A DNA stretch of 64,000 nucleotides from an uncultured Bacilli bacterium. GTDB taxonomy: Bacteria; Bacillota_I; Bacilli_A; RF39; UBA660. The DNA lies in NCBI GenBank assembly GCA_958413985.1, contig CATYVZ010000008.1, positions 5,842 through 69,841 of the forward strand. The letters run 5' to 3'. Below the pieces are notes generated by a model. The model ran no database searches. It saw only the letters and a list, made by a program, of their open reading frames with translations, and was not told where the DNA came from. This document shows, in pieces, positions 1 through 64,000 of the stretch; the first letter of the stretch is position 1; each line of letters begins with the position of its first letter. The position numbers were made by a program, and so were the translations under genes.

Positions 1-28
1 TCTAAATTATAATAAGATCCTTTACGAT

Positions 29-616
29 GTGTTTGAATGGAATAAAGATGATAAAATATCACATGTAAGAAAAATACCTGTTTTTTTGTTAAGCACTAAC
101 GATCTATATAATATGATTAATAATCGTGTAGTAATTTCTAAAGATCTTTTAACGAAATTGTATCGTAGAACTGAAGTTTTTGCTTCGCGGGGCATTCAAT
201 ATTTAGATTATTGTTTTCTTGCTACTGATAGAAATGATGTAGTCGCCTTTAAAATGAATAAAAGTGGTCTTATTACAGGTTATAGTAGACTATTATTAGA
301 AGGTGAAGTTGAAGTTATCGATTATAGTAGAACGTTATCGTTACAAACTATCGATTATAAAATTTTAGAAAAAAACAATCTTCAAAAGTTTAAAACACGT
401 AATGAGATTTATATAAAAAAGTTTATTTGTGAAGAAATATACAAAATGTTAGAAAATAAAGAATTTCATAAAGTTAAATTTTTGTATTTAGAATTTTTTA
501 ATAAAGAAGTTGATATTAATGAAATTAAAGATATCTATCAAGAATTAGAAAATAATTGGGAAAATGTTTATATTAAGTTATATGAATTTTTGAAAAAGAT
601 GACCATTAAAAGATAA
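29..616 (+). CDS. hypothetical protein (195 aa), no recognisable motif
   Basis: Intact ORF at the window edge, Lys/Glu-rich. No motif identified by eye. Confidence 0.35.
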   Translation: MFEWNKDDKISHVRKIPVFLLSTNDLYNMINNRVVISKDLLTKLYRRTEVFASRGIQYLDYCFLATDRNDVVAFKMNKSGLITGYSRLLLEGEVEVIDYSRTLSLQTIDYKILEKNNLQKFKTRNEIYIKKFICEEIYKMLENKEFHKVKFLYLEFFNKEVDINEIKDIYQELENNWENVYIKLYEFLKKMTIKR

Positions 617-668
617 AAAATAGCTTTTTTTATCTTTTTTTGTTATAATTGATAGGGAGGTAATAATT

Positions 669-1382
669 ATGGATTATCAATTTACGATCGACAAATTTTC
701 TGGTCCACTTGATTTATTACTTCACTTGATCAAACAATCAAATATTGATATATATGATATACAAATTAAAGATATTACAGATCAATATTTAGATTATATT
801 AATCGGATGGAAGAGCTTAATTTAAATATTGCAAGCTCATATTTGGTTATGGCAGCTGAGTTAATAGAAATGAAAGCCGCTATGCTTTTGCCTAAGCCTG
901 AACTTGACAATGATGAATATGAAGAAGATCCAAAAGAACGGTTAATAAAAAGGTTATTAGATTATCAAAATTATAAAGAAATAACCTCTAAATTTCATGA
1001 GTTAGAATTGGATAGACAACAATATTTTACTAGATGTTCGAATGATTTAGAAGAATTTCAGACTAGTTCTTCGCTTTCTCAAGATATCGATTTAAATGAT
1101 CTAATTAAGGCGTTTGAAAATTTCCTAAATAGAAAAGAGGAAAGCAAACCGTTAAATACTAAAGTAACGACTAAAGAGTATTCTATATCTTTAAGAAGTA
1201 AGGAAATAAAAGATATAGTTTTAAAAAATAAAAAAGTTAATTTTGTCGATTTATTCAATATTAAGACTAAGAGTTATATCGTTGTCACTTTTTTATCGAT
1301 TTTGGTTTTAGCTAAGAATAATGAAATAAGAATTATCCAAGATAATAATTTTGAGAATATATTATTGTGCGGGGTGAACTGA
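669..1382 (+). CDS. scpA: segregation and condensation protein A (ScpA kleisin)
   Basis: N-terminal FSGPLDLLLHLI motif is typical of ScpA. RBS GGGAGG upstream. Overlaps scpB in the classic arrangement. Confidence 0.85.
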   Translation: MDYQFTIDKFSGPLDLLLHLIKQSNIDIYDIQIKDITDQYLDYINRMEELNLNIASSYLVMAAELIEMKAAMLLPKPELDNDEYEEDPKERLIKRLLDYQNYKEITSKFHELELDRQQYFTRCSNDLEEFQTSSSLSQDIDLNDLIKAFENFLNRKEESKPLNTKVTTKEYSISLRSKEIKDIVLKNKKVNFVDLFNIKTKSYIVVTFLSILVLAKNNEIRIIQDNNFENILLCGVN

Positions 1383-1942
1383 TGAATCTAGAATCTGTTT
1401 TAGAGAGTTTATTATTTGTTGTTGGTGAGGAAGGATTAAGTTATGAAGAAATAGCGGCAATCCTTGAAGTTGAGCCAGATAAATTATCTTCTATTATTGA
1501 ACAATTAGAGCAATCATATCTTAAAGAGAATAGAGGAATTGAAGTTGCTGTGTTGGGTAACAGATTGAAGTTGATCACAAAAAAAAGTAATCGAGAATAT
1601 ATTCAAAAATTAGTTGATTTAACGGATAATGATACTTTATCTGAAGCTGCTTTGGAAACTTTGGCTATCATCGCTTATAATCAACCAGTTACTAGATTGA
1701 CTATCGATGAAATAAGAGGTGTAAGTAGTTCTCATGTGGTTAGAAAGTTGGTTTCTAAAAACCTTATTTGTGAAATAGGAAGAAGCGAAACTGCCGGTAG
1801 ACCAATATTATATGGGACAACTTCGTTATTTTTAGATTATTTTGGTTTGAAATCAATTAAAGATTTACCTAAAATAGAAGTCAATGTTGATGATAGTGAG
1901 AAGGATTTGTATAATTCTAAATATAATGAAGAAAATTTATAA
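1367..1942 (+). CDS. scpB: segregation and condensation protein B (ScpB)
   Basis: LESLLFVVGEEGLSYEEIA winged-helix N-terminus characteristic of ScpB. Lies immediately downstream of and overlapping scpA. Confidence 0.85.
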   Translation: MRGELMNLESVLESLLFVVGEEGLSYEEIAAILEVEPDKLSSIIEQLEQSYLKENRGIEVAVLGNRLKLITKKSNREYIQKLVDLTDNDTLSEAALETLAIIAYNQPVTRLTIDEIRGVSSSHVVRKLVSKNLICEIGRSETAGRPILYGTTSLFLDYFGLKSIKDLPKIEVNVDDSEKDLYNSKYNEENL

Positions 1943-1987
1943 AATATATTTAAAAAAATAAGATTATATGATATAATCTTATTACTT

Positions 1988-2073
1988 GCTTGTGTGGCGG
2001 AATTGGTAGACGCGCACGACTCAAAATCGTGTGGCTTATGGTCATGTGGGTTCGATTCCCACCACAAGCACCA
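1988..2073 (+). tRNA. tRNA-Leu (anticodon CAA), type II with long variable arm, encoded CCA
   Basis: Acceptor stem GCTTGTG/CACAAGC. D-arm GCGGAATTGGTAGACGC. Anticodon stem CACGA/TCGTG with loop CTCAAAA. T-arm GGTTCGATTCC. Followed by hairpin terminator. Confidence 0.85.
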
Positions 2074-2084
2074 GATTGATACCA

Positions 2085-2112
2085 AACTCGAACTTTTATG
2101 GTTCGAGTTTTA
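2085..2112 (+). terminator. rho-independent terminator of tRNA-Leu(CAA)
   Basis: CTCGAAC-ttttatg-GTTCGAG stem-loop followed by TTTT. Confidence 0.6.
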
Positions 2113-2285
2113 AAATACCAAAAAAGAGTCCGTTTTTTATATAACGTTATTAATAATCTTCAAAAAATATATTTGATTTAATTATAGAAGTTCAAAAATG
2201 GAAAGTTAATAAATAATTAAATATAGCAAATTATAAGAAAAATTGTGAGAATTGGTGTATAATAAAAGATAAACAAATTGGAGGT

Positions 2286-2702
2286 ATGCTAATGAATGAA
2301 GATAAAAGATTATATTTACAGTTAATACAAAATATTATTGATAGAATGGCTGATAATTCTTTTAAAGTAAAAGGATGGGCAATTGGAGTTATGTTAGCCA
2401 TATTTTCTTTTGCTAGTAATCAGGGGGATAAGAGATGTATTTTATTTACCGTTGTTCCATTATTTGTATTATGGTTTCTAGATACTTATTATTTGCAATT
2501 AGAAAGAAAGTACAGATTATTCTATAATATAAAAAGAAATTTGAAAAATGATGAAAACTTGTATGATATGAATTACAATAATATTAAAATTGAAATGGAG
2601 GAAACAAACAAAATTTGTTTTATAAGATGTATGTTTTCATTAACAGAAGTTTTATTTTATATAACTTGCATTGCTACAAGTGTAGTAGTTTATTTGATTT
2701 AG
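2286..2702 (+). CDS. small multi-TM protein (138 aa), candidate SLATT-like membrane effector partnered with TIR-like gene
   Basis: N-terminal amphipathic helix, two closely spaced TM helices (AIGVMLAIFSFAS; ILFTVVPLFVLWFL) and a third C-terminal hydrophobic helix. Stop is 10 nt before the next start, with an AGGAGG RBS inside the 3' end. Confidence 0.5.
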   Translation: MLMNEDKRLYLQLIQNIIDRMADNSFKVKGWAIGVMLAIFSFASNQGDKRCILFTVVPLFVLWFLDTYYLQLERKYRLFYNIKRNLKNDENLYDMNYNNIKIEMEETNKICFIRCMFSLTEVLFYITCIATSVVVYLI

Positions 2703-2712
2703 GAGGCAATAT

Positions 2713-3306
2713 ATGTCAAGGAAAGTATTTATTTCATTTAGATATAGTGATGGAAACAAGTATAAGGAACTTTTAACTGAAATATTTGATAAGAATAATG
2801 ATGTTATTAATTGTTCTGAAAATATAGATAGATCGATGATGTCGGAAGCTACAATAAAAAAATACTTATATGATAAGTTGAAAAATACCAGTGTTACTAT
2901 TGTTCTTTTAACACCGGAAGCGATTAATTATAGAAAAGATTGGTATGGAAATATTAATGATTGGATTTATGATGAAGTTAGATATTCATTAGAAGATCGT
3001 GAAAATAATAGATGTAATGGTTTAATCGCAGTATATACTCCTGAAGTTAAAGATATATTAGTAAGTAAATCTTCTAGTGGCTCAACTATTATAAATGACT
3101 TTAATAATTTAGTTAGAAAAAATATGTTTAATATTTTCTCGGCATATAAAAATAATAAAGAAGAAGGTTATTATAATGCTAATTTGGATCACTATTGTTC
3201 ATTAGTATCTTGGGATGATTTTATTGAAAATTTCAATATGTATATTGAAATTGCCGAGAAAAAGAGAGAAGAAAAATACAAGTATGATGTACATAAAAAA
3301 ATGTAA
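2713..3306 (+). CDS. TIR-like domain protein (DUF1863/ThsB-like fold)
   Basis: N-terminus KVFISFRYSDG matches the canonical TIR/DUF1863 start (VFISYSxxD). Downstream SVTIVLLTPEAINYRKDWYGNINDWIYDEVRYSLE matches the TIR alphaC/betaD region with conserved W and E. Confidence 0.55.
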   Translation: MSRKVFISFRYSDGNKYKELLTEIFDKNNDVINCSENIDRSMMSEATIKKYLYDKLKNTSVTIVLLTPEAINYRKDWYGNINDWIYDEVRYSLEDRENNRCNGLIAVYTPEVKDILVSKSSSGSTIINDFNNLVRKNMFNIFSAYKNNKEEGYYNANLDHYCSLVSWDDFIENFNMYIEIAEKKREEKYKYDVHKKM

Positions 3307-3612
3307 TAAGTAGATTTTAATTATGGTAAATTGCATATCCAAAAATGCCCAGAAACTGTCCAAAAGTGATATAAAAAGTGTTCTAATTCCTTGGACACTA
3401 TGATAAGATTGGTACTAAGTGAGAAGCAAAAATTGGCTTTTAGAGCTAATTTGAAAGCTGATTACTTATGATCACAGATTGCGGAACTTGAACTTTTTAT
3501 TTGAGATTAAAATATAAAAGATATCAGATTGATTTTTCTGATATCTTTTGTCATTTTAGAAACACACTTGCATATTGACATAATCAATAAGCGTGTGCAA
3601 TAGAAAAATTCT

Positions 3613-4152
3613 TTATTTTATTGTTGCTAATATTTCCTCTATTTTATTAAACTCATTTGTGTAAAAGGTAATTCCAAAATCATATGTTGTATAATTATCA
3701 TAATTTCCCAATTCATTTTTTTGATACCTATAAAAAGTTAAAAAAATTTTGATATTTTCAGGAGATAATGCATCAGATTGTTTGTCCTCTTTTTTACTTA
3801 ATTTTGAAACCAGTTTTCGTACTATTTTTTTTGCTTCTTCAATATTTTCCTCTCTTGTATAAATTTCTCTTTTTGTTTCAATTCGATCTATTAATATAGT
3901 AGCTGAACTAGATAAATATTGTGCTAATAGTGAATCATCAATATAAATACTATCCTCTGTTATTCCTTCAAGGCAATCTTGAACAAAATCTTTATAATCA
4001 TTAGTTTCAACAACTTTATTTTCTTCAATGTTTTCATTTTCATTCTGATTATTTACAGAAGATTTATATTCTTCTTTAGTACTATTATCACTACAACCAG
4101 TAATTAAAAATAATGCAAACATTATTATTAATATTGTACTTGACTTTTTCAT
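3613..4152 (-). CDS. lipoprotein (179 aa)
   Basis: Signal peptide with lipobox LITGC (MKKSSTILIIMFALFLITGCSD). Asn/Glu-rich mature part. Hairpin AGATATCAG..CTGATATCT downstream acts as terminator. Confidence 0.5.
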   Translation of the reverse strand: MKKSSTILIIMFALFLITGCSDNSTKEEYKSSVNNQNENENIEENKVVETNDYKDFVQDCLEGITEDSIYIDDSLLAQYLSSSATILIDRIETKREIYTREENIEEAKKIVRKLVSKLSKKEDKQSDALSPENIKIFLTFYRYQKNELGNYDNYTTYDFGITFYTNEFNKIEEILATIK

Positions 4153-4322
4153 TTAAAATATCACTCAACTATCTTAACATTTTAATTATAACATAATTTT
4201 TTAATTTTTGAAATTTAAAAAATAGAAAACTTGGACAATAAAATAGAAAACTGGACAATAAACTATGCTTTTATTTACTTATATGATATAATAAAAAACA
4301 AGACTTAAAAGTAGGTGTTAAT

Positions 4323-5054
4323 ATGAGCGAGCAAAAACAAGTTATTTATATATTTATGGATGATTCTGGTAAAATGTCACATGCCGATAAATGTTGTTCA
4401 TATGGTGGTGTATATTTTAAAAATCGTTCTGATAGGGATAATTTTAAACGACATTATATGGATATAATAAATAGTAATAAATGTAGGTTTTGTGATTATG
4501 ATAGTGATTCTTGTTCTAAAAATTGTCCAGAAATAAAATCAAATAACACTAACACAAAATTTAGAAGAAGAATTGTTAATTTAATTAGAAATAGTGAATA
4601 TGCTAACTCATTTGCTACTACTATTTATAACAGGGATATTCCACTAGAAGTTTTAAATGTAAAACATTCTCGTGGAAGAAGAACTGATTATTATCAAAAA
4701 AGAATAATAAAAGAAATTGTAAAAAAACTTATTATTGATAAAGTTATTGACCCTAATAAACATCTAACCCTAATTATTAGAATAGATGAAAGTCCACAAG
4801 CAACTAATGGAAAATACAATTTGGAAGAAAGTATAATTGAAGAATTATTATATGGAATTACAAATTATGATTATGGTTGTACTTTTCCTCCAATCTTGTT
4901 TGGGGGATTAAAAGTAGATTTAAAATATGTTGATTCTAAAATTACTCCACTAGTTCAAGCATCTGATTTTTTTGTTGGGTATGTTAACTCTACATTGTTG
5001 TGGAAACCTAAAAGAGAAATGCTAGATTTTGTAGATGTTCAATTGTTTTTTTAA
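4323..5054 (+). CDS. DUF3800-like protein (243 aa)
   Basis: N-terminal IYIFMDDSG resembles the DUF3800 signature (YIDESG). Cys-rich CxxC pairs are present. Assigned by memory of the family only. Confidence 0.35.
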   Translation: MSEQKQVIYIFMDDSGKMSHADKCCSYGGVYFKNRSDRDNFKRHYMDIINSNKCRFCDYDSDSCSKNCPEIKSNNTNTKFRRRIVNLIRNSEYANSFATTIYNRDIPLEVLNVKHSRGRRTDYYQKRIIKEIVKKLIIDKVIDPNKHLTLIIRIDESPQATNGKYNLEESIIEELLYGITNYDYGCTFPPILFGGLKVDLKYVDSKITPLVQASDFFVGYVNSTLLWKPKREMLDFVDVQLFF

Positions 5055-5508
5055 CATTAACAAATTATATAAGAAAAAAGAACTAGCTATGCTAGTTCTT
5101 TCCAATTAAGGCGACGCACCACAAGTACGCTTAAACTTTCGTTCGCAACTTAATTGTACACCAGTCGAGGTAAATCCCTCCGGTAATACAATACTATCAC
5201 AATTGAATTGAAATGTCAAATAGTATTGCATTAATATTATATGTATAAAATTAAAAATAATGTAAGTTAAAACATCTATACTTTAAGAGTATTTATAAAA
5301 TTATAAAAATATGTTATACTATAACTAGTTAATGATTATTACTTACTATTTATTTTGCCTAAAAAGTTGTTGTACTTCTTCCTTTAGGGCACCAGATTGA
5401 TTGTTACTCGAACTTTGTAAAAGTTCGAGTTTTTAAGTATAATATAAAGGAAAAAGAAAAGTTATAGTGTATAATATTATTAGGAGGCACTAAAAATTAT
5501 GGATAATA

Positions 5509-6069
5509 AATTAGCCCTTTTTGAAGAAAAAGAAATTAGAAAAACTTGGGAAGAAAATAAATGGTATTTTAGCATAGTAGATGTGGTATATGCACTTACA
5601 GATTCCAAAGATCCAAAGCAATATATAAAAAAAGTTGAAATTTAGAGATTATGAGTTGCAAAATAACTGGGGTACAATTTGTACCCTGCTTGGAATGCCA
5701 ACTAAAGATGGTAAAATGAGAAAAATACAAATGAGTGATACAGAAGGAATATTAAGAATTATTCAATCAATTCCATCTCCTAAAGCAGAACCTTTTAAAA
5801 GATGGCTTGCTAGAGTTGGTAGTGAAAGAATAGAAGAAATTAATAATCCTGAACTTGCTCTTACGAATTTAGGTGAAGCAACCGCAGTAGAATTTCACAA
5901 AAAGAATAATAGTCAAGGATTAGAAGAATTAAAAAAAGATATGAACAAGGCAGGTAAAGTATTAAATAAAGCCAAACAAGAAATTGAAAATGAATTAGAA
6001 AGACCTGTTGTCACCTCGGAAAATTATATTGAATTAACGCAAAAAGAAGAATTATTAGATATAAAATAA
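5509..6069 (+). pseudogene. Bro-N / DinD-like (phage antirepressor family) gene disrupted by frameshift at an A7 run
   Basis: The frame starting at 5509 encodes MDNKLALFEEKEIRKTWEENKWYFSIVDVVYALTDSKDPKQYIKKVEI-stop, a Bro-N N-terminus. The family C-terminus (ILRIIQSIPSPKAEPFKRWLARVGSERIEE) continues in another frame as ORF 5635..6069. The break coincides with AAAAAAA at 5628-5634. Confidence 0.5.
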
Positions 6070-6295
6070 GAAAAACATGGTATACTTGTTATAGAAATTA
6101 ACCTTAATAAAGATTTCCAGACGTCGCCTAAGACACCAGATTGATTGTTACTCGAACTTTTAGAGTTTAAGTAATAAATGCTAACTAGAAATAGTTAATT
6201 TCAGACTGTTGACAAATAGGTAAAAATAATACCTATTTGTCTTTTATTATGAAATTTTATAGATAAATACAATAATACTTAATATATTTTATATA

Positions 6296-6523
6296 TTAAG
6301 CATAATGATGTAATGAGAATTTTTTCAGATTCATACACGCAAAAAGAAGGGTTAACTCTCGGTGGACCCTTTCTTTTGTTCTAAAGTATGTATTCCTTAA
6401 TCCATACTTCATTTTCCCATCTGCAAAAACTCGCTCTATATGTTGAGGTCTTTGCCCATATATTTCTTTTACATCTAACTGATGCCTATAATCATTTACC
6501 ATTTCTTTATATCCTTCCCACAC
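6296..6523 (-). mobile_element. IS1182/IS5-type transposase C-terminal remnant (75 aa)
   Basis: ERVFADGKMKYGLRNTYFRTKERVHRELTLLFACMNLKKF matches the conserved C-terminal tail of IS1182-family DDE transposases. No upstream catalytic domain, so truncated. Inverted repeat GATTTAGGTCA..TGACCTAAATC lies at 6580-6615. Confidence 0.5.
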
Positions 6524-6816
6524 ATGTCTTAATATTTGTTTATTTTTGCTTTTTGTACATTGCTCTTTAAATGGACATTTTGAACAATTAGATTTAGGTC
6601 ATAAAAACTTGACCTAAATCCATTTTACAAAAGAGAGCTTACGAAAACTACAAGATAAGATGAGAACACTTTGTATTGAATCATTTAACAAAGAATATAA
6701 TCTAATTAACTCTTTAAAGATAAAGAAAAAAGGTAGAAATATGAAGTGATATTATAAAAGTAGACAACTACAAAAAAGGTAGAAGTCTACTTTTACTTGA
6801 CTAGTTCAAATATGGT

Positions 6817-7125
6817 CTAACATTTTTTACTATAAAGAGTTTCGATCATTTTGTTAATTGTGTCTTTATCCGATTCACACAAAGAATAATATTTAGAAAT
6901 AATATTATTTTCATCAACTAAACCTTCAACGCTTGTTCCTAATGCCTCTGCAATTTTAAAAGCAACGGGAAGTGATGGTGTTCTTGTGCTAGTTTCATAA
7001 TAAGTAATACTTTGTTGTGAAACTCCTACCATAATACTAAGTTTAACTTGTGTTATGTTTTTCTTTTCTCTTAGTTTTTGCATACTAGTAAAGTCTAATT
7101 TATCTTTCTTTGACATAAATACCAC
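6817..7125 (-). CDS. XRE-family helix-turn-helix transcriptional regulator
   Basis: ITQVKLSIMVGVSQQSITYYETSTRTPSLPVAFKIAEALGTSVEGL is a Cro/CI-type HTH. 102 aa. Confidence 0.7.
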   Translation of the reverse strand: MVFMSKKDKLDFTSMQKLREKKNITQVKLSIMVGVSQQSITYYETSTRTPSLPVAFKIAEALGTSVEGLVDENNIISKYYSLCESDKDTINKMIETLYSKKC

Positions 7126-7195
7126 CTCTAGTTTTATTATCCTTTAAATTTGGCAACAAAACTTTTACTAAAAGTGGTAATTTAGGTATGAATTT

Positions 7196-8362
7196 TTGAA
7201 GTTTTATGATATAATTATTTTTGAAAGTATGGTATTTGTGAAAAAAAAGATTATGTTAATTGGAATAGGAATAGGTTTAATTTTTGTTTCAAGTATATTA
7301 TTAAGTTTGATTATGACTGATTCTGATTTAGCAATCCGAATTTCAATGGGGATAGGTATTGCATATTTTATACTATTAACAATAATTTCATATATTAAAA
7401 ATATTTCTAAATATATTAAAACAGGAGAAATACCTAATACATCAAGTTTGGCAATATGGTCTATTGCTTTATTAGGTCATGCTAGTGGAAAAGGATTTGG
7501 AACTTCGTTAACATTATTGCGAGGTGCACAAGCTGCAACAAATGAATTTTCTAATACTAGCAAAAAATTAGGAATGGTAGTTTATACTTTAATAAATATA
7601 GCATTGTGGAGTTTTCTTTGCTTTATAAGTTACTTCTTTGTATTTGGTGAAACCAATTCATCTATTGTTACAGATATTTTACTTTACATTATAACTATAA
7701 GTTTATTTTTAGCTATTATCATAATACTTATAGTTGGAATAAAAGTTATTTCATATAAGAAAGAATCAGCAAAAGAAAGTTTATCAAGACATATGGGAGA
7801 ATTGCAAGAGAAAAATCCTTTACAATTTAGTTTTAAATCATTTATTCTTCACTATGGTATTGTTTATGTTATATTAGCAGTTTTAGGAATAATAGCAACT
7901 ATTTTTATGGTATGGTGTGTTAGTCAAGGTTTTAATGTACAAGAATTTATGACAGTAATTTTTGGAGAAACTTTAGGGTTAATTTTTGTATTCATTTGTG
8001 GCTTATTATTCTTATATGTTTTAGTAGGAATACCTGTTGTTCTGTTAGTTGTAATTCAAAATTTGCAACTTCAAACTATTATTTTTAATCCATTAGAAAT
8101 TAAGATGATTACTAAGAATGGCTATGATGGGTATGGAACTTACGAAAAAGTTGAAAAGAACTATTTTGTAAATGAGATAGAATCTTATTCAATAACTAAT
8201 AGATGGTTTATAATAAATGGGCAAATAGAATCTGTTATTCACAAAACTGTAAATAACTCAACAAAAGAAAAAAATAAGACACTAAATAAATTAAAGATTC
8301 CTCGCGTTTTCAACAACGAAAATATTTTCATAGAATATTTAGAAAAATCTTTGAAAAAATAG
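7196..8362 (+). CDS. polytopic membrane protein (388 aa), unknown function
   Basis: Eight or more hydrophobic helices. Divergent from the XRE regulator gene. Confidence 0.45.
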   Translation: MKFYDIIIFESMVFVKKKIMLIGIGIGLIFVSSILLSLIMTDSDLAIRISMGIGIAYFILLTIISYIKNISKYIKTGEIPNTSSLAIWSIALLGHASGKGFGTSLTLLRGAQAATNEFSNTSKKLGMVVYTLINIALWSFLCFISYFFVFGETNSSIVTDILLYIITISLFLAIIIILIVGIKVISYKKESAKESLSRHMGELQEKNPLQFSFKSFILHYGIVYVILAVLGIIATIFMVWCVSQGFNVQEFMTVIFGETLGLIFVFICGLLFLYVLVGIPVVLLVVIQNLQLQTIIFNPLEIKMITKNGYDGYGTYEKVEKNYFVNEIESYSITNRWFIINGQIESVIHKTVNNSTKEKNKTLNKLKIPRVFNNENIFIEYLEKSLKK

Positions 8363-8486
8363 AAAAATATAATGTATTTAGAGATCGATCCTAATTTCAA
8401 TCGTCCTTGTGTAAAAGTTGTAGATTACTACGACACTCATACCATAAAAAATTAGTCGAACTAATCGACTTTAAATAAAGAAAGGG

Positions 8487-8924
8487 TTAATTTTTGTTAA
8501 ACCTTATTTTCATGTTTTTGCTTAAAGTATAAGTGTTTTTTTCAACCTTATTTTCTTTTTGTAATTCGTTAATATTCAAATAAAAATTGACTTTAGCGTT
8601 ATCATCTAATTTTCCTTTTTCTTCTTCATATACTTTTGCCATAGAAAGTGCGATAAATTTGGCCTTTTCTTCAGGTGAAATAGGAAATGGTAATTCTAAA
8701 GAACAAAAACAAATATAAGTCATTTTACCTAGCATTTTAATATCATTTGAAATAAATTGATTATTTTCATAAATTAAACAATATTCTTTTTTAGTAAGCT
8801 CTAAATATACTATCAAATCTTGGTTTCTTTCAAACCAATCAGCAAGAGGTTGATAGTAATTAATAATTTTTTCTAAATATTCGTAATTACTAAAGTTTTT
8901 ATCTAATTTCATAAAACATCCCAT
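8487..8924 (-). CDS. hypothetical protein (145 aa)
   Basis: Intact ORF. Bidirectional hairpin AGTCGA-actaa-TCGACT at 8450-8466 lies downstream. Confidence 0.35.
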   Translation of the reverse strand: MGCFMKLDKNFSNYEYLEKIINYYQPLADWFERNQDLIVYLELTKKEYCLIYENNQFISNDIKMLGKMTYICFCSLELPFPISPEEKAKFIALSMAKVYEEEKGKLDDNAKVNFYLNINELQKENKVEKNTYTLSKNMKIRFNKN

Positions 8925-9170
8925 CCATTATCAATATTATACTATATTATTTTAAAGAAAAACAATAATTTCATAAGTTGTCTTAAGTATTAACAAAATA
9001 GAGCAATATGAAGTATTAAATTATTTAAAAAATATGAATCAAAAATCTTTAATTGTGTTTTTATTCTAAAATTAAAAATTATCTAATATAATTAACTGGA
9101 GTTATGTAAATTCATAGTTGTCAAAAAAAACATTAAATGATATAATTACATATGAAAGGAGTAGGTAGGG

Positions 9171-9599
9171 ATGTATAGATATAATCAAATTTCAAGTTCT
9201 TTTTCTGGATATGCTGTTTGGAGTATAGTCGCATTAATTTTAGCAGTTATTGGAGGAATATTAGCTTATTTTCTATTTGTTAAAGGTAATTTAAAATTAA
9301 ATGATAAACTAAAGAAATTAAAAAATCTTTTAGACTTCAAAGTTATGCTAATTGAGCCAATTTTAAAAATTCTTTACTTAATTAGTACAATTTTTGTAAT
9401 TTTAATTTCATTTAACCTTATCTCAGTTAATTTTATATCTTTCCTTTTAACTTTAATTTTAGGCCCAGTAGTTATTAGAATTGCTTATGAAGGAATGCTA
9501 ATTTTAGTTATGATTTGGAAAAACACAAAATCTATAAGCGAAAATACCTCTAATAGTAAAGCAAAAAATTCAAAAAGTTCAGAAAACGAAAAAAACTAG
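9171..9599 (+). CDS. small membrane protein (142 aa)
   Basis: Three TM helices. RBS GGAGTAGGTAGGG upstream. Confidence 0.4.
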   Translation: MYRYNQISSSFSGYAVWSIVALILAVIGGILAYFLFVKGNLKLNDKLKKLKNLLDFKVMLIEPILKILYLISTIFVILISFNLISVNFISFLLTLILGPVVIRIAYEGMLILVMIWKNTKSISENTSNSKAKNSKSSENEKN

Positions 9600-9720
9600 C
9601 AATAGTTTTTTTAATATCTAAACATTTATTGACATGACAAAGATTTTTTAATATAAAAACCACCCAACTTATTATTTTTTGTGATATACTAATATTGTTA
9701 AGTTCCAAGGAGGAAGTAAG

Positions 9721-11943
9721 ATGGAAGCATGGACTAACTTTAAAGGTGAAAACTGGAAAAATAAAATTGATGTCGAAGATTTCATTATAAATAATTATAA
9801 AGAATATTTGGGGGACGATAGTTTTCTTGAGACAATAAGTGATAAAACAAAACAAATTTTAAACCGTGTCGAAAGTTTGACTAAAGAGGAATTAAGAAAA
9901 GGTGTTCTTGACGTTGAAACCAATATAATTTCTGGTATCGACAATTTCAAGCCTGGATATATTGATAAAGATAATGAAGTTATTGTTGGATTACAAACTG
10001 ATCAACCATTAAAAAGAATCGTTAATTTATATGGCGGGATCAGAATGGCGCACGCATCTTTGGAAGCTTACGGATATAAACTTAATCCTGAAATTGATCA
10101 ACATTTCAAAGAATACCGTAAATCACATAACGATGGTGTTTTTGATGTCTATACTGATGAAATTAGAAAAGCTAGAAGTGCTGGGTTATTAACCGGGTTA
10201 CCTGATGCTTATGGTCGAGGTAGAATTATTGGTGATTATCGAAGAATTGCTTTATATGGAATCGATTATTTGATTGCTGAAAAGAAAAAAGATTTAAGCA
10301 ATATAACTAAAATCGACGAAAATACTATTAGATTAAGGGAAGAAGTTAGTGAACAGATTAAAGCTTTAAACGAAATAAAAAGTATGGCTTTAAAATATGA
10401 ATATGATATATCTAAACCAGCTATGAATGCTAAAGAAGCAACCCAATGGCTATATTTTGGTTATTTAGCGGCAATTAAAGAAAACAATGGTGCCGCTATG
10501 AGTTTAGGTAGAACTTCCACCTTTTTAGATATTTACATTGAAAGAGATTTAGAGCAGGGAATTATTACTGAAAAGGAAGCCCAGGAAATAATCGATCAAT
10601 TTGTTATTAAATTAAGAATAGCTAGACATTTAAGAACACCTGAATATAATGAATTATTTGCAGGCGATCCTACTTGGGTAACTGAATCAGTTGGCGGTAT
10701 GGCATTAAATGGTAAAAGTTTAGTAACTAAAAATAGTTTTCGATATTTACACACGTTAATTAATTTAGGATCTTCACCAGAGCCTAATTTAACTATCTTG
10801 TGGTCTAATAAATTGCCAGAAAACTTCAGAAAATATTGCGCTAAAATATCTATTCTGACTGATGCTATCCAATATGAAAATGATGATGTTATGCGTCCAA
10901 TTTATAGTGATGATTATGCTATTGCTTGTTGTGTATCAGCCATGAAAGTTGGAAAACAGATGCAATTTTTCGGTGCTAGATGTAATTTAGCGAAAGCTCT
11001 TTTGTACGCTATAAATGGTGGTTATGACGAAATAACTGGCAAATTAGTTATCGAAGGCTTAGAAAAAATTACTGATGAAATTTTAGATTATGAAAAAGTT
11101 AAAAATGCATATTATAATACTTTAGAAAAAATAGCTAAAATCTATGTTGATGCTATGAACATAATTCACTATATGCACGATAAATATGCTTATGAAAAGT
11201 CACAAATGGCTTTACACGATACTGATGTTGAACATTTAATGGCTTTTGGAGTGGCGGGATTATCAGTCGCCACAGATTCCTTATCTGCGATTAAATATGC
11301 TAAGGTAAAACCTGTTTATAATGCTGAAGGTTTAGCGGTCGATTTTATAATTGATGGTGATTATTCAGCTTATGGTAATGATGATGATGCAGTTGATAGT
11401 ATTGCTGTTGATATCGTTAAAAAATTTATTAAAGAATTGAAAAAATATCCATTGTACAAAAACGCTAAACATACTTTATCAGTATTAACGATAACTTCCA
11501 ATGTTGTCTATGGTAAAAAAACAGGCACTACACCTGATGGTCGTAAAAGAGGTGTTGCATTTGCGCCAGGCGCTAATCCAATGCATGGCCGTGATAAAAG
11601 CGGTGCCTTAGCATCTTTAAACTCAGTTGCTAAAATACCATACAAAGATGTATGCGAGGATGGTGTATCTAATACCTTTTCTATCGTACCTGGTGCTTTA
11701 GGTCATACGGCTGAGGAAAGAATAAATAACTTAGTCAACATTTTAGATGGCTATTTTAAGCAAGGTGCTCATCATTTAAATGTCAATGTTTTAAATCGTG
11801 AAAAGTTGATCGAGGCAATGGCTGATCCTAACAAGTATCCTAATTTAACAATTAGAGTATCTGGTTATGCGGTCCGTTTTAATAGATTAAATAAAGAACA
11901 GCAATTAGAAGTTATAAATAGAACATTTCACGAGGTAATTTAA
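9721..11943 (+). CDS. pflB: formate C-acetyltransferase (pyruvate formate-lyase)
   Basis: 740 aa. C-terminal glycyl-radical motif RVSGYAVRF. Active-site Cys-Cys ([10 protein letters not shown]). RBS AGGAGG. Confidence 0.9.
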
Positions 11944-12644
11944 TGAAGGGCTACATTAATTCGATCGAAACGATGGGCCTAGTTGATGGTCCTGGCATTA
12001 GGTTTGTCGTATTTATGCAGGGATGCAAATTAAGATGCTTATTTTGCCACAACCCAGAAACGTGGCAATTAAATAAAGGGATAGAAATCAGTTCGGATGA
12101 ATTAATTAAACAAATTTTAAAATACAAGAACTATTATGGTAAAGAGGGAGGGGTAACTTTCTCGGGAGGTGAACCCCTTCTTCAATCTTCCTTTTTGCTT
12201 GATATTTTAAAGAAATGTCAAAAAAACAATATCCATACTTGTCTAGATACTGCTGGTTTTGGTGGGACAAATAATGAAGAAATTTTAAAGTATATCGATT
12301 TAGTTATGATGGATATAAAAGCTTTAAAACCTGATAAATATTTTGAAATAGTCGGTCAGAAAATAGATCAATCTTTAGAATTTTTAAAACTATGTCAAAA
12401 ATTAAAAAAAAGACTGTGGATAAGACAAGTAATAATACCTGGTATTAATGATAATGAGGAGTATATTAGAGAATTAAAAAAATTTTTAAGCGATTATGAG
12501 GTTGAAAAAATTGAATTTTTAGCGTATACTACTATTGGTGTTCCTAAATATGAAAAGTTAGGGATACCTTATCGCTTAAGCAACATCGAAGCGATGAATA
12601 AAGAAAAGTGTGAAGAATTATACAAATTATATCAATCAATATAA
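11943..12644 (+). CDS. pflA: pyruvate formate-lyase activating enzyme (radical SAM)
   Basis: CKLRCLFCHNPETW radical-SAM CxxxCxxC cluster. N-terminal GxxDGPGIR motif. ATG overlaps the pflB stop. Confidence 0.9.
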   Translation: MKGYINSIETMGLVDGPGIRFVVFMQGCKLRCLFCHNPETWQLNKGIEISSDELIKQILKYKNYYGKEGGVTFSGGEPLLQSSFLLDILKKCQKNNIHTCLDTAGFGGTNNEEILKYIDLVMMDIKALKPDKYFEIVGQKIDQSLEFLKLCQKLKKRLWIRQVIIPGINDNEEYIRELKKFLSDYEVEKIEFLAYTTIGVPKYEKLGIPYRLSNIEAMNKEKCEELYKLYQSI

Positions 12645-12653
12645 TTTGTACAT

Positions 12654-12728
12654 TGCCCTATGGCCAAGCGGTAAGGCGACGGACTCTGACTCCGTTATTC
12701 ACTAGTTCGAATCTAGTTAGGGCAGCCA
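12654..12728 (+). tRNA. tRNA-Gln (anticodon CTG), encoded CCA
   Basis: Close to Bacillus tRNA-Gln: TGCCCTA acceptor stem, GCCAAGCGGTAAGGC D-arm, anticodon loop with CTG, GTTCGAATC T-loop, TAGGGCA-G-CCA 3' end. Confidence 0.85.
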
Positions 12729-12729
12729 T

Positions 12730-12806
12730 GAGTGATTAGCTCAGTTGGTTAGAGCGTTACGTTGACATCGTAGAGGTCGTAGGTTCGAGTCCTATATCAC
12801 TCACCA
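12730..12806 (+). tRNA. tRNA-Val (anticodon GAC), encoded CCA
   Basis: Acceptor GAGTGAT/ATCACTC. D-arm GCTCAGTTGGTTAGAGC. Anticodon loop TTGACAT. T-arm GGTTCGAGTCC. Starts 1 nt after tRNA-Gln. Confidence 0.8.
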
Positions 12807-12857
12807 TATTAAGTTTTTATTGGCTTTCAAATTTATAATATTATTGAAAGTCTTAAC

Positions 12858-12887
12858 AGCGATTAAAATATCGCTTTTTTTATTTGT
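12858..12887 (+). terminator. rho-independent terminator after the tRNA pair
   Basis: AGCGAT-taaaat-ATCGCT followed by TTTTTTT. Confidence 0.6.
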
Positions 12888-12996
12888 TTTTTCATAAAAT
12901 ATTGCTTTTGATAGATAAATGATATATAATGAAAATGTAGAAAGTAGGTGTAGTTAGATGTTAAGAAAGAGAAATAAATTAGCAAATAGCACACAT

Positions 12997-13005
12997 GGGG
13001 GGGGG
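12997..13005. repeat. G9 homopolymeric tract (C9 on minus strand) in the promoter region of the pilus/T4SS cluster
   Basis: ACACATGGGGGGGGGCATAACC, 9 consecutive G in a ~28% GC genome. Immediately upstream of a TTTACAA-18nt-TAAAAT promoter-like element. About 113 nt before the 13118 start. Confidence 0.9.
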
Positions 13006-13117
13006 CATAACCCTTTACAAAATAAATAGCTATCTGCCTAAAATAAAACCAATTCCTCACATCAAAAATATCACATATTATTAGAATATTAAAATGATAT
13101 AAAAAAAGATATGTGAA

Positions 13118-14074
13118 ATGGAGGAAATTAAAATGAAAAAAAATGAAATGAAAAAAGGATTAACATTAATAGAATTTTTATTTGGGATCATCATTTTGGC
13201 TGTTATCGGTTTAGGTGGTTATATAATATATGATAAGGTTATCAAAGAACAACCTAATGTTGAAGAACCTGCTAATCCAGATGATCAACAACAAACGGAG
13301 AAACCTACTGAACCAGAAACACCTGATAAAGTAGAAGCAATAAGTTTAAATGATAAGATAGTTACAGACTTACTAGACAAATATAATTTAGAAGGTTCTG
13401 CAACAGATGAGTTTTATACGAACAAAAATATAACTGAAGATTATATACCTAATGATTTTATTCTTGGATTAACTGGAGGATTTTTTGTTTATTTTCAAGA
13501 AGAAGTTGATACAAGCAACACATGTGATGCTGAATTTAGTATTAAAGAGGAAGCTTTTGATGACATTGTAGAATACTTATTTAGTGATATAAATTATAAA
13601 CATGGGTCATTTACCCCGTTTATTAACTTTACAAATGATTTTGTTTTTGGAGAAGGTTCGTATTATCTATACAGTGATGTTGTTACATACGGTTCCGGCG
13701 AATATAGGTTTTGCGTAAATGCTTCTGACAATCCTTATAGTAATAATATTTTTGATGGTTTTATTTATCAAATTCCATATAAAGCCGAAATGATTAATGA
13801 TGGTGAGAAAATAAATATTTATTTCAAAACAATTTTTGCAAAAGTAGTTTATCTTAATGATTCTTTGTATTACGAATATTATCGTGATTATAATAAAACC
13901 AAATATATAGGTGATTGGTTTAATATGAACTTGGATGCTCTTTCATCATCTGAGATAGATCAGCTTGATAGTTATGTTTATAGTTTTGAAAAAAGAAGTG
14001 ATGTTTCAGACTATATAGCTGAAAAACAAAGCGATGGATCATATTATTTAAGTGGCTTTAAAAAAGCTGATTAA
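13118..14074 (+). CDS. prepilin-type (class III signal) pilin-like protein, 318 aa
   Basis: N-terminus KKGLTLIEFLFGIIILAVIG is a perfect match to the prepilin peptidase cleavage/methylation motif (K-G-[FL]-T-L-[IL]-E), followed by a hydrophobic helix and a ~280 aa globular domain. Confidence 0.6.
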   Translation: MEEIKMKKNEMKKGLTLIEFLFGIIILAVIGLGGYIIYDKVIKEQPNVEEPANPDDQQQTEKPTEPETPDKVEAISLNDKIVTDLLDKYNLEGSATDEFYTNKNITEDYIPNDFILGLTGGFFVYFQEEVDTSNTCDAEFSIKEEAFDDIVEYLFSDINYKHGSFTPFINFTNDFVFGEGSYYLYSDVVTYGSGEYRFCVNASDNPYSNNIFDGFIYQIPYKAEMINDGEKINIYFKTIFAKVVYLNDSLYYEYYRDYNKTKYIGDWFNMNLDALSSSEIDQLDSYVYSFEKRSDVSDYIAEKQSDGSYYLSGFKKAD

Positions 14075-14301
14075 AATTCGATAAATTAATAAATCATTTA
14101 GAATAAAACTTATCATGAAATATACTAAAATGTCCAAATTAGCGATATTTAATGTTAAGATAGACATAATAAGAGGATCAAAAAGAATAAAATAAGTATT
14201 CTTTTTGATTTTTTAATTTTACGAAAAATATTTCAATAGTTAATAATTTCAGTTTGGTATTGTAAAAATACCAATAATAAGGTATAATTTATTTATAATA
14301 A

Positions 14302-15912
14302 GTGGGTGGCAATATGATTCTAAGAAAACCTTATGCGTTTTTTATTAAACACTTTAAGCTAATTCACATAATATTAGCTGTTTTAGTATTTTATTCTATC
14401 TATAAAACAAAATTATTGTTAGACTTTTTTAACGAATATAGCTTAGCAACTATAAATGTTGCTGGTCAAGATTTAGTTACACCTTTATTACCCACCTTAT
14501 TTCAGATTATTCCCATTTTAATTATAATTTTTGCCACCATTGTTTTATTCGTCATGGCTTACAAAAAAAAACCATATCTTTTTTACATCATAACTATTAT
14601 CGTATATATATATGTTTTAATTATAACTCAAGTTTCTAAAGGAACCTTAAATACATTATATACGACATTAGTCGATGTTAGAACAATTCGATTAATTAGA
14701 GATTTAATTACGATAGCTTTTGCCACTCAGCTATTTAGTTTGATTATAATTTTAGTTAGAGCCACAGGTTTTGATGTTAAAAAATTCGATTTTAAAAGCG
14801 ATTTAAAAGAGTTAGAAATCAGTGAAGAAGATCGGGAAGAAGTTGAAGTTCAAATCAATTTTGACCCTAATAAAAAACTAAGAACTTTAAGAAAAAAAAT
14901 TCGTTATCTAAAATATAGCTATAAAGAAAACCGTTTGTTTTTCAATTCGATTTTTGTAGTAGCTGTCGTTTCATTAGTATTAGTTATAACTTTGTCGATT
15001 TTTAGTGGCGACAAAATTATTAAACAAAATGTTTATTTTTCTGGCAATAATTTTACAGTTAATCTAACTGATAGTTATTTAGTAAACACAGATTATAAAG
15101 GCAAACTAATCAATGAAGACTATTATTACCTTTTAGTAAAACTACAAATCAAAAATAATACTAATCGCATTTTTGGTTTAGATATTGCTACTACTAAAAT
15201 AATAATTGGGAATTATTCTTATGTTCCAACTACAAAAAACAAAAGCAGTTTCTTTGATTTTGGAACAATCTATCAAAATGAAAACATCGGTCAAGAATTT
15301 GAAACTAAAGTTTTGGTTTATGAAATACCTAAAGAATTAATTGACGAAGATATAATCTTTTCCTTTGTCGATAAAAATACAGTTGATAAAAACGGCAATT
15401 TTACTAGTACCAAAGTTAAAATTGAATACCAAGATTTAACTGGTATTACATCACTGGAAACAGCAAAATTACAAGAAGAACTATCATTTGAAAATAGTAT
15501 TTTAAAAGATTATAAAATTAATATAACTTCCTTTGATATTCAAAACAACTATAAACTTCAATATAATTTCTGCATTTCTAACGAATGTTACCCATCTTAC
15601 GAATATTTAAAACCTAGTATTACTAGCAATTATGATAAAGTACTGTTAAAAATAACCGGTTCCTTAACTAAACAAAATAGTATAGATAATATATATGATT
15701 TATACGACTTTATCGATTATTTTGGCAATTTATATTATGTGATCGATGGTGAAAGAAAAGTCCAATCAATTCAATTTAAAGAAGTAAAAAGTAAAAAAGT
15801 CAATCAAGAAAATACTTACTATATCGAGATTTTAAAAGAAGTCGAAAATGCATCTTCCATATCATTAGTATTTACAATTCGGAATAGAAATTATGAATAT
15901 GTTTTAAAATAG
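14302..15912 (+). CDS. membrane protein, about 5 N-terminal TM helices plus ~300 aa extracytoplasmic domain
   Basis: Likely true start at ATG 14314 (GGTGG RBS). Contains an in-frame A9 run (14562-14570, encoding KKK). No catalytic motif recognised. Confidence 0.45.
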   Translation: MGGNMILRKPYAFFIKHFKLIHIILAVLVFYSIYKTKLLLDFFNEYSLATINVAGQDLVTPLLPTLFQIIPILIIIFATIVLFVMAYKKKPYLFYIITIIVYIYVLIITQVSKGTLNTLYTTLVDVRTIRLIRDLITIAFATQLFSLIIILVRATGFDVKKFDFKSDLKELEISEEDREEVEVQINFDPNKKLRTLRKKIRYLKYSYKENRLFFNSIFVVAVVSLVLVITLSIFSGDKIIKQNVYFSGNNFTVNLTDSYLVNTDYKGKLINEDYYYLLVKLQIKNNTNRIFGLDIATTKIIIGNYSYVPTTKNKSSFFDFGTIYQNENIGQEFETKVLVYEIPKELIDEDIIFSFVDKNTVDKNGNFTSTKVKIEYQDLTGITSLETAKLQEELSFENSILKDYKINITSFDIQNNYKLQYNFCISNECYPSYEYLKPSITSNYDKVLLKITGSLTKQNSIDNIYDLYDFIDYFGNLYYVIDGERKVQSIQFKEVKSKKVNQENTYYIEILKEVENASSISLVFTIRNRNYEYVLK

Positions 15913-15963
15913 TATTTCAAAAAAATTTTATTTATGCTATAATTATATAATGGAGGAGTAAAC

Positions 15964-16614
15964 ATGAAGAAGATAATTACCATATTAGTCTTGATATTAC
16001 TTATTCCAACTGTAAAAGTAAAAGCATTGTCTTGTAGTTACAATGAATTAGCAAATTTAAAAAAATTAGCTTCCAATGTCAATATTAGTTACGATTATAT
16101 TGAACAAGGCAACAATGTGACTTTTACAGTAACCTTAAATAATCTTAATGAAAAAATTTATTTTGTCGACATGACAGATTATCGAACTTATAATTATGAA
16201 AACGATGAAATAACCATTTCTGGATACCGAAGTGGCGAAACCGTTAAATATGTGTTTTATGCAACTGATTCTAATTGTAGTAAGGAAGCTTTGTATACGA
16301 CAAGAGTTTCTTTTCCTAGTTACAATCCATACTATAAAGATGAAGTGTGCAAAGGAATCGAAAATTACAGTTTATGTCAAAAATGGTCTAGTCAACCATT
16401 ATCGTATGAAAACTTTTTAAAAAAAGTCAATGAATATAAAGAAGGACTTAATCAAGATGATAATGAAGAACCGACACCAACTGTAAACGAGGTATCTTGG
16501 ATTCAGTTGATAGTCAACTTTTTACTTGATTACTACATAATTATAGTCGTTATTTTAGCGTTAGGGTTGGTTGGTTTATATTTTCTTAGCAAAAAAGATG
16601 ACGTTTATAGTTAG
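15964..16614 (+). CDS. secreted, C-terminally membrane-anchored protein (216 aa)
   Basis: Signal peptide MKKIITILVLILLIPTVKVKALS. Several Cys in the mature domain. C-terminal TM helix followed by KKDD. Confidence 0.45.
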   Translation: MKKIITILVLILLIPTVKVKALSCSYNELANLKKLASNVNISYDYIEQGNNVTFTVTLNNLNEKIYFVDMTDYRTYNYENDEITISGYRSGETVKYVFYATDSNCSKEALYTTRVSFPSYNPYYKDEVCKGIENYSLCQKWSSQPLSYENFLKKVNEYKEGLNQDDNEEPTPTVNEVSWIQLIVNFLLDYYIIIVVILALGLVGLYFLSKKDDVYS

Positions 16615-16625
16615 GAGGTACTGTT

Positions 16626-17036
16626 GTGAAAGAATCATATTGGGGAGCTGCCGTAGTTGCTCTTGGAATATTGGCAATTTTCTTTATCTTCTTCTTTCAA
16701 TCAATCACCAATACCGACGAGCACAATTACCATTTGCTCAAAGAAGCTACTGAAGGAGCAATGTATGACGCCTTAGATTTGGCTGCTTATCGTGAAGATG
16801 GGGTGATTAGAATTGATCGCGAAAAATTTGTAGAAAACTTTTTAAGAAGATTTGCTGAAAGCGCTTTACTTTCTAACACTTATAAAATCGAGATATACGA
16901 TGTGAACGAAACACCACCTAAAGTTAGTTTGTTAGTTAGTAGTACTGAATCGACTAGTATGACAGGTGAAATTATGGAGTTTAGCATTCAAAATCGTTTA
17001 GATGCTATACTAGAGACACCTGATGTCGACGAATAA
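16626..17036 (+). CDS. small N-terminally anchored protein (136 aa)
   Basis: GTG start after an AGGAGG RBS. Single N-terminal TM (AAVVALGILAIFFIFFF) then an acidic soluble domain. Confidence 0.4.
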   Translation: MKESYWGAAVVALGILAIFFIFFFQSITNTDEHNYHLLKEATEGAMYDALDLAAYREDGVIRIDREKFVENFLRRFAESALLSNTYKIEIYDVNETPPKVSLLVSSTESTSMTGEIMEFSIQNRLDAILETPDVDE

Positions 17037-17054
17037 AGAAAGGGATGAATTTTT

Positions 17055-17885
17055 ATGAATAATTTTTTAGTATCATTAAAGAAATTTTTTACTAACAAGA
17101 ATACAGTTACTGTTATCGGCATTATTGCCATTTTAGGACTTTTATATTGGGGCTATACTTCAACTATAAATAGTCAAGTAAAACCGGTTAGGGTACCGGT
17201 AGCTTCTACGACCATTCAACCGAGAACTTTGATAACTGATGATATGATCAAGTGGATTGAGATGCCTGCTGCATCGATCAGTAATGACGTAGTTAGAAGT
17301 CAAACTTTGATCGTCGGTAAATATAGTGATGTCAACACTGTCATACCAGCTGGTAGCATGTTTTATGGCACAGTTTTAATCGACAAAACTGAGTTGCCAG
17401 ATTCAGCTTTTACAGCTGTTAAAGATGGTGAAAGACCTTATGCTTTATCAGTTACGACAGCATCTACTTATGGTAATTCCATTTATCCAGGAAATAAAAT
17501 CGATGTCTTCATGAAAGCTCTTGATGAAAATGGGCAAGTCATGGTAGGAAGATTATTAGCGCAAGTCGATGTACTAGCAGTTAAAGACAGTTCTGGAAAC
17601 AATGTTTTTGAGGACACTTCATCTAACAGAATCCCAGCAACTTTATTGTTCGGTGTTCCAGAAGATGTTTATATTTTATTGAAAAAAGCCGAGTATTTAA
17701 GTGGCTATGGAGTAGAACTTTTCCCAGTTCCTTATGGTGGAACAACGCCAGTTGAAGGCGATTTAGTTGTAGACCGTGAAGAATTAGTTAATTTCATCGA
17801 AAGTAATACAGTCGTTTTCAGTGACTCAACTGATAATCCTAACGATAATATTCCGGGTGGAGATATAGGAAACGAGACTGAGTAG
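17055..17885 (+). CDS. CpaB/RcpC-like pilus assembly protein (SAF domain)
   Basis: N-terminal TM. Then the PRTLITDDMIKWIEMPAASISNDVV region resembles the SAF domain of Flp pilus assembly protein CpaB. Sits immediately upstream of the secretion ATPase, as in tad loci. Confidence 0.5.
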   Translation: MNNFLVSLKKFFTNKNTVTVIGIIAILGLLYWGYTSTINSQVKPVRVPVASTTIQPRTLITDDMIKWIEMPAASISNDVVRSQTLIVGKYSDVNTVIPAGSMFYGTVLIDKTELPDSAFTAVKDGERPYALSVTTASTYGNSIYPGNKIDVFMKALDENGQVMVGRLLAQVDVLAVKDSSGNNVFEDTSSNRIPATLLFGVPEDVYILLKKAEYLSGYGVELFPVPYGGTTPVEGDLVVDREELVNFIESNTVVFSDSTDNPNDNIPGGDIGNETE

Positions 17886-17887
17886 TT

Positions 17888-19003
17888 ATGAATGATAATT
17901 TGTTTTCCCAAATAGATTTCGGACCACTAGTAGAATATTTAAGAAACGATGATATAACTGATATATCTTACAGTAATAACGGTCAAATTTGGCTAAAAAC
18001 TTTATCACATGGTATTTTTAGGATCGATAATCCTAATATTAATAATGCCTTTATGGAAAAATTAGCTTTTCAATGTTCTAATGTAATGGGTAGATCATTT
18101 AATGCAGCTCATCCATTTCTCGATTCTGAAAGCGCTGAGCTAAGAATGAATTTTATCCATGATTCGATTGCCAGCAATGGTATTGCTTGTGTTATAAGAA
18201 AGACACCAGCTAAGATAAGATTAGAAAAAGATAAGATTATTGCTGAAAAATATATTACTCTAGATATTCATGATTTTTTAGTTCAATGTGTTTTAGCGCA
18301 TTGTAATATTCTTGTTTGTGGCGAGACTGGTTCTGGGAAGACAGAATTTGTCAAATACTTAGCTTCTAAAACAAGAGAAAACGAAAAAATTATCACAATC
18401 GAAGATACATTAGAATTACACTTAGATAAAATATTTCCGCATCGTGATATTGTAGCGATGAAAACTAACAATGTCGCATCTTATACTGATGTATTAGTTA
18501 CTTGTATGCGACAAAATCCTAAGTGGATATTATTATCCGAGGTTCGTAGTGCAGAGGCAGTCATGGCTGTTCGTAACTCGATTTCTTCAGGACATTATAT
18601 TTTATCGACTATCCATGCTGATAAAGCTTCCTCTATTCCAACTCGTATGTATAGCTTGTTAGAAACAAGTCAAGATATCGATCAATTTTTAAAATCGATC
18701 CATCGATATGTTCAACTGGGCGTATTAGTTAGAGGACGCCAAGACCGTGAAACTAAGAGATTTATAAGAGAAATTGGCGAGGTTACAGAGTTTTATGTAA
18801 CCGAAGATAACGAAGCCAAATATAATATTATTTATCGTAAAACCCCGGAAGGAAAAGTATTCAGAAATAATCCGAGTAAGTATTTAATCGATTATATAGA
18901 AGGACAAGGAGTAAGTTTACCAGCAGGTTTTATTAATCCTGCTTTCGATCAGGAAAAAGAACTTATCTCACCTTCTCCTGTCACCCCAATTAACGAAATT
19001 TAA
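17888..19003 (+). CDS. CpaF/TadA/VirB11-family secretion ATPase
   Basis: Walker A ILVCGETGSGKTEF. Asp box IITIEDTLEL. His box region LSTIHAD. At 371 aa, typical of Tad/VirB11 hexameric ATPases. Confidence 0.8.
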   Translation: MNDNLFSQIDFGPLVEYLRNDDITDISYSNNGQIWLKTLSHGIFRIDNPNINNAFMEKLAFQCSNVMGRSFNAAHPFLDSESAELRMNFIHDSIASNGIACVIRKTPAKIRLEKDKIIAEKYITLDIHDFLVQCVLAHCNILVCGETGSGKTEFVKYLASKTRENEKIITIEDTLELHLDKIFPHRDIVAMKTNNVASYTDVLVTCMRQNPKWILLSEVRSAEAVMAVRNSISSGHYILSTIHADKASSIPTRMYSLLETSQDIDQFLKSIHRYVQLGVLVRGRQDRETKRFIREIGEVTEFYVTEDNEAKYNIIYRKTPEGKVFRNNPSKYLIDYIEGQGVSLPAGFINPAFDQEKELISPSPVTPINEI

Positions 19004-19015
19004 AGGAGGTATGAA

Positions 19016-19918
19016 ATGATAACTGTAATATTTGTTCTTATTGCTATTATTTTGTTATTTATATTCATATATCGAATCAACACTGGCGAAAATGTCTATA
19101 AATTCATCGTAAATAATGTCAATAATGTTTATGAAAAATATGCTCCCTATTCATTTAAAGTTGTAAGAGAAAAGGTTAAAGAATTAGGACAAGAATTTAC
19201 GCCAAAACAATATTTTATTCAAATAGTTGTCTTTTCTGTTGGATCAGCTGTTGTTTCATATCTTTATTTTTACAGTTTAATTTGGTGTATAGTTTATATA
19301 ATAATTGCCATTTTGATAATACCTTATCTATCATATTTGCGTTGCAAAAGATTATATAGTGAGTTTATTTTTGAACAAATTCAAGTTTATACCACTAATA
19401 CAATCATGGAATTTGCTACGACACAAAGCTTTGTTAAATCACTAGAGGGAGTTTATGAATCTGGAATATTAGAAGATCCCGTTAAAAGTGATGTTAAGAC
19501 GATGATCGATATGGCATATCGTAATGGAACAATTAATGAATCGATCAACTTTATGAACGAAAAATACGATTATTATATCGTTCGAAATATGCATCAATTA
19601 TTTTTACAAATCACTAATGAAGGAGCTAGAGATGCTTCTGGATCATTAGAAAATATGTCACAAGATATAGATATGCTTGTAGAAGGGGTATATCGCGATC
19701 GTATCGATCGTGCTACATTCCATAAAAAATTTTTACAATTTGGTATTGTTTTATATTTGATGGTAATGTTAGTTCAATTTTTATTAGGTACAGAAACTTA
19801 TTTAGAAATGCTTAAAATTTGGTATGTTCAGTTATTATTGCACGCCATAGTAATTATAAATACTTATTTCTTGTTGAGTGGCGAAAAATTTTATAATGAG
19901 AATGTGGGGGCTGAATAA
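19016..19918 (+). CDS. TadB-like (GspF-domain) inner membrane platform protein
   Basis: One N-terminal TM, a cytoplasmic helical domain, and paired TM helices mid-protein and at the C-terminus. This topology and size (300 aa) follow a Tad ATPase gene. Confidence 0.5.
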   Translation: MITVIFVLIAIILLFIFIYRINTGENVYKFIVNNVNNVYEKYAPYSFKVVREKVKELGQEFTPKQYFIQIVVFSVGSAVVSYLYFYSLIWCIVYIIIAILIIPYLSYLRCKRLYSEFIFEQIQVYTTNTIMEFATTQSFVKSLEGVYESGILEDPVKSDVKTMIDMAYRNGTINESINFMNEKYDYYIVRNMHQLFLQITNEGARDASGSLENMSQDIDMLVEGVYRDRIDRATFHKKFLQFGIVLYLMVMLVQFLLGTETYLEMLKIWYVQLLLHAIVIINTYFLLSGEKFYNENVGAE

Positions 19919-20700
19919 TGATTTTTGTATTAATAGGAATAATTTTGTTTTTTATCGTTATCTATAATAGATTTGTCGAACCTAATCAGTTTCTAAAAGA
20001 AACACAACCGATTTTTAAATTTTTACGAGAATCAGATTATGAATTTTTGTTAAAACTTAAATATGGTCCTGATGTCGATGTCGACAAAATGTTTGGCAAA
20101 AGAGTTCGCAATGGCTTGATTGCAATCGTTATTATGTTTTTTATATTTTTATCAAATTTACAATTTATCTATGTTTTATTTGCTATTATCGTCGGATTTG
20201 TTATTTTCAAACAACCTTATACGGCATTAAGGTCATATTACAAAAGAAACCTACACAACATCAATTTGATGTTACCGTATTATTTAAAAAGTTTAGAAAT
20301 TTTAGTCCAACATTATACTGTACCGGTAGCTTTGTCGCGTTCAATCGAACAAGCTCCCGAAATATTCAAACCAGGATTAAGAACATTAGTTGCTAGAATC
20401 GAAGCGGGCGATATGACGGTCGATCCTTACATGGAATTTGCCAAAGAATATCCTGTTCGTGATTCGATGAGAATGATGCGTCTTTTGTATCGTTTAAGCC
20501 TTGGTAGCCAAGAAAAAAAACAGGAACAATTAATGATGTTTTCACGAACTGTTTCTAGTTTGCAAAATAAATCTCGTGAACAGAAATATGCTGAAAGATT
20601 GGCTAACATGGAACAAAGAACGATGATTATGTTGTTTGTTACTGGTGGTGGTATCATGTTATTGATGTTATTATCGATGATGATGCTAATGAATTTTTAG
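19918..20700 (+). CDS. TadC-like (GspF-domain) inner membrane platform protein
   Basis: Same topology as the preceding ORF (260 aa). Its ATG overlaps the upstream stop (ATAATG). Confidence 0.5.
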   Translation: MIFVLIGIILFFIVIYNRFVEPNQFLKETQPIFKFLRESDYEFLLKLKYGPDVDVDKMFGKRVRNGLIAIVIMFFIFLSNLQFIYVLFAIIVGFVIFKQPYTALRSYYKRNLHNINLMLPYYLKSLEILVQHYTVPVALSRSIEQAPEIFKPGLRTLVARIEAGDMTVDPYMEFAKEYPVRDSMRMMRLLYRLSLGSQEKKQEQLMMFSRTVSSLQNKSREQKYAERLANMEQRTMIMLFVTGGGIMLLMLLSMMMLMNF

Positions 20701-20753
20701 ATAATTGAGTAAAAATGTGATATAATAAATATATTGTGTAAGGTGGTGAAAGA

Positions 20754-20978
20754 ATGAAAGAAGCAGCTGGAGAAGCTAATATGACAGTAATTACGATCAT
20801 CTTAATTGGTGTTATTGCTGCCATTGCTATTCCATTAGTAACTAATTTGATGAGTAGTACCGCTGAAAGAACTTGCTGTACAGATGCTGGTGGAACTTGG
20901 GAAGGAGGAGCTTGCCAAGCTACTGCGGTGTTTGATCAAAACAGTTACAACACATGTGTTCAAAACGCAAACTCTTAA
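20754..20978 (+). CDS. small pilin-like protein (74 aa, Flp-like size)
   Basis: Short polar leader MKEAAGEANM, then a 25-residue hydrophobic helix and a short Cys-rich C-terminus (CCTDAGGTWEGGAC...C). Not a canonical GxxxxEY Flp motif. Confidence 0.4.
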   Translation: MKEAAGEANMTVITIILIGVIAAIAIPLVTNLMSSTAERTCCTDAGGTWEGGACQATAVFDQNSYNTCVQNANS

Positions 20979-20980
20979 AA

Positions 20981-21002
20981 TGGGATAAATTTTTATCCTT
21001 TT
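20981..21002 (+). terminator. rho-independent terminator (GGATAAA..TTTATCC + T-run) closing the pilus module
   Basis: GGGATAAATTTTTATCCTTTTT. Confidence 0.55.
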
Positions 21003-21070
21003 TAATTTGCAAAAAATTTGCATTTAAACAGACATTATGATATTATATATGACAAATTTGGAGGTCTTTT

Positions 21071-22318
21071 ATGGAAGGAAAATATTTAGTTATCAATGCT
21101 GGTAGTTCATCATTAAAATTTTCGCTATATGAAATGCCAGAAGCAAAAGAATTAGTAAATGGATTGGTTGAAAAGATTGGCGAAGGTGATAGTCGTTTTA
21201 TCTTAAGATTTAATGACAACAAAATCGAAGATTTTTGTAATGCTAATAATCATATCGACGCTGTAAATATCATGCTTAACGGATTAACTAAAAATAATTT
21301 TATTTCAAATATCGATGAAATAAAAGGTATAGGTCATAGAGTTTTGCACGGTGGAGAAAAATATAATGATTCTGTTGTGATTGATGAAAATGTAATAAAT
21401 GATATTAAAAAACTAACTAAGTTAGGTCCCCTTCATCATCCGGGACAGATAGCAGGAATTGAAAGTATGAAACTTATTTTGCCAAATGTTTTACAAGTGG
21501 CGGTCTTTGATACGGCATTTCATCAAACAATGCCAGAAGAAAATTATCTATATGCTGTACCTTATGACTGGTATGCAAAAAATGGTGTCAGAAAATATGG
21601 CTTTCATGGAACCAGCCATAAATATATAACGGAATGTTTAAAGAAACGTTATTCAAAAGATAATGTAAATGCAATTATTTGTCATATAGGTAGTGGTGCA
21701 AGTATTTCGTGCATAAAGGATGGAAAATGTTACGATACATCGATGGGTTTAACACCTTTAGATGGTCTAATAATGGGGACAAGAAGTGGCTCGATTGATC
21801 CATCGATAATAGAATATATTTCAAATGAAAGAAATTTAAATGTACAAGAAATAAATCAAATTTTAAACAAAAACAGTGGTCTGATCGGTATAGCTGGCAA
21901 AAACGATTTTAGAGATCTGACAGCTTTGGCAGAAGCAGGAAATCGAAAAGCTCAATTAGCCATTTTGATGATGAGAAAATCTATAATTAAATATATTGCT
22001 CAATATTATTTTGAACTTAACGGAAACATAGATGCCATAGTTTTTACAGCAGGAATTGGCGAAAATAGAGTTGAATTAAGAGAAAAAATAATTGAAGACA
22101 TTTCTAAACCAATGGGAATATCTTTAAATAAAGAAGCCAATGATAACATTTCGCGTTCTAAAGCTAATCGTTCTGGTAAAATATCAACAGACAATTCAAA
22201 AATAGAAGTATTAGTAATTCCAACAGATGAAGAATATATTATTTTAAAAGATACATACAATTTAAGTAAAACTGTCACTATCGAAAATAGTAAAGTTTTG
22301 AAAAATATATTAAAATAA
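21071..22318 (+). CDS. ackA: acetate kinase
   Basis: Canonical N-terminus MEGKYLVINAGSSSLKFSLYE. Motifs VLHGGEKYNDSVVIDENV and HIGSGASISCIKDGKCYDTSMG. 415 aa. TTGCAT-17-TATTAT promoter upstream. Confidence 0.9.
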   Translation: MEGKYLVINAGSSSLKFSLYEMPEAKELVNGLVEKIGEGDSRFILRFNDNKIEDFCNANNHIDAVNIMLNGLTKNNFISNIDEIKGIGHRVLHGGEKYNDSVVIDENVINDIKKLTKLGPLHHPGQIAGIESMKLILPNVLQVAVFDTAFHQTMPEENYLYAVPYDWYAKNGVRKYGFHGTSHKYITECLKKRYSKDNVNAIICHIGSGASISCIKDGKCYDTSMGLTPLDGLIMGTRSGSIDPSIIEYISNERNLNVQEINQILNKNSGLIGIAGKNDFRDLTALAEAGNRKAQLAILMMRKSIIKYIAQYYFELNGNIDAIVFTAGIGENRVELREKIIEDISKPMGISLNKEANDNISRSKANRSGKISTDNSKIEVLVIPTDEEYIILKDTYNLSKTVTIENSKVLKNILK

Positions 22319-22333
22319 TATAAGGAGCTTTAA

Positions 22334-22981
22334 ATGAAAAAAGTAGTTTTAAAAGAAAAATATTGTCTTGAATATATTAAAGATGCTTTTAATAATTTCA
22401 AAAAAAATCGACATGAAGTCGAAAAAGCAGATTATCATCATAATTGTAGCTATGATTCGATTTTATCGATTTTAGAAAATGGGATCTTACCTATAAAACA
22501 ATTACACTCTAAAAAAATCAGAAATTTTTCCCATGAAGAATTACTTATATGCTCAGATGTCGAATCGCATGCAAACGGTTTTGATGGAATTTCACTATCA
22601 AAGGTTGGACTAGATGATTTATATCATAATGAATATGTATATAATCCCTTACGGTGTGGCTATATTGATTTAATAATTTCTAATTGTGTTAAGGCTTTTA
22701 GATATACAGTAAACTATGGAAATGAATTTATAACTTATCAAAAAATACCTGTTGATTATATAAAATCAATAGATATAAGATTATTAGAATATATTGCTAA
22801 TTATAAAAAGGGAAATGGTCTTAACAATATAGTTGAAAAATATAATAGTTTAATAAGAATTTCACAAAAAATCATCGACGATAGTAGTAACGTAACAGTT
22901 AGAGAAATGAGTGATGATAATAATTGTGAGTTAGATGTTGATGGTTTATCAAAATCACCAATATTAGTACTAAAAAGATAA
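22334..22981 (+). CDS. hypothetical cytoplasmic protein (215 aa)
   Basis: Co-directional, 15 nt after ackA. No motif recognised. Confidence 0.35.
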   Translation: MKKVVLKEKYCLEYIKDAFNNFKKNRHEVEKADYHHNCSYDSILSILENGILPIKQLHSKKIRNFSHEELLICSDVESHANGFDGISLSKVGLDDLYHNEYVYNPLRCGYIDLIISNCVKAFRYTVNYGNEFITYQKIPVDYIKSIDIRLLEYIANYKKGNGLNNIVEKYNSLIRISQKIIDDSSNVTVREMSDDNNCELDVDGLSKSPILVLKR

Positions 22982-23090
22982 TGAATATTTAAAATAACAA
23001 AGGATATTTTATCCTTTTTAATTTGCAATTAGATAAAAACATTGCAATAAAAATTAAAATATAGTATAATTATTTTAATGTGAAAGTAAG

Positions 23091-23543
23091 GTGTTATTTA
23101 TGAGCGGTCCAATAGGTCATACATTTATTTATAATTTAGTTATTATATTTATTGTGATTGTTTTTGCTTTCTTATCAGGGACACTTAGCTATTATAAAGC
23201 ATTTAAAGTCAATAATAGAATCGTTCACGCCATAGAAAAATACGAGGGTTATAACGATTTATCGAAAGCAGAAATCGATATTGTTTTGGGCAATTTAGGC
23301 TACTCATTAGAAAATGCTAATTGTAAACAGGAATACAAAAATATGTATTTGATCGATTCATTACAAGAAAACTATAAATACTGTATTTATATCGATAATT
23401 TGAATCCACAAAAAGGTAGCTATTATACCTATGGCATTTTAACCTATATGAATTTAGATTTGCCATTTATCAATATCATCGATATACCAGTTTTTTCTAG
23501 AACTAACCGTCTTTATAAATTTACTACTGATGAATCCTTATAG
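23091..23543 (+). CDS. small N-terminally anchored protein, paralog 1 (150 aa), possible TadE/pseudopilin-like
   Basis: N-terminal hydrophobic helix (FIYNLVIIFIVIVFAFLSG) followed by ...YYKAFKVNNRIVHAIEKYEGYND. Shares architecture and many positions with the next ORF. Confidence 0.4.
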   Translation: MLFMSGPIGHTFIYNLVIIFIVIVFAFLSGTLSYYKAFKVNNRIVHAIEKYEGYNDLSKAEIDIVLGNLGYSLENANCKQEYKNMYLIDSLQENYKYCIYIDNLNPQKGSYYTYGILTYMNLDLPFINIIDIPVFSRTNRLYKFTTDESL

Positions 23544-23620
23544 GATTTTTTTAATTTCAAAACTATTGTAGTATTTTTTAAAATATAGTATAATTATTAC
23601 AGGATAAGAGGAGGCTAAAT

Positions 23621-24046
23621 ATGAAAGAAGCTATTGGAACATCGATGGTATTTAATCTTATTATGATTTTTTTAGGTGTCTTTATCATTCTTTACGTTAG
23701 TTCAATCGCTTATTCTAAAGGTTTTAAAGTACGAAACAGATTGATCGATATAATTGAAAAATATGATGGCTATACTGAAGAAGCAAAAGATGAAATAGCT
23801 GAAAATTTAGCAGCAATCGGCTATCGAATTGTCGATAAAGAATGTGGTGATCATAATGGGGTTCAACCTATTGCTAATGATAGTGCATATCACTACTGTG
23901 TTTATCAATACAATACAAATAAAGGTAACTATTATGGAGTAAAAGTTTTTATTCATTTTGATTTTCCAATCATCAATGGTTTTTTCGAAATACCGATTTA
24001 TGGTGAGACACGTATTTTATTTGAAAAAAGTGAGGTGCAAGGATAA
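23621..24046 (+). CDS. small N-terminally anchored protein, paralog 2 (141 aa)
   Basis: MVFNLIMIFLGVFIILYVSSIAYSKGFKVRNRLIDIIEKYDGYTEE aligns with paralog 1. Both end in ...YYxxxxxIHFDFPIIN / YMNLDLPFINIID-like motifs. Confidence 0.4.
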   Translation: MKEAIGTSMVFNLIMIFLGVFIILYVSSIAYSKGFKVRNRLIDIIEKYDGYTEEAKDEIAENLAAIGYRIVDKECGDHNGVQPIANDSAYHYCVYQYNTNKGNYYGVKVFIHFDFPIINGFFEIPIYGETRILFEKSEVQG

Positions 24047-25035
24047 TGAATGTAATCATTGTTAATCAAAGAAAAGAATTATTAAATTCACTTAGTATCG
24101 ATGTTATTAAATCGATTGAAGGTCAATTTGAAGTCGAAGAAATAATCGAAATGTTTAAAAATTTTTATTATCAACGAATGATTTTAGATGTCACGGCTTT
24201 AAAAAACTACCAAGACATTAGAACTCTTCAAAAATTATCTATTTCTTTAGATATGGATAAATTAATTTTGTTGTTAGATGACAGTGAAGAATCATCTTCA
24301 CCTAATTATCTTTCTAAATTAATTTCGATGGGAATTTATAATTTCACTAGAAATGTTGAAGGAATTCTTTATTTATATAATAACCCTAATAGCTATCGCG
24401 ATGTTGCGCAATATCATCAATTAGAAAATGTCGAAACCCAACCACAGATAGTTTATCAAAATGTCGAAGCTAATTATTGCAGAATTATCGGTGTTAAAAA
24501 TGTGACCGATGAAACAGGAGCTACAACTTTTTGTTATATGATGGTTAAACAGTTAAAGAAAAATTACGATGTTATTGGTGTCGAAGTCGATGCTAACGAT
24601 TTTAACTATTTTAACGACAAATCTTTGCATAGTGTTAGCAGTAAAGATTTAGGTAGTTTTATCGAAAAGAATAACGATCGTGATGTAATAATTATCGATA
24701 TGAATAATAGTGCTATCGCATCAGGCTTAGTTCAAGAAATAATTTATTTAGTTGAACCTTCAACGATCAAATTAAATAAATTAATGAATATTAAAAGAAA
24801 TATTTTTAAAGAATTAGAAGATAGAAAAATAATTTTAAATCAGAGTTTACTTAGTTCTAAAGATGTTTTAGAACTTCAGTATGAGGCTCGAACAAAATTC
24901 TTTTTTAACATGCCACCTTTGAACGAACGTGATCAAGATATTATGATTATGGATACGTTCTTGGCTAAATTAGGTTTTGCTAAGCAACAAACAGGAGAAG
25001 TTGAAAAAAGAAAGAAAATTTTAGGTTTATTTTAA
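24046..25035 (+). CDS. TadZ/CpaE-like protein (receiver-like N-domain + degenerate ParA/MinD-like domain)
   Basis: The N-terminal ~100 aa has receiver-like alternating beta/alpha periodicity. The segment CRIIGVKNVTDETGATTFCYMMVKQLKKNYDVIGVEVD resembles a deviant Walker A/MinD region with the P-loop lysines replaced. Confidence 0.35.
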   Translation: MNVIIVNQRKELLNSLSIDVIKSIEGQFEVEEIIEMFKNFYYQRMILDVTALKNYQDIRTLQKLSISLDMDKLILLLDDSEESSSPNYLSKLISMGIYNFTRNVEGILYLYNNPNSYRDVAQYHQLENVETQPQIVYQNVEANYCRIIGVKNVTDETGATTFCYMMVKQLKKNYDVIGVEVDANDFNYFNDKSLHSVSSKDLGSFIEKNNDRDVIIIDMNNSAIASGLVQEIIYLVEPSTIKLNKLMNIKRNIFKELEDRKIILNQSLLSSKDVLELQYEARTKFFFNMPPLNERDQDIMIMDTFLAKLGFAKQQTGEVEKRKKILGLF

Positions 25036-25046
25036 GGGGGATTTGC

Positions 25047-25943
25047 GTGAAAAAGTATTTTGGAATTTTAATGGTTGTTTTATTGATTTTTTTAGCAAGT
25101 CCGATCAAGGCTTTAGCTATCGGTCAAGAAAACTTTTTGCTGTTGGATACTTATCAAAAATTAGTCTGTGGCGATACTGAGGTACCATATGTAGCTGCTC
25201 AAATTACTCAAACAGTATATATGATTTTACAAATTGCGACACCTATTATTATTATATTATTGGGTATGATCGATTTATTAAAAGCAGTAATGGCCCAAAA
25301 AGAAGATGAAATTAAAAAAAGTCAGCAAACTTTTGTTAGAAGATTATTAATTGGAGCAGCAGTTTTCTTAGTTTTTGTTCTGGTTAAGGTAATTATTGGT
25401 TTTGTCCAACCACAAAGCGATAATCCTAATATGTGGAATTGCGTCGATTGCTTTATTAGTGGTGAAAATTGTAACATAAAACAAGATGCTACTACTGTTG
25501 CTACTAATAATGGACTTAATTTAATCAATAATATCAATGTTGGTAGTAAGGTTAGTCAAGTAGATAAAATTTTAGGAGTAGATTGTTATATTGATCCGGT
25601 TACAATTAACTATGCCATTGGTGAATACGTGTGTGAATGGCAATATGGTGATGGTATTACCTATAAAAGTATTGTTGATAGAGAAGACAATATAAAAGAC
25701 ATCGAAATTGAAGTTGACGAGGCGATATTAAAATCAGCTTTAAAAAATAAAGTGGCTGAATTTCCGGCATATGATACTAATTTAGAAAATACATATGCTG
25801 ATTATAACCAACGTGTATCAGCATATGGAGTTGAAGGGACATTGATTTATAAAGGAACTTATAACATATATGTTTGGGTTGATAAAGGCGGTTATATGAA
25901 GACTGTTAAATGTGAACAAGATAAATGTTATCAGATTAATTAA
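25047..25943 (+). CDS. VirB2/TrbC-like secreted membrane protein, long paralog (298 aa)
   Basis: Signal peptide (cleavage after KALA). Two-TM hairpin PIIIILLGMIDLLKAVMAQKEDEIKKSQQTFVRRLLIGAAVFLVFVLVKVIIGFV. Then CVDCFISGENC and a 170-aa C-terminal extracellular domain. Confidence 0.4.
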   Translation: MKKYFGILMVVLLIFLASPIKALAIGQENFLLLDTYQKLVCGDTEVPYVAAQITQTVYMILQIATPIIIILLGMIDLLKAVMAQKEDEIKKSQQTFVRRLLIGAAVFLVFVLVKVIIGFVQPQSDNPNMWNCVDCFISGENCNIKQDATTVATNNGLNLINNINVGSKVSQVDKILGVDCYIDPVTINYAIGEYVCEWQYGDGITYKSIVDREDNIKDIEIEVDEAILKSALKNKVAEFPAYDTNLENTYADYNQRVSAYGVEGTLIYKGTYNIYVWVDKGGYMKTVKCEQDKCYQIN

Positions 25944-26016
25944 AAATAATCTAAAATAGATAATTGACAAATATAGGGAAATATAGTATTATTAAATTTA
26001 GTTAGGAGGATATATT

Positions 26017-26370
26017 ATGTTTATATTAGAAACCGTTACATGTGGAGGACTTGAAAATTTTAACGTTGATTCATTGATTCCACAATTAACATCTACTGCT
26101 GTTACTATTATTAAGATCGGTATTCCACTTATATTAATTTTTCTTGGAATGTTAGATTTAGGTAAAGCAGTAATGGCACAAAAAGAAGATGAAATCAAAA
26201 AAAGTCAACAACTTTTTGTAAAACGATTAATTTCTGCCGTTTTAGTATTCCTAGTAGTGTTTATAGTCCAATTAGTTATTGGTTTGGTCGCAGGTGATGA
26301 TCAAACTAGTATAACAAATTGTATTGATTGTTTCTTAAATGGCGTAGAAAATTGTGAACCATCGAAGTAA
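26017..26370 (+). CDS. VirB2/TrbC-like small membrane protein, short paralog (117 aa)
   Basis: Hairpin PLILIFLGMLDLGKAVMAQKEDEIKKSQQLFVKRLISAVLVFLVVFIVQLVIGLV, nearly identical loop to the upstream paralog. Ends with CIDCFLNGVENC. Confidence 0.4.
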   Translation: MFILETVTCGGLENFNVDSLIPQLTSTAVTIIKIGIPLILIFLGMLDLGKAVMAQKEDEIKKSQQLFVKRLISAVLVFLVVFIVQLVIGLVAGDDQTSITNCIDCFLNGVENCEPSK

Positions 26371-26464
26371 ACATTGAACAAAAGATAATAAAACTATTTA
26401 TTATCTTTTTTTTTTATGATATAATATAGACGATATATTTTATTTCAGGAATTGGGGTCAGATT

Positions 26465-28441
26465 ATGTTAGATTGGATAGTTGACTTATTAAGAAGTATT
26501 TTTTTCTTCATTGACAACTTAATTTATACTTTTATCGTTACTTTATATAATCTACTTGTTGATATAGCTGAGACAAGTATTTTTACCGAAGAAGTAATTG
26601 ATCTTTTTGCTTCAAAAGTCTATGCACTTTTAGGTATTTTTATGTTATTTAAAGTATCTTTTTCTATCATTTCATATATAGTCAATCCTGATGAATTTTT
26701 AGACAAATCTAAGGGAGTTGGCAAGTTAATTGGCAATATTATTGTCACACTTGTCCTACTAATAGCTACCCCTTGGATATTTTCGCAAGCAATGGATATC
26801 CAAAGAATTGTTTTAAGAGATAATGTTCTTGGTAAAATCTTTTCTACTCAAGAAATTAATACCCAGGTAGTTACTGATCCTGGTAATACCATGTCTTATG
26901 AAACTTTTAAAGCATTTTATCACTTGAATTATGATAGCCATCCTGAATGTGAAGGAATTGAAACCTATGGTGAAAAAAGTGAAGGAAATTATAATGCTGA
27001 TAATTGCAAAACACAAGCATTTAACGGCGATGAGGGTTTTGCAGCTTATGCCGAAGTGTTAAAATATGCCAAAGCTACTAACAGTATTTCAATTTATATG
27101 AATTCAAATTTGGTCAATGTTAGAGATCAAAATGATGAATATGTTATGAGTTATATTCCTTTTATTTCAACTTTAGCTGGTGGAGCTTGTGCATTATTGT
27201 TAATCGTATTCTGTTTTGACGTTGCTGTAAGAAGCGTTAAGTTAGGCTTTATGAGAATGATAGCGCCAATTCCTATCGTATCAAGGATCGATCCAAAAAA
27301 AGGCAAAGATACCTTTGATAAATGGGTTAAGGTATGTCTTAATACATATTTAGATCTATTTATCAGATTATTAGCTATTTATTTTGCTGTTTTCGTTATT
27401 ACTCAAATGATCGATTTACAATTTGTCGATACTGTAACTGGTATAAGTAAAGACGTTAATGCTTTTGTTAAAGTATTTATCATATTAGGAGCTTTGTTAT
27501 TTGCTAAGCAGTTACCTAAATTACTTGAAGATTTAGGCTTTAAGTTAGGTGGAGGCAAGTTCACATTAAATCCTGTTAAAAAATTAGGAGAAGTTCCTTT
27601 AGCTTCAGCAGCGGTTGGAGCCGCTGGAGCAGCAGTTGGTGGAGCTTTAGCTAATACATATGCTGGAATTAAAAATGGTCGTGGCTTTAAAACAGTTGGA
27701 AGTGCTTTTGGTGGAGCTGCTGGTGGTCTTTTTAGAGGTGCTAAGGCCGGGCTTACTGGCAAAGAAAAAGATAATGTACTGAAAGCTACTAGCACTGGCT
27801 TTAAGGAAACTGTTAGTGCTAGAAACTTAAGAGATAGTCGCCGTTTGGCTGGTGATAGTGGACTTAGTGGAGCAACTAGAAGATTTGGTGCTTCAATTAA
27901 TGACTTAGCTGGTGTACAATCAGGAGCATCTAAATTTGAACGTCAAATTTCTGCTTATGATAGTTTCCTAAAAGAGCATTCCGCATTAGAAGATTATGTT
28001 GCTGGTGAAATAGAAAAAAATAAATTAATTGGCAATACTAATTTCGAATGGAAAGATGTTAATGGAAATTCATTTAGATCAAGCGGTAATGTAACTTTAT
28101 TAAAGCAAGCAATGGAATCATTAAAAACAGATCCTAATGCTAGCCCATTAGCTCGTAGAAATGCTGAATTAATGTATTCAGCAGCTTTAGATCAAGCTAA
28201 ACAAGATTACATTACTAACAACATAAATACTGATGCAACGATTTCTAGTATAGTATCTAATATGAATTATATCAAAGATACCAACTCATCTTATGAAGGC
28301 TTTAATGAAATTAGCGAGATAAAAGATGGCGCTTCTTGGAATGCTGCTAAAAAACCAGTTAAGAAAGCTAAATCTGAAACTGTCTCTAGTCCTGAATATA
28401 GACAAGCACAAGTTAATAAAAGAACTGATCAAAAAAAATAA
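26465..28441 (+). CDS. VirB6/TrbL-like polytopic membrane protein with Gly/Ala-rich C-terminal region
   Basis: 658 aa. Six or more TM helices in the first 400 aa. Then a GGGKFTLNPVKKLGEVPLASAAVGAAGAAVGGALANTYAGIKNGRGFKTVGSAFGGAAGG low-complexity segment, as seen in TrbL/VirB6 homologs. Confidence 0.45.
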   Translation: MLDWIVDLLRSIFFFIDNLIYTFIVTLYNLLVDIAETSIFTEEVIDLFASKVYALLGIFMLFKVSFSIISYIVNPDEFLDKSKGVGKLIGNIIVTLVLLIATPWIFSQAMDIQRIVLRDNVLGKIFSTQEINTQVVTDPGNTMSYETFKAFYHLNYDSHPECEGIETYGEKSEGNYNADNCKTQAFNGDEGFAAYAEVLKYAKATNSISIYMNSNLVNVRDQNDEYVMSYIPFISTLAGGACALLLIVFCFDVAVRSVKLGFMRMIAPIPIVSRIDPKKGKDTFDKWVKVCLNTYLDLFIRLLAIYFAVFVITQMIDLQFVDTVTGISKDVNAFVKVFIILGALLFAKQLPKLLEDLGFKLGGGKFTLNPVKKLGEVPLASAAVGAAGAAVGGALANTYAGIKNGRGFKTVGSAFGGAAGGLFRGAKAGLTGKEKDNVLKATSTGFKETVSARNLRDSRRLAGDSGLSGATRRFGASINDLAGVQSGASKFERQISAYDSFLKEHSALEDYVAGEIEKNKLIGNTNFEWKDVNGNSFRSSGNVTLLKQAMESLKTDPNASPLARRNAELMYSAALDQAKQDYITNNINTDATISSIVSNMNYIKDTNSSYEGFNEISEIKDGASWNAAKKPVKKAKSETVSSPEYRQAQVNKRTDQKK

Positions 28442-28458
28442 AAAGGGTGTGATACTAA

Positions 28459-28776
28459 ATGAACAGTTATTTAATACCGGCTAATACTAAAAAATCAATG
28501 TTAATATTTGGTTTATTTACCAAATTTGATCTGATTTTATTTGGTATTGGAGTTGGATTATCTTTGATTTTATTACTAGCATTACCAGTAGAGCAGATCG
28601 TATATGCAATAATTGCTCTATTACCAGCTTTGATCACTGGTTTCTTGGTAATGCCAGTACCTAATTATTACAATATGCGTACTTTACTTAGTTCAGTAAT
28701 ATCATTTTTCATGAATCAAAGAAAGTTTAAATGGAAAGGTTGGTGTGTTCCACATGGCGAAGAAGAAGGGAAGTAA
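28459..28776 (+). CDS. VirB3-like small two-TM protein
   Basis: 105 aa, two adjacent TM helices. Overlaps the start of the VirB4 N-terminal ORF, as virB3-virB4 pairs usually do. Confidence 0.4.
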   Translation: MNSYLIPANTKKSMLIFGLFTKFDLILFGIGVGLSLILLLALPVEQIVYAIIALLPALITGFLVMPVPNYYNMRTLLSSVISFFMNQRKFKWKGWCVPHGEEEGK

Positions 28777-29299
28777 TTATACTAACGATAATATCCCTGT
28801 CAAAGAGATAAAAAATGGTTATATCATATTGGATAATGGTTTGAAAGTAACCGGAGTTAAAATAATGCCAAGAAATATCTTCATTTTAGATCAACAGACA
28901 CAGGATAGCATTATTGCGAATTTAAGGACAGTTTACAATACCATAGATTATGAATTTTGGATTATTGCCGCTGATAGACCTGTCGATATTAATATTTACA
29001 TGTCACAATTAGAATTGTTATACAATAATGTCAGTAGTCCAGTTAAAAGAAAATTAATTATGGAAGATATCAATAAAGGAAATATGTTTATGAATAATAA
29101 CATTGTCGATACGGAATATTATCTACTTTTTAAAGATAAAAACGATGATATTATTCAAAAAAGAATCAGGACTTTAATAAATACTTTGGCAGGCGCTGGG
29201 TTAGTTGCATATCAGACAACTAACGATGATTTAAGAATGATTTTGGATAACTTTTTAAATGGTGGAGTTACCACGACGTTTGGGACGGTGTTAGGATAA
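28745..29299 (+). CDS. VirB4 (TraE/TcpF-type) N-terminal segment, separate ORF (184 aa)
   Basis: The KNGYIILDNGLKVTGVKIMPRNIFILDQQTQ and YEFWIIAADRPVDI pattern matches the N-terminal domain of Gram-positive VirB4 ATPases. Its stop overlaps the next start (ATAATGG). Confidence 0.55.
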   Translation: MFHMAKKKGSNYTNDNIPVKEIKNGYIILDNGLKVTGVKIMPRNIFILDQQTQDSIIANLRTVYNTIDYEFWIIAADRPVDINIYMSQLELLYNNVSSPVKRKLIMEDINKGNMFMNNNIVDTEYYLLFKDKNDDIIQKRIRTLINTLAGAGLVAYQTTNDDLRMILDNFLNGGVTTTFGTVLG

Positions 29300-31083
29300 T
29301 GGATATAAAAAGTCAAATAGCTCCTAAAGGGCTAGAATTTAGAACAAGTGATTTTGTTATAAGCGATAAATATGCTACTATCTTAACGGTCATATCTTAT
29401 CCTAAATTTATTTCGCCTGGATATTTAGCTAATTTAACTAGTATGTCTGGTGTTAAAGTAGTAATCAAACATATTCCTTTACCATTTAACGTTATTAGAA
29501 GAATGTTAAATAAAGAAATAGCTGATTTAAAAGCTCGTTATCAAGAAGAAAACGATAAAACAATTCAAGAAAGAATTAGACAAGATTATGAATCATTAGA
29601 GTTTTTCATTTCTCAGTTGGTTAGTACTCAATCAAAAATATTTGATTTTCAAATGCATGTGATGGTTACTGCTGATTCTGAAGAAGAATTATCAGCTAAA
29701 AAATTACAAGTTAAAAGTTATCTAGAAGCATTAGAAATGCGAGCATTCCCACTTAGATTTGAACAAGAAAAAGTTCTAAAATCTATACTTCCTATCTTTC
29801 CTAAACAACCGATCGAAGATCGGATTGGAACACCAATCCCAGCTCCGACGATTGCAGCGATGTTTCCTTTCATTTTTGACAGTATTAAAGATCCGGGATT
29901 ATCATGTCTATTAGGTGTAGATTTTTCCGGTGGTGTTATTTTATTTAATCAATTCTTATATCAAATAAAAAAAGAACACAATCGTAACAATGCTAATGTA
30001 ATTATTCTAGGAACATCAGGTTCTGGTAAATCGACAGCTGCAAAATTGTTGTTACGAACACATATTAGAAACGATATTCAAATTGTAGTTATCGACCCTG
30101 AAGGTGAACTAGAAGATATGGCTAGACTCTATGGTGGTGATTTTATCGATTTAGGTAAAGGTGGCGAATTTGGAATGGTTAATCCATTAGAAATTGTCAT
30201 GGATGCCGATGAGGATGAAATTAAACAAGGTCTAGGCTATACAGTTTTAACAAGAACATTACAAACTTTAAAAGCTTTTATCAAGTATTATGATCCTAGT
30301 ATCGAGGAAGATACGACTAATATGTTTAGTGAAATTGTCCAAGACACATATCGTCGTTTTGGAATAGATTTCACAACCGATTTTTCTAAGTTGAATTCTA
30401 ATGATTACCCAACTTTTAAAGATGTTTATGCAACAGTAAGAGGTAAGTTATTGTCTATCCCTGAAAAAACTCACGAAAAAGATATCTTAGAAAAATTAGA
30501 ATTAAAAATAAGACCATTAGTCAAAGAATTACGTTATTATTTTGATGGTCATACGACTATTCAACCACAAAGTAATTTTATCGTATTTAATATTAAAGAG
30601 TTAATGAATAGTGATAAAAACATAAGAAATGCATTGTTTTTCAACATATTAAAATATGCTTGGAGTCTAACTTTAAATCCCGACACCAACACAGTTTTGA
30701 CAGTTGACGAAGCTCATGTTTTGATCTCTGGTAGCAATGTTTTAGGAGCTGATTTCTTAGGACAGATCCAAAGACGTGCGCGTAAATATAACACAGGAAC
30801 TATCATTATAACTCAACAACCTTCAGATTTTAGTGATCCTTCTGTCATTACTCAGGGTAAAGCTATATTTGATAATGCTTCTTATTACTTAGTAATGGGA
30901 TTAAAAAAACAGGCAGTCGAGGATTTATCTAAATTAATCGATTTAAACGACAACGAAAAAGAAAGTATCAAACGATATAATCAAGGAGAAGCCTTGTTTG
31001 TCTGTGGTAGCCGTAGAATGCGAATAAATATTATTGCCACAGAACAAGAATTAGATTCTTTTGGAAGCGGTGGCGGATTATAA
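29299..31083 (+). CDS. VirB4-family conjugal transfer ATPase, ATPase domain (594 aa)
   Basis: Walker A ILGTSGSGKSTAA. VirB4 signature VVIDPEGELED. Walker B LTVDEAHVLI. C-terminal motif TQQPSDF. Confidence 0.85.
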   Translation: MDIKSQIAPKGLEFRTSDFVISDKYATILTVISYPKFISPGYLANLTSMSGVKVVIKHIPLPFNVIRRMLNKEIADLKARYQEENDKTIQERIRQDYESLEFFISQLVSTQSKIFDFQMHVMVTADSEEELSAKKLQVKSYLEALEMRAFPLRFEQEKVLKSILPIFPKQPIEDRIGTPIPAPTIAAMFPFIFDSIKDPGLSCLLGVDFSGGVILFNQFLYQIKKEHNRNNANVIILGTSGSGKSTAAKLLLRTHIRNDIQIVVIDPEGELEDMARLYGGDFIDLGKGGEFGMVNPLEIVMDADEDEIKQGLGYTVLTRTLQTLKAFIKYYDPSIEEDTTNMFSEIVQDTYRRFGIDFTTDFSKLNSNDYPTFKDVYATVRGKLLSIPEKTHEKDILEKLELKIRPLVKELRYYFDGHTTIQPQSNFIVFNIKELMNSDKNIRNALFFNILKYAWSLTLNPDTNTVLTVDEAHVLISGSNVLGADFLGQIQRRARKYNTGTIIITQQPSDFSDPSVITQGKAIFDNASYYLVMGLKKQAVEDLSKLIDLNDNEKESIKRYNQGEALFVCGSRRMRINIIATEQELDSFGSGGGL

Positions 31084-31103
31084 AGTAATTGGTGGTGATG
31101 TAG

Positions 31104-33386
31104 ATGCCTAACGAACAGAACAATGGTTACAACTCTAAAAACATCCAAAATAGTCAAAAAGAAAACAGTAAGATTCCTACACAAAGGAATTTTTCTGCAT
31201 TGCCAAAAAACAATAATCAAATTAACAAGGGATACAATCCTAATTTGGTGAACCATAAATACCGCCTTCGCCAAAATAATTTAACAAATAATGTTTTAAG
31301 AAAAAACAATTTAGTCGAACAAACTAAAATTAATCAAACAAGACAAGATAATCAGACAGTAGCTGATAATCAAAATTTAGAAGAAATTAACGAAAAAAAT
31401 TCGCCCAAAGAATCTATTAGTAATATATCTGATCAAATTTCAAATAAAGTTAACCCCTTAAAAAGATTTAATCCCTTTGGTTTATTTGGCAAAAAAAACA
31501 AAGTTGAAGCCGAAGGTAGTGGGGAATATGCTGTTAATTTAGGAAAAAAAGTAGTTTTATTTGGAACTGGAGCAACGTTTGGTTTAGGGGGCTGTTTTTC
31601 TTTCCTTGTCTTAGTTTGTGTTATAGCTATTATTATGGCACCTTTGTTCTTTGTTGCCGAATTAATTGACGACGTTGGTGATGGTCTTTCAAGCTTTGGT
31701 GAAAAATTAGGTAATTTTTTAACCTTTAGAGGTTGGTGTAGCGATGAAGAATGCCAAGAACAAGAGCAAGACAACTTTTATGAATCAATCAAAGAAGTTT
31801 ATGAAGACTATCGTTCAGATAAAAATGTCACTTTAAATACGTCATTATTAACTGCCACTCTTACTTATATAGATCCATATAATACGACCAACGAAGATGA
31901 CGACAATGAAAAAATTGAAGATTGGGAAGATATGGCTTCATCTAGTCTTATCGACTTTAAAAAGAGCGAAAAGAAAGTAACAGAACTAGCTAAAAAAATG
32001 GTTAAAAAAAATGATGATGGCATTTGGGAACTCGATCTAGACGGTTATCGTGAATATCTGGAAACAGATTTTATCCGTAAGTTTTATTATGACAATAAGG
32101 AAGGTAGTGCTGTCGATAATAAAGTCAAACAGACAGTTAATGAAATTTTTGCAAGAGCAGAAGCTTTTGAAGGATTAGAGCCTGAATTTGTTTATACCAA
32201 AACATATGCTTATTGCCCCGGAGTAACAGTTACTAGCCGTGATGGTACGGTTGAAGGTACTTATTCTCTTGAAGATTATATTGCGGGAGTTGTCAGTGCT
32301 GAAGCTATGGCTGGTTTAAATAAAGAAGCCTTAAAAGCGCAAGCCGTGGCTGCTCGAACTGCCACTTTAAAATTTACTAATAATTGTTCAAAACCGATTG
32401 AAAATAGTACCCGTAACCAAGTTTTCAGGTGGCCTGCTTCTGATTATGGTATCGAAGCAGCTGAAGCAACTAAAGGTCAAGTATTAATTTATGATGGAGC
32501 TATTTTTGATACAATGTATGACTCTTATTGCTATGATGACAAAGATTGTCAATATGGCGATGAGGATGGCCGTCACTACGTTATCTATACAAAATTACCT
32601 GGCAATGAAACACATAAGGTTTATTTGAGCCCAGAGTATTATAAATATGTCAATGGTGGTCATGGTTTTGGTATGAGTCAGGCTGTCTCTTATGAAATGG
32701 CCGATAATGGTGCAACTTATGAAGAAATACTAAAATTTTTCTATTCTGATGGTGCTTCTTTAGCCAACATGATTACCATCATAGGTGGTGAATACATTAG
32801 TAGTAGTTCTATTATTGCCGATAAAGATGAATTATCTAGACGTTCTGATTACTATAATCAAATCGGAACAATTAAAATTGGCGGTGAGTCGTTTAATTTA
32901 GGGACAATTTATTCTAAAAGTGCAGGTAATTTAGGTCAATGTGTTTGGTATGCTCAATCTCGAGCATTAGAATTAATATATAGCTCTAATATGGACGACT
33001 TCCAAAAAATTAAAGCTTTAAAAGCAATTAGCTCTACTTATCGTAATGGTGAAGGATGGTATGAAGCTTCTACTTTAGATATTTTTCCAAAGGAAAGCGA
33101 TTACACATTACCTGTTGCTGGCGCGATTGTTTCATGGACTAGTAGTACTAGCCTAGGCGCTAGTCATAATTACGGTCACGTTGCAATAATCGAAAGTGTC
33201 GATTATGAAAAACAAGAAGTAGTTATATCTGATGGTTGGAATAAATATGGTCCTCATGGTGAAGAAAGTTGGGAAAACGTTCAATATCGTACTAGAACTT
33301 TGTCTTTTGATAAGATATTAAATTATCAGACAGGTTATACTTTTAATGGTTATGTATATATTTTAGGGCAAGGTGAATCATTATGA
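31104..33386 (+). CDS. VirB1-like cell-wall hydrolase: Asn/Gln-rich N-terminal region, TM, SpoIID/LytB domain and C-terminal CHAP domain
   Basis: The SpoIID part shows YIAGVVSAEAMAGLNKEALKAQAVAARTATLKF and GMSQAVSYEMADNG. The CHAP part shows GQCVWYAQSRALE and NYGHVAIIESV (Cys/His). A single TM lies around residue 175. Confidence 0.8.
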   Translation: MPNEQNNGYNSKNIQNSQKENSKIPTQRNFSALPKNNNQINKGYNPNLVNHKYRLRQNNLTNNVLRKNNLVEQTKINQTRQDNQTVADNQNLEEINEKNSPKESISNISDQISNKVNPLKRFNPFGLFGKKNKVEAEGSGEYAVNLGKKVVLFGTGATFGLGGCFSFLVLVCVIAIIMAPLFFVAELIDDVGDGLSSFGEKLGNFLTFRGWCSDEECQEQEQDNFYESIKEVYEDYRSDKNVTLNTSLLTATLTYIDPYNTTNEDDDNEKIEDWEDMASSSLIDFKKSEKKVTELAKKMVKKNDDGIWELDLDGYREYLETDFIRKFYYDNKEGSAVDNKVKQTVNEIFARAEAFEGLEPEFVYTKTYAYCPGVTVTSRDGTVEGTYSLEDYIAGVVSAEAMAGLNKEALKAQAVAARTATLKFTNNCSKPIENSTRNQVFRWPASDYGIEAAEATKGQVLIYDGAIFDTMYDSYCYDDKDCQYGDEDGRHYVIYTKLPGNETHKVYLSPEYYKYVNGGHGFGMSQAVSYEMADNGATYEEILKFFYSDGASLANMITIIGGEYISSSSIIADKDELSRRSDYYNQIGTIKIGGESFNLGTIYSKSAGNLGQCVWYAQSRALELIYSSNMDDFQKIKALKAISSTYRNGEGWYEASTLDIFPKESDYTLPVAGAIVSWTSSTSLGASHNYGHVAIIESVDYEKQEVVISDGWNKYGPHGEESWENVQYRTRTLSFDKILNYQTGYTFNGYVYILGQGESL

Positions 33387-34054
33387 AAAAATTTATAGTA
33401 CTTATTTTAGTATTATTTCTAACCGGTTGTGACGTTACATATAAGTTGGAATTTATTGATGATGATTTAACAGAAACGATTTCTTTAACGATTCCAACTA
33501 GTGAAGAAAATAAAATTGAACAATTAAAAAATGCCAAGATCTATGCGATTAACAACAGCATTAGTCAACAACTATATAATGCAACTTATGATGAGGGACT
33601 ATTTAATTTTAATGCAAAATATGTTTATACATATAGTAAAGAAAGCTTTAGACATGCTCTTTATGCTACTGAGTGCTTTGATGCTTTTGGCTTTACTAGT
33701 CAAGATGATAATTATATTTTATCGACTAGTGAAGGATTTAAATGTATGTCTTTATATTACTATTTTGCCGATAATGTTAATATCGAAATTAAGACAAACC
33801 ATTTAGTTATTGAAAATAATGCTGACCAAGTTATCGATAATAAATATATTTGGAATATCAATAATGAAAACGCTGATACAAAAAAAATATATATTAAATT
33901 TGGTGAAGTTCAAACAAGAAGTTTTTTACAAAAAATAATTAATTTTATCAAAGAAAATAAAATTGCTGTAATTATCGGTGGATCTGTTGTCTTAATAGGT
34001 TCTACAATAGTTATTTATATCGTTATAGTTAGTAAAAAAAATAATGAAATTTAA
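33383..34054 (+). CDS. lipoprotein with C-terminal TM anchor (223 aa)
   Basis: Lipobox LTGC in MKKFIVLILVLFLTGCD. C-terminal hydrophobic helix. Its position between hydrolase and coupling protein suggests a T4SS accessory or VirB8-like role, but there is no motif support. Confidence 0.45.
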   Translation: MKKFIVLILVLFLTGCDVTYKLEFIDDDLTETISLTIPTSEENKIEQLKNAKIYAINNSISQQLYNATYDEGLFNFNAKYVYTYSKESFRHALYATECFDAFGFTSQDDNYILSTSEGFKCMSLYYYFADNVNIEIKTNHLVIENNADQVIDNKYIWNINNENADTKKIYIKFGEVQTRSFLQKIINFIKENKIAVIIGGSVVLIGSTIVIYIVIVSKKNNEI

Positions 34055-34062
34055 TCGATAAT

Positions 34063-36183
34063 GTGTTATACTGTTATGTAGTGAGTAATTATGAGGTGAA
34101 TAATATGAAACTAAAGTTTAAAGCAAGTGCAAAGGATTATTTAATTTTCGTTATTTTTGCCATATTTTTATTGTATTTTGTGGCAATCGCAGTACTTAAT
34201 TTGGCAAGTTTTGCTTCTGATGGTGTTTTTCACGGCTTAAATCCGATGCTAGCCTTTTCTAAAGAATATATAGTTCCCACTATCGTCGGTTATGTTTTTG
34301 CTTTAGTTTTTATCATAACTAGTGTTTCATCTTATTTCTTTGAACGTGATAAAGGTATTGGCATCAGTACTGGAACTAAAGAAGAAAAAGGTTATTCTAG
34401 ATGGGCTGATGAGAAAGAATTTAAAAAACAAAAAGATATTCATAAAATTTTACCTAATCAAGAAACAAGTGAATACGCTGGTATCCCGCTTATAAATAAT
34501 GGTAAAGAAATTTGGGTCGATTCTGGTGAGTACCACAATCTTATATTAGGTGCTACCGGTTCTGGTAAAACACAAACTATGGTTCAACCAATGGTGCGTA
34601 TTTTAGCTAAAAAAGGCGAGACCATGATCATTACCGATCCTAAAGGTGAAATTTACGAAAACAATGCCGAAATGTTAAAAGAAAAGGGTTATAATGTTGT
34701 TTTGTTAAACTTCCGTGATCCACAAAAAGGTAGTGCTTGGAATCCTTTAAGCTTACCATATGAACTTTATAAAAATGGTAATAAAGATAAAGCTAATGAG
34801 TTGTTAGACGACTTAGCGATGAATATTCTTTACGATGAAAAAGCTCAAAATCAAGATCCGTTCTGGGAAAAAACATCAGCTGATTATTTTACAGGTTTAG
34901 CATTAGCTTTATTTGAAGATGCAAAAGAAGAAGAAATAAACTTAAATACGATCAATTTAATGACGACAGTTGGCGAAGATAAACTTGGCAATACTACTTA
35001 TATAAAAGAATATTTTAATTATAAAGATAAAGCTAGTCCAGCTTACATTAATGTTTCTTCGACCATCATGGCACCTAGCGATACAAAAAGTAGTATTTTA
35101 TCCGTTTTTAAACAAAAAATAAAACTATTTTCTTCTAGAGAAAATTTATCTGAAATGTTAAGTCATAGCGATTTTGATTTAAAAGATATTGGAAGAAAGA
35201 AAACTGCTGTTTTCTTAGTTATTCAAGATGAGAAGAAAACTTATCATTCATTGGTTACTATTTTCATTAAACAATGTTATGAAACTTTAATCGACATCGC
35301 TCAAGAATCAGGTGGGAAATTACCTTTTAAAACCAACTTTATTTTGGATGAGTTTGCCAATATGCCACCTTTAAAAGATGTCACTACAATGGTTACTGCT
35401 GCACGAAGTAGAAATATTAGATTTACGTTTATAATCCAAAACTTTGCACAATTATATCAAGTTTATGGTAAAGAAAACGGCGAAACAATTAAAGGAAATT
35501 GTGGTAATATTGTCTATCTTATCAGTAGTGAATTAGCTTCCCTAGAAGAAATTAGTAAATTATGTGGCGAAGTTAAATCTAAAGAAAAAGATAAAACGGC
35601 AAGTACACCTTTGGTTACAGTTAGTGATTTACAAAGGTTACCAGAAAATACAATTATTGTTTTAAGAATTAGATCGATGCCATTTAAAACGCGAGTCGTT
35701 CCTGATTGGAAAATTCAGAAAGAAGGTAAATGGGGTAAATCTTATCCTAAAGCTTCTTATCCTGAAAGAGAAAAACAGGAAATCAAATTGTTTGATTTAA
35801 AGGCTTATGTCGATCAAAAAAGAGAAGCAAAATTAAATGATATGATATCTTCATTTGGCGCTTCTCCGGTTGTTCCAAAACAAGATAGAACTAGTAAAGA
35901 ACAACCAAAAATGGCGCCACCTATTAAAGAAGACAGTTTTGATATCGATGCTTTAGTCAAAAGAATAGATGCGAAGATAGCAGAATTAGAAGAACAAGAA
36001 AAATTAGAACAGTTGGCTAAAAGTCAAAATGTTGATCAACCACTTCCTTTTGAAAACAACGATTCTACTGTTTTGCAATCTACTGAACCAAAAATTGAAT
36101 TAAAAGAAGAAGAAGAAAAAGTAATCAATGGTGTGACTGACGATCAATTCTTTGATGATTTCTTTAATGATGAAGATGATTAA
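34063..36183 (+). CDS. VirD4/TraG/TcpA-type type IV coupling protein
   Basis: Two N-terminal TM helices. Walker A LILGATGSGKTQTMV. Walker B FILDEFANMPPL. At 706 aa, with an acidic C-terminal tail (DDFFNDEDD) typical of substrate-recruiting T4CPs. Confidence 0.8.
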   Translation: MLYCYVVSNYEVNNMKLKFKASAKDYLIFVIFAIFLLYFVAIAVLNLASFASDGVFHGLNPMLAFSKEYIVPTIVGYVFALVFIITSVSSYFFERDKGIGISTGTKEEKGYSRWADEKEFKKQKDIHKILPNQETSEYAGIPLINNGKEIWVDSGEYHNLILGATGSGKTQTMVQPMVRILAKKGETMIITDPKGEIYENNAEMLKEKGYNVVLLNFRDPQKGSAWNPLSLPYELYKNGNKDKANELLDDLAMNILYDEKAQNQDPFWEKTSADYFTGLALALFEDAKEEEINLNTINLMTTVGEDKLGNTTYIKEYFNYKDKASPAYINVSSTIMAPSDTKSSILSVFKQKIKLFSSRENLSEMLSHSDFDLKDIGRKKTAVFLVIQDEKKTYHSLVTIFIKQCYETLIDIAQESGGKLPFKTNFILDEFANMPPLKDVTTMVTAARSRNIRFTFIIQNFAQLYQVYGKENGETIKGNCGNIVYLISSELASLEEISKLCGEVKSKEKDKTASTPLVTVSDLQRLPENTIIVLRIRSMPFKTRVVPDWKIQKEGKWGKSYPKASYPEREKQEIKLFDLKAYVDQKREAKLNDMISSFGASPVVPKQDRTSKEQPKMAPPIKEDSFDIDALVKRIDAKIAELEEQEKLEQLAKSQNVDQPLPFENNDSTVLQSTEPKIELKEEEEKVINGVTDDQFFDDFFNDEDD

Positions 36184-36185
36184 AA

Positions 36186-36216
36186 ATAACCCTTTAAATA
36201 TTTAAAGGGTTGTTTT
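36186..36216 (+). terminator. rho-independent terminator ending the T4SS-like module
   Basis: AACCCTTTAAATATTTAAAGGGTT perfect palindrome followed by a T-rich run. Confidence 0.6.
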
Positions 36217-36394
36217 ATATAAGCAAGCTTGGCGGCACCCATCATAAATTGTCTTTAAAACAATAGTCATTTTCTAACATATGAATAAAATTATTTATAA
36301 GAAGATACAATCAAAAACTTATTTTTCATTTTGTTCTAGATATATAACCTTTATCGATTAATACCTATCACATATAATGTTGTAGGGTGGTTAT

Positions 36395-36682
36395 ATGGTA
36401 ATGAATATCACAGTAAAAGAATTACTAGCCAAAGGTGACATCAATATAATTGATATTCGTAGTGTAGAGAAATATAATGATAATCATATTCCTAGAGCTA
36501 AAAATATCCCCATGCTTCTTTTGTTAAGCGATCCAGGTAAATACATAAATAAAAATGAAGAATACTATATATATTGCCAGTATGGAAAAAGTAGCCTTAA
36601 AGTATGCCGGATCCTAGCTAGCAAGGGATATAAAGTTTATAATGTAGTGCGTGGTTATGAGGGATGGTTATTAGAAAAATAA
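36395..36682 (+). CDS. single-domain rhodanese (sulfurtransferase)
   Basis: 95 aa. Active-site loop CQYGKSS. Followed by terminator AAACTGC-atata-GCAGTTT. Confidence 0.7.
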   Translation: MVMNITVKELLAKGDINIIDIRSVEKYNDNHIPRAKNIPMLLLLSDPGKYINKNEEYYIYCQYGKSSLKVCRILASKGYKVYNVVRGYEGWLLEK

Positions 36683-36750
36683 AACTGCATATAGCAGTTT
36701 TTGTTTGACCTTTATTAGCTGATATAGTATAATTAAACTGGTGAATTACT

Positions 36751-37815
36751 ATGGAATATATCATAATAGGATTGTTAATAATAATATTAGTTATCAGTAT
36801 TTTTTCATTAACCAAAAACATCAATGAATCACACATTACAGAAAGACTTGGAAAATTAGAAACTAATGTAGTAAAAGAGATCGGCGAATTTAAATCATCA
36901 TTTAGTCGCGATTTAGGTAATGATTTTGAAAGATTAAATGAAAAGTTAGATAATAAATTAACTCTAATCAACAATAAAGTTAATGAAAGACTCGATGAAA
37001 ATTTTGAAAAGACAAATAAGACATTTACCAATGTGTTAGAAAGATTATCAAAAATTGATGAAGCACAAAAGAAAATAGATAATTTATCAAATGATATTAT
37101 ATCTTTACAGAGTGTTTTAACAGACAAAAAAACAAGAGGTGTCTTTGGTGAAGTAAATTTAAAAAACATTATGTATAATATCTTTGGCGAAAATGACAAA
37201 ATATATCAAATGCAATATAAGTTTAACAACGATACTATTGCTGATTGCGTTTTGTTCGCCCCTATGCCACTAGGTTTAATTGCGATCGATTCAAAATTTC
37301 CATTAGAGCATTATCAAGCTATGGTAGATAAAAAAAATGATCTTACAGTAAGAGAACAAGCGGAAAAATTATTTAGAAGTGATATGAAAAAACATATTGA
37401 TGCCATTGCTAGTAAATATATAATCGATGGCGTAACTAGTGATCAAGCGATACTTTTTTTGCCAGCTGAAGCTATATTTGCTGAGGTTAATGCATATCAT
37501 AGTGATATAATAGAATATGCATACAAAAAAAGAGTATGGTTAACTAGCCCTACAACATTAATAAGTACCTTGACGACGATTCAAATAATCATGAAAAATA
37601 TCGAAAGAGATAAATATACGACAGTCATTCATAACGAACTTAAACTTTTAAGTACAGAGTTCAATCGTTATAAAGAAAGATGGGATCGTTTATATAAGAA
37701 TATTGAAACAGTAAGTAGGGATGTTAAAGATATTCATACAACAACAGATAAAATTACTAAAAGATTTAATACAATTAATCAAGTAGAAATGGATGGATTA
37801 GATGAAATTGAATAA
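36751..37815 (+). CDS. rmuC: DNA recombination protein RmuC
   Basis: N-terminal TM, long coiled-coil, and C-terminal RmuC nuclease-like region (AILFLPAEAIFAEV). 354 aa. Confidence 0.7.
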   Translation: MEYIIIGLLIIILVISIFSLTKNINESHITERLGKLETNVVKEIGEFKSSFSRDLGNDFERLNEKLDNKLTLINNKVNERLDENFEKTNKTFTNVLERLSKIDEAQKKIDNLSNDIISLQSVLTDKKTRGVFGEVNLKNIMYNIFGENDKIYQMQYKFNNDTIADCVLFAPMPLGLIAIDSKFPLEHYQAMVDKKNDLTVREQAEKLFRSDMKKHIDAIASKYIIDGVTSDQAILFLPAEAIFAEVNAYHSDIIEYAYKKRVWLTSPTTLISTLTTIQIIMKNIERDKYTTVIHNELKLLSTEFNRYKERWDRLYKNIETVSRDVKDIHTTTDKITKRFNTINQVEMDGLDEIE

Positions 37816-38365
37816 AATAAATGCTGTAATAGCTTTTGTTTTATGTTGTTTAGTAGTATTCTTCTCTATATTTTATAAAGACATTACATTATTATTATTT
37901 TGTATATATTTAGTTTTTCCTTTTGTTTTTAAGATAAAGCCAGTTATTACTTTATTGTATTTAATATTTGGCTTTATAGCTATTTTCTTAGGATCACAAC
38001 TACATCTATACAAAATAACTAGTTGGTTCGATGCTATGACACACTTCATTTGGGGCATGTTGTCAGGGCTTTTTGGTCTATTTATTTTAAAGAAACTAAA
38101 GATGTTTGAACAAAAGAATGTCATTTTTAATGTTCTATTTGTCTTTCTTTTTTCTTTAGCAACTTCAGGTTTATGGGAAATATTTGAATTTACTATTGAT
38201 AGTCTATTAGGTGCGGATATGCAAAGACGAGCGACTGGTGTTTACGATACGATGAAAGATATTATTGTTACCTTGTTTGGTAATGTCTTGTTTATCTTAA
38301 GTTTTTGTTTTGAATATAAGGAGAATAAAGAACTTTTAATTAAGAAGTTTATGAAAAAGATTTAG
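37802..38365 (+). CDS. polytopic membrane protein (187 aa)
   Basis: Five TM helices. No motif recognised. Confidence 0.4.
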   Translation: MKLNKINAVIAFVLCCLVVFFSIFYKDITLLLFCIYLVFPFVFKIKPVITLLYLIFGFIAIFLGSQLHLYKITSWFDAMTHFIWGMLSGLFGLFILKKLKMFEQKNVIFNVLFVFLFSLATSGLWEIFEFTIDSLLGADMQRRATGVYDTMKDIIVTLFGNVLFILSFCFEYKENKELLIKKFMKKI

Positions 38366-38374
38366 GTGGTTTGA

Positions 38375-39103
38375 ATGGATAACATGGAAAAAGAAGCTTT
38401 AAAAACGATTTGGGATTATATGTTTTTAAAGCAAAAAATAACAAAATGTGATTTGATAATTGGTTGTGGTTGCTACGATAAGCAAATTCCTGTTCTTTGT
38501 GCAGAACTGTTAAAAAAAGGATATGCGTCAAAGATTATTTTTACTGGAGGTTTAGGCAAAATTACTCAAAATGTTTTTACTAAATCCGAGGCTGAAACTT
38601 ATAAGGATATTGCGATTGCTTGTGGTGTTGAAGCTGAAAAAATTTTAATTGAAAATAAATCTACTAATACAGGTGACAATTTTAAATTTTCAGCGAAATT
38701 GATTGCGGAAAATCAACTTAAGGCTGACAAAGTTTTGATTGTTCATCGTGGTATTTATCAAAGACGAACTTTAAATGTGGCGAAAACAGTTTTGAAAAAT
38801 AGTGAAGTTTTTATTACTGCTCCGCCTGTAACTTTTGACGAATTTGTTACATTTCTTGAAAATAGTCCTGAAGATGAAGTTGAACGTTCAATTGCAGTTA
38901 TCGTCGGTAATATCCAAAGATTGATAATTTATCCACAATTTGGATGGCAGACAGAAGAACAAATTCCTATCAATGTATTGAAAGCTTATGAATTTTTGAA
39001 AAGTGTAGGTTACGATCAATATATTTATAAAAAAGAAGATATAAAAAAACTTATTAAAAAACATGGACTAGAAAAAGGCAAAGAACCTAATTATTTTAAT
39101 TGA
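38375..39103 (+). CDS. DUF218 (YdcF/ElyC-like) domain protein
   Basis: KIIFTGG...SEAETYKDIAIACGV...ENKSTNTGDNFKFS matches the DUF218 core (SGG...sEA...S.nT.eN). Confidence 0.55.
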   Translation: MDNMEKEALKTIWDYMFLKQKITKCDLIIGCGCYDKQIPVLCAELLKKGYASKIIFTGGLGKITQNVFTKSEAETYKDIAIACGVEAEKILIENKSTNTGDNFKFSAKLIAENQLKADKVLIVHRGIYQRRTLNVAKTVLKNSEVFITAPPVTFDEFVTFLENSPEDEVERSIAVIVGNIQRLIIYPQFGWQTEEQIPINVLKAYEFLKSVGYDQYIYKKEDIKKLIKKHGLEKGKEPNYFN

Positions 39104-39107
39104 TGTA

Positions 39108-41228
39108 ATGGAGGAATTTATGTTGGAAGATAAGATATTAGAAATATTAAAAAATGTAGATAAAGCATTATCTGTTTATGAAATAAATGATGCTTTAGGA
39201 TTAACAACTGTCGATGAATTAAAAGAACTATTAAAAACTTTGAATGGAATGGAAGACAATTTAAAAATTTATCGCACTAATAAAAATAGATATCTATTAT
39301 TTTCCAATAGTCATTTAAAGCTAGGAACGATGATCGCTAATAAAAAAGGTTATGGCTTTGTCGATATCGAAGGCGATCAAGATGTTTTTATTCCGCCCAA
39401 TAATATCAATGGCGCAATTCATGGTGATAGGGTAATCGTTGAGATAACGTCGCCTAAAGGAATCGATTTAGAAGGGCGAATTGTCAAGATAGTCGATCGT
39501 AAATTTAAACAGATGGTTGGTGAAATTTATTATAAAAAAAATCAACCTTATTTAAAATTGGACGATGAACGTATCAATATTACTATCGAAATAGATAAGA
39601 AAAATACCAAAGGTGCGATGCCAGGACACAAGGTTTTAGTTAAAATCACTAACAAATTAAAAGATAATAACTATAAAGGTGAAGTAGTAAAAATTTTAGG
39701 TCATAAAAATGATCCTGGAGTCGATATATTATCGATTACAAATGAAATGGGCATTCCTGATACATTTAGCGAGAATGTCATGAACGAATTAGATAATATA
39801 CCTGATGAAGTATTGCCTAGCCAATTAACTGATCGAGTCGACTTAAGAGATGAAATAATCTTTACTATCGATGGCGATGATACTAAAGATATCGATGATG
39901 CTATTAGTATTGAAAAGATCGCCGATAATTATAAATTGGGTGTTCATATTGCCGATGTTAGCTATTATGTTAGACCTAATACCGCATTAGATAGCGAAGC
40001 ATTTGAACGTGGGACAAGTGTCTATTTAGCCGATAGAGTAATTCCGATGTTACCTCATAAACTGTCAAATGGTATTTGTTCCTTAAATCCTAATGTTGAT
40101 CGATTAGCGATCTCCTGCATTATGGAAATAGATAAAAATGGTAATGTAGTTAATTATGATATTTTAAAGACAGTTATCAGATCCAAAATTCAGATGACTT
40201 ATAAAAAAGTTAATCAAGTTTTAGAAGATAATGTTATTCCTGAAGGTTATGAAGAATACGTTGACAAATTAAAAATGATGGCTGATCTAGCTAAGATTCT
40301 TCGTCAAAATAAAGAAAATAGAGGTTATATTGATTTTGATATCGATGAATCAAAAATCATCGTCGATGATAAGGGGAAGGTTATCGATATAACATTACGC
40401 AATAGAGGTACCGGTGAAAAGTTAATCGAAGATTTTATGATTGCAGCCAATGAAACAGTTGCTAGTCATATTTATTACATGCAATTACCTTTTATTTATC
40501 GAGTTCATGGTCAACCTGATGAAGACAAAATAAATAATTTCATGAGATTTTTAAATATTTTAGGCTATAAAGTTAAAGAAGATATAAAAAAACTTTCTCC
40601 TAAGACTATGCAGAATATTTTAAAGCAATTAAAGGACAAAAAAGAATTTCATTTATTATCAGCTTTACTTTTAAGAAGTATGCAAAAGGCAATCTATGAC
40701 ACTAATAACATTGGTCATTTTGGAATTGCAAGTAAATGCTATACTCATTTTACCTCACCGATTAGAAGGTATCCCGATACGACGGTTCATAGATTATTAC
40801 ATACATATTTGTTTGATAATAATATAAATAGCGATATAATTGATTATTATGAAAGGGAACTACCTTTTGTAGCAGAACATACATCTAATACTGAACGAAG
40901 AAGTATTGAATGTGAAAGAGCGGTCGACGATATGAAAAAAGCAGAATATATGATGGATCATATCGGCGAAGAATTCACCGGTATTATTAGTTCAGTTATG
41001 AATTTTGGAATGTTTGTCGAATTACCTAATCTAGTTGAAGGATTAGTGCGATTGGATAGTTTAAAAGGTGACTATTATACTTATGATGAGACTACATTCA
41101 CTATCCGTGGCAATAAAGATAAAAGGGGTTATAGATTAGGGGATAGTGTTAAAGTAAGAGTAATTGCTGCTGATAAGGAAAAAAGGACAATCGATTTTGA
41201 GGTGATTAAAGATGGAAATTCAAAATAG
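39108..41228 (+). CDS. rnr: ribonuclease R
   Basis: 706 aa. The RNB catalytic region (DIDDAIS, RVIPMLP, HFGIASKCYTHFTSPIRRYPD) and a C-terminal S1 domain are present. Confidence 0.9.
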   Translation: MEEFMLEDKILEILKNVDKALSVYEINDALGLTTVDELKELLKTLNGMEDNLKIYRTNKNRYLLFSNSHLKLGTMIANKKGYGFVDIEGDQDVFIPPNNINGAIHGDRVIVEITSPKGIDLEGRIVKIVDRKFKQMVGEIYYKKNQPYLKLDDERINITIEIDKKNTKGAMPGHKVLVKITNKLKDNNYKGEVVKILGHKNDPGVDILSITNEMGIPDTFSENVMNELDNIPDEVLPSQLTDRVDLRDEIIFTIDGDDTKDIDDAISIEKIADNYKLGVHIADVSYYVRPNTALDSEAFERGTSVYLADRVIPMLPHKLSNGICSLNPNVDRLAISCIMEIDKNGNVVNYDILKTVIRSKIQMTYKKVNQVLEDNVIPEGYEEYVDKLKMMADLAKILRQNKENRGYIDFDIDESKIIVDDKGKVIDITLRNRGTGEKLIEDFMIAANETVASHIYYMQLPFIYRVHGQPDEDKINNFMRFLNILGYKVKEDIKKLSPKTMQNILKQLKDKKEFHLLSALLLRSMQKAIYDTNNIGHFGIASKCYTHFTSPIRRYPDTTVHRLLHTYLFDNNINSDIIDYYERELPFVAEHTSNTERRSIECERAVDDMKKAEYMMDHIGEEFTGIISSVMNFGMFVELPNLVEGLVRLDSLKGDYYTYDETTFTIRGNKDKRGYRLGDSVKVRVIAADKEKRTIDFEVIKDGNSK

Positions 41229-41649
41229 AAAAGTCAACTTTGATTATGAAATAGTTGAAACATTTGAAACAGGAATCGTTTTAACTGGAACTGAGATCAA
41301 ATCAATTCGACAAGGACAGGCTAATTTAAAAGATAGTTATGCTATTATTAGAAATAGTGAAATATATTTATTAAATATGCATATTAGTAAGTATGATCAA
41401 GGAAATATCTTTAATCATGATGAAACTAGAACGAGAAAACTATTGATGCATAAAAAAGAAATATTAAAACTAAAAGATAAACTAGATTTAGAAGGTTTTA
41501 CTTTGGTTCCTATCAAGCTATATTTTAAAGGTAGTAAAGCTAAAATTTTATTAGGTCTAGCTAAGGGTAAAAAAAATTATGATAAAAGAGAGGCAATTAA
41601 GAAAAAAGATGTAACAAGACAAATGGCTAAAGATCTTAAGAATTATTAA
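41212..41649 (+). CDS. smpB: SsrA-binding protein
   Basis: VLTGTEIKSIRQG...ANLKDSYA...LLMHKKEI are SmpB hallmarks. Directly upstream of tmRNA. Confidence 0.9.
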   Translation: MEIQNRKVNFDYEIVETFETGIVLTGTEIKSIRQGQANLKDSYAIIRNSEIYLLNMHISKYDQGNIFNHDETRTRKLLMHKKEILKLKDKLDLEGFTLVPIKLYFKGSKAKILLGLAKGKKNYDKREAIKKKDVTRQMAKDLKNY

Positions 41650-41711
41650 TTTTTGACGAGAAAAATTTGTATTTACAAAAAGTTAAAAATGTGGTATTAT
41701 ATATACCACAT

Positions 41712-42055
41712 GGGGTCGTCTAGTTTCGACGGAAACACTATTTTTAAAGGGCAAGTCGTCAAGGTATGACGTTATAATCCAAATTAAAAATAACTGGAAA
41801 CAGAAATCAATTAGCTTTCGCTTAATAATTTAGAAGGCTGCTTCTTTATTTCTTTACTTACGAGAAATAAAAGAGGCTCGATTAGTGAGTTATATCGATA
41901 GTTTTTTTTCTAGGATTATCGATGAATTTAATAGAAATTACTGAGTGAAATTTTGATAGTTTATTATCACTTAGGACAACAACAAATTATCTAAACTTGT
42001 AGAACTTTAATCTTGGTATTTTCGGACAGGGGTGCGATTCCCCTCGACTCCACCA
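41712..42055 (+). ncRNA. ssrA: tmRNA (ssrA)
   Basis: 5' GGGGTCG pairs with 3' CGACTCCACCA. tRNA-like T-arm GGACAGGGGTGCGATTCCCCTC. Internal reading frame ending GCT TTC GCT TAA TAA (tag ending ...LAFA-stop-stop). Length 344 nt. Confidence 0.8.
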
Positions 42056-42637
42056 ATTAGTAATTAGTTGCTAACTATAATAGTTAGTAATTTTTATTTA
42101 TCTAAAATTTGATACAATCTTTCAAAATAGAAATTGTCTTGCTAAAAATTTAAATGATTGATTTTCTTTAAAAATTATGTTATATTAAATATGTCAGGGA
42201 AACTTGCATATAATAAAAAAGAATACATTTGATTGTTGCAAATCAAATGCATTCCCTTGTTGGATATGGCATCTGAAATCACATTGTTGTGAAATCAGAT
42301 GCTTTTATTATTTAAATAGTAAGGTGATTACTACAAAAAATAATAGTAGAATTATAATAAATAGAGAAAATTTTCTTTTTGTCATAATTAACCACCAACT
42401 TTCTTAAAGAAGAAAGGGAAAGCATCTGATATTTTCAAATGTATCCAAAAAATATTATGCCAAACAATACGATTTCAAGTAATACTTACTATTTTTTCTA
42501 ATACTTTGAAAATACAGAATAAAATCATTACTGGTAATTTGTTGTAATAATCACCTAACTTAATAAAATAAAAAAGAAATCATATAAATTAGAGTAGCAA
42601 ACTCAAATATTAATGATTTTCTTTTTTTGAATATAAA

Positions 42638-43258
42638 TTATTGTTTATCTAGTTGTTCTATTGAATAAGTGTTATAACCCTCATATTGATAGCTTATATC
42701 AATACCTTTCATATAGACAATTCTATCATTGACTTTATCTGTTAGTGCTGATTCAAGTAACAATCTAATTTCGATATCTTTTACTGGGCTTCTTTCCATA
42801 GCAAGCAAATATGCTTCTTTATCAACTTTACTCCAATCAATAACTTTTCCTATTTCTTTCTTTAATATCATATCGAGCCAAATACGAGTACTTCTTCCAT
42901 TCCCTTCTCTAAAAGGATGGGCAATGTTCATTTCAACATATTTCTTTATGATGTTTTCAAAATTATCTTGCGGCATTGCATCAATCTTAGATAAAACTTC
43001 TTCTAAATACATTACAGAAGCAAATCTAAAATTACCTTTAGCAATATTTTCATTCCTTATACTACCTGCAAAATCGTAAATATCAGAAAATAAATACTCA
43101 TGTATTTTAGCTAGGCCATTAAATGTTCCAATTTCAAATTCATTAATTTTATTTGTATCAAACAATTCTAATGCTTTTATTTTCGTTATACGTTCTTCTT
43201 CGTTTGCGAGTAAAATTTCACTAGTAATTCCAAGTTTATTAGTCAACATTATAATCAC
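42638..43258 (-). CDS. Fic family protein
   Basis: Fic motif HPFREGNGRSTR (HPFx[DE]GNGR). 206 aa. Confidence 0.8.
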   Translation of the reverse strand: MIIMLTNKLGITSEILLANEEERITKIKALELFDTNKINEFEIGTFNGLAKIHEYLFSDIYDFAGSIRNENIAKGNFRFASVMYLEEVLSKIDAMPQDNFENIIKKYVEMNIAHPFREGNGRSTRIWLDMILKKEIGKVIDWSKVDKEAYLLAMERSPVKDIEIRLLLESALTDKVNDRIVYMKGIDISYQYEGYNTYSIEQLDKQ

Positions 43259-43480
43259 CTCGTTTAATACATATATTATACCATATTAACAGGTAAATAC
43301 ATAATTAAAAAACCATAAAATTGTAACACTACAAAATAGCCTAATAATAATTAATAATTATATTGACTTTATGTTTTAATAATGTTAAAATAATATTTAT
43401 ATTTCGATAAACGTTTATTTTATTCTTTTTTATATAATAATCGATTTTTAGAAATAATAATTATATGAGGAGGAATAAAG

Positions 43481-43696
43481 ATGAACACTGGAATTGTAAA
43501 ATTATTCAAAGACGATAAAGGTTATGGATTTATTACAGATAGCAAAACTCAAAAAGACATATTTGTCCATTTTTCCGCATTACAGGGTGACGGTTTTAAA
43601 ACCCTTAAAGCAGGACAGACAGTTTCTTATGATGTTGAAAAAGATCCAAAGAATACTGATAAGTCAAGAGCTGTTAATGTTGTAGTTATAAAATAA
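43481..43696 (+). CDS. cold-shock protein (CspA family)
   Basis: [16 protein letters not shown] (RNP1-like) and FVHFSA (RNP2-like). 71 aa. Confidence 0.85.
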
Positions 43697-43853
43697 AACA
43701 TAAACCAAGATTAAAAAGTTGAACAATTTAATTATTTAAGGATTGTAACCTATGATTAGGTAACAGTCCTTTTATTTTAAAGATTATTTAAGATGTGAAA
43801 GTAATCTACCCACAATAAAAATAAATTTTATAATTGAAACTATCAATAAAGTA

Positions 43854-44384
43854 TTGTATACTATAATCAAGGTGATAATAATGGATTATGATATTGAGAA
43901 AATAGAATTAAGCAAATTACTAAACTTAGTAAATATGAATGATGCAGATATTTCAACACCAGATAAACCAATTATTGGTACTCAATCTTTAGCTACTTGC
44001 TTTGGAGTTTTGTTATATGATGAAGACCAAAAAATTGGAATTGTGGCCCATTTTACGCATAACATTGAAGATACTATTATCAAAATATTAAAATTATTCG
44101 ATTTTGATCAGGAATATAAATTTAAATATATAATATTTCCAGGATATTATTCAAAAGATCAAGACCCATATAATACCCAACCCCGTTTAGAGCATTTCTT
44201 TCAAGATTTTAAAATGGATAATTTACAGTTCATCCCATTTGATAAGAAAGACCTATCCGATCAAGCGATATCCGAGGGCTATCTTTCTTATCAGTTTGCG
44301 TTTGATACTAGAACTGGTCAGTTTGTAACTGATAAAGTTTTGTTTGGTCAAGATTATATTGAGACATCTCAAAAAAACAGATAA
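43854..44384 (+). CDS. hypothetical protein (176 aa)
   Basis: Intact ORF with RBS. No motif recognised. Confidence 0.35.
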   Translation: MYTIIKVIIMDYDIEKIELSKLLNLVNMNDADISTPDKPIIGTQSLATCFGVLLYDEDQKIGIVAHFTHNIEDTIIKILKLFDFDQEYKFKYIIFPGYYSKDQDPYNTQPRLEHFFQDFKMDNLQFIPFDKKDLSDQAISEGYLSYQFAFDTRTGQFVTDKVLFGQDYIETSQKNR

Positions 44385-44444
44385 AACTTTTTTTGACAAA
44401 TACAAATCGAAATGTTATAATTAAATAGCTTAAGAGGTGATTTA

Positions 44445-45026
44445 ATGAAAATTAGCTCGGTTAATTTAGAAATAAGTGCGGTTAGACGTAGTCAATATCC
44501 AACTGATAATAAACCAGAATTTCTATTAGTAGGGCGCTCTAATGTTGGCAAAAGTAGTTTTATCAATACATTGATCAATCGAAAGAACTATGCTAGAACT
44601 TCAGCTACCCCCGGCAAGACTCAAACAATTAATTTTTATTTAGTAAATGAACAATTTTATTTAGTCGATGCTCCGGGTTATGGATATGCTGATGTTAATA
44701 AAAAGAAGCAAAAAAAATTCGGTTTGATGATGGAAGATTATTTAACTAGCCGTGAAAACTTAAAACAGGTTTTCATGTTAGTTGATTTTAGACATAAACT
44801 ATCAAATGATGACATTATGATGTATAACTTTCTCAAGTATTATAAATTACCTGTTACCATAATTGCTACTAAAGTAGATAAAATTCCTATAACTAAACAA
44901 CAACAACAACGCAATGTTTTACTTGAAGATCTAGATTTAGTTATCGGTGATGAATTTATAATGTTTAGCAACATAACTAAAGTTGGTAAAGATGAAATTA
45001 TGCAAAAAATAGAAAGAACAATATAA
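44445..45026 (+). CDS. engB: ribosome biogenesis GTPase YihA/EngB
   Basis: G1 GRSNVGKSS. G3 DAPGYGYA. G4 TKVDK. 193 aa. Confidence 0.85.
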   Translation: MKISSVNLEISAVRRSQYPTDNKPEFLLVGRSNVGKSSFINTLINRKNYARTSATPGKTQTINFYLVNEQFYLVDAPGYGYADVNKKKQKKFGLMMEDYLTSRENLKQVFMLVDFRHKLSNDDIMMYNFLKYYKLPVTIIATKVDKIPITKQQQQRNVLLEDLDLVIGDEFIMFSNITKVGKDEIMQKIERTI

Positions 45027-45073
45027 CTTATTACATTTTGATAACAATTTCATAAACTATTTTAGGTGATTAA

Positions 45074-45553
45074 ATGAAATTGATTGTTGACAATAATAAA
45101 TTTATTGTTTTTTTAAATAAAGATAAAAATATTGATTTTGATAACAAATTGAAAATGGAAAAATACTTTAAAGATCTGTTTTCTAAAATAAAAAATAAAT
45201 ATAACATCGATATTAGTGGTTATTATAATATCGATATATATATCGATAAATACTATGGTAGTATTATTGAAATCGAAGATGAACAACTAGATTATTATGA
45301 TTATTTTAATCAAATTGATATGGAGATTAACGTTTTAAAAAACAGCTTATTTTTATATGAGATCAACTATGAATTTCTCGATAAGAAGATTTTAGACAAA
45401 GTTATCTGTTATAAAATAAATGATAAAATATATTTACAGATAATTTCTGATATTGACGATTTATTGTTAGCTAAAATAACAGAATATGGCCATATTTTAT
45501 ATGGTAAAGAAGTAGATAAAATAATAAAACAAGGAAAGAAGGTGAAACTATGA
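45074..45553 (+). CDS. hypothetical protein (159 aa)
   Basis: Asp/Tyr/Ile-rich. Overlaps the der start. Confidence 0.35.
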   Translation: MKLIVDNNKFIVFLNKDKNIDFDNKLKMEKYFKDLFSKIKNKYNIDISGYYNIDIYIDKYYGSIIEIEDEQLDYYDYFNQIDMEINVLKNSLFLYEINYEFLDKKILDKVICYKINDKIYLQIISDIDDLLLAKITEYGHILYGKEVDKIIKQGKKVKL

Positions 45554-46866
45554 AAAAGCCAGTAGTTGCTTTAGTCGGTCGACCTAATGTTGGTAAAAGT
45601 ACTTTATTTAATAGACTCGTCGGAACAAAAACGGCGATTATTGAAGATGTACCCGGGATAACCAGAGATAGAATCTATGGTGATGCTAAATTTGGTAATT
45701 ATCTTTTTCATTTAGTAGATACAGGTGGTATCGATATTAGTGATGCAGATTTTAACGAGGAAATAAAATTACAAGTTGAAATAGCTATACTAGAAGCAGA
45801 TGTTATTGTTTTTGTCGTCGATGCTAAAGAGGGAATTACGGTCAATGACTTAGTTGTAAAGGACATGCTCTTAAAATCAGGAAAGAAGATAATCGTTGCA
45901 ATCAACAAAATCGACAGTAAATTAGCGAAAGATAATATATACGATTTTTATGAATTAGGTTTTGAAACTTATATTAATATTAGTTCAGAACAAAACGAAG
46001 GTATATATGAATTATTAACAGAAATTACCAGTGACTTTAAAGAGATAGAAGCAGAAGAAGAAAATGTAATCAAGTTTAGTGTGATCGGTCGACCTAATGT
46101 TGGCAAAAGTAGTTTAGTTAATGCTATTTTAAACGAAGAAAGAGTTATCGTTTCATCAGTGGCAGGGACAACTCGCGATGCGATTGACACTCCTTTTATG
46201 TATCACGATCAGAAATTCGTTGTGATCGATACTGCCGGTATGCGTAAAAAAGGAAAAATATATGAAACTGTCGAAAAATATAGTTTGTTAAGGAGTATGA
46301 AAGCAATCGATCGATCTAATGTATGTTTGCTTGTAATCGATGCTAAAGAAGGAATTATCGAGCATGATAAGCATATTGCTGGTTATGCTATCGAGGCTGG
46401 AAAGCCGATCATAATTGTCGTCAACAAATGGGATGTTATCGAAAATAAAGATGAACAAATGAAAAAATTCACAAAAGATATTCGCAATAATTTTCAGTTT
46501 ATGGATTATGCACCGATCGTTTATTTATCTGCTTTAACTCGTAAACGACTACATACTTTAATGCCAGAAGTAATTAAAGTATACCAAAATAGTACTAAAT
46601 TTATTGCAACTAATTTGATCAATGATTGTATTAAAGATGCATATAATCTTAATTTACCTCCTTCTTATAAAGGAAAAAGATTAAAAATATATTTTTGTAA
46701 TCAGACGATGATCCAACCGCCAACTTTTAATATTCAAGTTAATAATAAAAGTTTAGTTCATTTTTCATATCAAAGATACTTAGAAAACAAAATAAGAGAA
46801 TCGTTTGATTTCGAAGGAACGCCAATCGTTCTAAAGTTTAAAAATAAAGGTGAAGAAGAACTTTAA
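45550..46866 (+). CDS. der: ribosome-associated GTPase EngA/Der (double GTPase domain + KH-like)
   Basis: Two P-loops GRPNVGKST and GRPNVGKSS. Two NKxD motifs (INKID, VNKWD). Confidence 0.9.
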   Translation: MKKPVVALVGRPNVGKSTLFNRLVGTKTAIIEDVPGITRDRIYGDAKFGNYLFHLVDTGGIDISDADFNEEIKLQVEIAILEADVIVFVVDAKEGITVNDLVVKDMLLKSGKKIIVAINKIDSKLAKDNIYDFYELGFETYINISSEQNEGIYELLTEITSDFKEIEAEEENVIKFSVIGRPNVGKSSLVNAILNEERVIVSSVAGTTRDAIDTPFMYHDQKFVVIDTAGMRKKGKIYETVEKYSLLRSMKAIDRSNVCLLVIDAKEGIIEHDKHIAGYAIEAGKPIIIVVNKWDVIENKDEQMKKFTKDIRNNFQFMDYAPIVYLSALTRKRLHTLMPEVIKVYQNSTKFIATNLINDCIKDAYNLNLPPSYKGKRLKIYFCNQTMIQPPTFNIQVNNKSLVHFSYQRYLENKIRESFDFEGTPIVLKFKNKGEEEL

Positions 46867-47011
46867 ATTAGATTTTTTTATCTAATTTTTTTATTAAGCT
46901 TGTTTTTATGTGAACCTAATTTTATTCTTGAAAAATATTTAGTAATCTAGTATAATTAATTTAGAAAGATCGGTATAATAAGTAGAAAGGGAATCTAGTT
47001 ATTAGATTTGC

Positions 47012-48277
47012 GTGAACAAAATGAAAGTAAAAATCGATAAACATAGATTGACAAATGATGAATTAATTGTCTATAACAAACCGCAGAAGGTTTATATCCC
47101 TTTGATTAGCGGTAATGACACAGATATAACTATCCTTGTTAATAAAGGTGAATACGTTTATAAAGGCAGTATCGTCGGAAAGAGAAAAGGTAATTTTAGA
47201 ATTCCGATTTATTCTAGTGTCAGTGGTACAGTTTTAGATTTTGAAGAAAAAGTTTGTTTTAATGGTCAAAATGTTAAATGTGTAGTAATTGAAAATGATT
47301 TTAAAGAAAAAATCGAACAAAAAGTCAGCGTAAAACGAAGCATTAACAAATATACTAAAGAAGAATTCATCGAAATCTTAAAAGAAAATGGTATCGTTGG
47401 TTTAGGGGGAGCAGGTTTTCCGACCTACGTTAAATATGAACCAAAGAAAATTAATACTTTAATCGTTAACGCTGTCGAATGTGAACCCTATATTACAGCT
47501 GATCACATATTAGCTAAACAAAAGTGTGAGGAGATATTAGAAGCAATCGACGCTATTTTAGAGATTAATAAAATCGATGAAGCAATCATTGCCATTAAAA
47601 AAGAAAATAGCGATTTAAAACAAATCTTTGATAATTTTATTGGAACTTATTTGAAAATTAAAATTAAGTTAGTTCCTAATGTTTATCCATTAGGATGGGA
47701 AAGAACCTTAATAAAAGAAGTGTTAGGGAAAACATACGATAAATATCCAAGCGAAGAAGGAATTGTCGTCAACAATATTTCTACTATCTATGCAATCTAT
47801 GAAGCTTTGAAATATAATAAACCACTAATCGAAAGAATCGTTACTTTTTCTGGTGAAAATTTAGAACAACGTCATAATGTTTTAGTTAAGGTCGGTACGC
47901 AAGCATCAGAAGTATTAGAACAATTAAAAATGAAACCTAATAGTATTGTTGTTGCTGGTGGTCCAATGATGGGTACAAAAGTTGATGACCTGGTCATTTC
48001 TGCTAATTTAAATTGTGTTTTAGCTTTAGAAGATAAATTAAATTTTTCGACTCCTTGTTTAGAGTGTGGAAAATGTGTCAGTGTTTGTCCTGTTAAGTTA
48101 AGTCCTGTTTTAATTATGAAAAGTCGACAAAAAAAAGAAAAGGATATTAAAAAGTTAGAAAAACTTCATCCTGAAAAATGTATCGAATGTGGTCTATGCT
48201 CTTATATATGTCCGGCTAAATTATTTGTAAGAGAAAGAGTCAAAGATGCTAAGAACATAATCAAGGAGGGAAAATAA
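47012..48277 (+). CDS. rnfC: RnfC/NqrA-like electron transport complex subunit
   Basis: GIVGLGGAGFPT nucleotide-binding motif. Two C-terminal 4Fe-4S ferredoxin motifs (CLECGKCVSVCP; CIECGLCSYICP). Confidence 0.7.
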   Translation: MNKMKVKIDKHRLTNDELIVYNKPQKVYIPLISGNDTDITILVNKGEYVYKGSIVGKRKGNFRIPIYSSVSGTVLDFEEKVCFNGQNVKCVVIENDFKEKIEQKVSVKRSINKYTKEEFIEILKENGIVGLGGAGFPTYVKYEPKKINTLIVNAVECEPYITADHILAKQKCEEILEAIDAILEINKIDEAIIAIKKENSDLKQIFDNFIGTYLKIKIKLVPNVYPLGWERTLIKEVLGKTYDKYPSEEGIVVNNISTIYAIYEALKYNKPLIERIVTFSGENLEQRHNVLVKVGTQASEVLEQLKMKPNSIVVAGGPMMGTKVDDLVISANLNCVLALEDKLNFSTPCLECGKCVSVCPVKLSPVLIMKSRQKKEKDIKKLEKLHPEKCIECGLCSYICPAKLFVRERVKDAKNIIKEGK

Positions 48278-49656
48278 TGGGACCTTTTGTTAGAAGTAAA
48301 AATTCAACTAATAAAATGATGCTTCATCTTTTATTAGCACTTGTTCCAATTATCATCTTTTCTATTTATAAAAATGGTTATATTCCATATAGTCATGGGC
48401 TCATTAGTTTCATCGAAATTTTTGATCCCCTTGTCAAAATTTTTATCGGTGCTTTAACTTCTTTCGTGATCGAAAGCATTTATGCATTAATTTTTAGAAA
48501 AAAGAATTACCTTAAAAATTCTTATGCTTTTTTCCCAGGACTTTTTTTAGCTTTAATCTTACCTTTACACATTCCGCTTTATATATTAGTCATCGCTAGT
48601 TGTGTTGCTAGCATAAGTAAACTAGTGTGTGGTGGCTTTGGAAAAAATATTTTTAATCCGGCTTTAATTGGTTATCTATTTGTAGTTTTAGTATTTTCTA
48701 GCGTTTTAACGACTGATAACTATTTTAACGCTTATGAATTAGATACTATTAGTAAACCTACTCCTTTAACTAACGCTTCAATGGTATCTGGCATCGGCGA
48801 TTATGATCAATTAGTAAAACCTTATGGTAGTTTATCTAATTTCCTAATTGGAACCATACCGGGTAGTTTAGCTGAAACTAGCGCTTTGTTATGTATTGTA
48901 GCGTTTATTTATTTAACAGCCACAGGTACAATAAAATGGCGTATCCCATTGGTTTATATAACGACAGTCTTTTTAATTACTTTTGGTATTGGAAGATTAT
49001 TAGGAGAAGGGATTTATTACCCATTATTTCATCTTTTTAGTGGTGGATTAATGTTTGGCGCTGTTTTTATGGCAACAGATCCTGTAACTAGTGCTGTAAC
49101 ACCGATTGGCCAAATTTTACAAGGATTTTTATTAGGTATCATAACAGTCGTTTTCCGATTTGTCGGTGTCGAAGGTGTAGCTTATAGTATTTTAATCGTA
49201 AACGCAGTGGTATTTTTCTTAGATAAAATTGGAATGACATCACGATTTAATTTTATAAGGTCGTTAATTTGGTTTATTTTAGTTTGGGTAATAATTATCG
49301 GTGTTACGATCGGCTTAGCTCTAACAAGAAAAACTGATGATGATAAAGACCCTAACTTTGAAATTATCGATAAAAACAAACAAGAAAACACCACTATATA
49401 TACAGTTACACAAAAAGGTTATGGTGGTAAGATAGAAGCAGTAGTTAAAATTGAAAATGATCGTATTATATCAGTAGAGATAACTTCTCATCATGAAACA
49501 ACCAATCGTTATCAATTAATAATCGATGATAATTATATTGGTAAATTAATTGCAAATCAAGATGATTTAGCTAATATCGATACGGTAAGTAGTGCTACTG
49601 TGACTTCTAATGCCTTAAAACGTATGCTGATTAATGTTATAGATGATTATAAGTAA
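48277..49656 (+). CDS. rnfD: RnfD-like membrane subunit fused to a C-terminal RnfG-like FMN-binding domain
   Basis: Polytopic, with the RnfD/NqrB FMN-attachment motif FMATDPVTS. The C-terminal ~100 aa carry YGGKIEAVVKI...VDTVSSATVTSNALK, typical of the FMN_bind/RnfG domain. Confidence 0.65.
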   Translation: MGPFVRSKNSTNKMMLHLLLALVPIIIFSIYKNGYIPYSHGLISFIEIFDPLVKIFIGALTSFVIESIYALIFRKKNYLKNSYAFFPGLFLALILPLHIPLYILVIASCVASISKLVCGGFGKNIFNPALIGYLFVVLVFSSVLTTDNYFNAYELDTISKPTPLTNASMVSGIGDYDQLVKPYGSLSNFLIGTIPGSLAETSALLCIVAFIYLTATGTIKWRIPLVYITTVFLITFGIGRLLGEGIYYPLFHLFSGGLMFGAVFMATDPVTSAVTPIGQILQGFLLGIITVVFRFVGVEGVAYSILIVNAVVFFLDKIGMTSRFNFIRSLIWFILVWVIIIGVTIGLALTRKTDDDKDPNFEIIDKNKQENTTIYTVTQKGYGGKIEAVVKIENDRIISVEITSHHETTNRYQLIIDDNYIGKLIANQDDLANIDTVSSATVTSNALKRMLINVIDDYK

Positions 49657-49716
49657 AATTGTTATGTTGAATTAATAAACTGGTATTTTGCCAGTTTTTT
49701 AATCGATAAAGATTTT

Positions 49717-50292
49717 ATGTTAATTTTAAAAATAAAATCATATAATTTCTTAGGTGAAATTATGATAAAAAAAACTACTGCTATTAAGTTCTTAATCTTA
49801 TTAGGTTTGACAATCTTAGCTATTATAGTCTTAAAATTCAAACCACAATATAAAGAGAGTTTTTATGAACAAGTTTATCAAGATAACATATCGTTTGCTA
49901 AAATAAACAGTTGGTATAAATCAAAGTTTGGATCTAATTTACCGTTTAGTGATTATTTTGACGATACTGTACCTGTTTTTAAAGAATCGTTAAAATATAG
50001 TGAAGCAAATAAATATAAAAATGGTGTATCTTTAACCGTCGGTTATGACTATCTAGTTCCGGCTCTAGATTCTGGAATAGTAATTTTTGTTGGCGAGAAA
50101 GAAGGATATGGTAATACAGTTATCGTACAACAGGAAAACGGAATCGATATCTGGTATTCAAATTTAAAAGAAATCAACTTAAAACTTTACGATTATATCC
50201 AAGAAGGTACCTTGATAGGAGTAGTAGATTCCAATTTATATTTGGTTTTTATTAAAGACGGTGAGGTAATTGATTACCAAGAATATATTTAA
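49717..50292 (+). CDS. membrane-anchored M23/LytM-like (SpoIVFA-like) protein, probably non-catalytic
   Basis: N-terminal TM. C-terminal beta-rich LytM-like fold cues (GIVIFVGEKEGYGNTVIVQQENGIDIWYSNL) but no HxxxD/HxH metal ligands obvious. Sits in the spoIVFA position upstream of an M50 protease and rplU. Confidence 0.4.
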   Translation: MLILKIKSYNFLGEIMIKKTTAIKFLILLGLTILAIIVLKFKPQYKESFYEQVYQDNISFAKINSWYKSKFGSNLPFSDYFDDTVPVFKESLKYSEANKYKNGVSLTVGYDYLVPALDSGIVIFVGEKEGYGNTVIVQQENGIDIWYSNLKEINLKLYDYIQEGTLIGVVDSNLYLVFIKDGEVIDYQEYI

Positions 50293-50998
50293 GATTCATA
50301 TACTTTATTATGTTGTAGCATTCGTATCTTTTCTAACTGGTAATTTTAAAAATTTTATTATTTTTAGTTCTATTATAGTCGTTCATGAAACTGGTCATAT
50401 CATTGGTGCTTGTATTTTTAAATGGAAAATCGACAAAGTAATTTTACTTCCGTTTGGTGGGATTACAATCTTTAAAGAACTTATCGATAAACCATTAAAA
50501 CAAGAATTTATAATCACAATTTTAGGACCGCTATTTCAATTAGTATTTTACTTAATTTTTAAAGATAATAGCGTTTTTAATCATTACAACATAGCTATTT
50601 TACTGTTTAATTTGTTGCCAATTTATCCACTAGATGGCAGTAAAATATTAAATGTTTTTCTAAATAAATTTATTTCTTTTAAAAACAGTCATATACTAAC
50701 TATTGTAGTATCTAGTATAACGGTAACAATTTTACTGTTTAAAATCAGATACAATTTACTATTGTTATTAATTTTATTTTTTTTAATCGTTGAAATCATC
50801 AAAGAAATAGGTAAACATAAGTATTATTTCAACCGTTTTTTATTGGAAAGATATTTATATAATTATGACTATCGTAAAAGAAAAACCATCACCAAATTAA
50901 CTCAAATGAAAAAGCAGACGAAACATCTTTTTAAAATTGGAAATAATTATTTTCTAGAAAAGGAAATTATAAACAAATTGTTTGACAAAAAAGCATAA
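50270..50998 (+). CDS. M50 family site-2 protease (SpoIVFB-like)
   Basis: HETGH zinc motif inside TM helix. Second ligand region NLLPIYPLDGSKIL. Polytopic. 242 aa. Confidence 0.65.
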   Translation: MITKNIFKIHILYYVVAFVSFLTGNFKNFIIFSSIIVVHETGHIIGACIFKWKIDKVILLPFGGITIFKELIDKPLKQEFIITILGPLFQLVFYLIFKDNSVFNHYNIAILLFNLLPIYPLDGSKILNVFLNKFISFKNSHILTIVVSSITVTILLFKIRYNLLLLLILFFLIVEIIKEIGKHKYYFNRFLLERYLYNYDYRKRKTITKLTQMKKQTKHLFKIGNNYFLEKEIINKLFDKKA

Positions 50999-51017
50999 AT
51001 GTGTTAGAATTAGAAAC

Positions 51018-51100
51018 TGTGTAGAGACCTCTCTACAACCGCACTGAAAAGGTTTAAAAGTTCAATCACCTTAAAGGCGAGTCTTAGATCAAAGGAGGTA
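51018..51100 (+). promoter_or_regulatory. candidate rplU (L21) leader structure
   Basis: Hairpin GTAGAG-acct-CTCTAC plus downstream pairing segments between a promoter-like TTAGAAT and the RBS AGGAGG. In the position of the Firmicutes L21 leader. Confidence 0.3.
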
Positions 51101-51105
51101 TATAA

Positions 51106-51408
51106 ATGAAAGCAGTTATTGAAACTGGTGGTAAGCAATATTACGTTGAAGAAGGAACAGTTATCTACGTTGAAAAATTGGATGCTGAAGTAGGACAAAA
51201 GATTAATTTTGATCGTGTTTTAATGGTCAATGGTAATCCAGGACGTCCATATTTATCTAATGTCGAAGTTGTCGGTGAAGTTTTAAAACAGGGAAAAGAT
51301 AAAAAGATAAAAATCTTCAAGTATAATGCTAAGAAAAAATATCGTAAAACTCAAGGCCATCGTCAACCATACACTAAAATAGAAATAAAGAAAATAGTTG
51401 AAAAATAA
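51106..51408 (+). CDS. rplU: 50S ribosomal protein L21
   Basis: [17 protein letters not shown] is the canonical L21 N-terminus. 100 aa. Confidence 0.9.
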
Positions 51409-51707
51409 TGGTAAAAGTTAGTTTGAAAGGGACCCCAATTAAAGAAGTTTTAATTACGGGGCATGCTTTATACGATATATCTGGTAAAGATATTGTCTGT
51501 GCCGCTTTATCTTCGATCGTTATAACTAGCATTAATGCTATTATTCGAATCGATAATGAAGCGATCAATTACGAAGATAAAAACGGTATTAAAATCGAAG
51601 TTTTGAAACATGATAATATTATCGATAGTTTAATTGATAACTTAATCGATTTATTAACTCAGTTGGAAGAAAAATATCCTAAATATATAGAAATAAGGAG
51701 GTGTTAA
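51408..51707 (+). CDS. prp: ribosomal-processing cysteine protease Prp (YsxB)
   Basis: GHA...[11 protein letters not shown] catalytic Cys/His pattern. Lies between rplU and rpmA. Confidence 0.8.
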
Positions 51708-52000
51708 TTGTGTTAAAATTGATGCAATTAAATATACAATTATTTGCTCACAAAAAAGGACAAGGTTCAACAAAAAATGGCCGTGATTCTATTGCTAAAA
51801 GATTAGGTGCTAAAGCAGCTGATGGTGAGTTTGTAACAGGCGGTTCAATTTTGTATCGTCAAAGAGGTACTAAAGTATATCCAGGAACTAATGTTGGTAT
51901 TGGTTCTGATGATACTGTATATGCTAAAATTGATGGCTATGTAAAATTTGAAAGAGTTGGAAAAGATAGAAAACAAGTAAGTGTTTATACTGCTAAATAA
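51701..52000 (+). CDS. rpmA: 50S ribosomal protein L27 with N-terminal propeptide
   Basis: [21 protein letters not shown]. The propeptide ends at the LF/AHKKG Prp cleavage site. The more likely start is the GTG at 51710 (MLKLMQ...), 9 nt after AGGAGG. Confidence 0.85.
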
Positions 52001-52099
52001 TCTATCTTTTTTTGTTTTTGGTGTGTTATCTGCAAACATTTTATTAAAAGTATTTATTTTTTTAAAAAATGTGATATAATTAAGGTAGAGGTAGATGAT

Positions 52100-52483
52100 A
52101 TGGGAGACAAAATACTATTGGTAGTTGATGATTCAGCTGTAATTACAAATTTTGTAGATCGAGTATTTAAAGAGAATTATTTAGTTTTAAAAGCAAAAGA
52201 TGGAATCGAAGCCATCGAATTAATTAGAAACAACTTCAGTAAAGATTTTATAGGAATGTTTCTTGACTTAAACATGCCTAATTTTAACGGCTTTCAAGTC
52301 CTAGAAATTTTTAAGAAAAATAATTTATTCCAGAAAATACCAGTTTGTATTTTAACCGGCGATGATACCAAAGATTCTATTGACAAAGTATTTAATTATC
52401 CAATAGTTGATGTTTTAAATAAACCATTTAATGAAAATGACCTAAAGAAAAGTTTAGAAAAAATTAAAATAAGGAAAAATTAA
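52100..52483 (+). CDS. single-domain response regulator receiver (CheY/Spo0F-like)
   Basis: LLVVDDS acidic pocket, phospho-acceptor Asp in MFLDLNMP, conserved T and K positions. 127 aa with no output domain. Confidence 0.7.
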   Translation: MGDKILLVVDDSAVITNFVDRVFKENYLVLKAKDGIEAIELIRNNFSKDFIGMFLDLNMPNFNGFQVLEIFKKNNLFQKIPVCILTGDDTKDSIDKVFNYPIVDVLNKPFNENDLKKSLEKIKIRKN

Positions 52484-52667
52484 AGTGTAGGCTTTAATTT
52501 TTTTAATATAAAACTTTAATCGTTATATGAAACACGAAAAGTTTACAATCTAAAATTGGTAAAACTTTAAAAAGTCAATTATCTTTAAGAATAGAATGGC
52601 AAAATTTATTTAGACTTTTGTTAATTGTAATTGGTTTTTAATTAATTTTAAGGTATAATAATTAAAG

Positions 52668-53945
52668 GTGATTTTTATGTTTATCGATGAGGTACAAATC
52701 GAATTAATAGCTGGAGCTGGTGGCGATGGCTGTATGGCATTTAGAAAAGAGAAATTTGTTCAGATGGGAGGACCATATGGTGGCAATGGCGGTAAGGGTT
52801 CAGATATAATTTTTAAAGCAGATGAAGGCCTTAATACTTTAATCGATCTAAGATATCAAAAACAGATTAAAGGAAAAAAAGGCGAAAATGGTTTAGGCAA
52901 AGGAATGAATGGTGCAAAAGCTTTAGATATCGTTGTAAAAGTACCATTAGGAACTATTATTACTGATCTAGATACTGGCTTGATTATTGCCGATTTAACT
53001 AAAAATGATGAGGAAGTTATCGTGGCTAGTGGTGGTCGTGGTGGTCGTGGTAATATTGCGTTTGCTACTAAATCTAATCCTGCTCCTCATTTTGCTGAGA
53101 ATGGTGAACCTGGTGAAATTAGAAATGTTAAAATCGAATTAAAACTTTTAGCTGATGTTGGTTTGGTTGGTATGCCAAGTGTTGGCAAATCGACGATCAT
53201 TTCTCAAATATCTTCTGCCAAACCGAAGATAGCTGCTTATCATTTCACCACCTTAAAACCTAATTTAGGGGTTGTCAAAGTGGATAATACATCTTTTGTC
53301 GTCGCTGATTTACCAGGATTAATAAAGGGAGCTTCAAATGGCGATGGCTTAGGTGACCAATTTTTAAAACATATTGAAAGAACAAGAGTTATTGCTCATG
53401 TGATCGATATGGGGGCCACTGAAGGAAGAGATCCTTATGAAGATTATATGATTATCAATAATGAATTAAAAGAATTTAATCCTAAGATATTAGACAAGCC
53501 ACAAATTATTATCGCTAATAAAATGGATATGCCTAATGCCTTAACTAATTTAGAAGCGTTTAGAAAAAAGGTCAATGTTGAAATTTATCAAGTTGAAGCA
53601 ATCAATGGTAACGGTTTAAAACAAGTAGTCTTAGCTTTAGCTAAAATGTTAGAAAAAATAAAAAAAGAACCTTTATATAATGAAGAAAAGTTTGAAAGTC
53701 ATGTTTTGTATAAATTTAAAGAAGAACAACCATTTACTATCATTAAGACCGATAATGTTTGGTTGGTCAAAGGCGAAAAGGTTGAAAAATTGTTAAAAAT
53801 GACAAAATTTAATACTGATGAAGCCGCTAACAGATTTGCTAACAAGCTAAGAAAATATGGTGTCGATGACAAGTTAAGACAATTAGGAGCTAAAGATGGC
53901 GATACTGTTAGAATTCTAGATTTTGAATTTGAATATAAGGAATAA
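52668..53945 (+). CDS. obg: GTPase Obg/CgtA
   Basis: Gly-rich Obg fold (GGDGC..GGNGGKG..GGRGGRGN). G domain GMPSVGKST, DLPGLI, NKMD. C-terminal TGS-like domain. Probable start at 52677 (MFIDE). Confidence 0.9.
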   Translation: MIFMFIDEVQIELIAGAGGDGCMAFRKEKFVQMGGPYGGNGGKGSDIIFKADEGLNTLIDLRYQKQIKGKKGENGLGKGMNGAKALDIVVKVPLGTIITDLDTGLIIADLTKNDEEVIVASGGRGGRGNIAFATKSNPAPHFAENGEPGEIRNVKIELKLLADVGLVGMPSVGKSTIISQISSAKPKIAAYHFTTLKPNLGVVKVDNTSFVVADLPGLIKGASNGDGLGDQFLKHIERTRVIAHVIDMGATEGRDPYEDYMIINNELKEFNPKILDKPQIIIANKMDMPNALTNLEAFRKKVNVEIYQVEAINGNGLKQVVLALAKMLEKIKKEPLYNEEKFESHVLYKFKEEQPFTIIKTDNVWLVKGEKVEKLLKMTKFNTDEAANRFANKLRKYGVDDKLRQLGAKDGDTVRILDFEFEYKE

Positions 53946-54010
53946 CATATTTAAATAATTTAAGTAAAAATATGGACTTTTTATGTTAGAGTGGTGTAAA
54001 ATAATAATAG

Positions 54011-55330
54011 GTGATGGTAATGAAGTACTTTCTTGTAGGAATAAAAGGAACAGGGATGAGCGCTTTAGCGCAGATACTTAATGATTTAGGTTATGAAGTA
54101 GAAGGTAGTGATAAACCAGATCATTTTTTTACAGAACAAGCATTATTAGATAAAGGCATAAAAATATATAATTTTGATCCTGATAATATTAAAGAAGGCA
54201 TGATTATAGTTCAAGGAAATGCTTTTAAAGATACCCATGAAGAAATAGTTAAAGCTAAAGAAATGAATTTAAAAATCTATTCATATCAAGATATGGTAGG
54301 AAAACTTACTAAAATGTTTAAAACAATTACGGTAGCTGGCTGTCATGGCAAAACGACTACATCAGCGATGTTAAGTCATGTTTTAAAAAATATTACCGGT
54401 TGTAATTATCTAATCGGTGATGGTACGGGGGAAGCTAATAAAGAAAACGAATATTTTGTTTTGGAAGCCTGCGAGTATAAACGCCACTTCTTAGCTTATA
54501 CACCTTATTATGCAATCATTACTAATATTGAATTAGATCATATTGACTATTATAAAGATATCGATGATATTATTTCAGCTTATCAAGAATATGCAAAATT
54601 AGCGGAAAAGATGGTTATTGCATGTGGGGATGACCCTTATACCCATACTTTAGAAACTAACGTTCCAATTTTCTTTTATGGTTTAAATGACGATAATGAT
54701 ATTATTGCCAAAGATGTTGAATTTTCAAATGAAGGAACTAGCTTCGATGTGTTTATAGAAGATAACTATTATGGTCACTTCGATTTGCCACTTTACGGTA
54801 AACATATGTTACTTAATGCTTTAGCGGTTATTGGCGTTTGTTATTATGAAAGATTAGAAGCAAAAGATGTTGCTAAATATCTGAAAACTTTTCAAGGAGC
54901 TAAAAGAAGATTTAAAGAAAAAGTAATTGGTGATATTGTAACTATCGATGATTATGCCCACCATCCAACTGAAGTTAAAGTGACAATTAAAGGGGCAAGA
55001 CAAAAATATCCTGATAAAGAAATTGTGGCGATTTTAAAAACTCATACTTTATCGCGAACCAAAGAAATGGCACAAGAATTTGCTGATGCTTTAAATCTAG
55101 CTGATAAAGCATATGTTATGGATGTTGGTGTCGATCGGGAAGAAATCGGTTATGATGATGTAACATGTCAAGTGATAATCGATAAATTAAATAATGGTGA
55201 GTATATTAATTTAGATATGGTCGACAAATTATTAAAACACAAAAATGCCGTCATGATATTTATGAGTAGTAAAGATATATATGTTTTACAAGATAAATAT
55301 GAAAAATTATTAGAAAAAAAGGTAATTTAA
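54011..55330 (+). CDS. murC: UDP-N-acetylmuramate--L-alanine ligase
   Basis: N-terminal GIKGTGMSALAQ Rossmann motif. ATP site TVAGCHGKTTT. DDYAHHP. 439 aa. Implies a peptidoglycan-bearing organism. Confidence 0.85.
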   Translation: MMVMKYFLVGIKGTGMSALAQILNDLGYEVEGSDKPDHFFTEQALLDKGIKIYNFDPDNIKEGMIIVQGNAFKDTHEEIVKAKEMNLKIYSYQDMVGKLTKMFKTITVAGCHGKTTTSAMLSHVLKNITGCNYLIGDGTGEANKENEYFVLEACEYKRHFLAYTPYYAIITNIELDHIDYYKDIDDIISAYQEYAKLAEKMVIACGDDPYTHTLETNVPIFFYGLNDDNDIIAKDVEFSNEGTSFDVFIEDNYYGHFDLPLYGKHMLLNALAVIGVCYYERLEAKDVAKYLKTFQGAKRRFKEKVIGDIVTIDDYAHHPTEVKVTIKGARQKYPDKEIVAILKTHTLSRTKEMAQEFADALNLADKAYVMDVGVDREEIGYDDVTCQVIIDKLNNGEYINLDMVDKLLKHKNAVMIFMSSKDIYVLQDKYEKLLEKKVI

Positions 55331-55382
55331 ATACCTTTTTCTTTTTTAAAATTTCAGCAGCACCACTTTATTTGTAATTAAA

Positions 55383-55931
55383 TTACCTTTGTGTATTATA
55401 CATGCTATTTTGTTGAACTATCGATCTATAAAATTCATCGACTTTTGCTATTAACTCAATAGAACGAGGATCATTTTGATAATCGGTATCAATGTTATTT
55501 TTAGTATATTTTTGTTGAGCATAGCGAGAATTCACAAACGAATTAGCTAATGAATTAAAAAGATGCGTATACTTTTCTAAAATATATTTTACTGATACTA
55601 AATCATAATCGTTTAACAATGAATACATGATGTATTCAAATTCTTCAAGCGTTAAATCGGGTTGTTCGATACTTTTGCCAGAAGAAAGGATCTGTCTTAC
55701 TCCATTCATTGTTTTAGTAGCTTTAAGTTTTATAATGTTTTTTAATAATTCTGCTTCTGTGATGTCTTTACCAACATTAGCAATGGTAACGCGACCATTA
55801 TTATCTTTCGTAAAATAATTAGCTTGACCAGTTTTAGCAAAGATTGCAAGTGCAGCTTTAGTTTGATCTAATCCATACTTATTAGTTGTACATAAACAAG
55901 CATAATCGATAGCATTTAAATTGTTATTCAT
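55383..55931 (-). CDS. hypothetical protein (182 aa)
   Basis: Intact ORF co-directional with rnhC. No motif recognised. Confidence 0.35.
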   Translation of the reverse strand: MNNNLNAIDYACLCTTNKYGLDQTKAALAIFAKTGQANYFTKDNNGRVTIANVGKDITEAELLKNIIKLKATKTMNGVRQILSSGKSIEQPDLTLEEFEYIMYSLLNDYDLVSVKYILEKYTHLFNSLANSFVNSRYAQQKYTKNNIDTDYQNDPRSIELIAKVDEFYRSIVQQNSMYNTQR

Positions 55932-56911
55932 ATCTTATCATCTCCTAATTTTTCTTTAATTCTAATCGTATTTTTAAAATTTAATTTAGCGATTTCTCTT
56001 AATTTATCAAAGCCATATTTATTGGCAATTTTGATACCTAATTCATCTACTTTATCACTAGCGCCTTTAATTAAAAACACATCTAATTTTTCGCCTAATT
56101 TGTTAAATTCCTTTAAAAATACAAAGCGACTAATCAATGATGCACAAGCAACAGATAAGCATTTATCCTCAGCTTTTGTTAGAAAGGTAATATTTTTAAC
56201 ACAGTTAGTTTCCTTTAGATAGTTATAATAGACATAAGGTTTAGCAAACTGATCGACAACTATGTATTCTGCCTGATATCTAGTTAAAATTTTATTTAAT
56301 ACTTTATTATGTAAAATAGCTTTAACTTTATTCATGTTCATGTCTACACTATAATTGTCGTTGTATTCTTTATTGTTTAAAATGATACATTCATATGGTA
56401 TTTTTTCAATTATTTTGGGAACTATTTCCAAAATTTTTTCATCGGTTAGTTTTTTGGAATCCTTAACACCTAATTGTTCTAAAAAGGCAATATTTTCTTT
56501 AGTTACATAAGTAGCTGCAACAACGATTGGTCCAAAATAATCACCGGTTCCTACCTCATCAGAACCAATGGTGTTAGCATAGTAAATTTTAGGATCTATT
56601 TGTTCTTTAATCTTTTCCTTTTTTTCACCGCTGTTAGTCATTTCGATTTTTTTAGTGGGATTTAAATGCCTTTCCATTTCTTTCCACATATTAGCATCGA
56701 TATCAGCGCTTCTTCCTTGAAAAACCGCTTTTCCTGAGTTATATAGTGTTACCACAGTATCAGCTTCATCAGCTTGGAATATCGCATAATCGGGTGTTTT
56801 AGGTCTTTTTTTATCCTCAAAATACTCGATCATTTTCTCTTTTGTGTTTTCACTAACTTTTAAAGTAATCGTCATGGCATCACCTACTAGTATTTTAGCA
56901 CATTTAACCAT
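55928..56911 (-). CDS. rnhC: ribonuclease HIII
   Basis: N-terminal TBP-like domain plus catalytic GSDEVGTGDYFGP motif typical of RNase HIII. Confidence 0.8.
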   Translation of the reverse strand: MVKCAKILVGDAMTITLKVSENTKEKMIEYFEDKKRPKTPDYAIFQADEADTVVTLYNSGKAVFQGRSADIDANMWKEMERHLNPTKKIEMTNSGEKKEKIKEQIDPKIYYANTIGSDEVGTGDYFGPIVVAATYVTKENIAFLEQLGVKDSKKLTDEKILEIVPKIIEKIPYECIILNNKEYNDNYSVDMNMNKVKAILHNKVLNKILTRYQAEYIVVDQFAKPYVYYNYLKETNCVKNITFLTKAEDKCLSVACASLISRFVFLKEFNKLGEKLDVFLIKGASDKVDELGIKIANKYGFDKLREIAKLNFKNTIRIKEKLGDDKI

Positions 56912-57004
56912 ATATTGTAAATAAATAATAAGGAAAAAAGCTTTGTTAAATATGATTAACTTGAAAAATGAAGATTTTTAAGATATAATGATAAAGGTGA
57001 TATT

Positions 57005-58906
57005 ATGGCATACAATGAGAGTTCGATCAAGATATTAGAGGGATTAGAAGCAGTAAGAAAACGTCCCGGTATGTATATTGGTTCGACTGATAAAAGAGGA
57101 CTACATCACTTAATATGGGAAATTGTCGACAATAGTATCGACGAAGTATTAAATGGTTTTGGCAAAAAAATTAAAATAATCTTACATGCCGATCATTCTG
57201 TCAGCATCGAAGATGAAGGTAGAGGTGTACCAGTTGGTATCCATGCATCAGGTATGAGTACACCAGAGGTAATCTATACAGTCTTGCATGCTGGAGGAAA
57301 ATTTGAAAACTCAGGCTATAAAGTTTCTGGTGGACTACATGGCGTTGGAGCATCAGTTGTCAATGCCTTAAGCGAGTGGATGGAAGTTACGATCAAAAGG
57401 GATGGGTATGTAAATTATATTAGATTCGAAGATGGCGGTAAGGTAAAGATCCCATTAAAAAGAATCGATAAAACTAATAAGACAGGGACTAAAGTACGTT
57501 TTATGCCCGATTCCAAGATATTTAATTCGATTAATTTTTCTTTTACGACAGTCTGTGAAAGAATGCAAGAATCAGCCTTTTTATTAAAAGGACTAACTGT
57601 TGAAGTAATCGATGAAGAAGATAATAAACAAGAAGTATTTTGCTACGAGAATGGTTTAAAATCATTTGTCGAATATTTGAATGAAGGTAAAAGTGAACTT
57701 CATAAAGTTGTACAATTTCAAGGTTCTAAAGAAGGAATCAACATCGAAGTAGCTTTTCAATATACGGATACTTATGCAGAAAATATTATTAGTTTTGCTA
57801 ATAACGTTAAAACTACCGATGGAGGAACTCATGAAGTTGGTTTTAAAACAGCTTTAACTAGAGTATTCAATGATTATGCTAAAGAAAATGGTTATTTAAA
57901 AGCCAAAGATAAAAATTTAGAAGGTTCAGATACTAGGGAAGGCTTAACTGCGATAATTAGTGTTCAAATTCCTGAAGCGCTATTACAGTTTGAGGGACAG
58001 ACCAAGTCTAAATTAGGAACACCAGTAGCTAGAACTTTTGTCGAAGCGGTTATCAGCGAAAAATTACAGTTCTTTTTAGAAGAAAACAAAGAAATTGCCA
58101 CTAACATATTAAATAAAATGGTCAAAAGCAAAATGGTTAGAGAAGCAGCTAGGAAGGCAAGAGACGAAGCTAGAAATGGTAAAGGAAAGAACAAAAAAGA
58201 GCAAGCTTTATCTGGAAAATTAACGCCTGCTCAAGTGAAAAATCCTAACAAAAACGAGTTATTTTTAGTCGAGGGTGAATCAGCTGGTGGATCAGCTAAA
58301 CAAGGACGAGATCGTAAATTTCAAGCTATTTTACCGCTACGAGGAAAAGTTTTAAACTGTGAAAAAACGAGATTAGAAGAAATTCTTAAAAACGAAGAAA
58401 TCAATACGATTATTCATACAGTTGGTGCAGGAGTAGGTAGTGATTTTGATATTAAAGATTGTAATTACGATAAAATTATCATCATGACCGATGCGGATGA
58501 TGATGGAGCTCACATCCAAGTTTTATTACTAACGTTTTTTTATCGATATATGAAACCTTTAATAGAAAATGGTAAATTATATATTGCAATGCCTCCTTTA
58601 TATAAATTGTTTAATGGTAAGACAACTTATTATGCATGGACTGATGAACAACGTAAAGAAATATTAGAAAAAAGTAAAATAAAATTAGAAACGCAACGAT
58701 ACAAAGGATTAGGAGAAATGAATGCGGAACAACTTTGGATAACGACGATGAATCCAGAAACGAGAAGTCTAGTTAAAGTCAACATAACAGATGTTGCTTT
58801 AGCTGAAAAAAGAGTAAACATATTAATGGGAGATAAAGTCGAGCCACGAAAAGAATGGATCGAAGAAAATGTTGATTTTTCTTTACAGGATGATTATCGC
58901 AAATGA
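57005..58906 (+). CDS. parE: type IIA topoisomerase ATPase subunit, most likely topoisomerase IV subunit B (ParE)
   Basis: ILEGLEAVRKRPGMYIGST, GHKL ATPase, Toprim EGESAGGSAKQGRDR, PLRGKVLN. Called ParE because the downstream A subunit is ParC-like. Confidence 0.7.
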   Translation: MAYNESSIKILEGLEAVRKRPGMYIGSTDKRGLHHLIWEIVDNSIDEVLNGFGKKIKIILHADHSVSIEDEGRGVPVGIHASGMSTPEVIYTVLHAGGKFENSGYKVSGGLHGVGASVVNALSEWMEVTIKRDGYVNYIRFEDGGKVKIPLKRIDKTNKTGTKVRFMPDSKIFNSINFSFTTVCERMQESAFLLKGLTVEVIDEEDNKQEVFCYENGLKSFVEYLNEGKSELHKVVQFQGSKEGINIEVAFQYTDTYAENIISFANNVKTTDGGTHEVGFKTALTRVFNDYAKENGYLKAKDKNLEGSDTREGLTAIISVQIPEALLQFEGQTKSKLGTPVARTFVEAVISEKLQFFLEENKEIATNILNKMVKSKMVREAARKARDEARNGKGKNKKEQALSGKLTPAQVKNPNKNELFLVEGESAGGSAKQGRDRKFQAILPLRGKVLNCEKTRLEEILKNEEINTIIHTVGAGVGSDFDIKDCNYDKIIIMTDADDDGAHIQVLLLTFFYRYMKPLIENGKLYIAMPPLYKLFNGKTTYYAWTDEQRKEILEKSKIKLETQRYKGLGEMNAEQLWITTMNPETRSLVKVNITDVALAEKRVNILMGDKVEPRKEWIEENVDFSLQDDYRK

Positions 58907-59448
58907 ATTATTTAACTTTAAAAAGGATATTAGATATAGTTTTATCACTAATATTTATTATTTTAACGTTACCATTAATGTTAATTGTTTTACTCATAAC
59001 GTTATTTAATCTTGGCTTTCCTTTAATCGATATCAGGATACCAAGAGAAGGCAAAAATAAAAAACCATTTTATATGTATAAAATAAGAACTAGAATATAC
59101 GACGAAGACGGTAACAGTCATTATAATAAATTAAGTAAATTTATCGATAATACTGGTTTAAATGAGTTACCGCAACTTTTTAATATTTTAAAAGGCGATA
59201 TGTCTTTAATTGGACCTAGAGCTTTTATTTGTGGTGAGAAGTTACCAGAGGGTGAAATAAGTCCTAAAAGATATATGGTAAAACCAGGATTAATTAGTTT
59301 GTCACAAGTCTATGATGGAAGGAAACTAAGCTATTCAGCCACTTTAAAATGTGATATTGATTATTATGATAATTTAAGTTTAGCCTTAGACATCGAAATA
59401 TTTTTCAAATCGCTGAAAACTATTTTTAAAAGGATATTAGGTAGGTGA
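58903..59448 (+). CDS. bacterial sugar transferase (undecaprenyl-phosphate sugar phosphotransferase C-terminal domain family)
   Basis: One N-terminal TM. Conserved LNELPQLFNILKGDMSLIGPRA motif of the WbaP/EpsL-type family. ATG overlaps the parE stop (ATGA). Confidence 0.65.
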   Translation: MNYLTLKRILDIVLSLIFIILTLPLMLIVLLITLFNLGFPLIDIRIPREGKNKKPFYMYKIRTRIYDEDGNSHYNKLSKFIDNTGLNELPQLFNILKGDMSLIGPRAFICGEKLPEGEISPKRYMVKPGLISLSQVYDGRKLSYSATLKCDIDYYDNLSLALDIEIFFKSLKTIFKRILGR

Positions 59449-59452
59449 AGTT

Positions 59453-61957
59453 ATGCAAGATGTTTTAAAAAAAATATATGATTATTCATTAGAAGATATC
59501 ATGGGTGAAAGATTTGGTAGATATTCTAAAACAATTATTCAAGATCGCGCTTTACCTGATGTAAGAGATGGCTTAAAACCGGTCCAAAGAAGAATTCTAT
59601 ATACGATGTATCAAGAAAAAAATACCTATGATAAACCATATCGTAAATCAGCTAAAACTGTCGGTGATGTCATGGGACACTATCACCCACATGGCGATTC
59701 ATCAATTTATGAAGCGATGGTTAGAATGAGTCAATGGTGGAAGCAAAACACACCATATATAGACATGCATGGAAATAATGGTTCTATGGATGGAGATAGT
59801 CCAGCAGCTTATCGTTATACTGAAGCAAGACTATCAAAGATAAGTAATGAGTTATTGAAAGATATTAATAAAGATACAGTCATCATGACATATAATTATG
59901 ATGACACTTTATTCGAACCAACGGTTTTACCTGCTAAGTTCCCTAATCTTTTAGTTAATGGATCTAATGGAATAAGTGCGGGATATGCCACTAATATACC
60001 TCCTCATAATTTGGGTGAAATAATCGATGCTACAATCAAAAGAATCGATAGTCCCAACTGTCATTTAGATACGATTTTAGATATTGTCAAAGGTCCTGAT
60101 TTTTCTACTGGCGGTATTGCTTGTGGTAAACAAGGAATAATCGATGCCTTTACAACTGGGCGTGGTAAAGTTATTGTTAAGTCAAAGTACGAAGTTGTCA
60201 ATAACAAGGGTAAAACTCAAATAATTATCAACGAGATTCCTTTTGATGTAAATAAAGCTAATTTAGTAAGAAAAATAGATGAAATAAGAATCGATAAAAA
60301 AGTTGATGGTATAGTTGAAGTTAGAGATGAATCAGATTTAGAAAATCCAGCTACTATCGTTATCGACTTAAAAAAAGATGCTAATAGTGAATTGATTGTC
60401 AATTATTTGCTTAAAAATACTGATATGCAAATAGCGTATAATTACAACATGGTTGCAATAGTTAATAATCGACCAATGACTTTAGGAATTATGCCGATTT
60501 TAGATGCTTATATCGCTCATCAAAAAGAAGTTATTCTAAAAAGAACTAACTTTGATTTAGAACATGCTAAAGCAGAAATGCATATTGTCGAAGGTTTGAT
60601 CAAGGCTTTATCAATTTTAGATGCCGTCATTAAAACTATCAGATCTTCCAAAAATAAAATGGATGCTAAAGAGAATTTAGTTAAAGAATTCCAATTTACC
60701 GAAAAACAAGCAGAAGCGATTGTCATGTTACAACTATACAAATTGACTAATACAGATGTTACTGAATTATTAGAAAGAAAAGACAATTTAAAACTAATGA
60801 TCGAGTTTTTAGAAGGTATTTTAAACGATGAAAATAAATTGAAAAATGTAATGAAAGATGAACTTCGAAACATAAAAAAAGAGTATGCAGTGCCTAGAAA
60901 AACTGCGATTGAAGCTGAAGTAAATGAAATAAAAATCGATACCACTTCGATGATTGCTAAAGAAGATTGTGTTGTCGTTGTCACAAAACAAGGGTATGTT
61001 AAAAGAGTATCTTTAAGAAGTTTTAAAGCTAACGACGAAGAAACATTGGTTAAAGAAAAGGATTATTTAATCGGTTTATATCAGATGAATACTTTAGATA
61101 CATTATTATTATTTACTGATTTAGGTAATTATTTATATGTTCCGGTCTATGAGATTCCTGATTTAAAATGGAAAGAATTAGGTAAACATATCAGCAACAT
61201 TATTAAGATCAGTAGTGAAGAAAATATTATTAAAGCTATTCCTGTCGATGATTTTAGTAAGCCACTATATATTACTTTATTTAGTAAAGATGGCCTTGTG
61301 AAAAGAACTAAATTAGATGAGTTTAAGGTTACACGCTATTCAAAGCCGATGACCTGTATGAAATTAAAACAAAACGATAAAATTATCGATGTGACAGATA
61401 ATCAAGGTCAAGAAGTATTTATTACTACTAAAAATGGTTATGGATTACGTTATAAGACTGAAGAAATATCTATCGTTGGTATTAAAGCTAGTGGTGTAAA
61501 AGCGATAAATTTGAAAGATGACGAAGTTGTTAGTGCGTTGTTGTTTGACGAAGGTGATTATATTACTATTATAACTGCTAATGGCACAGGAAAAAGAGTA
61601 AAATTAAAAGAATTTGAACTTTTAACTAGAGCTAGAAAAGGAGTTTTATTAGTAAGAGATGTTAAAACAAATCCTTATCGAATTTTAAAGACATTTATCA
61701 ATGTTAAGAAAATTGGTGTTTTAACATCAGATATATCATATTTAAAAGTAACGGAATTACCGATCGTTGATCGCTATTCAACTGGTACAGTTATCGCAAA
61801 AACCGGTATTCAAGATTGCTTTGAAGAAATAGAATTAGTTAAACAAAGCAAAGAAAAAAAGGAAGAATTTGAGGAAGAAATTATCGATATTTCCTTAGAT
61901 GAAATCGATTCAAAAATGTTGACGATCGATGATTTCTTGGATGATTTAGAAATATAA
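59453..61957 (+). CDS. parC: type IIA topoisomerase subunit A, most likely topoisomerase IV subunit A (ParC)
   Basis: N-terminus GERFGRYSKTIIQDRALPDVRDGLKPVQRRILYTM matches the ParC pattern (FGRYSKYIIQDRALPD). Catalytic Tyr region AAYRYTEARL. No QRRGGKG GyrA-box seen in the C-terminal domain. Confidence 0.7.
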   Translation: MQDVLKKIYDYSLEDIMGERFGRYSKTIIQDRALPDVRDGLKPVQRRILYTMYQEKNTYDKPYRKSAKTVGDVMGHYHPHGDSSIYEAMVRMSQWWKQNTPYIDMHGNNGSMDGDSPAAYRYTEARLSKISNELLKDINKDTVIMTYNYDDTLFEPTVLPAKFPNLLVNGSNGISAGYATNIPPHNLGEIIDATIKRIDSPNCHLDTILDIVKGPDFSTGGIACGKQGIIDAFTTGRGKVIVKSKYEVVNNKGKTQIIINEIPFDVNKANLVRKIDEIRIDKKVDGIVEVRDESDLENPATIVIDLKKDANSELIVNYLLKNTDMQIAYNYNMVAIVNNRPMTLGIMPILDAYIAHQKEVILKRTNFDLEHAKAEMHIVEGLIKALSILDAVIKTIRSSKNKMDAKENLVKEFQFTEKQAEAIVMLQLYKLTNTDVTELLERKDNLKLMIEFLEGILNDENKLKNVMKDELRNIKKEYAVPRKTAIEAEVNEIKIDTTSMIAKEDCVVVVTKQGYVKRVSLRSFKANDEETLVKEKDYLIGLYQMNTLDTLLLFTDLGNYLYVPVYEIPDLKWKELGKHISNIIKISSEENIIKAIPVDDFSKPLYITLFSKDGLVKRTKLDEFKVTRYSKPMTCMKLKQNDKIIDVTDNQGQEVFITTKNGYGLRYKTEEISIVGIKASGVKAINLKDDEVVSALLFDEGDYITIITANGTGKRVKLKEFELLTRARKGVLLVRDVKTNPYRILKTFINVKKIGVLTSDISYLKVTELPIVDRYSTGTVIAKTGIQDCFEEIELVKQSKEKKEEFEEEIIDISLDEIDSKMLTIDDFLDDLEI

Positions 61958-61974
61958 TTTTCAAGGAGTATTGA

Positions 61975-62457
61975 ATGAATAAAGAAACGGTAATTGAAAT
62001 TAGTTTTGATGAAAAGGATGACTATATTAATCAGTTTAATGAAAATAAATTATCAAATAATTTAAGCAATTATATTTTAGATGAGTGTCGAGGTAAATCG
62101 TTGGCTAATCGAATTACTTTGAATGTTAAAGTTAATTTTAAAATTTCTTCTAAAGAAAAAGAAGAGTTTGTAAAAATGGTTCACGAAAATTATAAAAGTG
62201 ATTTGGAAGAATATATGTTAATTTTAAGACATTCTAATTTAAAAAAGGTAATTATTTTCTTTGTTGGTGTAATCTTAATTTATTTATCTTATTTTAAAGA
62301 TATCGGTAATACAAAAGTTATTTCAGAAGTTATACTGGTAATTGGTTGGGTAGCTATTTGGGAGGCAGCATACACTTGGCTTTTCGAAAATAGTCAAAAT
62401 CGGGTTACGATCAAACGATTAAAACAATTAGCTAAATGTAAAATTAATTTTATATAA
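61975..62457 (+). CDS. small membrane protein (160 aa)
   Basis: Two TM helices in the C-terminal half. RBS AAGGAG. Confidence 0.4.
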   Translation: MNKETVIEISFDEKDDYINQFNENKLSNNLSNYILDECRGKSLANRITLNVKVNFKISSKEKEEFVKMVHENYKSDLEEYMLILRHSNLKKVIIFFVGVILIYLSYFKDIGNTKVISEVILVIGWVAIWEAAYTWLFENSQNRVTIKRLKQLAKCKINFI

Positions 62458-62463
62458 AAAAGT

Positions 62464-62498
62464 ACTTGTCAAATTAATGATAATGTTGTATAATTATT
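62464..62498 (+). promoter_or_regulatory. sigma-A type promoter for tRNA-Leu(UAA)
   Basis: TTGTCA - 17 nt - TATAAT. Confidence 0.55.
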
Positions 62499-62521
62499 CT
62501 TGTCATTGTTTGATGGGTCAT

Positions 62522-62610
62522 GCCTGAGTGGCGAAATTGGTAGACGCACAGGACTTAAAATCCTGCGGAAGTCAAATTCCGTGCCGGTTCAAGTCCGGCC
62601 TTAGGCACCA
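62522..62610 (+). tRNA. tRNA-Leu (anticodon TAA), type II, encoded CCA
   Basis: Acceptor GCCTGAG/CTTAGGC (one G-U pair). D-arm GCGAAATTGGTAGACGC. Anticodon loop CTTAAAA. Long variable arm. T-arm GGTTCAAGTCC. Confidence 0.85.
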
Positions 62611-62623
62611 CTTTGATAGAAAG

Positions 62624-62668
62624 CTCAAACTTTTGAAATTAATTCAATGGTTTGAGTTTTATTATGCA
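62624..62668 (+). terminator. rho-independent terminator after tRNA-Leu(UAA)
   Basis: CTCAAAC..GTTTGAG stem with T-run. Confidence 0.5.
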
Positions 62669-62742
62669 CTTGATTTAATTTGACAAATGATAATTATTGT
62701 GTTAGAATATGGGCTGTCAATTTGAAATAAGGAGATAAATAA

Positions 62743-63408
62743 GTGAATAATGGAAGTAAATATGATATATTAGAAAGAAAATATAAAACCAATTCGATTC
62801 TTGCTCTTAATTTAGTTTTAAAACTTTTTAATATAAAAGAAAAAATGAAAACCAAAAATTTAAATCGTTCAAATGATAAGATTGTGAACCTTTTAAACGA
62901 AGTGTTGCCAGTAGTAATAACATTTGCTAATATTGGATATGAGAATGTAAAAGATTTAGGAAGTATCGTCAGTAAAGAGGAACTAACAACATATTTAAAA
63001 AAAGAAAATATTGATCCGGTTGAATTTAGTTCCAACTATTTAAAAAATATTAATAAATATACAAAACTATTGTTGATATTTGCTATTATTGCTAAAGATA
63101 AATCAGCACTACCTAATCTAAGAAATCCACAAACTGCTTTGAATTTACTAGGTGGAGACGAGATAAATGATAGTATATTTGATGATTTGTTTGCTAATTT
63201 AAGTATAGAAAGTATAAATCTTATCAAGGAAGTTTTAACTGAAGAATTTAGTATTGATCAAATGACAAATTATCAAAGAGAATTACTTGAGGAATACCAC
63301 TATAAATACATGAGTCAAAACATTTATAATCAGATTACAAGTGAACAAGAAAAGCCACAGATAGTTATGAAATTAGCTAATTCTTATGCTAAGAAAACTA
63401 AATTTTAA
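62743..63408 (+). CDS. hypothetical protein (221 aa)
   Basis: Intact ORF with RBS AAGGAGA. No motif recognised. Confidence 0.35.
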   Translation: MNNGSKYDILERKYKTNSILALNLVLKLFNIKEKMKTKNLNRSNDKIVNLLNEVLPVVITFANIGYENVKDLGSIVSKEELTTYLKKENIDPVEFSSNYLKNINKYTKLLLIFAIIAKDKSALPNLRNPQTALNLLGGDEINDSIFDDLFANLSIESINLIKEVLTEEFSIDQMTNYQRELLEEYHYKYMSQNIYNQITSEQEKPQIVMKLANSYAKKTKF

Positions 63409-63800
63409 AAGTCATTATTGACTTTTTTTGTTGTGAAATTAAATAACGTATTTTATTTAAAGTATGATTAAGAATTTGATGATAAATTAGTTAATAATAT
63501 TTTTTATATATGAAGTTCGATAAAAAAACTATTTACAAACAAATATTTGTGTGATATAATAAATATTTAAGATGATGGTTATTTATAAATTTTTAGTAAA
63601 CAACAAGAGATTTTAATTTATCTGATAATAGATATATAAGATTTGCCTATAATTATGACCTAACTAAAAAATAGAGTAGCGCCTATTAGGATTTGGTCTT
63701 TAAAGAAAAAACTTTAGGAAATAAACCTTTATAGAATGTCAAAAATTATTTTGACTTTTGTTCTAAAATAGATTTAAAATTAATATCAAGGAGGAATATT

Positions 63801-64000
63801 ATGGCGAAAAAAAGGAATAAGGGGTTTTGGGTAGGGATAATAATTGCAATTTTGGTTATTTTAAGTTGCGTTATTTTATCTTTATATGGAAGAAATCAAA
63901 CAACTCAAGAAATTATATCAATCGATAGTTTGATAACTAGTCAAAGTAAAAAAGAAAAAGATTTTAAAGCGACTGGATATACACTTGAGCATCCCCATGT
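63801..64000 (+). CDS. membrane-anchored protein, 5' partial (runs off window)
   Basis: RBS AAGGAGG. MAKKRNKGFWVGIIIAILVILSCVILSLY N-terminal TM. Confidence 0.3.
   Translation, partial: MAKKRNKGFWVGIIIAILVILSCVILSLYGRNQTTQEIISIDSLITSQSKKEKDFKATGYTLEHPH

Follow-up and report, generated by a model that had tools for sequence, protein, structure and literature searches.

How did a short sequence come to be repeated downstream of the tRNA-Leu(CAA) gene of an uncultured Bacilli bacterium, and which type of enzyme put it there? The locus lies near one end of a 64-kb stretch of DNA (the whole stretch analysed, hereafter the window), and the original prediction was that of successive site-specific insertions at the tRNA 3' end. 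Its picture of tandem integrated elements without a recombinase stands, whereas a repeat derived from a tRNA fragment, a tyrosine enzyme and an array ending at 6172 do not. It is very probable that the array consists of recombination junctions of small integrated elements, arranged in tandem at the CCA end of tRNA-Leu(CAA).

The core repeat and the junctions of the array

The sequence CACCAGATTGAT occurs three times in the window, always on the + strand (2069, 5390 and 6134), and no further copy was found in the 64 kb, even at one mismatch. Shuffled controls gave a mean of 0.23 matches and reached three in 0 of 100 shuffles, which, together with the exact pattern, confirms the three direct repeats noticed earlier. 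Copies 2 and 3 have 30 of 32 nt in common. Because the tRNA contributes CACCA only (2069-2073, 5 nt), the repeat is not the tRNA-Leu 3' fragment it had been taken for, and the same core follows the CCA of other tRNAs. The repeat represents the core of the attachment site in a family of integrative mobilizable elements, and tRNA-Leu(CAA) is the integration target, with its T arm and acceptor 3' strand as the left (B) half-site. Strong core copies within the window are confined to the tRNA-Leu locus, and a dispersed element present at many non-tRNA sites is not what the copies represent. The tRNA and the five junctions are as follows.

1988..2073, + strand: tRNA-Leu(CAA) (ARAGORN; Rfam tRNA, 61.7 bits)
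2069..2116, + strand: junction 1 (attL), tRNA CACCA, core GATTGATACCAAACTCGAAC and full hairpin (exact pattern; profile E=3e-13)
3440..3567, + strand: junction 2 (decayed), GTTTGAAA-class right arm, CAC-AGATTG..CTTGAAC, conserved flank with hairpin 3516-3549
5345..5435, + strand: junction 3, GTTGTTGTAC-class right arm (5345-5389), then CACCA, core and full terminator (5390-5435) (profile E=1.9e-8)
6089..6201, + strand: junction 4, TTTCCAAA-class right arm (6089-6133), then CACCA, core and P1-type left arm (6134-6201) (profile E=1.1e-11)
8395..8503, + strand: junction 5 (decayed), GTTGTAGA-class right arm (8395-8439), tACCA (8440-8444), class-2 trailer with two hairpins (8445-8503)

The array thus begins with an attL at the tRNA and ends with a junction at 8440, with three internal junctions between them; of the five, three are exact and two decayed, and all lie in one orientation downstream of the tRNA. 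It extends from 2074 to about 8445 (the final junction reaching 8503), past the predicted end at 6172, and this further part holds a decayed element with a Mob_Pre relic. The proposal that the segments between the repeats are separate cargo modules is supported; there are four, none with a recombinase. Upstream of every internal junction stands a right arm, and the class to which it belongs is met again, in register, at core copies of other genomes that do not adjoin a tRNA.

The degenerate copy at 3473 is the top remaining match in the window to a profile from 123 copies (E=0.12). With about 90 nt of flank it is homologous to a bona fide copy in locus L032 (87% over 71 nt, E ~1e-13) and also to the att copy of L075, matches that identify it as a true homologue. 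A terminator had been assigned to each copy, and the hairpin ACTCGAAC..GTTCGAGT is indeed intact at 2086-2108 and 5406-5430. The arm at 6151, read before as truncated, is not a product of decay but a recurrent, distinct type, built of a mini-hairpin and, after it, a second hairpin, GCTAACTAGAAATAGTTA; relatives have this type directly 5' of a serine-recombinase operon. In junction 4 it is the P1-type left arm, the kind present upstream of recombinase operons, and the junction is ~90% identical to the attL arms of L016, L058 and L067 and 80% identical to the right ends of L117 and L075. Junction 5 matches the L072 junction at 75% over 106 nt and the left arms of L075 and L117 at 87% over 61 nt.

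Targets and recombinases in related genomes

Among uncultured gut Bacilli, some 106 genomes, counted at species level, contain the exact 20-base core pattern, in a total of at least 120 stretches. There it stands immediately after the CCA of tmRNA and of no fewer than 12 tRNA species, Thr, Leu, Arg, Phe and Lys among them. Altogether, the CCA of a tRNA or tmRNA immediately precedes 79 of the 124 copies (Thr-GGT 21, Leu-CAA 16, tmRNA 13, Leu-TAG 8, Arg-CCT 5, and others); among the remaining copies with upstream sequence, most have an element right arm and a few adjoin tRNA ends uncalled by ARAGORN. The midpoint of an imperfect dyad, GTTCGA..TCGAAC, falls between C74 and C75; placed there, it has on average 9.7 of 22 matches, and 3.7-8.0 when the centre is shifted to 16 other positions. 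Measured from this midpoint, the motif of the right arm is 4-5 bp more distant than the T-loop motif of the tRNA, which matches the 5-bp attP/attB offset of serine integrases (PMC3783163).

The commonest gene beside the core encodes a large serine recombinase (LSR; 29 of 120 loci) with the Pfam domains Resolvase (1.4e-34), Recombinase (1.2e-17) and Zn_ribbon_recom. Its operon opens with a ~90-aa ORF some 80-100 nt downstream of tRNA-adjacent cores; the LSR gene lies about 400-500 nt downstream of the core on the same strand, followed by Mob_Pre. In L086, such an operon occupies the syntenic ScpA-ScpB-tRNA-Leu(CAA) site. Complete elements bounded by junctions (L075 and L117, ~6.2-6.4 kb) both carry LSR and Mob_Pre relaxase, the element order being left arm (core GATTGATAGGAAACTCGAAC plus terminator), ~90-aa ORF, LSR, Mob_Pre, variable cargo and a conserved right arm ending in ..CG-CACCA. 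A recombinase-relaxase module of 3.6 kb is shared between unrelated tRNAs, its DNA being 93% identical at tRNA-Thr (L034) and tRNA-Leu (L086), and again 93% identical at tmRNA (L059) and tRNA-Phe (L121). In the first pair homology begins 2 nt before CACCA; in the second the BLAST alignment starts 19 nt earlier, in T-arm-like sequence common to both, identity being continuous from 1 nt before CACCA onwards.

The model implied by the original prediction was that classical tyrosine integrases targeting the tRNA-Leu 3' end inserted the islands and that all integrase genes have since been lost. The 3' ends of tRNA and tmRNA genes are classical targets of these enzymes (PMC4383910), a tyrosine-recombinase ORF adjoins a non-tRNA copy in L025, and tyrosine-type elements do use neighbouring sites, since the core of viral contig L165 is preceded by prophage ends that carry an 18-nt 3' fragment of tmRNA. 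However, the repeat holds 5 nt of tRNA and not a displaced fragment of 15-50 nt, and tyrosine-recombinase ORFs occur at 3 of 120 loci, far below the serine enzymes, which sit at a fixed position by the core; relatives therefore speak against a tyrosine integrase as the cognate enzyme. Moreover, CACCA is nearly all that the paired junctions of complete elements have in common (L117), in keeping with a 2-bp crossover. This model is hardly credible.

Another explanation sees the core as a conserved tRNA trailer and terminator of the clade, with the window modules swapped by homologous recombination through conserved flanks, e.g., after DNA uptake, rather than by a site-specific reaction. The core does overlap the terminator hairpin, the tRNA-Leu(TAA) trailer has a compensatory change preserving that hairpin, most tRNA-adjacent cores have no recombinase nearby, and allelic replacement via the ScpB-tRNA and module-3 flanks could give the difference between strain L007 and the window. 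Nevertheless, it leaves unexplained the element-type right arms, in register before every internal copy, the 3.6-kb module at unrelated tRNAs with homology from about CACCA, and the single trailer common to unrelated tRNAs in ~106 species, and we consider it improbable.

Some findings weigh against the LSR model itself. A recombinase lies within 1.5 kb of only 15 of 52 tRNA-adjacent cores with enough downstream sequence, the core doubles as part of a terminator, and the L025 tyrosine-recombinase ORF ends 100 nt before its core copy. Junctions of the attL and attR types conserve the right half-site to about the same degree, an unusual trait, since attP and attB of serine integrases normally share little.

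Proposed mechanism and known systems

As predicted, the 64-kb window holds no recombinase gene, nor a relic of one, by tblastn and profile HMM, and the serine-recombinase link therefore rests on relatives, from which we infer that an LSR of this family made the window junctions. The enzyme would bring together two sites, the attP of the circular element, in which CCA stands between right arm and core, and an attB in which a core-like trailer follows the T arm, acceptor and CCA of a tRNA or tmRNA 3' end; strand exchange would take place at a dinucleotide within CCA, most likely C74-C75. The tRNA would be left intact and would gain the terminator of the element; since tRNAs in general have these target features, one element could use many tRNA genes. 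Newcomers would integrate at the tRNA-proximal junction and displace older elements outward (accretion), which would set the order of arrival, and deletions might then strip the recombinase and relaxase genes, yielding recombinase-less modules of the cis-mobilizable-element type, the kind to which all four window modules belong. Neither an excised circle nor an empty site was observed for the window species.

SCCmec elements (CcrAB/CcrC, rlmH/orfX 3' end) similarly employ large serine recombinases, insert at the very 3' end of an essential gene, which stays functional, and form tandem composites with ccr-less pseudo-SCC elements, bounded by repeated integration-site sequences; unlike the present family, they target one protein gene only, lack a relaxase and have repeats of 15-18 bp. 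Integron arrays and CALINs also consist of short, mostly single-gene units between a repeated recombination site with an inverted repeat, and integrase-less attC clusters (CALINs) are arrays that exist without a recombinase. On the other hand, integrons use the tyrosine recombinase IntI on folded single-stranded attC and their cassettes have no promoters, whereas the enzyme linked to the present core belongs to the serine recombinases, the modules have promoter-like boxes and a tRNA CCA end anchors the array.

Tandem serine-recombinase islands at ssrA and accretion of recombinase-less elements both have precedents (PMC3146451, PMC5704250). In the Dehalococcoides ssrA islands (DsiB, CcrB-like), whose description also mentions SCCmec, a serine recombinase rather than a tyrosine integrase acts at a tRNA-like target (tmRNA), tandem islands are separated by direct repeats, the integration module lies beside attL, and some islands without it were read as cis-mobilizable elements added by accretion, all as here (PMC3146451). 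They differ in a crossover placed in the T-loop with a 20-bp ssrA repeat (in the present family the repeat takes no more than CCA(+2) from the target), in ssrA as the only target (here at least 12 tRNA species plus tmRNA), and in DsiA plus DsiB, both serine recombinases, without relaxase (here a single large recombinase plus Mob_Pre relaxase) (PMC3146451). ICESt1/ICESt3 and CIMEs likewise show integration followed by decay to a recombinase-less element keeping its att sites, and entry of a newcomer into one att site to give attL-attI-attR arrays, but the enzymes are tyrosine integrases, which act on fda or tRNA 3' ends; a review of such systems notes that the IMEs with a serine recombinase known to date mostly interrupt protein genes that the host can spare, rather than sit at tRNA ends (PMC5704250). 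Prochlorococcus tycheposons resemble the present elements in forming islands by tRNA/tmRNA genes (seven there), in successive integrations that displace older elements outward, and in degraded remnants and cargo-only segments; they differ in mostly tyrosine recombinases (large serine recombinases in a minority, 27 of 937), partial tRNA copies as flanks and one tRNA per integrase type (bioRxiv 10.1101/2020.12.28.424599).

Cargo and possible mobility of the modules

The window modules mainly carry candidate anti-phage genes.

2286..2702, + strand: module 1a, 138-aa membrane protein of PDC-M50A type (PADLOC PDC-M50A E=1.4e-38; no Pfam match)
2713..3306, + strand: module 1a, ThsB-like TIR protein (Pfam ThsB_TIR E=2.5e-8; PADLOC ThsB E=9.7e-77)
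3613..4152, - strand: module 1b, 179-aa putative lipoprotein (ORF; signal/lipobox-like N-terminus LFLITGCSDN; no family match in Pfam or PADLOC)
4323..5054, + strand: module 1b, DUF3800 protein (Pfam DUF3800 E=4.2e-7)
5066..5191, - strand: DUF3800-I RNA motif (Rfam RF02969, 67.3 bits versus a gathering score of 44.2)
5499..6069, + strand: module 2, Bro-N pseudogene (ORFs; Pfam Bro-N E=6.3e-6)
6296..6523, - strand: IS1182-like DDE transposase, C-terminal stub (Pfam DDE_Tnp_1_6 E=2.7e-11)
6618..6746, + strand: Mob_Pre (MobV) relaxase relic (tblastn 55% over 40 aa, E=5.8e-7; profile HMM E=1.7e-8)
6817..7125, - strand: module 3, HTH_3 (XRE-type) regulator (Pfam HTH_3 E=4.6e-14)
7196..8362, + strand: module 3, 388-aa multi-pass membrane protein (ORF; Pfam matches sub-threshold only)

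The DUF3800-I RNA has its own terminator (5103-5075, minus strand) and is convergent with the DUF3800 gene. The complete element L075 apparently also carries a DUF3800-like cargo gene (N-terminal YADES motif, by eye only). In module 2, an in-frame stop breaks the Bro-N gene into 48 and 144 aa; in L139 both parts lie in a single frame, in a gene directly after the tRNA trailer. Module 3, a decayed element, retains a recombinase-type left arm, the relaxase relic, a right arm and the IS stub. The DDE_Tnp_1_6 match bears out the IS1182-like transposase stub proposed at 6296; a hairpin (6211-6241) precedes it, and it occupies the expected place of the recombinase operon.

The array might be no fossil: a serine recombinase whose gene lies in another part of the genome, or arrives with a further element, would still move the single-gene cassettes of the array in trans, like those of integrons. 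Cores are intact at junctions 1, 3 and 4, and at least 10 other genomes also have modules of 0.6-1.5 kb that lack a recombinase but have a left arm, a promoter-like box of their own and a right arm, mostly with one ORF (in three modules there is no ORF of at least 90 aa, or a relic only). Furthermore, a strain 99.4% identical upstream (L007/L008) departs from the window exactly after 2073 (CCA) and has at the same site a different cassette, a 1.5-kb, single-gene Schlafen/AlbA_2 unit ending with a GTTGTAGA-class arm and core. Against this stand the missing recombinase of the window, two decayed junctions, a pseudogene as one cassette gene, and the gene relics kept in module 3 and L090, which are expected from decay by deletion; we find continued movement in trans a rather doubtful possibility. 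Identical cargo proteins were found in the same arrangement only, never in another context, which gives no evidence for recent movement of the window modules, and the array looks fixed in this species.

The tRNA-Leu(CAA) array and its cargo

The array in the window is bounded by five att junctions, whose arm classes are common to complete elements of related genomes. As the original prediction stated, the repeat CACCAGATTGAT lies at 2069, 5390 and 6134 (copies 1, 2 and 3), and the hairpin ACTCGAAC/GTTCGAGT is complete 3' of copies 1 and 2. The window holds no other site with one mismatch allowed, and after shuffling it held a mean of 0.23 matches, none of 100 shuffles reaching three. The extent first reported was too short, since a fifth junction lies at 8395-8503 and the array can be traced as far as 8503.

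Features of the tRNA-Leu(CAA) array (strand given where assigned)
1988-2073, tRNA-Leu(CAA) (ARAGORN)
2069-2116, junction 1 (copy 1), attL, the tRNA-side junction
Up to 3476, module 1a, PDC-M50A/TIR pair
2286-2702, PDC-M50A-type membrane protein of 138 aa (PADLOC candidate PDC-M50A, 1.4e-38)
2713-3306, ThsB-like TIR protein (PADLOC 9.7e-77; Pfam ThsB_TIR 2.5e-8)
3440-3567, junction 2, decayed (CAC-AGATTG, CTTGAAC), hairpin 3516-3549 in flank
Module 1b, lipoprotein, DUF3800 and DUF3800-I RNA
3613-4152, minus, putative lipoprotein
4323-5054, DUF3800 protein
4323-5191, span of the DUF3800 gene and, on the opposite strand to it, DUF3800-I RNA (Rfam RF02969, 67 bits) that has a terminator of its own
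5345-5435, junction 3 (copy 2)
Module 2, 744 bp, Bro-N pseudogene as sole cargo
5499-6069, Bro-N gene, interrupted by a stop codon
6089-6201, junction 4 (copy 3), right arm resembling the L117 and L075 ones (loci with elements seen complete), left arm of recombinase-operon type
Module 3, hairpin, transposase stub, Mob_Pre relic, HTH gene and membrane protein; recombinase operon gone
6296-6523, minus, DDE_Tnp_1_6 transposase C-terminal stub
6618-6746, Mob_Pre relic of 40 aa (tblastn E=5.8e-7; profile 1.7e-8)
6817-7125, minus, HTH_3 regulator
7196-8362, membrane protein
8395-8503, junction 5, GTTGTAGA-class arm, tACCA, class-2 trailer

Copies 2 and 3 have 30 of 32 nt in common, and copy 1 keeps the 12-mer, followed by a variable patch of 4-5 nt and then ACTCGAACTTT. 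Upstream of the internal copies lies an element arm, not tRNA, its class being GTTTGAAA at 3473, GTTGTTGTAC at 5390, TTTCCAAA at 6134 and GTTGTAGA at 8440. Junction 2 matches the core profile at E=0.12 only; together with some 90 nt of its flank, it aligns with bona fide junctions of two other genomes, L032 (87% identity over 71 nt, E about 1e-13) and L075. The class-2 trailer of junction 5 matches the L075 and L117 left arms at 87% identity, and the left arm of junction 4 is about 90% identical to the arms found 5' of the recombinase operon in L016, L058 and L067, where the operon lies at tmRNA or tRNA-Thr. Two other readings of the arms were abandoned. The sequence TAAGTAATAAATGCTAACTAGAAAT after copy 3 was rejected as the end of an IS1182-like element because it directly precedes the recombinase operon after tRNAs or tmRNA in the same three loci, and the resemblance of GTTGTAGAT in right arms to the 3' end of a Cas12a repeat was dropped because several arm classes align in register with the T arm of the tRNA and the neighbourhood lacks a Cas gene.

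No relic of the recombinase or of its small companion ORF was found anywhere in the 64 kb (tblastn for the recombinase; profile HMM), in agreement with the earlier statement that no recombinase is left, and the window contains no tyrosine integrase gene. The modules are without their own recombination and transfer genes, as cis-mobilizable elements (CIMEs) are. In module 1a no ThsA partner (SIR2 or Macro) is present beside the ThsB-like TIR, so that the pair falls outside Thoeris and fits the candidate system PDC-M50 better; together the two genes (2286-3306) form a candidate two-gene defence system of a TIR protein and a membrane effector. In module 1b the DUF3800-I RNA is convergent with the DUF3800 gene, and the pair, for which no function is known (PMC5737381), is carried in a mobile module beside defence genes. 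A DUF3800-like cargo gene is also apparent in the complete element of L075 from an N-terminal YADES motif, read by eye only. In a related species (L139, ScpAB 84% identity) the same Bro-N gene lies directly 3' of the tRNA trailer. Beyond 8503, the ORFs of 145 aa and 142 aa that lie 5' of pflB matched no family, and the related loci contain no homologue of them.

The linked recombinase and its probable tRNA targets

A scan of one genome per GTDB species for the pattern CACCAGATTGAT-N3-6-ACTCGAAC recovered at least 120 stretches, from about 106 assemblies of uncultured gut Bacilli/'Tenericutes', including Acholeplasma sp. CAG:878 and Candidatus Ventrenecus, with human, mouse, rabbit, chicken and ruminant as sample hosts. 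Among the matches listed, 79 of 124 copies of the core (the attachment-site sequence) lie directly 3' of the CCA of a tRNA or tmRNA, namely tRNA-Thr(GGT) (21), Leu(CAA) (16), tmRNA (13), Leu(TAG) (8) and Arg(CCT) (5), with Phe, Arg(ACG), Arg(TCT), Arg(CCG), Thr(CGT), Lys(CTT), Leu(TAA) and Leu(CAG) as further sites. Several tRNAs of one assembly can bear the core, as do Leu(CAA), Leu(TAG) and Arg(CCT) in CAOJEH01. An integration hotspot with fossil modules was rightly recognised at tRNA-Leu(CAA), but its specificity for tRNA-Leu does not hold, since the core is found at many tRNAs and tmRNA. The other 45 of these 124 listed copies were scored as not tRNA-adjacent; most of those with upstream sequence have recurrent in-register arms of few types, and a few in fact follow T-arm and acceptor sequence that ARAGORN missed, mostly near contig ends. 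The right-arm classes are ..AAAGTTGTAGATAACT-N8-CG, ..AAATTTCCAAACGTG.., ..AGTTGTTGTACTTCTTCC..GGG and ..AAGTTTGAAATAACTT...

All ORFs of the 120 loci among the matches listed were clustered to find the neighbours of the core. The commonest, present in 29 of these 120 loci, is a large serine recombinase (LSR), whose length is about 610-646 aa and whose domains are Resolvase (1.4e-34), Recombinase (1.2e-17) and Zn_ribbon_recom. Tyrosine-recombinase ORFs, sought by iterative HMM from an Xer-like seed ORF, are rare in the same listed set (3 of 120 loci, one near a junction), which speaks against the cognate tyrosine integrase that had been expected. The recombinase-less variable island of the window can now be explained as one of serine-recombinase elements, most likely built by this LSR family; because an LSR with its Resolvase, Recombinase and zinc-ribbon domains is absent from the window, what it holds are derivatives of LSR elements, not members.

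The recombinase operon begins with an ORF of about 90 aa, about 80-100 nt 3' of tRNA-adjacent cores, and the recombinase gene follows in the same orientation about 400-500 nt downstream, its sequence overlapping that of a Mob_Pre relaxase gene (1e-29). The conserved ORF (about 88-92 aa), always 5' of the recombinase gene (L086, L034, L075, L117 and others), has no Pfam match and could encode a directionality factor or regulator. One recombinase element (L086) occupies the syntenic ScpA-ScpB-tRNA-Leu(CAA) site. L075 and L117 contain whole elements of about 6.2-6.4 kb, from left junction to right arm and core; their 3.6-kb recombinase-relaxase modules are 92% identical and their last 115 nt 85%, whereas their cargo is different.

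Against phage and plasmid records (tblastn), the recombinase showed at most 38% identity, in its N-terminal half only, and no close characterised relative was found among them; its best PDB match is the TP901-1 integrase catalytic domain. A scan of viral contigs gave three matches, each at a junction next to a prophage end, and did not find attP in free form. In two of these contigs (L164, L165) predicted prophage ends are followed by the core and a recombinase-element arm, and in L165 the 18 nt directly before the core match the tmRNA 3' end; prophages and recombinase elements thus stack at the same tmRNA hotspot. At another locus (L025), a tyrosine-recombinase ORF (36-722) ends about 100 nt 5' of a non-tRNA core copy, and a second element type may use or abut the core site there.

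Probable crossover position and possible exchange of cassettes

The repeat had been taken for a copy of the tRNA 3' end with its terminator. A displaced tRNA 3' fragment is typically at least 15 nt long; the only part of the repeat derived from the tRNA is CACCA, that is, C72, the discriminator A73 and CCA. Nearly the same element is found at different tRNAs. The recombinases at tRNA-Thr (L034) and tRNA-Leu (L086) are 94.6% identical and those at tmRNA (L059) and tRNA-Phe (L121) 96.4%, with 93% DNA identity over 3.6 kb and 2.1 kb, respectively. Homology begins 2 nt 5' of CACCA in the Thr/Leu pair; in the tmRNA/Phe pair the BLAST alignment begins 19 nt earlier, in T-arm-like sequence common to both, and identity is continuous from 1 nt 5' of CACCA. 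These starts place the left end of the element at CCA and indicate that no particular tRNA is targeted.

Leftward, right arms are variable up to CCA, with TACCA or CTCCA at some junctions; rightward, elements of the L117/L075 type and a cassette of a same-species strain (L007) depart from the common core immediately 3' of CCA. In L117, attL and attR have little in common beyond CACCA. Since CCA alone is common to all junctions, a 2-bp crossover would have to be CC or CA, and from these alignments the crossover apparently lies inside CCA. The serine-recombinase family appears to use the CCA end itself, which leaves it untied to one tRNA.

An imperfect dyad is centred at the same place, the T-loop GTTCGA and the core TCGAAC each lying 22 nt from the centre between C74 and C75. 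Over 76 tRNA-adjacent copies, symmetric matches average 9.7 of 22 at C74|C75, against 3.7-8.0 at sixteen shifted centres, and the outer 8 nt of the dyad reach 6.1 of 8, where no shifted centre exceeds 4.0. In the right arms, the GTTGTAGA or GTTGTTGTAC motif begins 26-27 nt away from C74|C75, 4-5 bp beyond the T-loop motif, and the same offset of the zinc-ribbon-domain motif distinguishes attP from attB half-sites (Rutherford et al., PMC3783163). It is odd that the right half-site has attB-type spacing in both junction types, and its conservation is unusually strong in both.

An exact look-up of ScpB gave 23 contigs, most of which repeat the window. The exceptions of interest are L007 and L008, from a strain of the same species, which match the window at 99.4% identity over 1-2073 and lose all similarity exactly after CCA. 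They continue (L007 10693-12236, the same in L008) with a diverged trailer/left arm with hairpin and a single gene of 432 aa with SLFN_AlbA_2 and HATPase_c_4 domains, followed at the contig end by ..ATAGTTGTAGATAGCTTTCCCAATCG-CACCAGATTGATTGTTACTCGAACTTTTCGAG, a stretch that is the sequence of window copy 3; the right arm of this cassette belongs to the GTTGTAGA class. One strain therefore has a single 1.5-kb cassette in the position of modules 1a, 1b and 2 of the other, with the left breakpoint at CCA.

Whether the array is fossil or active can be judged from both sides. Exact-protein look-ups for the TIR, DUF3800 and Bro-N proteins returned the window arrangement only, with no other context or empty site, and this, together with two decayed junctions and one broken cargo gene, points to an array that is largely fixed. 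Three cores are perfect, however, and the L007/L008 haplotype shows replacement at the site. A metagenome scan with the tRNA-Leu 3' end yielded 13 loci, all from other species and each with another trailer class, and no empty site for the window species among them. Modules of 0.6-1.5 kb without recombinase occur in at least 10 other genomes (L020, L032, L040, L087, L090, L102, L122, L126, L127, L131), each framed by a left and a right arm and bearing a promoter-like TGnTAnAAT box; most contain one ORF, and three only a relic or no ORF of at least 90 aa. Some modules (L090, window module 3) keep gene relics, as an origin by deletion predicts, while others look clean and minimal.

Tentatively, and with the whole scheme rather doubtful, we propose that one LSR family in a whole clade of uncultured gut Bacilli would cross inside the universal CCA of essentially any tRNA or tmRNA, seeding a portable half-site and terminator. 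With tRNA ends as expandable docks, short cassettes that lack a recombinase, often of a single gene and in many cases for defence, might then stack there and be exchanged in trans, in a serine-recombinase analogue of the integron.

Small differences were also seen between assemblies of the window species. L005 and L006, which are independent assemblies, both end within the hairpin loop of junction 3 (window 5418-5422); the repeat common to junctions 3 and 4 is only 27 nt, and a population variant at junction 3 is therefore possible. Inside the 142-aa membrane-protein ORF (9171-9599), about 45 bp (about 15 codons; window 9330-9363) are absent in L003, L004 and L011, an indel that leaves some strains with an ORF of 127 aa.

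Known systems and other sites in the window

Integration at tRNA ends is textbook behaviour for tyrosine integrases, but the window has neither the integrase nor the displaced tRNA fragment of an Islander-type tyrosine-integrase island. It also differs from an integron or CALIN, because the junctions here have no linked tyrosine recombinase and the repeats have arms of serine-recombinase type. SCCmec composites are a further analogue. The closest precedent is provided by the ssrA islands of Dehalococcoides, in which a CcrB-like serine recombinase is found and tandem islands are parted by a 20-bp ssrA repeat; some of these islands are without an integration module and were read as CIMEs added by accretion (PMC3146451), a scheme that derives from ICESt1-type elements (PMC5704250). 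Tycheposons are likewise tRNA-adjacent islands that grow by successive integration, 27 of 937 having a large serine recombinase (bioRxiv 10.1101/2020.12.28.424599), and known serine-recombinase integrative mobilizable elements usually disrupt dispensable protein genes (PMC5704250). The elements described here differ from these systems in the crossover apparently inside CCA, the many tRNA species used per element, the portable conserved right half-site with terminator, and the Mob_Pre relaxase to which the recombinase is coupled. In the literature searched, which covers the field in part, no description of such a CCA-end serine-recombinase system was found, and novelty is unproven. If the crossover and target rules hold, they would show how a single element family can gain many safe landing sites in a small genome. 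They would also explain the growth of tRNA-associated defence islands in a gut lineage that has received little study, and would add a serine integrase whose natural target geometry is well defined and which might be of interest for genome engineering.

Two other sites in the window bear on the same family. At window 62522-62665, a diverged copy of the core with a long-loop hairpin (CACCA|CTTTGATAGAAAGCTCAAAC..GTTTGAGTTTT) lies 3' of tRNA-Leu(TAA) and is homologous to the copy in L080; the trailer has changed from CTCGAAC/GTTCGAG to CTCAAAC/GTTTGAG, a compensatory change that keeps the hairpin, and the site may be a second, older docking site within the window. The trailer of the window tmRNA (41712-42100; CACCA-ATT-AGTAATTAGTTGCTAACTATAATAGTTAGTAATTT) aligns with the distal P1-type left arm of recombinase elements and does not contain the 31-nt core; either the site at this tmRNA is virgin, or a copy of the native tmRNA terminator of the clade is part of the element arm. 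In L116, a relative with a similar tmRNA tag (GNRNELAFA), a recombinase element is located at the tmRNA.

Follow-up and report, generated by a model that had tools for sequence, protein, structure and literature searches.

A two-gene operon downstream of tRNA-Leu(caa)

We analyzed a window of 64,000 nucleotides of DNA from an uncultured Bacilli bacterium, in which two open reading frames, ORF1 and ORF2, lie 10 nt apart on the + strand, 213 nt downstream of a tRNA-Leu(caa) gene identified by ARAGORN (positions 1988-2073, + strand). A preliminary description of this locus placed ORF1 at 2286-2702 (+, 138 aa) and ORF2 at 2713-3306 (+, 197 aa), and both frames, the peptides quoted from them and the 10-nt gap are all present. 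The ORF1 frame stands as described and its length probably does not: a GGAGG motif at 2279-2283 leaves a spacer of only 2 nt before ATG 2286, against 8 nt before another ATG at 2292, and the ORF1 homologs and public gene calls are all 134-136 aa long. Because of this spacing and these lengths, we place the most likely start of ORF1 at ATG 2292, giving a protein of 136 aa (2292-2702, +), and treat the upstream ATG at 2286 (138 aa) as an alternative start. For the reasons given below, we refer to ORF1 as thsF and to ORF2 as thsB.

The junction between the genes is tight. A Shine-Dalgarno sequence for thsB, AGGAGG (2701-2706, +), overlaps the TAG stop codon of thsF and ends 6 nt ahead of the thsB ATG, an arrangement that is compatible with translational coupling. 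Upstream of the pair, we read a candidate -10 hexamer, TATAAT (2258-2263, +), with TG directly before it, and saw no convincing -35 element to accompany it. As a consensus promoter scan left this hexamer unflagged, and found no convincing promoter for the pair, the evidence for a promoter at this position is weak. On the other side, a terminator-like hairpin (inverted repeat I6, 3509-3556, annotated without strand) lies between thsB and a convergent lipoprotein gene; the terminator scan flagged its - strand, and its + strand tail reads GTCATTTT. The lipoprotein gene, a DUF3800 gene and a Bro-N gene are the neighbors of the pair.

thsF and thsB are not chance ORFs. Relatives were found in 4,957 cluster representatives for ORF1 (E<=1e-3) and in 593 for ORF2, both genes are intact and full length in comparison to their homologs, and both retain all of the nearly invariant residues of their families, including E88 of ORF2. 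The identical thsF-thsB pair is also present in many metagenome samples.

An att-like repeat at the tRNA-Leu trailer

The locus had been described as part of a tRNA island. The pair does sit next to tRNA-Leu(caa), but the other tRNA genes are ~10 kb away, so the term can only denote a variable region beside tRNA-Leu. The accompanying proposal of an integration hotspot carrying defense cargo agrees with what we found, as the site adjoins a tRNA gene and is rich in cargo. Repeat searches and alignment identified an att-like motif, CAGATTG-N-ACTCGAACTT, whose first copy (2072-2095, +) covers the last 2 nt of tRNA-Leu and the trailer hairpin. This repeat occurs four times in the 64 kb, always on the + strand, where 0 copies were expected in 100 shuffles, and the motif natively follows tRNA-Leu in two distant relatives (L064 and L066). 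Only this shorter trailer motif is repeated; the 28-nt tRNA 3' end is present just once in the window. From the sequence, the tRNA-Leu 3' end and its trailer probably act as an att-like insertion site.

Two of the four copies bracket a 1.38-kb segment containing thsF and thsB, with copy 1 as its left boundary and a degenerate copy 2 (3475-3495, +) as its right boundary. Two further modules lie downstream, separated by copies 3 and 4. A metagenome scan using the tRNA-Leu 3' end and the att core recovered six distant loci; since these share only the tRNA and the trailer, they provide neither an isogenic empty site nor direct evidence of insertion. The ~1.38-kb cassette was apparently gained by horizontal transfer, as cargo at the tRNA-Leu site.

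ORF1 is homologous to the type V Thoeris effector ThsF

Type V Thoeris was validated in a preprint of December 2025 (Yirmiya et al., bioRxiv 10.64898/2025.12.03.692087), in which phage protection is reported for the system of B. thuringiensis DAR 81934. As the reference ThsF, we used the protein encoded at L029:4773-5198, next to a ThsB that is 100% identical to the B. thuringiensis DAR 81934 ThsB (P0311, locus L029). ORF1 is 35% identical to this protein over 126 aa (BLASTP, E=3e-26) and matches the profile of a 115-member family over its full length (E=4.4e-52). It also matches all four PADLOC PDC-M50A models (best E=1.4e-38), and the validated ThsF likewise matches PDC-M50A (1.8e-48).

ORF1 had been described as having two transmembrane helices. 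The AlphaFold2 (AF2) model (pLDDT 94.9; helices at residues 3-44, 47-82 and 117-135) and hydropathy instead predict three, namely a TM1/TM2 hairpin (~28-44 and ~47-66) and a third, C-terminal hydrophobic helix (~116-135). By hydropathy, TM2 and TM3 are clear and the hydrophobic core of TM1 is shorter (W29-A41). Conserved basic residues are found at R18 and K27, and R72, K73 and R75 are invariant within the close family.

[quoted passage not shown] We do not consider DUF2270 to be the true family of ORF1: the similarity to Pfam DUF2270 (PF10028) stays below threshold (14.3 bits, E=0.03; cut-off 25), as it does in the 21 of 115 ThsF family members that show such matches, and the validated B. thuringiensis ThsF gives no match to PF10028 at E<=1. 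In practice, therefore, this label does not define type V membership. Weak matches to DUF3278, 8xMP and Ac76 recur, all below threshold; sub-threshold matches of this sort are usual for short hydrophobic proteins.

ORF2 is a ThsB-type TIR protein

The assignment of ORF2 to the ThsB/DUF1863-type TIR proteins, already made in the preliminary description, is borne out by a significant match to Pfam PF08937 (34.7 bits, E=2.5e-8; cut-off 21.2) and by a match to the PADLOC ThsB model PDLC00438 (E=9.7e-77). The match to PDC-M50B is far weaker than that to the ThsB model (E=4.2e-7), and a weak match was also seen to the CAP12/Pycsar effector TIR model (E=0.026). In Foldseek searches, the AF2 model of ORF2 (pLDDT 90.8) matched 9vyl, the structure of BdThsB1 with NAD (E=6e-10, TM 0.77), as well as the solved ThsB structures 9b7d and 8wcf; we found no mention of BdThsB1 by name in the literature searched. 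The putative catalytic glutamate, E88 (codon 2974-2976), is invariant across 38 homologs and aligns to the glutamate in the WVRYE motif of BcThsB, the catalytic E85 of that protein.

ORF2 belongs to the TIR clade that corresponds to cluster 2742576382 of the preprint. It is 54% identical to IMG 2595466115 (E=8e-65), a protein labeled 'DUF2270 - Type V' in Table S1, whose effector labels are noisy by the preprint's own warning (Yirmiya et al.). A TIR protein 56% identical to ORF2 (P0079) sits in a type I operon whose SIR2-STALD ThsA belongs to a class of effectors responsive to 3'cADPR.

The pair belongs to type V Thoeris

The two-gene module of a TIR protein and a small membrane effector proposed in the preliminary description is correct, and it is not a new system: it belongs to the recently described type V Thoeris. 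The locus has an effector homologous to an experimentally validated ThsF, with three predicted membrane helices; thsF adjoins the thsB TIR gene on the same strand in one operon; and ORF2 combines a TIR fold with a glutamate at the catalytic position. In PADLOC, ORF1 matches PDC-M50A and its neighbor ORF2 matches PDC-M50B. PDC-M50 in PADLOC-DB v2 describes the same pair as a multi-gene defense candidate, predicted computationally at an earlier date; such 'phage defence candidates' were obtained by guilt-by-embedding (Payne et al., bioRxiv 10.1101/2024.01.29.577857). We found no mention of PDC-M50 by name in the literature searched.

The system of B. thuringiensis DAR 81934 is likewise an operon of two genes, which encode a TIR protein, with a glutamate at the catalytic position, and a three-helix membrane protein of ~140 aa that matches PDC-M50A. 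The two differ in gene order, with the effector first here and ThsB first in B. thuringiensis, and in TIR clade (197 aa, PDLC00438 here; 252 aa, PDLC00430 in B. thuringiensis), and the identity between ORF1 and the validated ThsF is only 35%. The validated type V ThsBs fall in TIR clusters other than 2742576382 (Yirmiya et al.).

ThsF-TIR adjacency recurs in unrelated contexts that are mobile or defense-associated rather than core. Among 32 loci from species representatives, at least 23 have a TIR gene next to the ThsF-like gene, and ThsF-like homologs were found on 140 plasmids. The pair recurs at a prophage tail-fiber/lysis junction, in an element with HTH-MerR and Y-family polymerase genes, at integrase-flanked sites and on a C. 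botulinum plasmid. An IMG/VR pattern scan found no relatives, and tblastn of a phage collection matched only three Vibrio 14-kb elements. Given this recurrent adjacency and the homologies of ORF1 and ORF2, we regard the pair as a further member of type V Thoeris.

Other Thoeris types share parts of this design. In type I, a signal made by a TIR protein of the same ThsB family switches on a separate effector, the SIR2/SLOG ThsA. No such gene is present here: as the preliminary description had noted, no SIR2-SLOG ThsA was found by tblastn over the whole window, where a SIR2-STALD query gave nothing better than E=0.18. Its remark that this is not canonical Thoeris holds for type I and fails overall, as the architecture is now known as type V Thoeris. 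Nor is the NAD depletion it suggested the expected killing mechanism; since the effector here is a small membrane protein, killing would be expected to proceed via membrane damage, unlike the NAD+ depletion of type I. Type II also pairs a ThsB TIR (signal His-ADPR) with a membrane-disrupting effector, the 2TM-Macro protein ThsC, whereas ORF1, at 136 aa and all helical, is too short for a Macro domain and gave no match to one.

Proposed mechanism and alternatives

We consider it very probable that thsF-thsB defends against phage as a type V Thoeris system acting through a membrane effector. By analogy with the published type V system, ThsB would detect phage infection, and its TIR active site (E88) would use NAD+ to make an isomer of cyclic ADP-ribose, with 3'cADPR as the most likely product. 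This signal would bind the three-helix membrane protein ThsF, a predicted ring-shaped homo-oligomer with positively charged pockets between protomers, and the activated ThsF would disrupt the membrane, aborting the infection. The trigger, the nature of the signal, the oligomerization of ThsF and membrane killing are all inferred from work on that system, in which ThsB makes 3'cADPR upon infection, as both validated ThsBs did, 3'cADPR is toxic to cells with the B. thuringiensis system, and ThsF was modeled as a homo-heptameric channel (AF3 ipTM 0.78) (Yirmiya et al.). A SLOG::ThsF fusion (P0308) links the transmembrane module to nucleotide sensing, as its output.

Within this explanation, ThsB may signal to ThsF by the same logic with another molecule (2'cADPR, canonical cADPR or a new ADPR derivative) to which ThsF is tuned. 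In the second validated type V system, that of Bacillus sp. 1NLA3E, 3'cADPR did not cause toxicity (Yirmiya et al.), so the signal may differ between type V variants. Cluster 2742576382 also holds a TIR of type IX (Paenibacillus macerans 2639430606), from a system that gave no defense when tested, type IX effectors were not activated by 3'cADPR, and the TIR clusters of the preprint span Thoeris types with different signals. Since both validated type V ThsBs yielded 3'cADPR, however, and the TIR protein 56% identical to ORF2 serves a type I SIR2-STALD operon, the classical 3'cADPR-responsive architecture, we regard a different signal as somewhat unlikely, an estimate that is conditional on the type V explanation in which this variant is nested. 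Very unlikely, in our estimate, is a TIR protein that itself kills as an NAD+-depleting NADase, with the small membrane protein as its sensor, anchor or regulator. This role is common among bacterial TIR proteins, it is conceded for unverified configurations by the preprint (Yirmiya et al.), and the weak match of ORF2 to the CAP12/Pycsar effector model fits it. However, proteins of the ThsB family, to which ORF2 belongs, send their signals to separate effectors, close relatives of ORF2 are coupled to SIR2-STALD effectors, and in the SLOG::ThsF fusion a nucleotide sensor has the transmembrane module as its output. Moreover, 3'cADPR addition alone is toxic in the validated homologous pair, so that killing there occurs at a step after the TIR protein.

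The effector had also been proposed to be of the SLATT type, and a SLATT-type two-helix pore beside a TIR gene would make the pair type VII Thoeris with canonical cADPR as the signal. Validated SLATT-TIR pairs are known, as type VII (ThsB with the SLATT protein ThsH), and a small helical membrane protein beside a ThsB-type TIR gene bears a superficial likeness to them, as it does to CBASS SLATT systems, in which a small oligomerizing membrane effector also serves a TIR or nucleotide signal. However, no SLATT/DUF4231 Pfam match was found in ORF1 (E<=1), in 20 close members (E<=10) or in 115 diverse members of its family (E<=1), and ORF1 instead has strong full-length ThsF homology and three predicted helices rather than two. 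A SLATT/DUF4231 identity of ORF1 is effectively refuted at the sequence level, and we give type VII a near-negligible probability. That a decaying island has left the pair as an inactive remnant or as non-defense cargo is extremely unlikely as well. The island does hold decayed genes, among them a split Bro-N ORF and a 75-aa transposase fragment, and has no integrase, but the intactness of both genes, their retention of nearly invariant residues such as E88 and the occurrence of the identical pair in many metagenome samples argue against this.

Implications for Thoeris annotation and defense islands

The assignment to type V Thoeris leaves the picture of TIR signaling unchanged, and its value lies mainly in annotation. 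Small ThsF-like proteins that lack a Pfam family and are encoded beside TIR genes can be called type V Thoeris with confidence, even where Pfam and NCBIfam give nothing, and PDC-M50, until now a PADLOC candidate, is the same system as validated type V Thoeris. The range of type V is extended to a very low-GC gut-type bacterium and to a different ThsB clade.

The tRNA-Leu gene with its repeated att-like trailers offers a natural case of defense cargo build-up at a hotspot. Effectors of types I, V and IX are all found with the TIR clade of ORF2, and a joint reading would combine a signal of this clade that is undescribed for type V with serial accretion of integrase-less, trailer-bounded cassettes such as the 1.38-kb one seen here. 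We rate this combination as rather improbable; the accretion it envisages may consist of trans-mobilized miniature defense or cargo cassettes gathering at one tRNA att site. If true, such cassette accretion would amount to an integron-like swapping of defense genes.

Identification of ORF1 and ORF2 as a type V Thoeris pair

Both ORFs of the pair, with the peptides quoted for them in the preliminary description, could be read on the forward strand of the window, ORF1 at 2286-2702 and ORF2 at 2713-3306, separated by the 10 nt given there. At the junction, an AGGAGG (2701-2706) shares bases with the stop codon of ORF1 and precedes the ORF2 ATG by 6 nt, a layout that fits translational coupling without proving it. 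The ATG at 2292 is a better start for ORF1, yielding a protein of 136 aa, because GGAGG (2279-2283) lies 8 nt upstream of it and homologs and public gene calls are all 134-136 aa.

The assignment of ORF2 (197 aa) to the ThsB-type TIR proteins was borne out by profile and structure searches. ORF2 matched ThsB_TIR PF08937 above the Pfam threshold (34.7 bits vs 21.2) and, along its entire length, a PADLOC ThsB model (E=9.7e-77), and nearly all of its 593 relatives in a large protein collection carry the PF08937 annotation. Among solved structures, the closest to it in sequence is 9vyl, a "putative cyclic ADP-D-ribose synthase TIR1" (full-length match, E=4e-11), and a structure search with the ORF2 AlphaFold2 model (pLDDT 90.8) recovered the same entry (BdThsB1 with NAD; E=6e-10, TM 0.77), with further resemblance to the ThsB-Tad3 complex 9b7d, EcThsB 8wcf and then other TIR domains including SARM1. 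Across 38 homologs, the D83-W84-x-x-D87-E88 motif shows no variation, and Y86 is nearly invariant (≥90%). E88, the predicted catalytic residue, aligns to the Glu of the "WVRYE" motif in ThsB of B. cereus MSX-D12, which is catalytic in that protein, and likewise to the corresponding Glu in type III, V, VI and IX TIRs.

ORF1 had been described as a SLATT-type protein with two TM helices. From an AlphaFold2 model built on a 115-sequence alignment (pLDDT 94.9, pTM 0.85), together with hydropathy that agrees with it, we predict three membrane helices, not two: a long N-terminal helix runs into TM1 (3-44), a tight turn leads to TM2 and a cytoplasmic helix (47-82), and a loop with short helices precedes a third hydrophobic helix (117-135). 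The SLATT label did not survive profile searches either, as ORF1 has no significant match in Pfam (SLATT/DUF4231 included) or NCBIfam, with DUF2270 alone appearing below threshold (E=0.03), and SLATT was never matched among 115 diverse family members, whose sub-threshold Pfam hits were to DUF3278 (48 members), DUF2270 (21), Ac76 (16) and 8xMP (14). Foldseek found no solved structure resembling the model (best E=3). ORF1 did match the PADLOC-DB candidate family PDC-M50A over its full length (E=1.4e-38). An exhaustive profile search placed it in a family of ~135-aa proteins, with 4,957 cluster representatives reaching E≤1e-3 and 3,214 of them E≤1e-10. Two signatures are nearly invariant in this family, R18-x3-N22-S23-F24-x2-K27-x-W29 in helix 1 and F60-W61-x-L63-D64-x3-L68-x2-E71 after TM2, the latter reading "LDTYYLQLERKYR" in close relatives.

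Relationship to published Thoeris systems

A December 2025 preprint by Yirmiya et al. widened Thoeris to eleven validated types, among them type V, which consists of ThsB and ThsF (bioRxiv 10.64898/2025.12.03.692087). ThsF is there labelled "DUF2270", given three membrane helices and modeled as a homo-heptameric channel whose inter-protomer pockets are basic; in the B. thuringiensis DAR 81934 system, infection leads to 3'cADPR, 3'cADPR is toxic and a Tad1 sponge abolishes defense (same preprint). The validated system could itself be recovered: the B. thuringiensis ThsB sequence in Table S1 is 100% identical to P0311, a protein from our searches, whose gene is followed 14 nt downstream on its contigs by a 141-aa gene, and this gene corresponds to the next consecutive IMG identifier, that of the ThsF in Table S2.

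Over 126 aligned residues, ORF1 and this ThsF share 35% identity (E=3e-26); searched with the profile of the ORF1 family, the validated protein matches along its full length (E=4.4e-52). Both proteins match PDC-M50A (E=1.8e-48 for the validated ThsF) and both lack a significant DUF2270 match in Pfam. On this homology and the shared PADLOC model, we identify ORF1 as a ThsF. PDC-M50, a "phage defence candidate" that Payne et al. predicted by guilt-by-embedding screening, and type V Thoeris are one system. In the literature searched, ThsF was mentioned by one preprint only.

The pair has every sequence-testable feature of type V Thoeris (ThsF homology, three TM helices, an adjoining ThsB and the catalytic Glu), whereas those of SLATT/type VII, type I and type II Thoeris are lacking; no ThsA occurs anywhere in the window, and there is no Macro domain. 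Compared with the B. thuringiensis system, the two genes stand in the opposite order, the TIR is of another clade and 65% of the ThsF residues differ, but within the ThsF family either gene order is common, as are many TIR clades. A TIR labelled "DUF2270 - Type V" in Table S1 (IMG 2595466115) is 54% identical to ORF2 (E=8e-65).

Proposed mechanism and alternatives

In the best-supported model, ThsB would sense infection and convert NAD+ at its TIR active site (E88) to a cADPR isomer, most likely 3'cADPR; this signal would bind an oligomeric ThsF located in the membrane, and ThsF would then disrupt the membrane and abort the infection. Homology, fold, the residue at the catalytic position, operon structure and conserved adjacency were observed for the window pair, and the trigger, signal identity, oligomerization and killing mode are carried over from the published homolog. 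A 56%-identical relative of ORF2 lies in a canonical type I Thoeris operon (SIR2-STALD ThsA and two ThsBs), and therefore the ORF2 clade is used with an effector class that responds to 3'cADPR. Signal identity is the chief uncertainty of the mechanism: one validated type V variant is unresponsive to 3'cADPR (bioRxiv 10.64898/2025.12.03.692087) and a type IX TIR also falls in the TIR cluster of ORF2. A type I Thoeris operon of this composition at locus L020 (2055-5072), on an element bearing an integrase, continues with a conserved 148-aa soluble protein that has no Pfam match.

Signaling from ThsB to ThsF is favored over a reading in which the TIR protein is itself an NADase effector, and over one that retains a TIR-effector partnership with a SLATT-type effector, the profile searches with ORF1 and its family having given no SLATT match. 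As the two ORFs are intact and retain every conserved residue, the reading of the pair as a decayed remnant is unlikely. The proposal of a two-gene defense module joining a TIR protein to a membrane effector is sound.

The tRNA-Leu island and its att-like repeats

The tRNA-Leu(caa) gene, with scpA/scpB upstream, ends at 2073. Exactly four copies of the motif CAGATTG-N3-8-ACTYGAACTT, which derives from the 3' end of tRNA-Leu and its trailer, are present in the 64-kb window, every one on the + strand (0 expected by chance): at 2072-2095, starting in the last two bases of tRNA-Leu; at 3475-3495, 169 nt past the ORF2 stop; at 5393-5415; and at 6137-6159. These copies split the island into small modules, and the first two bracket the thsF-thsB cassette (2096-3474; GC 24.5% vs 29% in the window). 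Distant relatives carry the motif natively after tRNA-Leu. Copies 2-4 therefore have the look of att-type duplications from successive insertions, and the four copies suggest serial insertions at a single att site. No integrase was found in the island, and a search for an isogenic empty site at tRNA-Leu returned none.

Past the cassette, the next module pairs a 179-aa lipoprotein (3613-4152, - strand) with a 243-aa DUF3800 protein (4323-5054, + strand; PF12686 E=4e-7); the DUF3800 gene is alone in this second att-bounded module, opposite the lipoprotein gene, and has no PADLOC match. The module after it holds overlapping + strand ORFs of 48 and 144 aa (5499-5645 and 5635-6069), which look like one frameshifted or truncated Bro-N-domain gene. 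PDC-S13, a single-gene candidate in PADLOC, is matched by the 144-aa ORF (E=7.5e-44), though only at positions 50-125 of the 286 in its profile. Beyond lie a 75-aa DDE transposase fragment (6296-6523, - strand), an XRE-type HTH regulator (6817-7125, - strand) and, divergent from the latter, a 388-aa protein with many TM helices and a weak DUF6768 match (7196-8362, + strand), which may together form a further cargo module; core pflB comes last. ARAGORN placed a tmRNA (tag peptide GNRNQLAFA), unrelated to the pair, at 41712-42055 on the + strand.

Distribution of ThsF

The settings in which ThsF-ThsB pairs of the ORF1 family were found are unrelated: in many metagenomes, the scpAB/tRNA-Leu site of the species to which the window belongs; a prophage, between a 2,075-aa tail-fiber gene and endolysin/holin genes with a serine recombinase adjoining; an element with the order HTH-pair-MerR-Y-family polymerase/YolD; one integrase-flanked and one IS66-flanked site, with partners of 149 and 138 aa that are homologous to ORF1; and plasmid p6CSt of C. 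botulinum, which carries a 135-aa ThsF (E=2e-35) preceded by a homolog of the B. thuringiensis ThsB. Among plasmids, 140 have a ThsF homolog (81 of these are conjugative), and so do three phage-like Vibrio elements of 14 kb. The closest relative of the pair in the genome collection (L031, 5001-6023; ThsF 76% identical) is in a MAG labelled Muribaculaceae; its contig is binned as Bacteroidota, with a GC of 25% in the cassette and 33% in the locus, reflecting either horizontal transfer or a mis-binned contig.

Across 32 loci from species-representative genomes (Bacillota, Bacteroidota, Chloroflexota, Melainabacteria and two archaea), a TIR gene immediately adjoins thsF in at least 23; 19 of these neighbors are small ThsBs, and the side of thsF they occupy varies with TIR clade. 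In the archaeal loci L034 (Methanimicrococcus) and L041 (Ca. Bathycorpusculum), small TIR genes lie on both sides of the ThsF-like gene, and therefore the type V architecture reaches archaea. In Blautia schinkii (L035, 4980-6687) and a Lachnospiraceae genome (L040, 4977-6730), a ThsF-like gene is followed by a ~430-aa protein with an N-terminal DUF4062 (E about 1e-10) and no recognized TIR, which may serve this effector as an alternative signal generator. At four Porphyromonas loci (L052 1919-5414, L056 65-3063, L057 62-3602, L059 32-3288), the gene upstream of thsF encodes a large protein of 850-1,030 aa, and the three scanned (all but L057) are LRR-Roc-COR-TIR proteins, predicted ROCO/NLR-like sensors with a C-terminal TIR wired to a type V effector. 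The ThsF-like genes there lie 2-5 nt 3' of the large genes or overlap them.

In P0308, a 378-aa protein from the representative search, a SLOG domain (LD_cluster2, E=1.7e-15, residues 10-198) is fused to a C-terminal ThsF module (246-374). The membrane module is therefore independently tied to nucleotide-signal sensing, and the natural fusion implies that a dedicated nucleotide-binding domain serves some ThsF-type effectors.

Type V Thoeris is very recent as a kind, and the window pair is a real, correctly located example accounted for by published work. Its remaining interest lies in the TIR clade of ORF2 and its signal, and in the att-bracketed mini-cassette layout at tRNA-Leu.

Follow-up and report, generated by a model that had tools for sequence, protein, structure and literature searches.

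The run of nine G residues that precedes a type IV pilin-like gene in the 64 kb stretch of DNA analyzed here (the window) was found to lie inside a short leader ORF, which is conserved, unannotated and previously undescribed. On balance, we favor the interpretation that the run serves as a slipped-strand frameshift switch in this leader ORF, between a conserved promoter and the pilin-like gene. That the tract is a frameshift switch within the conserved ORF appears highly likely from the sequence comparisons presented below, and the coupling of the leader to pilin expression, through a hairpin predicted to sequester the ribosome-binding site of the pilin gene, may be put at about even chances.

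The G tract and its leader reading frame

The run GGGGGGGGG was verified on the forward strand of the window, and its description in the first-pass annotation as a strong compositional outlier held. The G+C content of the window is 29.0%, and the tract is the only run of G or C longer than 5 nt in the 64 kb, unlike A/T runs of 6 to 10 nt, which are common. The number of G runs of nine or more expected by chance in the window ranges from 0.006 (independent bases) to 0.009 (first-order Markov model). Glycine is encoded by GGG less often than by any other of its codons in the window (6.6%), and at this usage the probability of three consecutive GGG codons is about 3e-4. Of the 28 G/C runs of at least 6 nt in 184 kb of related loci, 26 were leader tracts and two lay elsewhere, a count that is enriched by collection, as these loci were picked for their leader content. 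An artifact of assembly or sequencing was ruled out, the G9 form being common to four independent assemblies (the window, L001, L002 and L003) with different flanking SNPs, six in number. With nine residues, the tract falls within the length of about 7 or more G/C at which slippage is expected of a contingency locus.

The features surrounding the tract are collected in Table 1. Homology with related leader copies begins at about 12887, at a blastn breakpoint just past the intrinsic terminator that closes the upstream unit. The sole promoter conserved throughout the family, TTGyTT-17-TATAAT, is present in all leader copies as well as in the leaderless paralogues L010-L012, and its -10 hexamer in the window lies 67 nt upstream of the tract. 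With no more than 3 of 6 consensus positions in its -35 hexamer, this promoter is missing from the list given by our promoter scan. Transcription from it is predicted to begin at about 12937. The ribosome-binding site of the leader ORF, AAAGTAGGTG, is identical to the canonical AAAGGAGGTG at 9 of 10 positions, and the block from this site to the start codon (GAAAGTAGGTGyAGTwAGATG) is kept in all copies. Every copy thus has the AAAGTAGGTG-7-ATG arrangement of a short upstream ORF with its own ribosome-binding site, as known from ermC-like leaders. The stretch that follows the tract is rich in C and poor in G, and its excess of C over G ranks in the top 0.08% among 79-nt windows.

Table 1. Features of the leader region and its neighborhood (positions in the window)
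Feature	Position	Strand	Description
pflB	9721-11943		Upstream neighbor
pflA	11943-12644		Upstream neighbor
tRNA-Gln and tRNA-Val	12654-12806		Between pflA and the terminator
Intrinsic terminator	12858-12885	+	From terminator scan; closes the upstream pflBA/tRNA-Gln/tRNA-Val unit
Conserved promoter	12902-12930	+	-35 TTGCTT (12902-12907), 17-nt spacer, -10 TATAAT (12925-12930)
Leader ORF ribosome-binding site	12941-12950	+	AAAGTAGGTG, 7 nt before ATG 12958
Leader ORF, G9 form	12958-13029	+	23 codons (MLRKRNKLANSTHGGGHNPLQNK); stop TAG 13027-13029; truncated, out-of-frame
Full-length leader ORF (G8 or G11)	12958-13084	+	41 aa, MLRKRNKLANSTHGGGITLYKINSYLPKIKPIPHIKNITYY; stop TAG 13082-13084
G9 tract	12997-13005	+	Codons GGG GGG GGG of the leader ORF; proposed slipped-strand frameshift site
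C-rich, G-poor stretch	13006-13084	+	18 C and 3 G in 79 nt; rut-like composition
Hairpin 5' arms (predicted)	13053-13079	+	Anti-Shine-Dalgarno (anti-SD) UUCCUC (13053-13058) and UCACAUAUU (13071-13079); inside the long frame
Hairpin 3' arms (predicted)	13108-13126	+	GAUAUGUGA (13108-13116) and pilin ribosome-binding site GGAGGAA (13120-13126)
Type IV pilin-like gene	13133-14074	+	313 aa, MKKNEMKKG/LTLIEF...; first gene of the Tad-like module
Tad-like module	13.1-20.7 kb		DUF5411, RcpC/CpaB, T2SSE-type ATPase and two unassigned ORFs
ackA	21071-22318		Housekeeping acetate kinase, between the Tad-like and T4SS-like modules
T4SS-like module	26.5-36.2 kb		TrbL/VirB6, PrgI, VirB4-like ATPase, SpoIID+CHAP hydrolase, VirD4-type coupling protein

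An antisense ORF at 12863-13060 (65 aa, GTG start) was dismissed; it has no ribosome-binding site and would be disrupted by the observed length changes. A search of the leader against Rfam gave no match, either at gathering thresholds or at E values up to 10, so that known riboswitches and leaders, the c-di-GMP riboswitch among them, were excluded. Elsewhere in the window, a DUF3800-I RNA was recognized by Rfam at 5066-5191 on the reverse strand (67.3 bits against a gathering score of 44.2), together with a tmRNA at 41712-42055 (tag GNRNQLAFA) and an L21 leader at 51027-51094.

Leader copies, reading frame and tract length

To collect related copies, the 20-mer directly 5' of the tract (ATTAGCAAATAGCACACATG) was used as the query, so that no G run was required, and further loci were added through protein-identity look-ups. 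The 20-mer search detected the element five times in one GTDB genome, "uncultured Bacilli bacterium" (CALVXM01), distributed over four contigs, and also in five relevant metagenome contigs. Matches in Nostoc proved to be an unrelated conserved sequence without a G tract, other tract-less matches were likewise unrelated, and the element was absent from viral contigs. All true copies share one order of parts, namely TTGyTT-17-TATAAT, GAAAGTAGGTGyAGTwAGATG, a short variable stretch, TTAGCAAATAGCACACAT, the G run, CAwAACCTTTAyA and CCTCACATyAAAAATrTmACwTATTATTA(A/G). A type IV pilin-like gene (MKKGFTLIELLAVIIILAIIALIATP...; MKKGFTLIELL...) follows downstream at a distance of either about 50 nt or about 95-105 nt, the longer spacers including an extra hairpin. 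In the long-spacer copies L017, L032, L063, L086 and L093, this is a near-perfect hairpin of 10-13 bp (TTGACTTATA...TATAAGTTAA) between the leader stop and the pilin gene. The same sequence contains a good match to a promoter, TTGACT-17-TAAAAT, which could be a second, leader-independent promoter in these copies. Two copies, L025 and L096, are orphan leaders with the promoter, the leader ORF and the conserved tail, and no pilin gene downstream. The distant pilin-like paralogues L010-L012 and L090 have the same promoter right before the gene, with neither leader nor tract; in comparison, the leader has the appearance of an insertion that separates the promoter from the gene.

Five contigs from different samples (L004-L007 and L009) have their first base inside the leader, 61 or 36 nt before the pilin ATG. 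An invertible promoter, which was considered on account of such breaks, was rejected; only weak AT-rich inverted repeats of 71% complementarity were present. A better explanation for the breaks is that the leader forms a multi-copy repeat whose copies adjoin divergent pilin alleles and contexts. Assemblies tend to break at this repeated leader, and the truncated leader forms of 17-23 aa escape annotation pipelines.

All copies have one frame that continues without interruption from the tract to a conserved TAT TAT TAG/TAA stop, which is preserved across the change between TAG and TAA; this frame encodes 41-46 aa with the consensus MLENKVTPxLANSTHGGGKNLYxxNCYLFNLKINKLPHIKNVTYY. It is opened by tract lengths of 2 mod 3, or of 0 mod 3 in the L068 lineage, which carries a 1-nt deletion. 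When translated in silico, the window leader gave products of 41 aa with G8, 23 aa with G9 and 17 aa with G10, so that a change in length alters the product of the leader ORF. Indels outside the tract are all multiples of 3, except in L059 and L068, where frame-compensating deletions of single bases adjoin the tract. With a profile built from the conceptual peptides, 25 in-frame versions were recovered from the protein collection, and the window-type G8 in-frame allele was found in nature (L075, protein P0023). In some in-frame lineages the Gly run is broken or replaced (HGAGQ, HGWQ, NYERG, HKRDE and HKSDN), and a GGAGGTGG-type tract would represent a locked in-frame form. Such in-frame, Gly-replaced versions mark the long frame as the maintained one, to which the pure G run adds a switch; these tract-free, permanently in-frame lineages show that the module has a role beyond phase variation.

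The conservation of this frame raises the question of whether the 41-46-aa product is itself a functional small protein, a regulator or pilus accessory that the tract toggles with no coupling to pilin translation. The product does form a conserved family, with an invariant LANS and a near-invariant PHIKNVTYY, its ORF integrity is maintained, and the tract-free in-frame lineages speak for it as well. Against this, substitutions are spread evenly over the codon positions (18/16/17 and 10/13/8), with no excess at third positions, and we therefore claim the integrity of the ORF and not purifying selection on the peptide; the conservation could lie at the RNA or DNA level. AF2 returned a pLDDT of 55 and no secondary structure, no relative was found in Pfam, NCBIfam or PDB sequences, and a profile search of 1.84 billion representatives yielded a handful of true members and low-complexity noise. 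An unfolded prediction and a tiny family with no known relatives fit a leader peptide better than a folded protein. Moreover, the predicted anti-SD arms fall on the conserved C-terminal codons, and in all cases the leader ORF directly precedes, in the same orientation, a pilin gene or what remains of one. A functional small protein thus appears unlikely, and we continue with the view that the frame serves as a leader.

The length of the tract, as read from consensus assemblies, varies from 5 to 10 across the related copies. Near-identical window-type leaders carry G8 (L075), G9 (the window and L001-L003) or G10 (L008 and L061). Among the other copies, we found G5 in L086 and L087, G6 in L017, L025, L068, L070 and L074, G7 in L032 and L063, and G9 in L047 and L088, along with the interrupted forms G6TGG (L059), G8AGG (L076-L085) and GAGAGGGG (L093-L097). 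Comparison of tract length among relatives, which the first-pass annotation had proposed as a check, revealed different lengths at orthologous loci in two cases. L047 (G9) and L086/L087 (G5) are orthologous, with 97.7% identity over 3.7 kb and identical leader flanks (L047 versus L086), and L068 (G6) and L088 (G9) share 99.3% identity over 1260 nt, the sole gap being 3 nt in the tract. Polymorphism at the same locus in close relatives, as is expected of a contingency locus, is therefore present in two orthologous pairs, and the window's own locus is G9 in 4 of the 4 independent assemblies that reach the tract. Of the phase-variation switch that had been proposed, what stands is a hypermutable, length-polymorphic switch of the slippage type that is tied to a surface-filament gene, and not the promoter-adjacent mechanism.

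The stability of the window locus at G9 would also fit a non-adaptive hotspot, in which the tract drifts neutrally or slippage of the polymerase or the ribosome makes the alleles equivalent. The frames of the observed tracts were likewise indistinguishable from random, with 2 of 12 in frame, and a bias toward OFF frames was not significant (P = 0.18). Such an explanation is nevertheless improbable. The G runs are used in an extremely non-random manner in these genomes, which have about 28% GC and are otherwise devoid of G/C runs. Diverged paralogues keep the tract at an identical codon position, the codon concerned, GGG, is the least used for Gly, and the long leader frame is open in every copy.

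The pilin-like gene and the predicted leader hairpin

The pilin-like protein passes the TIGR02532 prepilin domain (16.8 bits against a cut-off of 16.3) and reaches 18 bits with the Pfam N_methyl model, below its cut-off of 21.2. It carries a class III signal, KKG/LTLIEFLFGIIILAVIGL, with Gly at -1, Glu at +5 and a hydrophobic helix. The exact protein occurs on 11 contigs; P0033, a related member of the cluster, has 314 aa and is thus one residue different in length. The gene likely starts at 13133, preceded by GGAGG at 13120-13124. Its distance from the tract is 112 nt when measured from the tract end to the first in-frame ATG (13118) and 127 nt to the likely start. The region 13133-13157 reads ATG-A8-TG...ATG-A6-GG and thus contains two in-frame ATGs 15 nt apart and two A runs.

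The pilus/T4SS cluster of about 23 kb that this gene was said to open is real and is composite, with ackA between a Tad-like and a T4SS-like module (Table 1). No integrase or relaxase domain was matched in the cluster ORFs scanned. In L008, the downstream cluster is 99.3% identical to the window at the nucleotide level from 14022 on, the pilin body shows only 62% protein identity to the window pilin, and the upstream context is enolase/FtsK, not pflBA and the tRNAs, with homology beginning exactly at the leader promoter (12887). This pattern suggests either an exchange or rearrangement of pilin cassettes at the repeated leader, or a chimeric assembly. In L089:1-60, the pilin gene is 100% identical from 13136 and is preceded by a different 28 nt (CAGGAGGTGTTTTTATGCGC...) without a leader; as it lies at a contig edge, this could be a leaderless allele or an assembly artifact. 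A second copy of the pilin body, in L090-L092, matches window positions 13201-14214 at 96%, is split into 170 + 142 aa and has a non-pilin N-terminus (MNNRVLKVLA...), with neither leader nor G tract; its upstream neighbors are a C39-peptidase ABC transporter and three small ORFs, and rpsU comes after it. In L032 and L047, two paralogous pilin genes of the Bacilli MAG, the pilin start shows TGA where the orthologue L086 has GGA, for the essential Gly -1 of the prepilin site, and the leaders of both are out-of-frame (G7 and G9). These are either pseudogenized silent copies or an assembly error common to a collapsed repeat.

We examined the predicted structure of the leader RNA and its relation to the ribosome-binding site of the pilin gene. 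The leader RNA folds at -40.8 kcal/mol (z = -4.8 against shuffles). Its 3' domain, at -16 kcal/mol (z = -3.7), pairs UUCCUC (13053-13058) with GAGGAA (13121-13126) and UCACAUAUU with GAUAUGUGA, and the 5' arms fall on the codons for Pro-His and Ile/Val-Thr-Tyr-Tyr. In the minimum free energy (MFE) structures of L076, L086, L032 and L093, whose spacers differ, GUGAGG is paired in an equivalent way with CCUCAC or CCUCAU, and an inner helix is formed as well. The sequestering hairpin is thus predicted in three spacer architectures, with z values of -3.7 in the window, -3.35 in L076 and -4.3 in L093. RNAalifold analysis of the short-spacer copies retained the outer helix and gave 2 compensatory pairs in the inner helix, from effectively two informative lineages; the anti-SD/SD helix is mostly invariant and hence offers little covariation. 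When folding was constrained, the pilin ribosome-binding site was 2% unpaired with the RNA free or with the short G9 or G10 ORF held open, and 99% unpaired with the long G8 ORF held open.

These data suggest the following scheme. On a transcript from about 12937, ribosomes would load at the strong AAAGTAGGTG and initiate at ATG 12958. With a tract of 2 mod 3 (G8 or G11), they would translate 41 codons to the TAG at 13082-13084, across UUCCUC/CCUCAC and UCACAUAUU. Their passage would free the pilin ribosome-binding region (13108-13126) and cover the C-rich stretch, turning the pilin gene ON and, probably along with it, the operon as a whole. With G9 (stop 13027-13029) or G10 (stop at about 13010), ribosomes would be released at least 23 nt before the anti-SD, the hairpin would form, and the naked C-rich RNA could load Rho, giving an OFF or low state. 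Rho polarity on the operon after such premature termination is a plausible second route. We infer that in-frame means ON and out-of-frame means OFF under either route, the polarity of the coupling being the least secure step, and the G9 allele of the window is predicted to be in the OFF frame.

A predicted transcribed position and a strongly structured leader would also be compatible with the G run acting as RNA, as a target of a C/U-rich sRNA or of the leader's own anti-SD, with tract length tuning expression gradually. The G run does pair locally with CCCUU in the MFE structure, and RepG provides a precedent in the H. pylori tlpB leader (PMC8295292). We consider such a mode of action doubtful at best, since the ORF that surrounds the tract looks translated and has a strong ribosome-binding site, lineages in which the G run is replaced by other codons retain the rest of the module, and the G run is not paired with the anti-SD in the MFE structure.

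The remaining explanation, that of the first-pass annotation, was that a promoter-proximal tract alters transcription, through its length, from a TTTACAA-18-TAAAAT element just downstream. Tracts of poly-G or poly-C associated with promoters are indeed a known class, with Bordetella fim and Neisseria porA/opc as examples, and the string is present in the window (13014-13020 and 13039-13044). This explanation is very improbable, as the element (TTTACA-19-TAAAAT or TTACAA-18-TAAAAT when read as hexamers) is not listed by the promoter scan of the window, is not conserved in related copies (those of the Bacilli-MAG type read TTTATAG...), and has the tract upstream of its -35, outside the spacer, where length leaves hexamer spacing unaffected; the tract does not abut a working promoter, nor does it lie between a -35 and a -10 or between an activator site and a core promoter, as promoter-embedded tracts do, but is embedded in an ORF that has its own conserved ribosome-binding site and the conserved promoter upstream. 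Although a start site upstream of the tract had been named as counting against a switch, such a start is what the conserved promoter would lead one to expect, and the length of the tract should nonetheless have an effect, since the number of G residues determines the frame in which the leader ORF is read.

Relation to known switches and leader peptides

Homopolymer phase variation is textbook knowledge for Neisseria, Haemophilus, Campylobacter, Helicobacter and mycoplasmas, and to our knowledge it has hardly been documented for uncultured commensal Bacilli. Natural isolates provide examples of G8, G9 and G10 at the poly-G genes of C. jejuni (PMC11955535) and of ON and OFF tract lengths at Neisseria pgtA (PMC2193922). 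The Campylobacter jejuni and Neisseria loci (pilC, pgtA and lgt) resemble the leader tract in that the G tract is 8-10 nt long and slippage truncates the product, as well as in the AT-rich genome and the association with surface structures. In contrast to those loci, the frameshifted ORF here is a leader of 41-46 codons and not the effector gene, and the effect on the pilin must therefore be indirect, through translational unmasking or polarity.

In the ermC model, a ribosome on the hairpin arm within the leader ORF frees the downstream ribosome-binding site. The leader shares with ermC and cat attenuation a short ORF with its own ribosome-binding site, and the predicted sequestering hairpin, with one arm inside the ORF, would be a further likeness. 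The trigger is different, being drug-induced stalling in ermC and, as proposed here, a heritable frameshift on which the arrival of ribosomes at the arm depends.

Variable repeats located downstream of the start site in a structured leader are a further point of comparison. Moraxella catarrhalis uspA1 has a poly-G tract in its transcribed 5' leader. The G-repeat of H. pylori tlpB, the target of RepG (PMC8295292), and the heptamer repeats of H. influenzae hmw1A (PMC12721329) are length-variable repeats in transcribed leaders that act post-transcriptionally. None of the repeats of tlpB, hmw1A and uspA1 is translated, and their effects come about by sRNA pairing, RNase III processing or transcript level, whereas the leader tract would be read as codons, the predicted variable being frame and not length as such.

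As a family, the leader copies can be compared with the vlp genes of Mycoplasma hyorhinis, which are dispersed paralogues with a shared 5' cassette and individual poly-A homopolymers. Like vlp, the pilin family combines a near-identical promoter, leader and N-terminal signal region with divergent bodies, so that combinatorial ON/OFF states are possible. The vlp tract is located in the promoter spacer and controls lipoproteins, in contrast to the leader ORF and type IV pilin-like proteins described here. In the literature searched, we found no described mutable tract in a leader ORF that gates a downstream gene, and none that gates a pilin.

Taken together, we tentatively put forward, at somewhat less than even chances, a previously undescribed module in which a hypermutable poly-G tract decides translation through an anti-Shine-Dalgarno/rut-like segment and thereby gives each dispersed pilin-like gene its own heritable, reversible ON/OFF state, forming a combinatorial pilin "phasome" in uncultured low-GC gut Bacilli, commensals of the Firmicutes type. 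If the coupling holds, a contingency locus and leader-peptide attenuation would be joined in one compact module. Such a module would explain the independent variation of several pilin-like surface filaments, and tract length modulo 3 would provide a rule by which the ON/OFF states of pili may be read from metagenomes.
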